Shown here: piece after piece, positions 1-32,000 of the stretch | Layout of the letters: each line of letters starts with the position of its first letter | Position numbering within the stretch: position 1 is the first letter of the stretch | Position numbers and translations under genes: made by a program | Assembly (NCBI RefSeq): GCF_000145295.1 | Contig: NC_014408.1 | Coordinates: forward strand, 1,542,794 to 1,574,793 | DNA: 32,000 nucleotides | DNA from: Methanothermobacter marburgensis str. Marburg | Lineage (GTDB): Archaea; Methanobacteriota; Methanobacteria; Methanobacteriales; Methanothermobacteraceae | Reading direction: 5' to 3' | The notes under the pieces: generated by a model | Database searches by the model: none | Seen by the model: the letters and a program-made list of their open reading frames with translations, nothing else | What the model was told of the DNA's origin: nothing

Positions 1-256
1 AATCCCTTTTATCCTCACCTGCATCCCTGAGGTAGTAGAACTCGTTCTTCATTGGTTCAACTATGCCATTCTCATCTACCAGAACCTGTGGTGGGAATGA
101 TGGAGAGTAGAGTTCAGCGAACCTGACAGCCTGGAGTTCATCTATTATATGGTCAGCGGCGAGTTTCCCGACATGCCCTATCCCTGGAAGTGCCTCAATG
201 AAAACCGGGCTGGAAAGTTCAACATCCTCCAGAATATTTATGGTTGTTTCCCTCAT
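1..256 (-). CDS. PAC2-family (proteasome-assembly-chaperone-like) protein, N-terminal part; gene continues past the left edge
   Basis: Absent from the ORF track because there is no stop in the window. Reverse translation from ATG 256-254 gives [64 protein letters not shown]... The LPGIGHVG motif is typical of PAC2/DUF75 proteins. GGTGA lies 4 nt upstream of the ATG. It lies downstream of nop10. Confidence 0.6.
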
Positions 257-267
257 TTTATTCACCA

Positions 268-432
268 CTACTTCTCAAGTAAAACCTCTCTTTTGAGTCT
301 TCTCCGGTATTCGCCATACCTGTCCTCAGGGGAAAATTTTGGGGGATAAACAACCCCTGTTGATCCACCGCAGCGGGGGCATACATCCCTAAGGGTGTAC
401 TCCATGCATGAACGGCATCTTCTCATCTTCAT
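268..432 (-). CDS. nop10: H/ACA RNP protein Nop10 (54 aa, below the track cutoff)
   Basis: Hand translation gives [54 protein letters not shown]. It has the CxxC...CxxC zinc ribbon and the [14 protein letters not shown] motif of Nop10. Its ATG overlaps the aIF2alpha stop as ATGA. Confidence 0.85.
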
Positions 433-1208
433 GTCAGTTCACGGAGGAATTCTCCCTCTCCACCCTCTTTTTCCACTATATCTATGCACCTCTGGGCCGC
501 TTCCTTGAGCTGTTTCTCGGCCTTGAGGTAATCTGTTGATTTCACTATAAGCCTGTACCTGGGGGCCCCGACGGCCTGGACGGTTATGCCCTCATCCTGG
601 GCGGATTTAAGGGCCTTCCTGATTATTTCAACACCGTTGGGTGCATATGACTTTATATCAACATATCCTGTGATCTGAACCTCGGGGGGTGTTATGTTAC
701 GTTTGGCAACCTCTGTTATGACAGCGGCCCAGTCCTCTGGGACGCCCTCCTCCAGAAGTGCATTTTCACCCTCCTCTGCAGCGGTTTCAAATGCGCCGTA
801 GAGGTCGCCGAATATGTCCATGAGTTCGTATCCGACCTCCTCGTAGGCCGTGTCGAGGTCCTTTCCCAGGTCCTTTGCTGCCAGTTCAAGGAACTTTTCA
901 GCCTTCTGCTCTATCTTCCAGGCCTGGATCTTCTTTGTACGCTGGTCCTCCCTTATCCTTTTCATGGAAACATCCACGTGCCCCTTCCTTGGGTTCACGC
1001 GGAGGACCCTGGCAACTATCTTCTGGTTCTCCCTTACGAAGTCCCTTATATTCTTAACCCATCCAGAGGATACCTCGGATATGTGAATGAAAGCCTCCTT
1101 CCCTGGATATTCCTCCAGGGTTGCGAAGGCGCCGTAGTTGAGGACCTTGTGAACGGTCCCAACCACCAGTTCACCCTCTTCAGGCCATTCATTTTTTCTT
1201 CTTACCAT
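429..1208 (-). CDS. eif2a: Translation initiation factor aIF2 alpha subunit
   Basis: Track ORF 429..1217. N-terminal S1 domain ([46 protein letters not shown]) and full-length e/aIF2alpha-like sequence. The start is probably the second ATG (MVRRKNEW) at 1208. Confidence 0.93.
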
Positions 1209-1222
1209 GAAAAACACCTAGA

Positions 1223-1402
1223 TTAATCCAGGACCTCTAGAATCTGGGCTTTGATCTTTGATTTTCCTCCTGTTGGCTCAACAAGTGTTTTACCGCAGAT
1301 TATGCACTGGACGTATGAGGCTGCCCTGTCAAAGACCACCTGCTGGTTCCCGCAGTCCATACATTTAACCCGGAGAAAATTACCTTTCGTATTGTAGAAC
1401 AT
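1223..1402 (-). CDS. rps27e: 30S ribosomal protein S27e
   Basis: C4 zinc ribbon [41 protein letters not shown] lies 7 nt upstream of ATG 1402. The track start at 1414 is a GTG inside that SD. Confidence 0.9.
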
Positions 1403-1416
1403 CACACATATCACCC

Positions 1417-1695
1417 CTAGGCTACAAATTCAACTCTTCCAGCCCTGAAGGACCTTTTCTTGATGTGTGATTTTCCACATTCCTTGCATTTGAGCCTGAG
1501 GTCAAGTTTCTTGACGGGTTTGTTACCTGAGGGTAGCGGACGTGGGTAACCCCTGTAACCGGCTGTTACACGTCTAAACTGCCTCTGACCCCATTTGAGT
1601 TCACTTGCCTTTCTTCTTTTTGATTCAAGTACCTCGTGAACTGTGTGTTTTCTACAGTTTGGACAGTAAGTTCTTCTTTCCTTGGGAATCTTCAT
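1417..1695 (-). CDS. rpl44e: 50S ribosomal protein L44e
   Basis: [22 protein letters not shown]...[10 protein letters not shown] matches the zinc-ribbon L44e family. AGAGGTGAT SD lies upstream. Confidence 0.92.
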
Positions 1696-1837
1696 ATCTA
1701 ATCACCTCTTAAGTGAAAAAGTAAGCCTTTAAAATAACTGGAACTTTTTTTATACTGGGTTAGTATATCTCAAATCTCTATTTATACCTTTGTATGGAAC
1801 CTTTCAGACAGACAGAAATGTACCAGGAGAATGGTAT

Positions 1838-2518
1838 TTATGAGTACCTTATCCTCCTGCCCTTCCTTGCATTTATAAACACATCTGCATTGAGCGATGG
1901 GAGTGTAACAATGTCCTGCGGTCGAAATGGGCCGTAAATTTTTTCATCGACCCCCATTATCCTTGCAGGCACCTCCTCAAATATCAGCACCGTCTCAATG
2001 CCTCCCCTATCATCCAGTGCATTGGCCCTGATTTCATTTTCAGAGGGTTGGGAATCTTTTTTCTTCGGCTTCTGGATAACTTCAGGTTCTGCACGGGGTT
2101 TCTTTTTCTCTTTATCAAGTTCTATCGAAGGAATTATTTTCTCCCTGAATTCCCTCAGGGTCTCTATAAGTGAAAAGTAGAGTTCCTCCTCCTCGGGTGT
2201 CATGTTGAGGGGGGTTGTATCCTGGAGGTCAAACTGGGGTTTCCCGTTGAACAGGTGGTATGACCTCTGGACGTTCATCACTGCACTGTCTGTTATCTTG
2301 TGCTCCCTTCTCTCGCAGATCTCGGTGGCTATCCTCTGGGTGTCCCTTATAAGGTAGTGTTCCTTTGCAAAGGGGTCATTTCCAACCGCCTCGAGGAGAT
2401 CCTCCAGGTAGCTGTGGACCCTCTCATAGAAGTCATCACCAACCCTTGCAAGACCGCTTTCAGTTCTCTCCTTTTTCTGAATCCTCCTCAGTTTCTGAAA
2501 GAATTCGTCCAACCCCAT
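1838..2518 (-). CDS. GINS subunit (Gins51/Gins15-like) DNA replication protein
   Basis: The N-terminal helical domain (DDFYERVHSYLEDLL...ERREHKI) and the small C-terminal domain (GVDEKIYGPFRPQDIVTLPSLNADVFINARKG) resemble archaeal Gins51. It is adjacent to PCNA. Confidence 0.7.
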   Translation of the reverse strand: MGLDEFFQKLRRIQKKERTESGLARVGDDFYERVHSYLEDLLEAVGNDPFAKEHYLIRDTQRIATEICERREHKITDSAVMNVQRSYHLFNGKPQFDLQDTTPLNMTPEEEELYFSLIETLREFREKIIPSIELDKEKKKPRAEPEVIQKPKKKDSQPSENEIRANALDDRGGIETVLIFEEVPARIMGVDEKIYGPFRPQDIVTLPSLNADVFINARKGRRIRYS

Positions 2519-2531
2519 TCCTCACCAGCAG

Positions 2532-3266
2532 TTATTCCTCTGCCTCGATTCTTGGAGCAAGGAGGAAACTCAGCTCTCCCTCATTGCTGGCCATCTTCAG
2601 TGTTAGTTTAAGGGGCATGTCATCTCCCAGGTTGATGATTGCTGTCTCACTGAACTTATCGGCCTTGAGCATCTCCTTTATCTTGTCAAGTGAGTAAACA
2701 CTCCTTGCAGGTTTAGTTATCTTTTCACCATGGAGATATTCTATCTCGGCGTCTCCGAATTCCCCCTCGGCAGATGCCATGAAGCGATCCTCATCAACAC
2801 GGAATGTTATCTTATCGGAGAATATGTCTATATCTGCTATTGAGTCCTTGAGGAGCTGGAATGGCACCTCAAATTCGTTCTCATACTGGATTTCAGGAGG
2901 ACTTGGGGTTTCATATTCAATGTCAATCAGCCTTATCTTGAAGGTCCTTACTGCCTCTCCCTCAAACTGGACTATAAGGTTCCCCTCATCGGTTGATAGT
3001 ATAACCCTGTCGTTTGCCTTGGCCCTCTTGAGGACCTTCATGAGTTCCTCTGTATCCACGTTTATTTTCTCTGGTTCATCGCAGACATATTCATCGAACA
3101 GTTCAGATTTCAGTTCAAGGTGCACGTATGTGATATGGGACCTGTCAAGGGCGTCGAGACGCAGGCCTTCGGCACTGATCTGTATCTGAACCTCATCAAC
3201 AATGGATGATATGGCATCGAAGCTCGTCCTTAAAATGTTAGGATCATTCAATTCTGCCTTGAACAT
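2532..3266 (-). CDS. pcn: DNA polymerase sliding clamp PCNA
   Basis: 244 aa, [45 protein letters not shown]...LAPRIEAEE. Full-length PCNA pattern with two similar domains. Confidence 0.95.
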
Positions 3267-3317
3267 TTTCGTCCTCCTTATCCTATATAGCTAGATATTG
3301 GGGTCATTCTTTATATA

Positions 3318-3608
3318 CTATTTCTCCTCTTTTTCCTCTTTCCCTGTTTCAGCACTCTTAACCTGTTTATAGAATCTTTCAAGGGGGGTCCTGCCTACAA
3401 TGCTCTGTACCATTGAGGCACCCAGCAGCAGGAGACCAGTGAGTATGAGGAATGCTGCAATGACTGTGTTCTCACCTGAGACAACGTTATCCACAACCCT
3501 CTCTGATGAGCCGATAATTGCGATTATTCCTGCGATTATAAGGACCGCTCCAAGGGCCATGGCTGAGTACCTGACTATTTCATCCCGGTACCTTATTATC
3601 AGTGTCAC
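3318..3608 (-). CDS. Small membrane protein (2 TM), charged C-terminus; the 5' end may extend to 3745 through a frameshift
   Basis: The track ORF starts at a GTG. Hydrophobic segments are AMALGAVLIIAGIIAIIG and VIAAFLILTGLLLLGA. No family was recognised. Confidence 0.5.
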   Translation of the reverse strand: MTLIIRYRDEIVRYSAMALGAVLIIAGIIAIIGSSERVVDNVVSGENTVIAAFLILTGLLLLGASMVQSIVGRTPLERFYKQVKSAETGKEEKEEK

Positions 3609-3793
3609 CGGGAACCCATGATCAGATTCATCATTCTGGATTTCTTCCCTTATCCTTGATATGAAACCCTTCAGAAACTGGGTTCCTCTGGTTTTTCCTT
3701 GTTTTCAGCTCCGGAATCTTTGGTTCCGGTTTTTTCGGTGCTCATCGTGAACCGTCCTCAATCTTCAGAATCTAAAGCAGAGCACTTCATGCC

Positions 3794-4108
3794 TCAATCG
3801 TATTCCCTCCAGGTGTACTTGCAGCGGGTGCACCTGAAGAACCTTGTTTCAGATTCATCAGCCCTTCTTGTCTGCTGCAGCCACCAGAAGGCCTCCATGT
3901 TACCGCATTTTGGGCATTCCACCCTTGTTGTTGGTAGTGTGCTCACATCATCTCCTGTGAATATGACGTTGTCCTTTGATTCAACTTCCTCTGAAAAGTT
4001 GTATTTGTCCTTGAGTTTATCTGTGATATCCTTTTCATAGCCACACTGACAGCTGAATTTTCCCTTCGCAGGAAACATTACAGCTCCGCACTTGGGACAG
4101 AACTCCAT
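3794..4108 (-). CDS. tfs: Transcription factor S (TFS / RpoM-like)
   Basis: It has an N-terminal zinc ribbon (CPKCGAVM...CQCG). It also has the C-terminal TFIIS-type ribbon [44 protein letters not shown] lies upstream. Confidence 0.92.
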
Positions 4109-4186
4109 TTTCTTCCTCCTGATAAGAGAAACTAAATTTTTTGATTTTTAAAATTTTTCTGCAATGACACTTATAATTTTTTTGAT

Positions 4187-4606
4187 TTAATTTACTCCAT
4201 TCTGGTTTCTAATGGATTTTATGAAGTCATCAAGTATCCGTGAATGGTCAAATGCAAGGTTATCATAGGGTATATCCTCAATATGAAACACCCTGGCTTC
4301 GGCAGCATCGGATCCTCCAACAGGTCTTCCTGAAGCAACTGCAGTGAAGCAGATGCTCACAGTGTGTCCCCTGGGATCCCTTGAGGGGTCCGAGTATACG
4401 CCAAGAAGACCCTCCAGTTCCACCTCAAGTCCGGTCTCCTCGAGGGCCTCCCTCCTTGCAGCTTCTTCCACTGTTTCTCCGTATTCAACGAATCCTCCTG
4501 GAATGGCCCATGAGCCCTCATATGGGGGTTTTCCCCTCCTTACAAGTACCAGGGTGTTCTCTGATAACCTTATTATCACATCCACCGTGAGTAGTGGTGT
4601 CCTCAT
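4187..4606 (-). CDS. NUDIX hydrolase
   Basis: Nudix box GGFVEYGETVEEAARREALEETGLEV. Confidence 0.85.
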   Translation of the reverse strand: MRTPLLTVDVIIRLSENTLVLVRRGKPPYEGSWAIPGGFVEYGETVEEAARREALEETGLEVELEGLLGVYSDPSRDPRGHTVSICFTAVASGRPVGGSDAAEARVFHIEDIPYDNLAFDHSRILDDFIKSIRNQNGVN

Positions 4607-4615
4607 ATCAATACC

Positions 4616-5215
4616 TCATGCGCTGCCCCTTGACTCACCAAGTTTAACCCCTGATGCAATGAGATGTGCCGCCCGGAGGGGCTCGGGAATGGAACTTCTG
4701 GTCGTTGAGAGCCTCACAATCTCAGCTGCATCCTCCTGGTCTATACCGGCAGTCTGTATGTAAACTGTCTCGGTGGATTCTACCCGGTGGATCTCCCCGG
4801 CGTCATCTATCATCTGCCACCTCTTCTTCCAGTCAGGGAATCTGTGCTTCAGGGCTATCCTTATCCCCTCAAGGTCAGGGTATTTGCGTACAACCACTAT
4901 GACAGGGAGTCCAGTTCTTGAGGATATCTCATTTATATCCGCCACGTTGAAGCCGCCGAAGGTGAGGCCATCCAGCATTATAACCCTCAGCTGGTTGAGG
5001 TGTCTTGAGCCATTCACCATTTCAACTATCTTCTCTGTGGCATCATCCCCATCCACCCTTATCTTCGTTGTGAGGACCCCGTCAAGCCAGTGCCCTCCCC
5101 TGAAGACTGTGCCCACGAGGAGCACGTCCTCGTCACTTTTGGGTGTGAATGGGGCGTCATCTATCCCGAGAATCCTTATCTCGGATTTTATCTGCCTGAA
5201 ATTACGGTTCTCCAT
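4616..5215 (-). CDS. DUF99 / UPF0215 family protein
   Basis: [11 protein letters not shown]...[14 protein letters not shown]...GLTFGGFNV is the pattern I recognise from the archaeal UPF0215 (DUF99) family. Confidence 0.7.
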
Positions 5216-5224
5216 AAAAAATAG

Positions 5225-5482
5225 TTAGGCGGACTCTATGAGTGACCTGAACTCATCGCATCTCTCAATTAGAGTCCCAGCTGCCTTGATGAGTGATTTC
5301 TTGGGGCTCCTTGCCCTTATGTAAAGCTGTGGTTCCCCCACTATGGGGTGGTCGATGGAGTAGGCCGCGGCCTTAACGGTTTCATCCTCCATCAGTATGC
5401 TCCTCAGTACATTGCAGAGGGTGTGTGTTTCGCCCTCGAATACTATCTCCATTTCATATCTCTTGTTAAGAATGATTTCCAT
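5225..5482 (-). CDS. rpoL: DNA-directed RNA polymerase subunit L (Rpb11 homologue)
   Basis: 85 aa, [46 protein letters not shown] is typical of RpoL. Confidence 0.9.
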
Positions 5483-5495
5483 TTTTCATTACCCC

Positions 5496-6065
5496 TTAAC
5501 CTTCATAATTCGCTGATAGTTTCCTTTTTTCCCTGTTTTCACAGTTGGGACACCTCACCTCGTCCCTGCCGTTCATCTCCATGAAGTGCCTGCACCTTGT
5601 GCACATGGCCTTTATGACACCAAGGTCACGGGATGAGGTCTGGAGGTCTATACCATCAAGGCCCATAACCTTCGTAACCCTTGCCTCCACTATATCCCCT
5701 ATCCTGAAGGCCTCTGTAAGTTTAGAGAGGTAGCCCTTCTTTGCCTGTGAAACATGGACGCCCCCAACAAAGTAGGTTGCAAGGGCCCTCCTGTTACCCT
5801 TGATGCTGTGTATTCTCACAAGGGCCCTCTGGCCCCTCACATCTATTACCTCTCCAATAACCCTTGAGCCTGTCCTGAGGACGGGGGGTGTGCTGAACTT
5901 TGAGATTACCTTTATGCTCTTATTCCTATCATCCCTTGCAACCTCTCCAACAACAAGGGACTTTATTTCTCCATCGTCGTCGTAGGTCCCCTCTGAGGGG
6001 AGTACCTCTTCACTTACAGCTAAAAAGTCTCCGGGAAAAACTATGTCCCCAGATTTAACTTTCAT
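5496..6065 (-). CDS. csl4: Exosome complex RNA-binding protein Csl4
   Basis: N-terminal domain, then an S1 domain (GSRVIGEVIDVRGQRALVRI), then the C-terminal zinc ribbon CTRCRHFMEMNGRDEVRCPNC. AGAGGTGAATGG SD lies before ATG 6065 (MKVKSGD); the track ORF start is 6092. Confidence 0.85.
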   Translation of the reverse strand: MKVKSGDIVFPGDFLAVSEEVLPSEGTYDDDGEIKSLVVGEVARDDRNKSIKVISKFSTPPVLRTGSRVIGEVIDVRGQRALVRIHSIKGNRRALATYFVGGVHVSQAKKGYLSKLTEAFRIGDIVEARVTKVMGLDGIDLQTSSRDLGVIKAMCTRCRHFMEMNGRDEVRCPNCENREKRKLSANYEG

Positions 6066-6190
6066 CCATTCACCTCTTGAAGGTAAAAACAATACCTCAT
6101 AGTTATAGTGGGTTATGATTACTTTCTGATTATATATATGCTTTTTGTATGATAAGTTGAGGATCGATCGTTACTCACAGCGTATGGCTG

Positions 6191-6285
6191 TAAGATGTCA
6201 ACATGGTTTTCTGCAGGATTATCCGTCTGCTTCTCAGTGAACCACCGATCCCAGGTAAGATCGTTAACATGGTTTCTGCAGGATC
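6191..6285. repeat. Imperfect about 29-nt direct repeat, two copies 66 nt apart, in the dph2-csl4 spacer
   Basis: 6191 TAAGAT-GTCAACATGGTTTTCTGCAGGAT aligns with 6257 TAAGATCGTTAACATGGTTT-CTGCAGGAT. That is 25 identical positions in three blocks, with two compensating 1-nt indels. Confidence 0.7.
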
Positions 6286-6309
6286 CAGTTAAACCATCAG
6301 TGAAGCTAT

Positions 6310-7299
6310 TCAAGAAATTATCTCATCGAGGACGTAATCCTCCCATTCCCTTTCACCAAGGGCTATCTCAAGTTCCGATGGGTTAAGGAGTGGTCTATCA
6401 TAGATCTGTGAGTCGTCAATGGCAATCCTTGGGCAAGCTGTAACCACGAACGCCTCGATCTCCCTGAATGGCAGCAGTGCCTCCGGTGATACGTTTTCAA
6501 GCAGGAAGATGAATGCATCCCTTCCAGCAGCCTCCAGCTTCCTCTTTACCTCAAGGGCCAGTTTGAATCTCCTCTGCCCCTCCTTTGATGAAACTATTAT
6601 CCCCCACCTACTGGCGGAGGAGGCCCTGTTTATCCTTGCGAATCTGATCCTGAGGACCCTATCTGCGAATTCATCCAGTCTCCTTACTTCACCATGGTAG
6701 GGGTCAGCCACCACAACATCCCTTCCTGTTAAAAGTTTTATGCCCAGTGGATGGAAGTTTCCGCTTCCGATGAAGAGGTATGCATCTGCATCGGTATTTC
6801 TGATGGCTGAAAAGTTACACCCGAGTACCTGGCCCTCGGCGGTGTTTACCCCTGAGCCCTTAACAACCTCAAATCCCCTCTCCTCAAGGAAAGACGCTGC
6901 CTCATCAAGGAGGTGGAGGTGCTGTGCGGTTGTTGCAAGGCCCACCCTTTCGTGGCCATCCAGGAGACGGGCAGCATCCTCAAGGACCCCCCTTACATCA
7001 ACCCCTGAACGGGCCTCGATGAATATGACGGGCACCTCATAGTCAATGGGAAATGGTGTGTGCCCGTAGTGGATTATGAGATCAGCCATGCCCTTCATCT
7101 TCCTGTCTGAAACATCACATGCTCCGAAGCATGGGTCTGCAGATATAAGAGCTGTCGCATCCGTTTCTGATTCTATAATCTCTGCAAGTTCAACAGCCCT
7201 TGTTTTAAGTCCCTCAGGAAATTGAAGTCCAACAACATCTACTTTGAGGCGTTTTATTTCCCTGATAACCCTTTCTGTTTCAAGATCATAGAGTGACAT
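6310..7299 (-). CDS. dph2: Diphthamide biosynthesis enzyme Dph2, 2-(3-amino-3-carboxypropyl)histidine synthase
   Basis: 329 aa, YDLETERVIREIKRLKVDVVGLQFPEGLK...ADPCFGACDV...GSGNFHPLG is the archaeal Dph2 pattern. Confidence 0.88.
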   Translation of the reverse strand: MSLYDLETERVIREIKRLKVDVVGLQFPEGLKTRAVELAEIIESETDATALISADPCFGACDVSDRKMKGMADLIIHYGHTPFPIDYEVPVIFIEARSGVDVRGVLEDAARLLDGHERVGLATTAQHLHLLDEAASFLEERGFEVVKGSGVNTAEGQVLGCNFSAIRNTDADAYLFIGSGNFHPLGIKLLTGRDVVVADPYHGEVRRLDEFADRVLRIRFARINRASSASRWGIIVSSKEGQRRFKLALEVKRKLEAAGRDAFIFLLENVSPEALLPFREIEAFVVTACPRIAIDDSQIYDRPLLNPSELEIALGEREWEDYVLDEIIS

Positions 7300-7307
7300 T
7301 TAATCAT

Positions 7308-7889
7308 TCAGCCCCCATCCGGGATGTCCTCAACGGTGACCCGCCCGTCAACAACATCTGCCTTCACAAGGCTCCTTACAGTGAACCCTGTCCTCTCCTT
7401 CACCACCCTTGAGCCCTCACCCTTATCTATGACGGTTACAACGTCCACAACCTCCACTTCCATCTCCCTGAGGGCCTCGAGGACAGCCAGCAGTGTTCCG
7501 CCGGTACTCACGACGTCATCTATTACCATTACACGGTCGTCCCCATCAACACCGTTTATGTAAAGTTCTCCCTCACTGTAACCTGTCATCTGGTGGACCG
7601 CAACCTCCCCGGGGAGGCCGTACCTCCTTTTTCTCACGACAACAAAGGGTATGCGGGTTTTGAGTGATAGCACCGTGGCATGGTGTATACCCATGGCCTC
7701 AATGCACACTATCTTATCCACACTGGCCGGATCTGGGTTGAATCTTCTCACTATTTCATCTGCAATTTCCTCAAGGAGTTCAGGCTCTGTGAGTGGTATC
7801 CCATCAGTTACAGGGTTAACAAAGTAGTCATACTCCCCCTTCTTTATTACAGGGGAATTTCTGAGGCTTTCCTTTAGTTTATCAAGCAT
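7308..7889 (-). CDS. hpt: Hypoxanthine/guanine phosphoribosyltransferase (archaeal type)
   Basis: [32 protein letters not shown] is followed by the PRPP-binding motif [13 protein letters not shown]. Confidence 0.85.
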
Positions 7890-8041
7890 TTTTCAATCAC
7901 CCGTTATGGTCTGTGAACAGTGATAATAACCGGGACTATTCAGTGTATCCACAGCGTCACAGGATACGCTTTATAAAGGATCTTAATATATAAGTTGGCC
8001 CCAACAATAGTTAATGATTACTGATCACTGCAGGTGAAACT

Positions 8042-9370
8042 ATGCTTGGAAATCTGGGCAGGAGTCTCAGTAAAACTATGAAAAAACTGGCAGGGATGAC
8101 CATAGTTGATGAGGAGGTCGTGAAGGAAGTCATTAAGGATATACAGAGGGCCCTGATCCAGTCTGACGTTAACATAAAACTTGTATTCAACCTTTCAAAA
8201 TCAATAGAGGAGCGGGCTCTTAACGAGGAGCCCCCAAAGGGGATAACACCCAAGGAGCACATCATAAGCATAGTCTACGAGGAGATGGTTAAGCTCCTTG
8301 GTGAAAGGTCCCATGAATTAAAGATAGAGGAGAAACCCTACAGGATACTCTTCCTGGGGCTTCAGGGAAGCGGTAAAACAACAACCATCGGTAAACTTGC
8401 AAGGTACCTTCGTAAGAAGGGTTTCACCGTGGGTGTGGTCTGTACAGACACCTGGAGACCCGCGGCCTTTGAACAGCTGAAGCAGTACACAGAGGGCCAG
8501 GATATCAGTGTCTATGGGGACCCTGAAAACAAAGACGCCCTTGACCTTGCAGAGAAGGGGCTTGAAAGGTTTCAGAAAAAGGATGTTATCATATTCGACA
8601 CCGCAGGAAGGCACAAGGAGGAGAAGGACCTCCTCAGGGAGATGGAGGAACTTTCGGCCGTCATTAAACCCCATGAGGCCATACTCGTAATCGATGGGAC
8701 AATCGGCCAGCAGGCAAGGGAACAGGCCCTTGCATTCAGGGAGGCCACAGATATCGGGTCAATAATCGTTACAAAGCTTGATGGGTCAGCCAAGGGTGGA
8801 GGTGCACTCTCAGCGGTTGCAGAGATTGGTGCCCCCATCAGGTTCATAGGTACCGGGGAGCGAATAGATGACCTTGAGGTATTCGACCCTGAAAGGTTCA
8901 TATCAAGACTTCTTGGAATGGGGGACCTCAAGAGCCTCCTTGAAAAGGTTGAGGAGGTCTCAGATGAGGAACTTGCTGAGGAATCCCTCGACGCCATACT
9001 ATCCGGGAAGTTCACACTGAAGGATATGAGGGTCCAGTTTGAGATGATGGGCAAGATGGGGCCCCTGCAGCAGGTCATGAATATGCTCCCGGGTGTCGGG
9101 AAACTCCCCAAGGACGCCACAAAGATGACCGAGGAGACCATAAGGAAGTACCTTATCATAATGGACTCCATGACAGAGGAGGAACTGGAAAAACCCGACA
9201 TAATCAAGCAATCCAGGATCAGAAGGATATCAAGGGGGTCAGGTACCCGGAACGAGGACGTCAAGGAACTTTTAAAGTACTACAGGGTCACCAGGAAGGC
9301 CATGAAGGGCCTTGGCAGAAGGAAGATGGGTGGCCCAATGGGTCAGCTGATGAGGCAGTTCATGAGGTAG
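8042..9370 (+). CDS. srp54: Signal recognition particle protein SRP54
   Basis: N domain, then a G domain ([25 protein letters not shown]), then a Met-rich M domain ([19 protein letters not shown]). Confidence 0.96.
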
Positions 9371-9396
9371 ATCTGATTTAAACCAGGAGAATTAAA

Positions 9397-10605
9397 ATGG
9401 ACGTTCAGGAAAGACTTGATGCCATCTTGGATATCACAGACTCTAAAATATGTCCCCACTGCCTTGGAAGACGTTTTTCTGACGTCATGGAGGGTCCTGG
9501 AAACCGCCTGAGGGGTGAAAGGCTTGTTGAAAAATTTTCACTCCATCTGGAAGGCCCCTGCCTGGTATGTGGCGATGTGTTTGAGAGGCTCGATGAGGCT
9601 GCCCTGAGGGTCAGGGAGAAGGTGGATGACCTAAACCTGGAGTACTCATCGGTACTCGTGGGTACAAGGCTCCCTGATGATGTGCTCAGAATTGATGAAG
9701 AGATAGACAGGCGCCTTGGAATCCAGGTGGAGGGTATCAAAAGAGAGGTGAACCGTGAACTCGGCAAGAGGGTCACCTCCATCCTCCGATGCCCTGCGGA
9801 CTTTGAATCACCTGACCTTGTAATAACTGTTGATCTCAGGGGGCAAATAAGGGTCCATGTTCAGATAAACCCCATCTTCATTGAGGGACGATACCGTAAA
9901 CTTGTCCGTGGTATACCCCAGACAAAATGGCCCTGCAGGAGCTGCCGCGGGAGGGGGTGCAGCAGGTGCGATTATACCGGTAAAATGTACCCCACATCCG
10001 TGGAGGAACTCATATCAGAACCTGTCCTCGAGGCGACAGGGGGAAGTGACAGTAAGTTCCATGGCTCTGGCAGGGAGGATGTGGATGTGCGGATGCTTGG
10101 AACCGGAAGACCCTTTGTGCTGGAGATTAAGGAGCCGGCAATCCGCACACCGGATCTAAGGGCACTGGAGGATGAGATAAACAGAAGAGCGAGGGGCATG
10201 GTTGAGGTGGCTGATCTGAGGTTCTCCTCAAGGAACCGGAAGGTGGAACTCAAGGAGTCATCAAGGAAAAAGTACAAGGTCTACCGTGCCATTGTTGAAC
10301 TCGAGGGTGCCGTGTCTGATGAGGACCTGGTAAAGCTTGAGAAACTTGACCTGATAAGGCAGCGGACCCCGTTGAGGGTTTCACACAGAAGGGCTGACAG
10401 GATCAGGGAACGCAGGGTCCTTGAAATATCCTGGAAACGCCTTGACGATCACCTGGAACTTATAATAAAGGCTGAGGGTGGACTGTACATAAAGGAACTG
10501 ATCTCAGGGGACTCGGGCCGTACAGAACCCAGTGTGAGCAGCATCCTGGGTGTACCTGCAAGGTGCGCCAGCCTTGATGTCCTTGAGGTCGGGGAGCCCG
10601 CATGA
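9397..10605 (+). CDS. pus10: tRNA pseudouridine synthase Pus10 (Psi54/55)
   Basis: N-terminal CxxC zinc motif (CPHCLGRRF), a THUMP-like region, and a second Cys cluster (CRSCRGRGCSRCDYTG). The C-terminal catalytic part contains FHGSGREDVDVRMLGTGRPF and RTPLRVSHRRADRIRER. Confidence 0.88.
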   Translation: MDVQERLDAILDITDSKICPHCLGRRFSDVMEGPGNRLRGERLVEKFSLHLEGPCLVCGDVFERLDEAALRVREKVDDLNLEYSSVLVGTRLPDDVLRIDEEIDRRLGIQVEGIKREVNRELGKRVTSILRCPADFESPDLVITVDLRGQIRVHVQINPIFIEGRYRKLVRGIPQTKWPCRSCRGRGCSRCDYTGKMYPTSVEELISEPVLEATGGSDSKFHGSGREDVDVRMLGTGRPFVLEIKEPAIRTPDLRALEDEINRRARGMVEVADLRFSSRNRKVELKESSRKKYKVYRAIVELEGAVSDEDLVKLEKLDLIRQRTPLRVSHRRADRIRERRVLEISWKRLDDHLELIIKAEGGLYIKELISGDSGRTEPSVSSILGVPARCASLDVLEVGEPA

Positions 10606-10793
10606 AGCTTCATCTGACCCTGAAGACAAGCTGATGATGATCTCCCCCTTCAATTTGAGAGATCCCCTGCCCTGAGGAAAAATATATATTTATGGAAATG
10701 TTAAATACAGAACTTATAAGTTTAGATGTCTGATTCTTGTAAGGTTTTAATAACTGTTACAAGCCATCACAGGCTTTTTATGGAGGTTAAAAA

Positions 10794-11084
10794 ATGAGAA
10801 GATCAAGAGGTTTCAGAAGTAAAACAAGACACAAGCTTCAGAAGGTCAAAAGGCCTGGAAGATCAAACCCGATAACAAGGAAGATCCAGAGCTTCAGTGA
10901 GGGTGACCTTGTACACATAATAATAGATCCAAGCATCCACCGGGGCCAGCCCCACCCCCGCTTCCATGGTAAAACAGGCCGTGTTGCCGGTATGATGGGC
11001 AGATCATATGTGGTGTCCATAAGGGATGGTAACAAGGAGAAACAGCTTGTGGTGAGGCCAGAGCACCTTCAGATGCAAGAGTGA
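10794..11084 (+). CDS. rpl21e: 50S ribosomal protein L21e
   Basis: [15 protein letters not shown]...[12 protein letters not shown] matches the L21e family. GGAGGT SD lies upstream. Confidence 0.92.
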
Positions 11085-11089
11085 TTCCC

Positions 11090-11431
11090 ATGATAGGGAA
11101 AAAGGTTCTGGAAAGTGAACCTGTTTCAATGGCAGAGGTTAAGGAGATACTTGAAAAATTCGGGGAAGAACATGAGCTCACCTACGAGCAGAACCTTGTC
11201 CTTGACCATGTAACCCGCTTTTCAAGGCTTGACCCTGAAACCAGCAGGGGTCTCATTGAGGAACTGATGGGTATCCCCAACATAAAGAGGAGGCATGCTG
11301 TCAAGATCGCAGATATCATGCCTGTGGACCTATCTGACCTCCGTTTAATCTTTGCCAAGGAAAGGGTCCCCATAAAGGCAGAGGACCTGCCAGGCATACT
11401 CGAGGTAATAGATAAATACCGGGTCGAATAA
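11090..11431 (+). CDS. rpoF: DNA-directed RNA polymerase subunit F (Rpb4 homologue)
   Basis: MIGKKVLESEPVSMAEVKEILEKF... is an RpoF-like helical protein. The track ORF starts at GTG 11081, overlapping the L21e stop. ATG 11090 fits the family N-terminus better. Confidence 0.8.
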   Translation: MIGKKVLESEPVSMAEVKEILEKFGEEHELTYEQNLVLDHVTRFSRLDPETSRGLIEELMGIPNIKRRHAVKIADIMPVDLSDLRLIFAKERVPIKAEDLPGILEVIDKYRVE

Positions 11432-11470
11432 AAATAATATCTGACCTGAAAAATTAGAGTATGTGATTTC

Positions 11471-12052
11471 ATGGAAGAGTACGCTATCATACTGGATTAC
11501 CTTCCACTTGGTTACGTGAGTGAAGGTTTCGGTACATTCAAGAAGAGGCCTGTTGCCCAGGCTCTGGGAAAGGATGAGTTTACCCTCCTTGAGTTAACAC
11601 CCAGGCCAGATGTTGACCTTGAGATTCATGAGGAGGTCTACATAGGTAAGGGTAAAAGGGATAAGATAGCCAGGATCAACAGGAGACTCCGGCACAATGA
11701 ACTCACGGCCACAGCCAGGGTTGAACTGCCCTACGTCATTGAGGAAATAATAAAGTCCAACGAGGACAGGTTCGTGCGTTTCTTCAATGAGGCGGGCCCC
11801 ATAAGCACCAGGCTTCACCAGCTTGAACTTCTTCCAGGAATCGGTAAAAAGCATATGTGGGATATCCTGAAGGCCCGTGAGGAAAAGCCCTTTGAGAGTT
11901 TTGAGGACATAAAGAACAGGGTCCCGATGCTATCAGACCCTGTTAAACTCATCGTCAGGAGGATCCTCATGGAACTGGATGTTGAGGGCGCCAAGCGGGG
12001 AAAAAGGAAGTACACAATATTCACAAGACCTCCCCAGAAGAAGAGGGACTGA
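11471..12052 (+). CDS. DUF655 protein (OB-like N-terminus plus helix-hairpin-helix; putative nucleic-acid binding)
   Basis: EEYAIILDYLPLGY...LHQLELLPGIGKKHMWDILKARE is the conserved archaeal DUF655 pattern. It lies between rpoF and ksgA, as in many archaea. Confidence 0.75.
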   Translation: MEEYAIILDYLPLGYVSEGFGTFKKRPVAQALGKDEFTLLELTPRPDVDLEIHEEVYIGKGKRDKIARINRRLRHNELTATARVELPYVIEEIIKSNEDRFVRFFNEAGPISTRLHQLELLPGIGKKHMWDILKAREEKPFESFEDIKNRVPMLSDPVKLIVRRILMELDVEGAKRGKRKYTIFTRPPQKKRD

Positions 12053-12078
12053 TTTTAACCCAATAACCAATTTATTTT

Positions 12079-12900
12079 ATGACGGGACTCTACAGAGAGA
12101 CAAGGGACGTTCTGAGGAAGTACGGTGTCAGGCTCAGAAGGAGTCTGGGGCAGAATTACCTTGTTGATGACGGCAAGAGGCAGCGCATACTGGGATATGG
12201 CAATCTGGGACCCGATGATCATGTCCTGGAGATAGGGGCCGGCATAGGTACACTGACACTCCCTATGGCAGAACTTGCAGGTCATGTTACTGCAATCGAA
12301 AGTGACCCCTTCATCGCAGGGATCCTTGCCGATAGAATAAAAGGGGACAATGTGGATATCATTGTTGGCGACGCCCTTAAGGTTGATTTTCCCGCATTCA
12401 ACAAGGTGGTATCCAACCTGCCCTACCAGATATCGTCCCCTGTAACCTTCAGGCTTCTGAGGCATGAATTCGAGTTAGGGGTCCTCATGTACCAGAAGGA
12501 GTTTGCTGCAAGGATGGTTGCAGAGCCGGGTACACGGGATTACTCAAGACTCTCTGTAATGCTGCACTTCCTTGCAGAGGTCCAGATAGTTGATTACCTC
12601 AAACCGGGCTGTTTTTTCCCAAGGCCCCGTGTTGACTCTGCAGTCGTGACCGTAAGGCCCACGGGATTCAGTCTCCCTGCACTTTTTGAGGATGTGTGCC
12701 GTGCCCTCTTTCAGCACAGAAAGAAAAAAACCTCCAAGTCACTCAGGGAGTCTTTCCACGAGATAAAGGCCGACCTGGACTTCAGTGAGGTTCTGGATGT
12801 TCTTCCATCTGAGATACTTGAGAAGAGGGTCTTTCAGCTGAAGCCAGAGGAGATACTTGAAATAACAGAACGCATGGAGGAACTCTCAGCGTCCTCATGA
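12079..12900 (+). CDS. rsmA: 16S rRNA (adenine1518/1519-N6)-dimethyltransferase KsgA/Dim1
   Basis: LGQNYLVD, the SAM motif VLEIGAGIGTLT, and NLPYQISS. Confidence 0.93.
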   Translation: MTGLYRETRDVLRKYGVRLRRSLGQNYLVDDGKRQRILGYGNLGPDDHVLEIGAGIGTLTLPMAELAGHVTAIESDPFIAGILADRIKGDNVDIIVGDALKVDFPAFNKVVSNLPYQISSPVTFRLLRHEFELGVLMYQKEFAARMVAEPGTRDYSRLSVMLHFLAEVQIVDYLKPGCFFPRPRVDSAVVTVRPTGFSLPALFEDVCRALFQHRKKKTSKSLRESFHEIKADLDFSEVLDVLPSEILEKRVFQLKPEEILEITERMEELSASS

Positions 12901-12967
12901 GCAGGGGGACCCTCTGAAGTGCAGTCCACTATAGAAAAATATAAATATTATGTAAACTATTTTTTAC

Positions 12968-13408
12968 ATGGTGGTTGTTTTGATAATAGCAAGACCCGAA
13001 TGGTTTGGAAGAAGAAAGTATGGTGGCTGGGGAGTTTCAGTTAAAACCTGGCAGGGCGCTGCATACCTGGCATCTGTGCTTCTAATCCTTGTAGCGGTCC
13101 AGCTCCTGCCCCTCAGTACCATGGCAAGAATATATGTGACAGCAGCATGGCTGGTATTCCTCTTCCTTGACATGTTTGATGTTATGTGGAAAGTCAGGAG
13201 GGATGAAAGGGAATACATCCACGAGGCAGTAGCCGAGAGAAATGCGGCCTGGGCCATGATGCCGGTCCTTGTTTTGGGAATATTCATCCAGCTCATCTCA
13301 AGTTCCCTTAAGGGTGACCCCTACGTGGATCCAGTCCCGGTGATTGCACTGGTTGCAGGGGTTATCGCCAAATCAGTGACAAACTATCGCCTGGAGAGGG
13401 AAAATTGA
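12968..13408 (+). CDS. Membrane protein (DUF2178-like, 4 TM)
   Basis: Four hydrophobic segments. It is coupled by a TTGA overlap to a small XRE regulator, a pairing typical of DUF2178 proteins. Confidence 0.6.
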
Positions 13409-13608
13409 AAACCCTGATAAGGGAATACAGAAATAAACTTGGACTGACCCAGGAGGAACTGGCAGAGATGGTGGGGGTTACAAGGCAGACCATAATAACC
13501 CTTGAGAGGGGTCGCTACAACCCCTCCCTCATCCTCGCCCACAGGATCACAAGGGCCCTCGGGGGGGAGCACATCGAGGATATATTCCTCCTTGATGAGG
13601 ATGGTTGA
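13405..13608 (+). CDS. XRE-family helix-turn-helix transcriptional regulator (67 aa)
   Basis: [31 protein letters not shown] is an HTH_3 pattern. It has a TTG start with a GGAGAGG SD, and the start overlaps the upstream stop. Confidence 0.85.
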
Positions 13609-14296
13609 AATGATAAGGTACGGTGATCTGAAAATCGAAACATGCAGGGACGTATATGAGCCTGCAGAGGACACCTTCCTCCTTGCAGATAACCTTGAGG
13701 TTGGAGAGGGCGAAAGGGTCCTTGAAATAGGCACCGGTACTGGGCTGGTTGCCATAAAGGCCTCAGAGAAGGCTGATGTGACTGCAACAGATATAAACCC
13801 CGCTGCAGTTGAATGTGCCAGGAAAAACGCTGTCCTGAATGGCTCCGGGTTAAGGGTACTCCAGGGTGACCTCTTTGATCCTGTGAGGGGTGAGAAATTC
13901 GATGTTATACTCTTCAACACCCCCTACCTCCCTGTGGGGGAGGAGGATATCACAGAGGGTTCCATAGACCTTGCCTGGAATGGGGGACCCGACGGGAGGA
14001 GGGTTATAGACCGCTTCCTGGATGATGTGGCTGAACACCTCAAGCCCGGTGGAAGAATCCAGCTCGTTCAATCCTCACTCTCAGACACCAAGAGGACACT
14101 TGAAAGGCTCAGGAATCTGGGTTTTGATGCAGAGGTTACTGCAAGTGAAAGGTACTTCTTTGAGGAGATAGTCCTCATAAGGGCTGTTATGAGGGGGGCT
14201 AGGGATCCCTTACCAGTATCCCATCGAACACGAGGACCGCATCACCCTCCATGTAGGCCCCCAGCTCTGTACCCTCCTGGTAGACGTCTATTTTAA
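13601..14296 (+). CDS. HemK/Mtq2-like SAM-dependent methyltransferase (putative protein N5-glutamine MTase); 3' end abnormally long
   Basis: [13 protein letters not shown], the SAM motif [12 protein letters not shown], and the NPPY-type motif FNTPYLP. The start is ATG 13601 or 13610; the upstream part of the track ORF (from 13502) overlaps the HTH gene. The last about 32 codons overlap dapF. Confidence 0.8.
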
Positions 14297-15071
14297 GTTC
14301 ACCTCCAGGTAGATGCACCAGGACGCTGTCATCCAGTTTTTCAAGTTTAACCCCTGCAATCACACTGGCTGTGGCCCCTGTTCCACATGCCATGGTTGGC
14401 CCGGCGCCCCTCTCCCATGTCACCATGATGATCTCAGATGGGTCAACCACCTCAACAAAGTGCACGTTGATTCTCTCAGGGAAGAGGGGGTGGTTTTCTA
14501 TTGCGGGGCCAAGCCGCTTCAGGTCCACCGATCCGGTATCATCCACAAATATCACCGCATGGGGGTTCCCGACGCTCAGAGCTGTGAGTTTGATATCCTC
14601 ACCCTCAACCGGGAGGAAACGGTCTATGAACTCGCATTCCCCCACATCCATGGGTATCTGGTCTGTCTTGAATGTTGCTGTGCCCATATCAACCCTTGAG
14701 GAGACCACTGAACCATCATCCCCAATCTCAAGCTCCACGGTTTTGATGCCTGCAAGGGTTTCAACATCAAGTTTTCTCTTTCTCACAATGGCATTGTCGT
14801 ATACAAACTTTGAGAAGCACCTTATTCCGTTACCGCACATCTCTGCCTCGCTTCCATCGGCGTTGAATATCCTGAACCTTATATCCCCATCACCAGCTGC
14901 TGGCTGGACAAATATGACGCCATCAGCCCCAACAGAGAATCCCCTCGTGCAGACTTCCCTGACGAATTCAGGCTTTTTATCCTCGGGTATGCACTCCTGG
15001 GTGCTCTCATCTATAACCACATAGTCATTTCCAAGCCCATGCATCTTGGAGAACATTACCATCCTCGTCAT
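14199..15071 (-). CDS. dapF: Diaminopimelate epimerase
   Basis: [16 protein letters not shown], with the two catalytic Cys contexts (EMCGNGIRC and ACGTGATA). Confidence 0.95.
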
Positions 15072-15076
15072 TCTAT

Positions 15077-16363
15077 CTACCTCTTAAGGAGCCTTGCAGG
15101 TACAACCTGCCCTGCCAGTAGATCAGCGAATGTTTCCCTCCTCCTCACAACCTCGGCGTCACCATCCCTTACAAGCACCTCGGCTGGTCGTGGGCGGGAG
15201 TTGTACTGGGAGGCCATTGAGAAGGAGTAGGCACCTGCATTCATGATGGCAAGGATGTCACCCTCATTGACCTCAGACATGGGCCTGTCCCTTGCAAATA
15301 GGTCCCCTGATTCACACACATTCCCTGCTATGTCTATCTTTCCTGAGGGCCCAGCAAGGGGCCTGTCTGCAACCAGGATGTGGTGGTAGGAGCCATACAT
15401 GGCAGGCCTCAGCAGTGTGTTGAAGCCTGCGTCAACCCCTGCGAATTTCCTGTAGCTCTCCTTTACTGTGTTAACGCGTGTTAGGAGATATGATGCATCC
15501 CCAACTATGTACCTTCCAGGCTCAAGGCACATCACAGGCCTTCCAAGGCCATAATCAGATAGTTTATCCTTGAAGAGGCCCGTTATCCTTGATGCGAATT
15601 CATCGATGTCCAGTGGCTCCTCATCTGGAGTGTAGGGTATGCCCAGGCCGCCGCCGAAGTCTATGAATTCAAATTCGATCCCTGTCTCCCCATGGACCCT
15701 TCCTGCGATATCCATTAGGGACTCAACTGCCAGCATGAAGGGCTCCGGGTCAAGTATCCCTGACCCTATATGGGCATGTATACCCACCGGCTTAAGGCCA
15801 AGGTCAAGTGCGAGACTGTAAACCTCCGGGGCCTCGCTTTCCATGATACCGAACTTGCTCATCTCCCCGCCGGTGATGCAGTGCTCATGGTGGCCTGCAC
15901 CCACAAGGGGGTTGACCCTGAATGATACCTCAAGTCCCTCAGGGGCCATCTCCGCCAGCCTCAGAAGCTGTGACCTTGAATCAATATTGATCCTCACACC
16001 CGCTTCAAGTGCAAACTGCAGCTCATCATCCCTCACATTGTTGCCGGTGTAGAGAATCCTTTCAGGGTCAAAGCCTGCCATGAGGGCTATGTATATCTCC
16101 CCGGGAGACACGGCATCGATTCCGCTACCCTCCTCCTCCAGTATCCTCATGACCGCGAGGTTGGTGTTGGCCTTGCATGCGTAGAATACCTGGAAATCTG
16201 AATAGTTCCTGGAGAATGCCCTGTGGAGCCTTCTGTAATTTTCCCTTATTCTCATCTCATCGATGACATAGAGGGGGGTGCCGTATTCTTCTGCCAGTTC
16301 AACTGCATCGGCACCCCCAATCACAAGGTGTCCCTTATCGTTAACCTCAATATCAGAAAACAT
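15077..16363 (-). CDS. lysA: Diaminopimelate decarboxylase
   Basis: [21 protein letters not shown] (PLP Lys), and GGGLGIPY...CESGD. The family N-terminus fits ATG 16363 (MFSDIEV; GGAGGAT upstream). The track ORF extends to 16411. Confidence 0.93.
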
Positions 16364-16447
16364 AATGGATGATCCTCCCAGATTAATTAATGAATCAATC
16401 AAATCTTTCATTCAACTGACTAATAAAAGTTCGTGGGATGTGAAAAT

Positions 16448-16855
16448 ATGAAACCATTCATACCGGTCGTTAGGGCCCTTATAAGGGGTGATGATGGTGT
16501 TCTCATTCTGAAAAGATCCCGTGATTCGGCAACAAACCCCTCAATGTGGGAGCTTCCCGGTGGAAAACCTGATGGTGGTGAAACACTGGATGAGGCACTA
16601 TCACGGGAAGTCCATGAGGAGACAGGCCTTGAAATCAGGCCCATGCATGTTCTGGGCGCATTTGAGCAGGTTTTCCCGGAGAAGGTATCTGTCAACATTA
16701 TCTTCTCTACTGAGTTTAGAGGGGACGTTCCGAAAATCAGCAGCGAACACGAGGACTGGTGCTGGTTCAGGGGTGGTGAAATGGACTTTTCACCCTGGCT
16801 CCGCGAATTTAAAAATAAAAATCCATGGCTTTTTGAGCACCCCAGACCTCGATGA
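16448..16855 (+). CDS. NUDIX hydrolase
   Basis: Nudix box GGKPDGGETLDEALSREVHEETGLEI. The start is ATG 16448 (MKPFIP) or 16433. Confidence 0.85.
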   Translation: MKPFIPVVRALIRGDDGVLILKRSRDSATNPSMWELPGGKPDGGETLDEALSREVHEETGLEIRPMHVLGAFEQVFPEKVSVNIIFSTEFRGDVPKISSEHEDWCWFRGGEMDFSPWLREFKNKNPWLFEHPRPR

Positions 16856-16884
16856 CACCCCTTAAACCATGAATCTTACTGAAA

Positions 16885-18051
16885 CTAGGAGATGACCTGT
16901 CCGAGGACATCGACCGCTGCGTCTATCTCCTCCTTCTTTATGACAAGTGGAGGAACCAGCCTTATCACGTTACCCGCAGTGCAGTTTATAAGCACGCCCA
17001 TCTCCCTTGCCTCGTCAACGACCCTGCTGCAGTCGCCATCAAGTTCTATCCCGATCATGAGGCCCACGCCACGGATGTCCCTCACAGAATCACAGCCCTG
17101 CAGAACCTGCCTGAGCCTTGCCATGAAATAGGAACCCATCTTGGCCGCCCTCTCAGGTAGCTTCTCATCCAGCAAAACCTCAATGGTTGCTATGGCAGCT
17201 GCACACCCCAGCGGGTTCCCCCCGAATGTTGATCCATGGTCCCCTGGTTTGAATGCCGATGCAACCCTTTCATCTGCAAGCACGGCGCCTATGGGGTATC
17301 CTCCGCCCATGGCCTTTGCAACCGTGGTGATGTCAGGTCGCACATCAAACAGCTCCGATGCAAACATGGCGCCGGTCCTTCCAAACCCTGTCTGCACCTC
17401 ATCGAGTATGAGGAGAACATCGTTCTGCCTTGCAAGTTCCCCCACGTCCCGCAGGTAGCCCTCAGGGGGGACTATAACCCCGCCCTCACCCTGCACGGGT
17501 TCAAGTATTATGGCTGCCGTGTCATCGCCTATGGCATCTGCCATTGCCCCCAAGTCACCGTAGGGGACATGTTTGAATCCCTCTGGCAGTGGCCTGAATG
17601 GTTCGCTGTACTTCCTCTGTCCCGTGGCGGTTACAGTTGCAAGGGTCCTTCCATGGAAGGAGTTCTCCGCGGCTATTATCTCAGATTTTCCTGTGAACTT
17701 TCTTGCAAGTTTTATGGCCCCCTCATTTGCCTCAGCACCGCTGTTTGCAAAGAAAACCCTGTCATGGGGGGATATACCTGTGAGGAGCTTTGCAAGTTCC
17801 GCCTGCTCCCTGGTATAGTATATGTTGGATGAGTGGATGAGCCTCTGGGCCTGGTGACAGATTGCAAGTGCAACCTTTGGGTGGGCATGTCCAATGCTGT
17901 TAACAGCAACACCAGCAAAGCAGTCAATGTAGGAGTTACCATCAATATCCCATACAGTGGCGCCCTTGCCATGGGAGAGCACAATGGGCTGCCGCGTGTA
18001 GGTCTGCATGATAAATTTTTTTTCAAGTTCAATTACTTCCTCTGAATCCAT
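16885..18051 (-). CDS. argD: Acetylornithine aminotransferase (class III PLP aminotransferase)
   Basis: [26 protein letters not shown] and [12 protein letters not shown] (PLP Lys context). Confidence 0.9.
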
Positions 18052-18130
18052 GATATCACCGAAACATGTGGTGGACTTATATTAATCTTGAACCTAAATG
18101 GATAATAAATATGTATGTTATGGTGGTTAA

Positions 18131-18556
18131 ATGAAAAGGGCTGTTATTGAAACCGTTAAGGGAGAAATAGAGCTCATCCTCTTCCCTGAGGATGCCCCGA
18201 ATACAGTTGCCAATTTTGAGAAACTTGCAAATACCGGCTTCTATGATGGACTCACGTTCCACCGGGTAATACCTGACTTTGTGATTCAGGGTGGTTGCCC
18301 GGTGGGTGATGGTACCGGTGGGCCAGGTTACACCATAAAGTGTGAGATAAATCCCAATAAACACGTGAAGGGGGCCCTTTCAATGGCCCATGCAGGGAGG
18401 GACACCGGTGGTAGTCAGTTCTTCATAACACTCTCCCCCCAGCCTCACCTTGATGGGGTTCACACCGTCTTCGGGCGGGTTGTGAAGGGCATGGATGTTG
18501 TTGAATCAATAGAGAGGGGCGACCGGATGCTGAAGGTCAGGGTCTACGACGAATGA
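18131..18556 (+). CDS. ppiB: Peptidyl-prolyl cis-trans isomerase, cyclophilin type
   Basis: [13 protein letters not shown]...GGSQFFIT...[12 protein letters not shown]. Confidence 0.95.
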
Positions 18557-18631
18557 GGATTCCCTTTTCGATTTCATTGAGGATTAGGATTAGGACATCA
18601 GGTCAGGGTCTACGAAGAGTGAAGATTCCCT
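18534..18631. repeat. Direct duplication of the ppiB 3' end (32 nt, 29/32 identical, 66-nt period)
   Basis: 18534 AGGTCAGGGTCTACGACGAATGAGGATTCCCT is matched by 18600 AGGTCAGGGTCTACGAAGAGTGAAGATTCCCT. Confidence 0.85.
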
Positions 18632-18639
18632 AGAGGGTT

Positions 18640-19152
18640 CTATCTGAGGGGTATCTCGCCACGGTAGAACCTTCTAAGGACCCCTGCGTAAGTCTCTGCG
18701 ATCTTCTCAGCCACCCTGAGGTGACCCTCATTGTAATTTTCAGGGGGATCCGCTGCCACTATCTGCCCTAGGATCCCCTCATCATCCTTCACTGCCAGAG
18801 ATAGGAACCTTGAAACCTTTATGTGTCCCTCGGGTATCCCATGGGCTGCAGGGTGCCCTGCGGGGTTGTTGGTGAAGAATGACTCCCCTGTATCAAGGGA
18901 GTACCCGAGGAGGCCCCCGTACCTCCCGCTTTTTGGGAGCCTGAACCTTGCCTCGCCCATCTCCTCATAGTAACTGCAGTAGTCTGTCAGGTGGGAGAAC
19001 CTTATACCGACACTGTCACCATTTTCAGGGTCAACGTAGGCAACATAGCAGTACCTGCTTCCGGTTCTCATTTTTATTTCATCAAAGACAATATCAGAGG
19101 CTTCCTTAACAGACGAGACAGATTCAAGTTTTTCCCTCAGATCATTCATCAT
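18640..19152 (-). CDS. GAF-domain protein (170 aa)
   Basis: Single-domain size and pattern (YCYVAYVDPENG...GGLLGYSLDTGESFFTNN...LSLAVKDDEGILGQIV) resemble small-molecule-binding GAF domains. Confidence 0.6.
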   Translation of the reverse strand: MMNDLREKLESVSSVKEASDIVFDEIKMRTGSRYCYVAYVDPENGDSVGIRFSHLTDYCSYYEEMGEARFRLPKSGRYGGLLGYSLDTGESFFTNNPAGHPAAHGIPEGHIKVSRFLSLAVKDDEGILGQIVAADPPENYNEGHLRVAEKIAETYAGVLRRFYRGEIPLR

Positions 19153-19645
19153 GGCCCTCCAGTGACCTTATATACCTGTAGAATGGGTGCCCGGGTCGAA
19201 CCCTGTCCAGGACCCTGCCCCGCACCTCATAAAGGGGGTACCTTCCCCCATCGGTTATGACAGCGGCACCATCCAGTCCCTCAACCCTGAGGATCCTGGA
19301 GCCAACCATAACCTCATGGCCCATCCTGAGGCCAGAGGTGCTATCCCTGATGATTATGTATCCCCCCTTATCCCTGATTATTTTAATGGTGGGCTTCTCA
19401 GTTTTCTCCCTGATCCTTAAGAGTACACCTTCATGATAAGTCTCGCCGAGTCCCTTCACCTGTTCTATGAGTTCCTCCTCAAGGGCCGATCTGAGACGCA
19501 TCCATGCCTCAACCTCCCTGCAGCCTATCCTGTCCCTTGTTGACCGCTGGGGGCACTTCCAGCAGTATTTTTCATCCAGGACCCTTCTGAGTTTCCTGAA
19601 AGATTTCCCTGCGGCCCTCCTGAATTCATCAATAACATCCTTCAT
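19142..19645 (-). CDS. Hypothetical protein (about 167 aa) with a CxxC..C motif; overlaps the GAF gene start by 11 nt
   Basis: The track ORF 19142..19798 overlaps ogg. The first plausible start that does not overlap ogg is ATG 19645 (MKDVIDEF). No family was recognised. Confidence 0.45.
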   Translation of the reverse strand: MKDVIDEFRRAAGKSFRKLRRVLDEKYCWKCPQRSTRDRIGCREVEAWMRLRSALEEELIEQVKGLGETYHEGVLLRIREKTEKPTIKIIRDKGGYIIIRDSTSGLRMGHEVMVGSRILRVEGLDGAAVITDGGRYPLYEVRGRVLDRVRPGHPFYRYIRSLEGHDE

Positions 19646-19679
19646 CTTAAAGGTCCCGGGCACAGCTTGCCCTTCATCA

Positions 19680-20609
19680 TTAACCCCTGAGTTTTTCAAG
19701 TAGCCCTGACCTCCTTGCGTGGTTGAAGAGGTAGAGCTGGACGTAACCAGCCATTTCACCGTACTCGCGGGCTGCAAATTCAGCAATCTCCCTGGCACTG
19801 AAGTTTCTATCAGGGTACAGGTGGTTCATTATCCTCCTCACCCAAACATCAACAGGGAAGGCCTCGGTCTTCCTGAAACCATAGAGGAGTATGCAGTCAG
19901 CCACCTTCGGTCCGACCCCTGGCAGTTCAAGGAGGACCTCCCTGGCATCCTGGTAGTCCATCCTGTGGATTTTGCTGATATCAAGTTCCTCAGAGAGTAT
20001 CCTTGAGGTCTCCCTTATGTAGGGGGCCCTGTAGCCCACCCCGCATGATCTGAGGTCAGTGAACCTGAAATCATCGGGTAGTTTATCCTCGCGCCTCTGA
20101 AGGTCCTCAAGTGATTCCTCCTCAACCCCTGCAAGGGTGGCAGGGGATGGGAAGGTGTAGAACCGCTCCCCCCTGAATAGGTGGCAGTCACCCCACCCCC
20201 TTTTGATGTCATCCACTGCCCTCGTCCATCTCTTAATGGAGCAGTTGGCAGAGGCTATGGATGAGATTATGCACTCAAATGGATCCTTTGCAAGGAATAG
20301 CCTCAGCCCCCTTGATGATTGAATGGTGTCTGAGAGCCCTTTATCCTCAAGAAAACTGTATAAATCTTCAATTTCAAATTTAAGGTCGAATATGTACTCT
20401 ATCTTCTTCTTTAAAGGTTTTCTGGGGACATCAGAGTAGGGGTTCACCCTGAGGACTTCATCCCCAGCCCTCACCTCCACAGGGCAGGGCACTCCCCCGA
20501 TTATGAGGAGCTCCCTGAAGGCGCCGTCAACCCTTTTCCATGGTGGCTGGGATGTCTGGCCGCTCTCCTGGGTCAGTTCAAGGTCGAATTCCCTTACAGG
20601 TATATCCAT
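19680..20609 (-). CDS. ogg: 8-oxoguanine DNA glycosylase / AP lyase (Ogg1-type HhH-GPD)
   Basis: Ogg1-like N-terminal domain (LELTQESGQTSQPPW). HhH-GPD motif LPGVGPKVADCILLYGF with the catalytic Lys, and the downstream FPVDVWV Asp. Confidence 0.85.
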   Translation of the reverse strand: MDIPVREFDLELTQESGQTSQPPWKRVDGAFRELLIIGGVPCPVEVRAGDEVLRVNPYSDVPRKPLKKKIEYIFDLKFEIEDLYSFLEDKGLSDTIQSSRGLRLFLAKDPFECIISSIASANCSIKRWTRAVDDIKRGWGDCHLFRGERFYTFPSPATLAGVEEESLEDLQRREDKLPDDFRFTDLRSCGVGYRAPYIRETSRILSEELDISKIHRMDYQDAREVLLELPGVGPKVADCILLYGFRKTEAFPVDVWVRRIMNHLYPDRNFSAREIAEFAAREYGEMAGYVQLYLFNHARRSGLLEKLRG

Positions 20610-20616
20610 GTATAGT

Positions 20617-21456
20617 TTAACCCCGTTTTTCCTGTAGCCTGACCGGGATACCCCTTGAATGAAGGTACTCCTTCACAGCGGGGACCGGATACTCGTTGAA
20701 GTGGAATATGCTTGCAGCGAGGGCCGCGTCTGCCTTTCCATCTGTGAAGGCCTCGTATATGTGCTGGGGGTTTCCCACCCCCCCTGATGCTATGACAGGT
20801 ATGTCCAGGTTCTCGCTCATGGTCCTTGTGAGTGGAATGTCATAGCCCTCCTTTGTGCCGTCGCGGTCCATGGATGTGAGGAGTATCTCCCCTGCCCCCA
20901 TCTCCTGGCACTCCATTGCCCAGTTTATAGCGTCTATCCCTGTGAACTCCCTTCCACCGTATATGCTGCACTCGTACCAGCAGTAGCCGTCATCAACTTC
21001 TATTATGAACCTCTCATCTGATTCCCGGGGGTTTTCAATGTATCTCCTCTTGGCATCTATTGCAACGACACATGCCTGGGACCCCACGAGTTTTGATGCC
21101 TCACTGATGAGTTCAGGGTTTTTTATTGCCGCCGTGTTTGTTGAGCACTTATCTGCGCCGGCCTTCAGCATCTTAACGTAGTCCTCTGGTTTCCTTATGC
21201 CTCCCCCCACACATATGGGCACGAAGACGTTCTCGGTGGTTGCCTCTATCACATGGGTCATGGTCTCCCTTCTCTCATGGGATGCTGTTATGTCAAGGAA
21301 GACTATCTCATCGGCACCATCCTCGTAGTAGCGGGTTGCAAGTTCCACAGGGTCCCCCGCATATCTTATCCTCTTGAATTCAACGCCCTTCACGACCCTG
21401 CCATGAGGCACCTGGAGGTCGCAGTCAAGACATGGTATTATCCTCTTTGCAAGCAT
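20617..21456 (-). CDS. hisF: Imidazole glycerol phosphate synthase cyclase subunit
   Basis: [11 protein letters not shown]...[25 protein letters not shown]...ASGGVG. The track ORF starts at GTG 21468. Confidence 0.95.
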
Positions 21457-21546
21457 TTCAATCGCCACTGGCCCATAATATTCCTGAAACTTTATGTATA
21501 TCTAAAGGGTACCCTCTATAAATCTGTGGTGGTGTACGGCTATGAG

Positions 21547-21575
21547 AAAATATTTAAATGGTTAAGTTTAAATAG
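21547..21575 (+). promoter_or_regulatory. A/T-rich TATA-like boxes upstream of tRNA-Arg
   Basis: AAAATATTTAAATGG and GTTTAAATAGAG lie 15-40 nt upstream of the tRNA 5' end. Assigned by position only. Confidence 0.35.
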
Positions 21576-21588
21576 AGAAGTGTCTGTA

Positions 21589-21664
<76 letters not shown>

Positions 21665-21717
21665 TATTTCATCTGGTTCTGAATTTATACCTGTTAATTA
21701 TAAACTCATAAGGTCGT

Positions 21718-22245
21718 CTATTCCATTTTACAGCCCCATTCATAGGGTATCAAGTCATTATCATTAGGGTCCAGCCGTCTTTCATCAACGTTTTCAGGAT
21801 CATATAGAAGGGACGGCATGCCTATGACCACAGCAATATCTGTACCAATATTCTTTGTTCCATGAAATATCCCGGGAGGTATGTAAACAGCTCTTGGGTA
21901 TCTTTCGCCCATAAAGATTTCATTTATTATACCATAGGTGGGTGAATCCCTGCGGTAGTCATAGAGCCAGTTTAACCATTCCATGCACACAGATCAGGCG
22001 ATCTTGTTGCCTGGAATGTATGTGCCACCCTTTAACCATCCCCGGATATGAGTAAGATGCTATTATCTGTTTTATATCCGCCGCTTTCATTCCATGATCA
22101 TCCAGACGCATTAGCTCTATAAGAAACCCCCTTTCATCTGAAAATGTCACGAGGTCCTTTATCACCCCCCTTCAATGGGTCTCTCACCATTAAATCCTGG
22201 CATTTTCTGCACGCGGGGTTTATCCATTTCTTCAAATGTCTTCAT
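21718..22245 (-). pseudogene. dTDP-4-dehydrorhamnose 3,5-epimerase (RmlC)-like cupin, split by two frameshifts
   Basis: There are three collinear pieces. Piece 1 is ATG 22245 [27 protein letters not shown]. Piece 2 is VIKDLVTFSDERGFLIEL...WHIHSRQQDRLICVHGMVKLAL* (track 21959..22165). Piece 3 is YDYRRDSPTYG...IPPGIFHG... (track 21718..21990). Joined, they give about 175 aa with the RmlC pattern i.Gv..i.p..f.DeRG.f.E ... dlR..SpTyG. The shifts are at the G6 run 22165-22170 and at about 21958-21967. Confidence 0.7.
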
Positions 22246-22873
22246 GGACTTTCCTCCTTATACATCCATGAAAGGGGATCCTTCCCATCGGGGAACATTG
22301 CACCATAAGGTTCAAAATATTTAAGATCCGTTACTGTGCAGAAATGCATCCCCCTATCCGATTCTACCATCATCAATGGTCTGGCTGCTTCTGTATCCCA
22401 TGAACCATCATTCCTGTTGTATATACGATCATCGACCTCCAGATGCACAACCTTACCTACTATCAGTAGATATGGTACCTCCATGTAGGTATCCTCATAA
22501 ATTCTGTGAAGTTCGCATTCCATCCATGCATAGCATCCCCTGATTCCCGGCACTGTCACCTTTGCTGATGGTTTCTCTTCAAGACCAGCCAGTTCAAATT
22601 CATCAATCTCTGGGGGAACATGGGATGCTGTGGGGATTACTTTCTCAACCATGTCTGCACCTGGCAGATTTATAACAAACTCCTCTGTCTCCATTATGTT
22701 CACATATGTATCCCTCATCTTAGCTGATGCCACACAGATAAGGTCAAATGGCCTGAGAATGGGCATCAGACATGAATAGGGGGCTATATTCCTTATACCT
22801 TCACCACTCACGGTTGATATGAATGCCACCGAAGTGGTATTAATGATTCTCTCTTAAAATTTTTTAATATCAT
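22242..22873 (-). pseudogene. Flavin reductase-like (FMN-binding split-barrel) protein; N-terminal 14 codons are in another frame
   Basis: The track ORF (GTG 22829) begins abruptly at [19 protein letters not shown]. An ATG at 22873 with a strong GGTGAT SD encodes [15 protein letters not shown] in a frame one base off. Adding one base at about 22829-22831 gives ...LIPLRVAFISTV, the usual family N-terminus. Its stop overlaps the next gene's ATG (ATGA). Confidence 0.55.
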
Positions 22874-23040
22874 ATAATCACCGTATTCTATATTAATTTA
22901 ATAAATATATAAGGGTTTCAGTGTTATATAATTCCTAAATAATCGGACAGCCCGGTGGAAAAACCAGCCCCGAAAACCTAAGAAGAAGATCCAGACAACC
23001 AGCAACACAGAAAAACATCAGAACATCAAGCACCGAGGAA

Positions 23041-23217
23041 ATGCAGAACATCAAAGGTAAATGCTGGCAGTTTGTGGGTGGTATTTTAGGAAGGGTCTTC
23101 TGGGCCTATTATACGGTCTATGGTCTGATTCAGTGGTATGGCGATAATATCAACCCCGGGTTTAAGAGGATCCCCCAGGCATACCGGTGGGTTCACAGGT
23201 ACCATCTCGACAGATAA
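23041..23217 (+). CDS. P1: unannotated 58-aa Gly/Trp/Tyr-rich small peptide
   Basis: ATG 23041 to TAA 23217 gives MQNIKGKCWQFVGGILGRVFWAYYTVYGLIQWYGDNINPGFKRIPQAYRWVHRYHLDR. It shares a GR[VF][FI].W...TVYG core with P2, encoded with different synonymous codons. The SD is weak (GAGGA only 1-2 nt from the ATG). It is followed 25 nt later by membrane protein M1. Confidence 0.55.
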   Translation: MQNIKGKCWQFVGGILGRVFWAYYTVYGLIQWYGDNINPGFKRIPQAYRWVHRYHLDR

Positions 23218-23242
23218 AAAAATAGATAAATGGTGGGTTTTA

Positions 23243-23635
23243 ATGAAATCAGAGAAGAGTTATTTTGTAAGTATGGCTGGAATGGTGATTGTTCTCATAT
23301 CAACACTCCTAATCCTATTCTCAGGGGGCATTCCGGCAAGCGGACTCTTTCAACTCATCTATCAGCGGCTGAACACAGCCCTCTTTTACCTGCTGCTCAA
23401 TCTACTCCTGCTAAGTCTCCTGAAGGCATGGTGGGGGGAGAACTGGCCACCATGTCTCCTATCCCTTGCCATCATCAACATCACAGGTATCACCTATTCA
23501 ACACTCATGGATATCAGTTTAACCAAAGGCACAATAGAGAGCCTATGGTCAGCCATTCTCCCAGCCGGAATAATCAACATCATCCCAGAACCCCTCAAAC
23601 ACAAAAGAACCCCAAAAGAGGGGATGAAAAAATAA
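23243..23635 (+). CDS. M1: small polytopic membrane protein (130 aa, about 4 TM, Lys-rich C-terminus)
   Basis: The true start is probably ATG 23243 (MKSEKSYF), with a GGTGGG SD 5 nt upstream. The track start at 23138 would overlap P1. Hydrophobic segments are MAGMVIVLISTLLILF, ALFYLLLNLLLLSLL, CLLSLAIINITGI and LWSAILPAGIINII. Confidence 0.7.
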   Translation: MKSEKSYFVSMAGMVIVLISTLLILFSGGIPASGLFQLIYQRLNTALFYLLLNLLLLSLLKAWWGENWPPCLLSLAIINITGITYSTLMDISLTKGTIESLWSAILPAGIINIIPEPLKHKRTPKEGMKK

Positions 23636-23644
23636 ATTAAATAA

Positions 23645-23755
23645 ATCATCAACACCCTCGCCCATATCCACCAATTAACAGTATCCCCAAACCTGTACCA
23701 GAAAAAAAGGGGGATATACAGGGTTCCCGAAAACAAACCAGAAAAAAACCAATGA
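23645..23755 (+). pseudogene. Start-less fragment related to the P3 leader (decayed small-peptide gene)
   Basis: The frame reads IINTLAHIHQLTVSPNLYQKKRGIYRVPENKPEKNQ*. SPNLYQ (TCC CCA AAC CTG TAC CAG) matches P3 MLSPNLYQ (AGC CCT AAC TTA TAT CAA), with 5 of 6 codons differing synonymously. No start codon is present. Confidence 0.3.
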
Positions 23756-23898
23756 CCCCGATGATCACCAGGTGACACGAAAGCAACCCCCCAGAAGAAT
23801 CCTTTCCCATCAACGTGAATAATACATTAAAAGTGAACCGTAATATATATATGAGTTTTTCTTATAGATTTATTATCAATTTATGGTGGTGATAATGG

Positions 23899-24756
23899 AT
23901 GAGAAAGTCGTGTCTTTGGGGTTTGCTGATCCTCCTCACACTCGCAGTATCCTTTAACGCTGCCGCAGCCGCAGAAACCCCGCAGGATAACAGCAGCAAC
24001 CCCACCGATCCCATGGAACTATCCACAGCAGATAACCCTGAAGGGAACTTCACGGATCCAGCAGAGTTCACCATAGACGATAACATCACAGCCGACACCA
24101 CAGGAGTGGTTATGCAGACCAGGAACTACACCTGCGGGCCGGCAGCACTCGCCACACTACTCCAGAACCTTGGAATAAACACAACCGAAGATGAGCTCGC
24201 AGACCTCGCCGAAACCACAGAAGACGGAACAACAATGCAGGGACTCATCAAAGCAGCAAAGGCCAAAGGCGTGAATGCAGTCGCAAAGAGGGTTTCTGTA
24301 GAAAACCTGAAACCTGGGATGATAGTCTACATGGACGGTCATTACAGTGTCATAAGAGATGTGGATAATGAGACAGTTTCACTGGCAGACCCCAGCCTCG
24401 GGAAGATATCAAGACCACTTGAAGAATTTAAAGATGAATACAGTGGTATGGCACTACTTATAAGTGGAAACAACACATCAGCGGACGGAACAGGAGATAA
24501 CCTCTCAGAAAACACCACAGAAGAACCATCGCCAGAAGAAATTGAAAACATAAAAGGAAGATATCACACAAGCTACACGGAATACAGGAAAGTATACGTG
24601 CGTATAGAATATCGGTGGGTCTGTGGGTGGCACAAAGAGGTTGTAGGGGGTATACATACAATATTTGGAACTTTTCCACTTTACAGAGAAGTATGGGGCT
24701 GGTACAGAGTCTATGATCCGCACTATGAACTAAGAGTCATAGCCATTAAGAGGTGA
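23899..24756 (+). CDS. Exported C39-like (papain-fold) cysteine peptidase with an aromatic-rich, P1-like C-terminal tail
   Basis: GGTGGTGAT SD lies 5 nt upstream. Sec-type signal MRKSCLWGLLILLTLAVSFNAAAAA. The core is MQTRNYTCGPAALATLLQNLG...GHYSVIRDVDNETVSLADP, giving Q73-x5-C79, H148 and D164 (H-x15-D). This is the arrangement I recall for C39 / C39_2 peptidase domains. There are at least 8 N-x-S/T sequons. Confidence 0.75.
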   Translation: MRKSCLWGLLILLTLAVSFNAAAAAETPQDNSSNPTDPMELSTADNPEGNFTDPAEFTIDDNITADTTGVVMQTRNYTCGPAALATLLQNLGINTTEDELADLAETTEDGTTMQGLIKAAKAKGVNAVAKRVSVENLKPGMIVYMDGHYSVIRDVDNETVSLADPSLGKISRPLEEFKDEYSGMALLISGNNTSADGTGDNLSENTTEEPSPEEIENIKGRYHTSYTEYRKVYVRIEYRWVCGWHKEVVGGIHTIFGTFPLYREVWGWYRVYDPHYELRVIAIKR

Positions 24757-24761
24757 AAAGT

Positions 24762-25241
24762 ATGGATAGAAGGCATTTTCTGATTCTTGGTCTGCTTGCT
24801 GGCTTTTTTGTGGGTTACGGAGTGAGTGAGCTTCTTATAGCAGGTATTTCCCTTCCATCCAGTGGAAATGATCTCGCTAAACCCTTAACAGGCGCTGAAG
24901 CCGTGAAATATAAGGAGGAGTGCCGTGCACTTGACCTTTCCACTTCAAGGGAGGATCCATACGCCCTCAACGGTCAGAAGGTCTGGGTTGAGGGAACAGT
25001 GTATAAAAAGGGGGAATCATACGGTGTCAAACCACAGGAAACCTTCATTGCCCTCAAGATCAACACCACACCAGACTACATACTCCTAAGTTACGCCGGG
25101 AAAACCCCAATAAAAAAGGGGGACCATATAAAAGCATATGGTGAATACTTCTACCCTGCAGAGGACACAACCACACCTGAACTCAAAAATAAAGAACTCC
25201 CTCTGATAAAAGTCGTCTACATTGAGAAAATAAACAGCTGA
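24762..25241 (+). CDS. Exported or membrane-anchored protein with a twin-arginine-like N-terminus (MDRRHFLILGLLAG)
   Basis: GAGGTGA SD lies 5 nt upstream of ATG 24762; the track start GTG 24753 overlaps the peptidase stop. One N-terminal hydrophobic segment is followed by a soluble, probably beta-rich domain. No family was recognised. Confidence 0.6.
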   Translation: MDRRHFLILGLLAGFFVGYGVSELLIAGISLPSSGNDLAKPLTGAEAVKYKEECRALDLSTSREDPYALNGQKVWVEGTVYKKGESYGVKPQETFIALKINTTPDYILLSYAGKTPIKKGDHIKAYGEYFYPAEDTTTPELKNKELPLIKVVYIEKINS

Positions 25242-25327
25242 TACATCAAACACATGGAACACAAAACACTCCAACATTCTAGTTAATAGAACAGTAACCA
25301 ATTATTTTTTAAAAGAGGGGAAAAGCT

Positions 25328-25759
25328 ATGAAATATAAAAGGTTTATATTAACGTTACTGGCGGTTTTTGCCATAACTGCGGCTATAGTTCTATCAGGGT
25401 GGCTGCAGGGGGATGAGCTGGCCCCATTCTTCTATGTTGTCTCAGGGGACCCTGTTGATTCAGCAGCCTATATTCTCATTTTAGATGTCATTGCTATACT
25501 GTTCATGACTGGTTTGAAGGGGGTTATCATAGACACGGGTGGATGCTATGACCATGACTTTACCGGGACACTACTAATCAGCGCCCTGTTCACACTGGGA
25601 TTCAACCTCATAGGTTTAACAAACGCCATCCTCACAGAAACACCCATCAACAAAAATGTTGTGGGCACCACATGCGTCGCGATTACAGTAACCGCCACCG
25701 CATATATCGCCTTTACAGTGTTAACCATAATCAAACCAGTAACTGATTCAAAAGATTGA
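25328..25759 (+). CDS. M2: polytopic membrane protein (143 aa, about 4 TM)
   Basis: AGAGGGG lies upstream. Hydrophobic segments are FILTLLAVFAITAAIVL, AAYILILDVIAILFMTG, LLISALFTLGFNLIGL and CVAITVTATAYIAFTVLTII. Confidence 0.65.
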   Translation: MKYKRFILTLLAVFAITAAIVLSGWLQGDELAPFFYVVSGDPVDSAAYILILDVIAILFMTGLKGVIIDTGGCYDHDFTGTLLISALFTLGFNLIGLTNAILTETPINKNVVGTTCVAITVTATAYIAFTVLTIIKPVTDSKD

Positions 25760-25829
25760 GAAAAAAGCATCATTAAAATACAGCAAGCAAAAAACTGAAA
25801 GTATCGGTTGAAGATGAGGGGTGAATGGC

Positions 25830-25973
25830 ATGGTGAGGAGTTTAACTGGTGGAAGGTTTATTATATGGTTTGCCGGGACAGTGTACGGGGGTCCCTGGGG
25901 CAAAGCGGGTGCCCTTTATCTCATCTTTGAACCTGCAGAAAGGCGTCGTACACATTGTGGGTGGTGGTATTAA
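25830..25973 (+). CDS. P2: unannotated 47-aa Gly/Trp/Tyr-rich small peptide, paralogue of P1
   Basis: ATG 25830 to TAA 25973 gives MVRSLTGGRFIIWFAGTVYGGPWGKAGALYLIFEPAERRRTHCGWWY. GGGGTGA SD lies 5 nt upstream. It is followed 37 nt later by M3 (CAGGAGG SD). Confidence 0.6.
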   Translation: MVRSLTGGRFIIWFAGTVYGGPWGKAGALYLIFEPAERRRTHCGWWY

Positions 25974-26010
25974 AGTACCGCCATTCCTCCTTATTCAGGA
26001 GGTTTTATAA

Positions 26011-26343
26011 ATGTCATTTGATGAAAGAAGGTTTTTAGGCCTATTCACGGTTTTGATGGTAATTTCATTCCTCTATGTGTTTGATGTCCATGGAGCCTCA
26101 GAATTCATGGTTTTTCTCTTGATGCTTACCATGCTCTCCCTCTATGGCTATAGAACTTCAAACCAGCACAAAGGGCAGCTTAAAATTTTTGTTGAAACGG
26201 TCCTAACAGCACTCCTCCTCTACATCATACTGGTACTTCAACCAGCGCTAAACACCTTAAACTGGTATGTTGCCATCATATTACTGACAACACTCCCTGA
26301 TCAACACACCCCAACTGAAAACCCTCCCAAGAACCAACAGTAA
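26011..26343 (+). CDS. M3: small polytopic membrane protein (110 aa, 3 TM)
   Basis: Hydrophobic segments are FLGLFTVLMVISFLYVF, FMVFLLMLTMLSLYG and VLTALLLYIILVL / YVAIILLTTL. The C-terminal tail is rich in P, T, N and Q. Confidence 0.65.
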   Translation: MSFDERRFLGLFTVLMVISFLYVFDVHGASEFMVFLLMLTMLSLYGYRTSNQHKGQLKIFVETVLTALLLYIILVLQPALNTLNWYVAIILLTTLPDQHTPTENPPKNQQ

Positions 26344-26373
26344 AAACAAAGAAACATAGAGTACCTTTTTGGG

Positions 26374-26553
26374 ATGCTAAGCCCTAACTTATATCAATTG
26401 TTGAGGTAGAAGGGTGGCTTCATTGTGGAGATATTTGGGGGTTAGATTTCGATGGGTTCCAGGATTACAGTGAAAGCTAAATGGTCTGGTACCGTCACGA
26501 GGGTTATAGATTTGCATCATAATGGGGCCTCCCTACCCATTGGTAGGTGGTGA
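26374..26553 (+). pseudogene. P3: degenerate P-family peptide gene with two in-frame TAG stops (a 33-aa ORF from ATG 26452 remains open)
   Basis: The single frame reads MLSPNLYQLLR*KGGFIVEIFGG*ISMGSRITVKAKWSGTVTRVIDLHHNGASLPIGRW*. GGFIVEIFGG resembles P2 GGRFIIWFAG. WSGTV resembles WFAGTV. It has the same position relative to a downstream M gene as P1 and P2. Confidence 0.35.
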
Positions 26554-26557
26554 TCTA

Positions 26558-26878
26558 GTGCGACGTGCATATGTACTCATGGCTGGGGTTATATTGCTCC
26601 TTTTTCCCTGGATGCTGAGCAGAAATTCAGGTTTCCTTCTGGGCCTGGCATTCGCCATCTTCACGGGACTCGTTATCGCACGCTTCAGTAAGCCTGCTGA
26701 AGAAAAGACCAACATGATAATATCAGCAGTATCCTGTTATACAATCCTTGTCCTGCTGCAGGCTCTTAGAAGTTTTCCATTAAATTCCTGGACATTGCTG
26801 TTCACAGCAGGGTCATTTTTCCTCTCACTGATCCTCATGCAAACAGGAAGCATTCTAAACAGCGCCCTCCCCCAGTAA
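26558..26878 (+). CDS. M4: small polytopic membrane protein (about 106 aa, 3-4 TM)
   Basis: The track ORF starts at 26522. GTG 26558 is preferred because GGTGGTGA lies 6 nt upstream and it avoids overlap with P3. Hydrophobic segments are VLMAGVILLLFPWML, FLLGLAFAIFTGLVIA, IISAVSCYTILVLL and LLFTAGSFFLSLIL. Confidence 0.6.
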   Translation: MRRAYVLMAGVILLLFPWMLSRNSGFLLGLAFAIFTGLVIARFSKPAEEKTNMIISAVSCYTILVLLQALRSFPLNSWTLLFTAGSFFLSLILMQTGSILNSALPQ

Positions 26879-26987
26879 ACATTTAATTTCTGGGAAGCCA
26901 ATGCTGAGACCAGGTAATCAATTTAACGTTTTTATCTGGATGATCATCTGGTGAACTGAATATAACCTAATGATAAAAAATAAAATT

Positions 26988-27503
26988 TTAGGCCCTGAAA
27001 CATGGGATGCAGACTATTTCACCATTCTTTATTCTTGCCCTGTGCTCCGAAACCGGTTCTCCGCATTCAGCGCATCTCACCGATCCATAGATCCTCGCCT
27101 TCTCTGGAATCTCCTCCACCACATCGGTGACATCAAAGAGTTCATGGGGGTCCATTTCAAGTATCCTGTCTGTCATTTCAGCCCTGTCAGCAGCTCCCAG
27201 TTCATCCATGAGTTCATCAATGGTCTTTTTAAGGGATATCCTTATTCCCTCCCCTGTTTTTCTGTTCAGGAACGTGTAGACATGTTTTCCATGGTCCCTG
27301 AATATCAGGTTTCCCTTACCGAATGTGCATCCTGTCATAAACTGGATGGAGTCTATGCTGCAGCTGTCGTTCTCAACAACCGCGACTATCTCCTCATCCT
27401 CTGATCTTCCAAACCTATCTGCCACGATCTTTCCAACCTTGTATCCAAGGGCTGTCCCTGCACAGGAATGACCGTGAAATTTGACTATGTCACTATAATC
27501 CAT
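26988..27503 (-). CDS. FmdE-domain protein with a C-terminal zinc ribbon
   Basis: It has the FHGHSCAG motif (FHGHxCPG-type) and [20 protein letters not shown]. The C-terminal ribbon is CAECGEPV...CIPC. AAGGTGAT SD lies upstream. Confidence 0.8.
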
Positions 27504-27534
27504 TAAATCACCTTTTAGAGTCTATCATATGAAA

Positions 27535-29289
27535 TTATTCATTGACTATGGCCTCCTTGAAGAACTCAGGGAGGAGCGACCTGTAGAGGGGGCTTCTGAA
27601 GAGCATCTCTATGTTACCGTCCAGTATGTAGGTGTAGCATGAGTCGTCATGCGCCCTCATCCCACGCCCATATGCCTGCATCAGTGTCATTATGGTCTTG
27701 TAGGCGTACCACCTCTGGTCCATCCTCTGCCTCCTGTTCACCTGCTTATCCCCAAGGTAGGGGAAGGGTATCTTGTAGATCACCTGGAACCTGCACTTAT
27801 CATAGGGTAGATCAACACCCTCACTCATCGATGGGCTCACAAGGACCAGCGGTTCAGTGGAGTCCTCAAAGTATCTTAGAACGGCCTCCCTGTTGGATGC
27901 CTTGTGGTCGATGAGTCTCCTGTTTGGTATGTTCTCCATTATGAACCTCTGGCAGCGGTAGTTGTGTGTATGTATGAGTCCCTTATCGTTTCTGTGCCTT
28001 TCAAGTATTCTGTTCAATATGGGGATGGTCTCCGGGGCCGTCTGCTTTATCCGGTTCCTTGACATTTTCCCGGCGATCTTCAGTTCTATGGGTCTTCTTG
28101 ATGCCGGGAATGGGCTGTCGACCCTTACGATGTAGGCCTCATCGGGTTTTATGCCCAGCCACTGGCAGAAGAGCCTCTCATTCAGTATTGTGGCGCTCAT
28201 GAAGAGGCATGACTCAGAGTAGGAGAAGAGGCGGTCATGTGCATAGTGGTGGACCCTGAGGGGTTTGAATGAAACCGATTCACCGTCGGAATCAATAACC
28301 CAGTTTTTTGGTTCATCCTCAAGGCTCATTTTAAGTTCCGAAAGCCTCTTGATGGTCCTCTTTATCCTGTCCCTCCTCTTCCTGGGCAGTGATTCCAGTT
28401 CAAGGTCACTGTAGTGGTCGGCTATGGCCTCAACCTGGAGGATCCACTCGGCGGGGTCATCCTCCTGCATCATACTGGAGGGTATTGTCCTCTTAATGTC
28501 CTTCCTGAGGCGCCTGTTGGATATGGTGACCTCCAGTCGCTTCATGAGTTTATCCTCGATGTTGTGGGCCTCGTCCAGTATCATGAGATTCCTCCTGTCA
28601 AAGTGGCCCACGTAGTTCAGTTCAAGGAATGCGTAGTCATAGTTCATGAGGGTTATGGGGCTGTTTATGGCCTCTGCCTTCTGTTCCCAGTAGTGGCAGT
28701 GCTCATCTGTCCTGAAGAATACCCTGTTGCCATATGAGTCCTGGAATGCCTCCTCACCCAGGAGTGTTTCGCCCCTCACAACACCGTAGGGGCAGTGGAA
28801 GTTCTCTGATGAGGGGGTTGTCTGGCAGGTGCCCATGTCACAGGTTGACTCCAGGTCGTCGTTGCGGCAGAGGAAGTTGCCCCTCCCCTTCACAACCGGA
28901 AACCCGAATTCAGTGGCATACTGGTCCTGGAGCTGTTTTGTCATTGTGAGTATGTATGCAGGCTGGTAGATGCCTGCGAGGGTGCATGCTATTGCCGACT
29001 TTCCAGTACCTGTACCTGCCTCGAGTATAACGTAGCGGTAGCCGTCCTCAAGTGCCTGGTAGATGTCGTTTATGATATCAAGCTGCCCTGGTCTCGGCTG
29101 GGGAAAGGGAAAGTTCTCTATGATTTCGCAGGGTATGTGGGGATACCTCTTCTGGAGGTCCTCGTTGATGGAATCTGATTTCTCATCGGATTTTATGAGG
29201 TTCCTGAAGAATGAAAGGCGCCCCCTGCCCCTGCATGTGCAGTTATCCCTCATCATTCCACAGTCGGGACAGAAAAGTGGGTTTTCCAT
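27535..29289 (-). CDS. XPD/Rad3/DinG-family SF2 DNA helicase with an N-terminal zinc ribbon and a Cys-rich (Fe-S-like) insert
   Basis: Walker A is EAGTGTGKSAIA and motif II is LILDEAHNIED. The Cys cluster FLCRNDDLESTCDMGTCQTTPSSENFHCPYG lies between motifs Ia and II. C-terminal motifs are SPSMSEGVDLP and QAYGRGMRAHDD. The N-terminus carries CPDCG...CTC. Confidence 0.85.
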   Translation of the reverse strand: MENPLFCPDCGMMRDNCTCRGRGRLSFFRNLIKSDEKSDSINEDLQKRYPHIPCEIIENFPFPQPRPGQLDIINDIYQALEDGYRYVILEAGTGTGKSAIACTLAGIYQPAYILTMTKQLQDQYATEFGFPVVKGRGNFLCRNDDLESTCDMGTCQTTPSSENFHCPYGVVRGETLLGEEAFQDSYGNRVFFRTDEHCHYWEQKAEAINSPITLMNYDYAFLELNYVGHFDRRNLMILDEAHNIEDKLMKRLEVTISNRRLRKDIKRTIPSSMMQEDDPAEWILQVEAIADHYSDLELESLPRKRRDRIKRTIKRLSELKMSLEDEPKNWVIDSDGESVSFKPLRVHHYAHDRLFSYSESCLFMSATILNERLFCQWLGIKPDEAYIVRVDSPFPASRRPIELKIAGKMSRNRIKQTAPETIPILNRILERHRNDKGLIHTHNYRCQRFIMENIPNRRLIDHKASNREAVLRYFEDSTEPLVLVSPSMSEGVDLPYDKCRFQVIYKIPFPYLGDKQVNRRQRMDQRWYAYKTIMTLMQAYGRGMRAHDDSCYTYILDGNIEMLFRSPLYRSLLPEFFKEAIVNE

Positions 29290-29381
29290 GGAGTCTATTT
29301 AAGGGTGAGGAACTATATAAGTTTAGAGAGTGCCACTGAAAACAAATTCATTGACTGCAGAATGATTATCAGGTGTTTCTA

Positions 29382-30080
29382 ATGAATGGAAAACTCATAG
29401 GTGTGGGTGTTGGACCAGGTGACAGTGAACTTTTAACCATAAGGGCCCTGAAGGTTTTAAAATCAGTTCCAGTTATATGCGCTCCCCGTTCGTCATCTGA
29501 AAGGGACAGCATAGCCCTTTCAATTGTGAAGGATGTTTTAAGTGAACGTGACGATGATTACAGGGTGATTGATCCTGTATTTCCCATGACAGATGATAGG
29601 GGGGAACTTGAAAGGCACTGGGATGAGGCTGCCCGCCTGGTTTCAGGGGAACTTGCCTCAGGGAGGGATGTTGCATTTATAACCCTGGGTGACCCCTCCA
29701 TCTACAGCACCTTCAGTTACCTTCAGAGGCGGATTGAGGATATGGGCTTTGAGACAGAGATGGTTCCTGGTGTGACATCGTTCACAGCGTGTGCTGCAAG
29801 TGCAGGTACGTCGATCGTGGAGGGTGATGAGATCCTTGTTGTGGTGCCAAGGGTCGATGAGCGCTTCAGGAACATAATTGAAAACGTTGATGCCTGCGTT
29901 ATAATGAAGACCTCACGTCATGGGAGGCGCGCCAGGGATGTTGTGGAGTCTGACCCCCGGGAGAGGGATGTCGTATCTGTGGAGAACTGCAGCATGGATG
30001 ATGAGGTGGTTGAGAGGGGCTTCCCGTCACAGGGGAGGTACCTTGCAACGACCATAGTGAGGTTCAGGGGCAGCATCTAA
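29382..30080 (+). CDS. cbiL: Cobalt-factor II / precorrin-2 C20-methyltransferase
   Basis: LIGVGVGPGDSELLTIRALKVLKSVPVICAPR...ITLGDPSIYSTF...VPGVTSF matches the tetrapyrrole methylase CbiL/CobI pattern. AGGTG SD lies before ATG 29382. Confidence 0.88.
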   Translation: MNGKLIGVGVGPGDSELLTIRALKVLKSVPVICAPRSSSERDSIALSIVKDVLSERDDDYRVIDPVFPMTDDRGELERHWDEAARLVSGELASGRDVAFITLGDPSIYSTFSYLQRRIEDMGFETEMVPGVTSFTACAASAGTSIVEGDEILVVVPRVDERFRNIIENVDACVIMKTSRHGRRARDVVESDPRERDVVSVENCSMDDEVVERGFPSQGRYLATTIVRFRGSI

Positions 30081-30132
30081 TCGTGAAAGCCCTGGTGGGG
30101 TTCCTGGGTATCCTGACCATGAACCGGAACCC

Positions 30133-30882
30133 TCATGGGTTTATGAGGAACGAGCACCTCTCATCCCCCCTTGCATAGCATTCTGTCTCCTGTATTTCAA
30201 CATCAGAATTGAAGTATCTGCCAAAAACGGCCTCAAGTATCCCTAAGTCCAGGGCACAGGCGGATTCCCCGATGTCAGGAAGCAGTCCGCATTCAAAGCA
30301 GTCGTAGGCCCTGATTATAAGTGGATCAGTGCTTTCCACCTTGAGTGTCCCCAGCCGGTTTATTCTCCAGAATCTTCTGAGGTTTTCAAGGAGATCCTCG
30401 AGGTTCCCTGCCCCTAAACTGGGGTATATGACCTCCCCTATCTTCAATCCCGCCTCGTGGAGAATGGGGTCGATGTTTATACCCTCCTTTATGAGTTCAA
30501 CCCTGAGTACATGGAACATCAGCCTGAAGAACTCAAATGGGTCCCCCACTGAGGTCAGGTGTTTTGCAAGAAACTCTGTTTTTTCCTCATCCAGTTCTCC
30601 GCGCTTTTTTCTTCTGAGTTTACCCAGGTACCTTGAGTTTATTGAGAAGACCTTTATTCTCCTGTCTGCAGGGTCCGGCCTTTCAACGATGAGTCCGGCC
30701 ATTCTGAGATCAGATAGGTGCTTTGATACCGTGGACTTGGATTTCCCGGTTATTCTGACTATATCCTGAAATCTGAGTTCCCTCTTTATGAGTTCTGATA
30801 GTATAAGTGATTTAACGGGACTCTCGATTACCTCTATTCCCCTATCCGTTGCGAATATTGTGAACTGCTGTCTTTCCCTCAT
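30133..30882 (-). CDS. msvR: Redox-sensing transcription regulator MsvR (ArsR-type wHTH plus V4R domain)
   Basis: The N-terminal wHTH is FQDIVRITGKSKSTVSKHLSDLRMAGLIVER. The C-terminal V4R-like Cys-containing domain is CFECGLLPDIGESACALDLG...ECYARGDERCSF. It is divergent from fpaA, which is the published arrangement in M. thermautotrophicus (MTH1349/MTH1350, from memory). Confidence 0.85.
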   Translation of the reverse strand: MRERQQFTIFATDRGIEVIESPVKSLILSELIKRELRFQDIVRITGKSKSTVSKHLSDLRMAGLIVERPDPADRRIKVFSINSRYLGKLRRKKRGELDEEKTEFLAKHLTSVGDPFEFFRLMFHVLRVELIKEGINIDPILHEAGLKIGEVIYPSLGAGNLEDLLENLRRFWRINRLGTLKVESTDPLIIRAYDCFECGLLPDIGESACALDLGILEAVFGRYFNSDVEIQETECYARGDERCSFLINP

Positions 30883-30948
30883 TGAGCAGAGTTATGTTTC
30901 ACCACCCATAAAATTGTTTCACTACCATAGAACAGAAAAAATTATATA

Positions 30949-30990
30949 TTAGTTCGTAGGTTATAGTACATTCGATGACATACGAACTAA
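30949..30990. promoter_or_regulatory. Operator-like inverted repeat in the msvR-fpaA intergenic region, next to an A/T TATA block (30935-30950)
   Basis: A perfect 10-bp inverted repeat, TTAGTTCGTA (30949-58) and TACGAACTAA (30981-90). Embedded in it is TTCG-N8-CGAA (30971-30986), the MsvR box consensus as I recall it. AAAAAATTATATATTA lies just upstream. Confidence 0.7.
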
Positions 30991-31005
30991 ATATCCGGTG
31001 ATAAG

Positions 31006-32000
31006 ATGAAGGCCGCAGCAAAAAGAATATCCGATGGAGTATACTGGACTGGAGTCCTGGACTGGGATCTTAGAAACTACCATGGATACACCCTGCAGGG
31101 CACCACATACAACGCCTACCTTGTCTGTGGAGATGAGGGGGTTGCACTGATAGACAACTCCTACCCCGGCACCTTTGATGAGCTCATGGCAAGGGTTGAG
31201 GACGCCCTGCAACAGGTGGGAATGGAGAGGGTTGACTACATAATCCAGAACCACGTTGAAAAGGACCACAGCGGTGTCCTGGTGGAACTCCACAGGAGGT
31301 TCCCTGAAGCTCCCATCTACTGCACAGAGGTGGCTGTTAAGGGGCTCCTGAAACACTACCCCTCCCTCAGGGAAGCAGAGTTCATGACCGTGAAAACAGG
31401 GGATGTGCTTGATCTTGGCGGGAAGACACTGACATTCCTGGAGACCCCGCTGCTCCACTGGCCAGACAGCATGTTCACCCTACTTGATGAGGATGGGATA
31501 CTCTTCTCAAACGACGCCTTTGGACAGCACCTCTGCTGCCCCCAGCGCCTTGACAGGGAGATACCAGAATACATCCTCATGGATGCTGCCAGGAAGTTCT
31601 ATGCAAACCTCATAACCCCACTCTCAAAGCTGGTACTCAAAAAATTCGACGAAGTTAAGGAGCTTGGGCTCCTCGAAAGGATCCAGATGATCGCCCCATC
31701 CCATGGGCAGATCTGGACAGACCCCATGAAGATCATAGAGGCCTACACAGGCTGGGCCACAGGCATGGTGGATGAGAGGGTCACGGTGATCTACGACACC
31801 ATGCACGGTTCAACCAGGAAGATGGCCCATGCCATAGCAGAGGGAGCTATGAGTGAGGGGGTCGATGTTAGGGTCTACTGCCTCCATGAGGATGACCGGA
31901 GCGAGATCGTGAAGGACATACTTGAAAGCGGCGCCATAGCACTTGGAGCCCCCACCATATACGACGAGCCCTACCCAAGCGTCGGAGACCTCCTCATGTA
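31006..32000 (+). CDS. fpaA: F420H2 oxidase / type A flavoprotein FpaA (FprA), 5' part; runs off the right edge
   Basis: Absent from the track because there is no stop in the window. Hand translation from ATG 31006 (GGTGAT SD) gives [40 protein letters not shown]...[10 protein letters not shown]...[13 protein letters not shown]... It then continues as ...[22 protein letters not shown]. This is a metallo-beta-lactamase-like di-iron domain followed by a flavodoxin domain. Confidence 0.9.

Follow-up and report, generated by a model that had tools for sequence, protein, structure and literature searches.

An exported C39 peptidase fused to a variable tail, with tail-specific partner genes: a candidate toxin/immunity locus in a methanogen

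A locus of Methanothermobacter marburgensis is built from modules in which a C39 peptidase, a leader-type motif and a variable tail are followed by a partner gene. This architecture is well supported. We consider it somewhat probable that a polymorphic peptide toxin/immunity system, independent of an exporter and centred on a self-contained precursor, is encoded here. Two short open frames, P1 and P2, had been proposed to be independent peptide genes with Gly-Gly leaders of their own; from the sequence comparisons below, both are C-terminal tails of C39 fusions, displaced as spare or decayed copies, and the locus therefore looks like a swappable candidate toxin/immunity system. If this reading is true, such a system exists in a methanogen. 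The window (the whole stretch of 32,000 nucleotides analysed) contains one complete module, C39-tail D with the partner at 24762-25241, and four orphan modules (P1 with M1; M2 alone; P2 with M3; the tail B pseudogene with M4). In order along the sequence, the parts are:

22939-23025, + strand: Asn/Thr-rich linker remnant from a C39 fusion gene; shares the frame of P1; no start codon or signal peptide
23026-23061, + strand: leader-type motif before tail E, S-S-T-E-E-M-Q-N-I-K-G-K, positions -12 to -1
23062-23217, + strand: tail E cassette (body of P1), 51 codons and stop; an intact, displaced (orphan) C-terminal tail
23243-23635, + strand: M1, 130 aa, about three hydrophobic segments; tail E partner (candidate immunity)
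23815-23898, + strand: upstream region of the C39 gene, with an AT-rich TATA-like stretch and GGTGGTGA just before ATG 23899
23899-24756, + strand: main gene, 285 aa, in five segments, namely
residues ~1-25: Sec-type signal peptide
residues 70-191 (24106-24471): C39 domain, with Q73, C79, H148 and D164
residues 192-209: sequon-rich linker
residues 210-221 (24526-24561): leader-type motif PSPEEIENIKGR
residues 222-285 (24562-24753): tail D
24762-25241, + strand: I_D, 159 aa, D-type tail partner (candidate immunity); longest open frame from GTG 24753
25328-25759, + strand: M2, 143 aa, four hydrophobic segments; orphan partner of C-type tails
25793-25973, + strand: tail A pseudogene, containing the P2 open frame (25821/25830-25973)
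26011-26343, + strand: M3, 110-aa membrane protein; A-type tail partner
26433-26522, + strand: tail B pseudogene, IWGLDFDGFQDYSES-stop-MVWYRHEGYRFAS-stop, its stop codon overlapping the M4 ATG
26522-26878, + strand: M4, membrane protein, three to four hydrophobic segments; B-type tail partner

The main gene had been described as encoding a C39-like peptidase, and a Pfam search bears this out (Peptidase_C39, E 3e-28, 98.6 bits against a cut-off of 22). The proposed catalytic residues Q73, C79, H148 and D164 align with Q11, C17, H96 and D112 of the ComA peptidase domain and are invariant or nearly so among 30 aligned homologues. In fold the domain comes closest to the ComA peptidase domain, the LahT150-leader complex and PCAT1 (rmsd 1.3-2.2 Å, E about 1e-10). 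Heavy N-glycosylation, also predicted earlier, is consistent with the 10 N-x-S/T sequons of the protein (2.5 expected from shuffles), none of which lies in tail D. As had been noted, the locus lacks an ABC exporter: none was called within about 6 kb. The segment 23815-23877 recurs 5′ of paralogous C39 genes elsewhere (86% identity in locus L062; twice in L001). Judged from its sequence, 23815-23898 may serve as a promoter.

Weak matches could point to a wall or fibre enzyme, which would act on pseudomurein as PeiR does or take part in the maturation of surface fibres as FapD and FilB do, the aromatic tail being a wall-binding or self-assembling segment. These are a partial match to phage endolysins (PHROGs, E 3e-10, residues 69-117), a likeness to PeiR in fold (E 1e-5), and NCBIfam matches to FilB (E 1e-7) and FapD (E 1e-6). 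The NCBIfam scores of 28-31 bits, however, fall far below the cut-offs of 330-475, the leader-peptidase matches given above are far stronger, and the Pfam search found no pseudomurein-binding or C71 domain. Since such an enzyme would also leave the in-cis conserved leader motif and the cassette structure unexplained, we regard this reading as very improbable.

The domain order of the main protein is shared by 27 Methanobacteriales paralogues: an exported C39 peptidase leads into a sequon-rich linker, then the motif L-x3-E-M-x2-I-K-G-K, and finally a tail that is cationic, rich in Trp and Tyr and hypervariable. Every tail type has a small membrane protein of its own encoded downstream. Counted over the paralogues, the 12 positions ahead of the tail are L (26/27), [TS], x, E, E (27/27), M (26/27), Q, N, I (26/27), K, G (26/27) and K, giving the family consensus L[TS]xEEMQNIKGK. 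Double-glycine leaders have the spacing L-12/E-8/L-7/G-2, as quoted in PMC13642728, and the motif of the paralogues shows it too. The C39 domain has a mean pairwise identity of 63% and the motif one of 69%; in the tail the value drops to 19%, a sharp conservation break at the motif. In composition the tails are 7.6% W, 10% Y, about 8% R, about 8% K and 2% E. Characterised C39 peptidases accept Gly, Ala or Ser at -1, whereas the motif has Lys or Arg there, so that a cut at this site stays a prediction. In an AF2 model of the main protein the C39 domain has pLDDT above 90, and motif residues 211-220 average 92 (helix 212-217, beta bridge 219-220); linker residues 193-201 and tail D are below 50. 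Judged from AF2 confidence only, the motif may contact the C39 active site.

The composition of the tails also bears on whether motif and tail might form a sorting or anchoring signal, like those of sortases and archaeosortases, which the C39 domain would remove as the N-terminal glycoprotein joins the envelope, with the downstream proteins as envelope partners. Some tails do consist of a hydrophobic helix and then a basic cluster (for example IAPLIIIGAVCIMCAAAYIYWGYQKSKKNKKR in L008 and VIWIVVAIIVIYVV..KKRGR in L005), and Methanobacterium has large beta-helix cargo N-terminal to the C39 domain. Most tails, however, including D, B and E of the window, are Trp/Tyr/Arg-rich stretches of 36-86 residues with no hydrophobic anchor, and Methanothermobacter has no cargo beyond the peptidase itself. 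A sorting signal, moreover, needs neither a tail-specific partner gene nor stored alternative tails, and we think this explanation improbable.

The preliminary description held that P1 and P2 are small precursors, separately translated and cut in trans by the C39 peptidase at early Gly-Gly sites. Both open frames are indeed present (P1, 23041-23217, 58 aa; P2, ATG 25830 or GTG 25821 to 25973) and adjoin genes for membrane proteins with several hydrophobic segments, M1 at 23243, 25 nt downstream of P1, and M3 at 26011, 37 nt downstream of P2. P1 is also intact and begins with ATG, and tail E evolved as coding sequence, under purifying selection (dN/dS 0.09-0.16 versus L068 and L070). That ATG, however, is the conserved Met at -7 of the fusion motif, leaving only 7 leader residues in P1; the in-frame translation 5′ of it, ..SPENLRRRSRQPATQKNIRT, is linker that continues into the leader, and the listing of open reading frames shows no ATG, GTG or TTG in frame before 23041. 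P1 lacks a signal peptide. At the DNA level, homology with the C39 gene of strain K4, in its linker and leader, begins at 23011 (82.5%). The fusion motif also stands before tail E in L068, L062 and L071, and the tail E of the window is 62-74% identical to the tails behind a full leader in L068 (P0037) and L071 (P0020), the latter ending an otherwise full-length C39 gene in which a frameshift cuts off the signal-peptide segment. Tail E copies have decayed in L062, L068 and L070, and K4 has lost its copy by deletion. M1 homologues follow tail E in L068, L071 and L070 and are decayed in L062; M1, which matches no Pfam or NCBIfam family, is intact in K4 and L070 although tail E there is lost or broken.

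P2 lies in a tail A pseudogene. In K4 an intact tail A forms one reading frame with the C39 gene at the same chromosomal site; the window copy is 81-89% identical to it and carries a nonsense codon (TGG>TGA, codon 2), a frameshifting 5-nt deletion near 25870, a 6-nt deletion and a destroyed upstream leader. The T-V-Y-G codons of the two frames are as quoted earlier; however, the core that P1 and P2 were said to share is at chance level (Smith-Waterman score 29 against a shuffle mean of 26.6 ± 5.4, P = 0.30), and its GGRFIIWF half in P2 is in a frame made by the 5-nt deletion, not the ancestral one. Nor is the early Gly-Gly of P1 conserved among tail E homologues (GR in L070, SG in L068). The conserved cleavage-type motif is elsewhere, as ..EEMQNIKGK at the very start of P1 and at residues 210-221 of the peptidase, and the real leader-like motif, L-x3-E-M-x2-I-K-G-K, is internal to the peptidase protein. 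Independent, trans-processed precursors are highly improbable.

The other window genes have relatives in matching positions. M3 homologues follow A-type tails in K4, L004 and L006, and 114-aa membrane proteins hold this position in L063 and L068. The tail B pseudogene, interrupted by an in-frame stop, matches the final part of the L004/L005 tail B at 52% identity (E 1e-8); K4 has this remnant as well. M4, a membrane protein with several hydrophobic segments as described before, has an uncertain start (ATG 26522, GTG 26558 or ATG 26579); it is 96% identical in K4 and 37-42% identical to genes after B-type tails in L003, L004 and L005. M2 homologues follow C-type tails (CWQF..SVRNKYVPKKYW..) in L004, L005, L006, L060 and L061; a homology search found no tail C remnant upstream of M2, beside which no tail is left, and M2 is frameshifted in the KEPCO-1 genome and L001. 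I_D, with GAGGTGA 7 nt 5′ of ATG 24762, has an N-terminal membrane helix and then a beta-rich domain (its single-sequence AF2 model is poor). Its homologues (37-41% identity) lie directly after Trp/Tyr-rich D-type tails in L002 (three copies), L004, L005, L006 and L007. The D-type partner is not a multi-pass membrane protein, which counts against the toxin/immunity reading.

Across 33 modules, homologous tails pair with homologous downstream DNA (odds ratio 42, Fisher p 1e-14, for module pairs that are not phylogenetically independent), and all five window partners fit this pairing. Copies of the C39 gene truncated at the 5′ end, without signal peptide and each with the motif, another tail and a partner, form orphan arrays in L002, L004, L005, L006, L062 and L068, a layout that matches that of polymorphic toxin systems and their orphan modules. 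From strain to strain these loci are hypervariable, and modules have been exchanged. K4 and the window are 96% alike as far as 24275, which falls within the C39 domain, and become so again at 25790, in the first codons of tail A. What lies between differs: in the window, a C39 half of its own with tail D, I_D and M2; in K4, a different C39 half whose linker and leader run in frame into tail A. The KEPCO-1 genome is 99.4% identical, and all 43 differences over 8 kb fall inside the locus. The earlier outline, peptides with cognate membrane proteins around an exporter-less C39 peptidase, therefore fits the pairing and the hypervariability, and fails in its particulars, P1/P2 and Gly-Gly.

We propose that the main gene product leaves the cell by its own Sec signal peptide and that, outside, its C39 double-glycine-type domain would bind the leader-like helix 210-221, joined to it by the glycosylated linker, and cut at Gly220 or directly after. 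This would free the cationic Trp/Tyr-rich tail D (64 residues), a putative toxin with a probable membrane target, and the adjoining gene 24762-25241 would shield the producer. The missing ABC exporter would be accounted for, because the peptide would be exported as part of the Sec-signal-bearing peptidase. Recombination in conserved peptidase, linker or leader DNA could bring a new tail and partner behind the peptidase and displace the old pair; P1 with M1 (tail E), M2 (tail C partner), P2 with M3 (tail A) and the 26433-26522 remnant with M4 (tail B) may be leftovers of such swaps. Displaced tails, having neither signal peptide nor peptidase, would therefore be silent and prone to decay, with partner genes kept.

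Family searches matched tails and partners to no known toxin, immunity or defence family, which weighs against the toxin/immunity reading. The lack of a detectable toxin domain would also suit recognition or signalling in place of killing, in which the tails, released or held at the surface, are identity tags or pheromone-like peptides and the membrane partners their receptors, for kin discrimination, adhesion of sibling cells or quorum sensing. A ligand and its receptor would be equally expected to show this architecture, this polymorphism and the co-variation between peptide and membrane partner, and Methanobacterium versions have long beta-helix, adhesin-like N-terminal regions. We nevertheless find this alternative unlikely. 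The partners, of 110-160 aa, have no signalling domain, and broken or lost tails repeatedly stand beside intact partners (tail A/M3 and tail B/M4 in the window, tail E/M1 in K4 and L070), with partner-only orphans stockpiled (M2; M1 in K4), which fits protection from other cells' products better than self-signalling. Among the loci inspected, no intact tail stood beside a broken partner. Toxin/immunity systems of this kind could often be inactive: the main gene has nonsense codons in K4 and in L062 and is frameshifted in L001, though some of these breaks could be assembly errors. The breaks, and the only moderate constraint on partner genes (dN/dS 0.3-0.6), count against the toxin/immunity reading.

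The gene at 23899-24756 encodes a 285-amino-acid protein that begins, by inspection, with a Sec-type N-terminus, and its residues 70-191 match Peptidase_C39 (PF03412) in Pfam with 98.6 bits (cut-off 22; E = 3.2e-28), in agreement with the preliminary description of a C39-like papain-fold peptidase. The catalytic set proposed there, Q73, C79, H148 and D164, aligned with Q11, C17, H96 and D112 of the ComA peptidase domain (chain 3k8u), which we take to be the ComA numbering of the catalytic Cys, His and Asp and of the oxyanion Gln. C79, H148 and D164 are invariant in 30 homologues, and all four residues are invariant or nearly so. An AF2 model built on the homologue alignment has pLDDT above 90 across the C39 domain, and its closest folds in Foldseek are the leader peptidases 5xe9, 6mpz, 3k8u and PCAT1 (ComA, the LahT150-leader complex and PCAT1), with E of 1e-10 to 3e-9 and rmsd of 1.3-2.2 Å. 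The match to the pseudomurein enzyme PeiR was much weaker (E = 1e-5), and neither the pseudomurein endoisopeptidase C71 (PeiW/PeiP) nor pseudomurein-binding repeats were matched in Pfam at E <= 1. The NCBIfam PCAT models align to the peptidase segment only (51 and 44 bits, cut-offs 853 and 524), and the C39 models of the FapD and FilB fibre systems (NF058616 and NF050078) reach 28 and 31 bits where 330 and 475 are required. As had been noted from the sequence, there is no ABC transporter among the called neighbouring genes. The protein contains 10 N-x-S/T sequons where 2.5 are expected, an excess that would fit an extracellular glycoprotein, and is 99% identical to the annotated 'peptidase C39' of Methanothermobacter strain KEPCO-1. 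About 60 bp upstream of the start codon (23815-23877) are repeated before paralogous C39 genes elsewhere (86% identity at 7939-7994 of L062, and twice in L001; L numbers denote homologous loci in other genomes). Since this segment recurs at other chromosomal sites, the modules described below may carry their own upstream control region.

Alignment of the homologues revealed a C39 domain, a poorly conserved Asn/Thr-rich linker, a near-universal 12-residue motif and then an abrupt loss of similarity. On average, two sequences are 63% identical over the C39 domain, 26% over the linker, 69% over the motif and 19% beyond it, so that a short conserved motif stands between the constant part and the variable C-terminus (hereafter the tail), as in polymorphic toxin systems. 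In 27 sequences the motif reads L[TS]xEEMQNIKGK, with the second Glu in 27 and the Leu, Met, Ile and Gly each in 26. Double-glycine leaders have the consensus L-12, E-8, L-7, I-4, G-2 and G/A/S-1, counted back from the cleavage site (PMC13642728). Here, L, E, M, I and G stand at -12, -8, -7, -4 and -2, in cis and C-terminal to the enzyme: the leader-like segment occupies residues 210-221 of the peptidase protein itself, rather than the N-terminus of a small separate precursor. In the window gene, position -12 is Pro. Position -1 is K, R, Q or E, where double-glycine leaders have Gly, Ala or Ser, and known C39 specificity does not extend to Lys/Arg at this position. The AF2 model gives residues 211-220 (a short helix, then a beta bridge) a pLDDT of 92, and linker residues 193-201 and the tail fall below 50, a confidence pattern which suggests that the motif packs against the C39 domain. 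Tail length ranges from 6 to 86 residues; Trp (7.6%, compared with 0% in the domain), Tyr, Arg, Lys and His are abundant, and acidic residues scarce. Searches of Pfam, NCBIfam, PADLOC and PHROGs matched no family to any of the tails or long C-termini, so that no toxin domain is recognisable there, and gave nothing meaningful for the proteins encoded directly after them (the partners).

The family is broad. An exhaustive search returned 215 representative proteins at E <= 1e-10; among the best 150 of these, ABC transporters are a minority, and many proteins extend by tens to a few hundred residues past the C39 domain. Many relatives show the motif, as such or in variant form (..IKGT, ..IKAM), with a variable tail behind it; a strict pattern matched 55 of the 154 sequences containing the catalytic Cys motif. 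Versions from Methanobacterium carry up to ~1,900 extra residues N-terminal to C39, rich in beta-helix repeats, and MAGs of candidate-phyla bacteria encode a related form, ..[DE]EAxTxxGK|YVPVYI..; no known toxin domain was detected in the C-termini of these bacterial homologues. The bacterial proteins (L018, L019, L020 and P0119-P0155, the latter being representative proteins) consist of a signal peptide, C39 and an acidic stretch ending in ..GK, then YVPVYI.. or other long variable C-termini. A nuclease-like domain suspected by eye in the L020 C-terminus was dropped, as there was no Pfam match on the C-termini of L018-L020.

Comparison with related loci allowed the tails in the window, and the partners of five tail types (A to E), to be recognized, as follows.

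Tails and partners in the window
23026-23217 and 23243-23635: tail E (P1) and its partner M1; orphan module, tail intact, 7 leader residues left
23899-24756 and 24762-25241: main gene with tail D and its partner I_D; complete module
25328-25759: M2, the partner of tail C; orphan partner, tail gone
25793-25973 and 26011-26343: tail A (P2) and its partner M3; tail pseudogene, partner intact
26433-26522 and 26522-26878: tail B and its partner M4; tail pseudogene, partner intact

P1 and P2 had been proposed as peptide genes in their own right. The reading frames are indeed open (23041-23217 for P1; 25830, or a GTG at 25821, to 25973 for P2), and an ORF with multiple hydrophobic segments begins 25 nt after the first and 37 nt after the second. 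P1, however, begins with M-Q-N-I-K-G-K, the last seven residues of the leader and all that is left of it, and its ATG is the conserved Met at -7. Upstream, the frame is open through ..NIRTSSTEE and has no start codon, and DNA homology to the linker and leader of a C39 gene begins at 23011. Tail E with a full leader is found in an M. thermautotrophicus MAG (protein P0037, 62% identity over the query), and in L071 it ends an otherwise full-length C39 gene from which a frameshift separates the signal-peptide segment; in both an M1 homologue follows. Other copies are decaying: tail E is frameshifted in L062 and in the second copy of L068, start-less, frameshifted and nonsense-bearing in L070, and almost wholly deleted in the Methanothermobacter strain K4, and M1 is intact in K4 and L070. 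Between copies, tail E has a dN/dS of 0.09-0.16. The earlier argument for selection on a translated product was thus right, though that product was the tail of a fusion protein and not a separate peptide.

P2 has a comparable origin. At the same chromosomal site in K4, flanked by HisF and, opposite, by FmdE and a helicase, a C39 leader is joined in frame to NWKYRLKKKGKWHGEEFNWWKVYYWVAVAGTVYGGPWGK..GWWY, and window positions 25793-25973 are a type A tail 81-89% identical to that of K4. In the window, codon 2 of this tail has undergone TGG>TGA, 5 nt have been lost near 25870 and a further 6 nt besides, and the leader is destroyed, with no residue of it retained; judging from these lesions, P2 is a pseudogene. 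The lesions place the first ~16 codons of the P2 ORF outside the ancestral frame, and half of the sequence core that P1 and P2 had been said to share is thereby lost. The Smith-Waterman score of P1 against P2 was no better than that of shuffled sequences (P = 0.30), and we discarded their homology as evidence. The suggested cleavage sites at an early Gly-Gly were likewise abandoned, being no conserved feature of tail E homologues. Neither P1 nor P2 is among the called genes of the KEPCO-1 genome. RNA does not explain these regions, since an Rfam scan yielded tRNA only. P1 and P2 should be treated as displaced gene fragments rather than new peptide genes, and their annotation corrected. Leader-coding DNA forms a degenerate tandem repeat at 23006-23029 and 23031-23054 (75% identical, 25 nt apart), perhaps left behind when the P1 module was truncated. 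A 94-aa ORF on the minus strand (23494-23778), antisense to the end of M1 and the spacer, matches no family and is unlikely to be a gene.

The small membrane-protein genes described beside each peptide are there, and the downstream gene co-varies with the tail type. Each tail type has its own kind of downstream protein in related loci: M3-like for type A, M4-like for type B (..YMNWYRCVGYRYAA), M2-like for type C (CWQF..SVRNKYVPKKYW), a homologue of 24762-25241 for the Trp/Tyr-rich type D, and M1-like for type E. Over 33 modules, tail homology was associated with downstream homology with an odds ratio of 42 (p = 1e-14), for pairs that are not independent and for downstream windows of 650 nt that sometimes extend into the next module. 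The D-type partner has a single helix and a beta-rich domain; its single-sequence AF2 model (pLDDT 46) was unusable for fold search. Directly 5' of M4, at 26433-26522, we found a remnant of a B-type tail with an in-frame stop (52% identity, E = 1e-8). No remnant of a C-type tail was found upstream of M2, and no further C39 fragments elsewhere in the 32-kb window. Arrays of orphan modules also occur in Methanobacteriaceae MAGs (L002, L004, L005 and L006) and in M. thermautotrophicus (L062 and L068). In these, a full-length gene is followed by variously truncated C39 copies without a signal peptide, each with the motif, a different tail and its partner; polymorphic toxin loci that carry orphan modules have this same layout. 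Repeatedly the tail is broken and the partner next to it intact, and the converse was not seen in the loci inspected, a pattern predicted by toxin/immunity pairs.

Exchange between strains can be seen within the locus. K4 is 96% identical to the window up to 24275 (about residue 125, in the C39 domain) and again from 25790, and between these points window and K4 differ in both the C39 half and the tail. Over 8 kb, the KEPCO-1 chromosome (CP042937.1, L058) and the window share 99.4% identity, and all 35 substitutions and 8 indels in this comparison fall in 24093-26295, inside the locus. Eight of the substitutions cluster at 24093-24138 (C39 residues 65-80), which looks like a gene-conversion patch, and M2 is frameshifted in KEPCO-1. 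Modules occur at no fewer than four chromosomal sites within the genus, as sampled by a scan of genome contigs, which contributed one Methanothermobacter MAG (L001, L003), and by exact-protein look-ups for the other genomes. In some biogas-reactor Methanothermobacter (L063-L065, 8001-9312), a C39-tail A module lies between a methyltransferase gene and a DAP epimerase gene, a junction that is empty in the window (about 14200-14300). Further modules adjoin the trp operon and hypC (L060, L061), or else ThrE together with a metallo-beta-lactamase-fold gene (L062, L068, L071). A tRNA-Arg(TCG) gene lies at 21589-21664, ~100 bp before a break in the K4 homology; the 1.47 kb at 21763-23229, which hold split RmlC-like cupin ORFs, a flavin-reductase-like gene and P1, are present in the window and KEPCO-1 and absent from K4.

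Most likely, the main gene product would be exported by the Sec pathway and would then cleave itself at or beside Gly220. We infer that the released product would be a cationic aromatic peptide acting on neighbouring cells, probably at the membrane, from which the downstream protein would shield the producer. The C39 fold and the catalytic Q/C/H/D residues are common to this enzyme and to the ComA, LahT and PCAT1 leader peptidases that act with class II bacteriocins and microcins, and the substrate-like motif here has the L-12, E-8, hydrophobic -7, -4 and G-2 pattern of their leader substrates. Class II bacteriocin and microcin systems, as here, have a small peptide product and an adjoining small membrane-protein gene. 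In contrast to PCAT systems, the window peptidase is a stand-alone Sec-exported protein without an ABC transporter, its leader lies within its own polypeptide instead of at the N-terminus of another, and its family combines Lys/Arg at -1 with cassette-swapped tails. Pore-forming colicin immunity proteins are small inner-membrane proteins of 3-4 helices. By description, M1-M4 resemble them in size and in having several membrane helices, features that would be apt for shielding a cell from a membrane-active peptide; the window partners, however, have no sequence relationship to them, and the D-type partner is of the helix and beta-rich kind.

The theory of polymorphic toxins is well established (PMC3482391). 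The CdiA-CT/CdiI and Rhs systems likewise have a conserved N-terminal part, a short motif, a variable C-terminus and a cognate gene directly downstream, together with arrays of 5'-truncated orphan modules and exchange between strains at the locus. Unlike in those systems, the variable part here is a peptide of 30-90 residues in which no toxin domain is recognisable, Sec alone provides export, and the candidate for releasing the peptide is a C39 domain paired with a leader-type recognition helix; Zhang et al. 2012 (PMC3482391), in the sections available, count C39-like domains among the toxin domains and not among the releasing peptidases. In archaea, arCOG10864 is a predicted C39 peptidase (PMC4158269), and earlier work proposed, in broad outline, that C39 islands of archaea play a bacteriocin-like role (PMC6393860, PMC4158269). 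Makarova et al. 2019 (PMC6393860, Fig. 2E) depict a 'dark matter' island that combines a C39 peptidase with proteins bearing double-glycine leaders, likewise predicted to be a bacteriocin-like or quorum-sensing system around the peptidase, with duplicated neighbouring genes; there the leader peptides are on separate proteins, and the text describes neither a peptidase-leader-tail fusion nor orphan cassettes. Fones et al. 2020 (PMC8115248) independently reported a C39 peptidase gene and its neighbours varying and rearranging between closely related Methanobacterium single cells, and suggested bacteriocin processing; protein architecture, motif, tails and partners are not analysed in the available part of that study. 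Our literature search, outside which lay the mBio 2019 survey (PMC6509191), found no prior account, in the texts as accessible, of a peptidase-fused leader and tail or of orphan tail/partner cassettes.

The locus is a concrete and testable candidate for a system in which one gene exports, processes and releases a peptide without a dedicated transporter, with a candidate protective gene to match and a set of alternative peptide/partner pairs. To our knowledge, no antagonistic peptide system has been experimentally defined in a methanogen, and the literature search found none. A wider reading, which we hold tentatively and with somewhat less than even confidence, is that Methanobacteriales (and, by their sequence pattern, some candidate-phyla bacteria) have a large undescribed class of self-processing peptide toxins, in which a C39 leader peptidase, having left the ABC exporter, now serves in cis as a Sec-exported releasing domain, with its own leader and a cassette-swappable peptide fused to it. 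If this is true, methanogens would have their first defined antagonistic peptides ('methanocins'), complete with a ready-made library of peptide/immunity pairs. Confirmation would bring small peptides and a new releasing enzyme under the polymorphic-toxin principle, account for a fast-changing, unannotated group of genes that is widespread in Methanobacteriales, and offer strain-specific inhibitors for organisms of biogas reactors, gut or rumen.

In the orthologous locus of a Kamchatka Methanothermobacter MAG (L001, 10001-12500), the C39 gene, M2 and M3 are split by many frameshifts, reflecting either real decay or assembly error, and the D-type partner is intact. In Methanothermus fervidus (L066, 8845-9612) and a Methanobacteriaceae MAG (L005, 6761-7396), the gene after the tail encodes a SpoIIM-family membrane protein (PF01944), a partner different in kind from those of the window. 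Methanothermobacter sp. KEPCO 2 (L060, 4307-9371) carries three full-length C39-tail-partner modules in tandem, the first two with identical tails.
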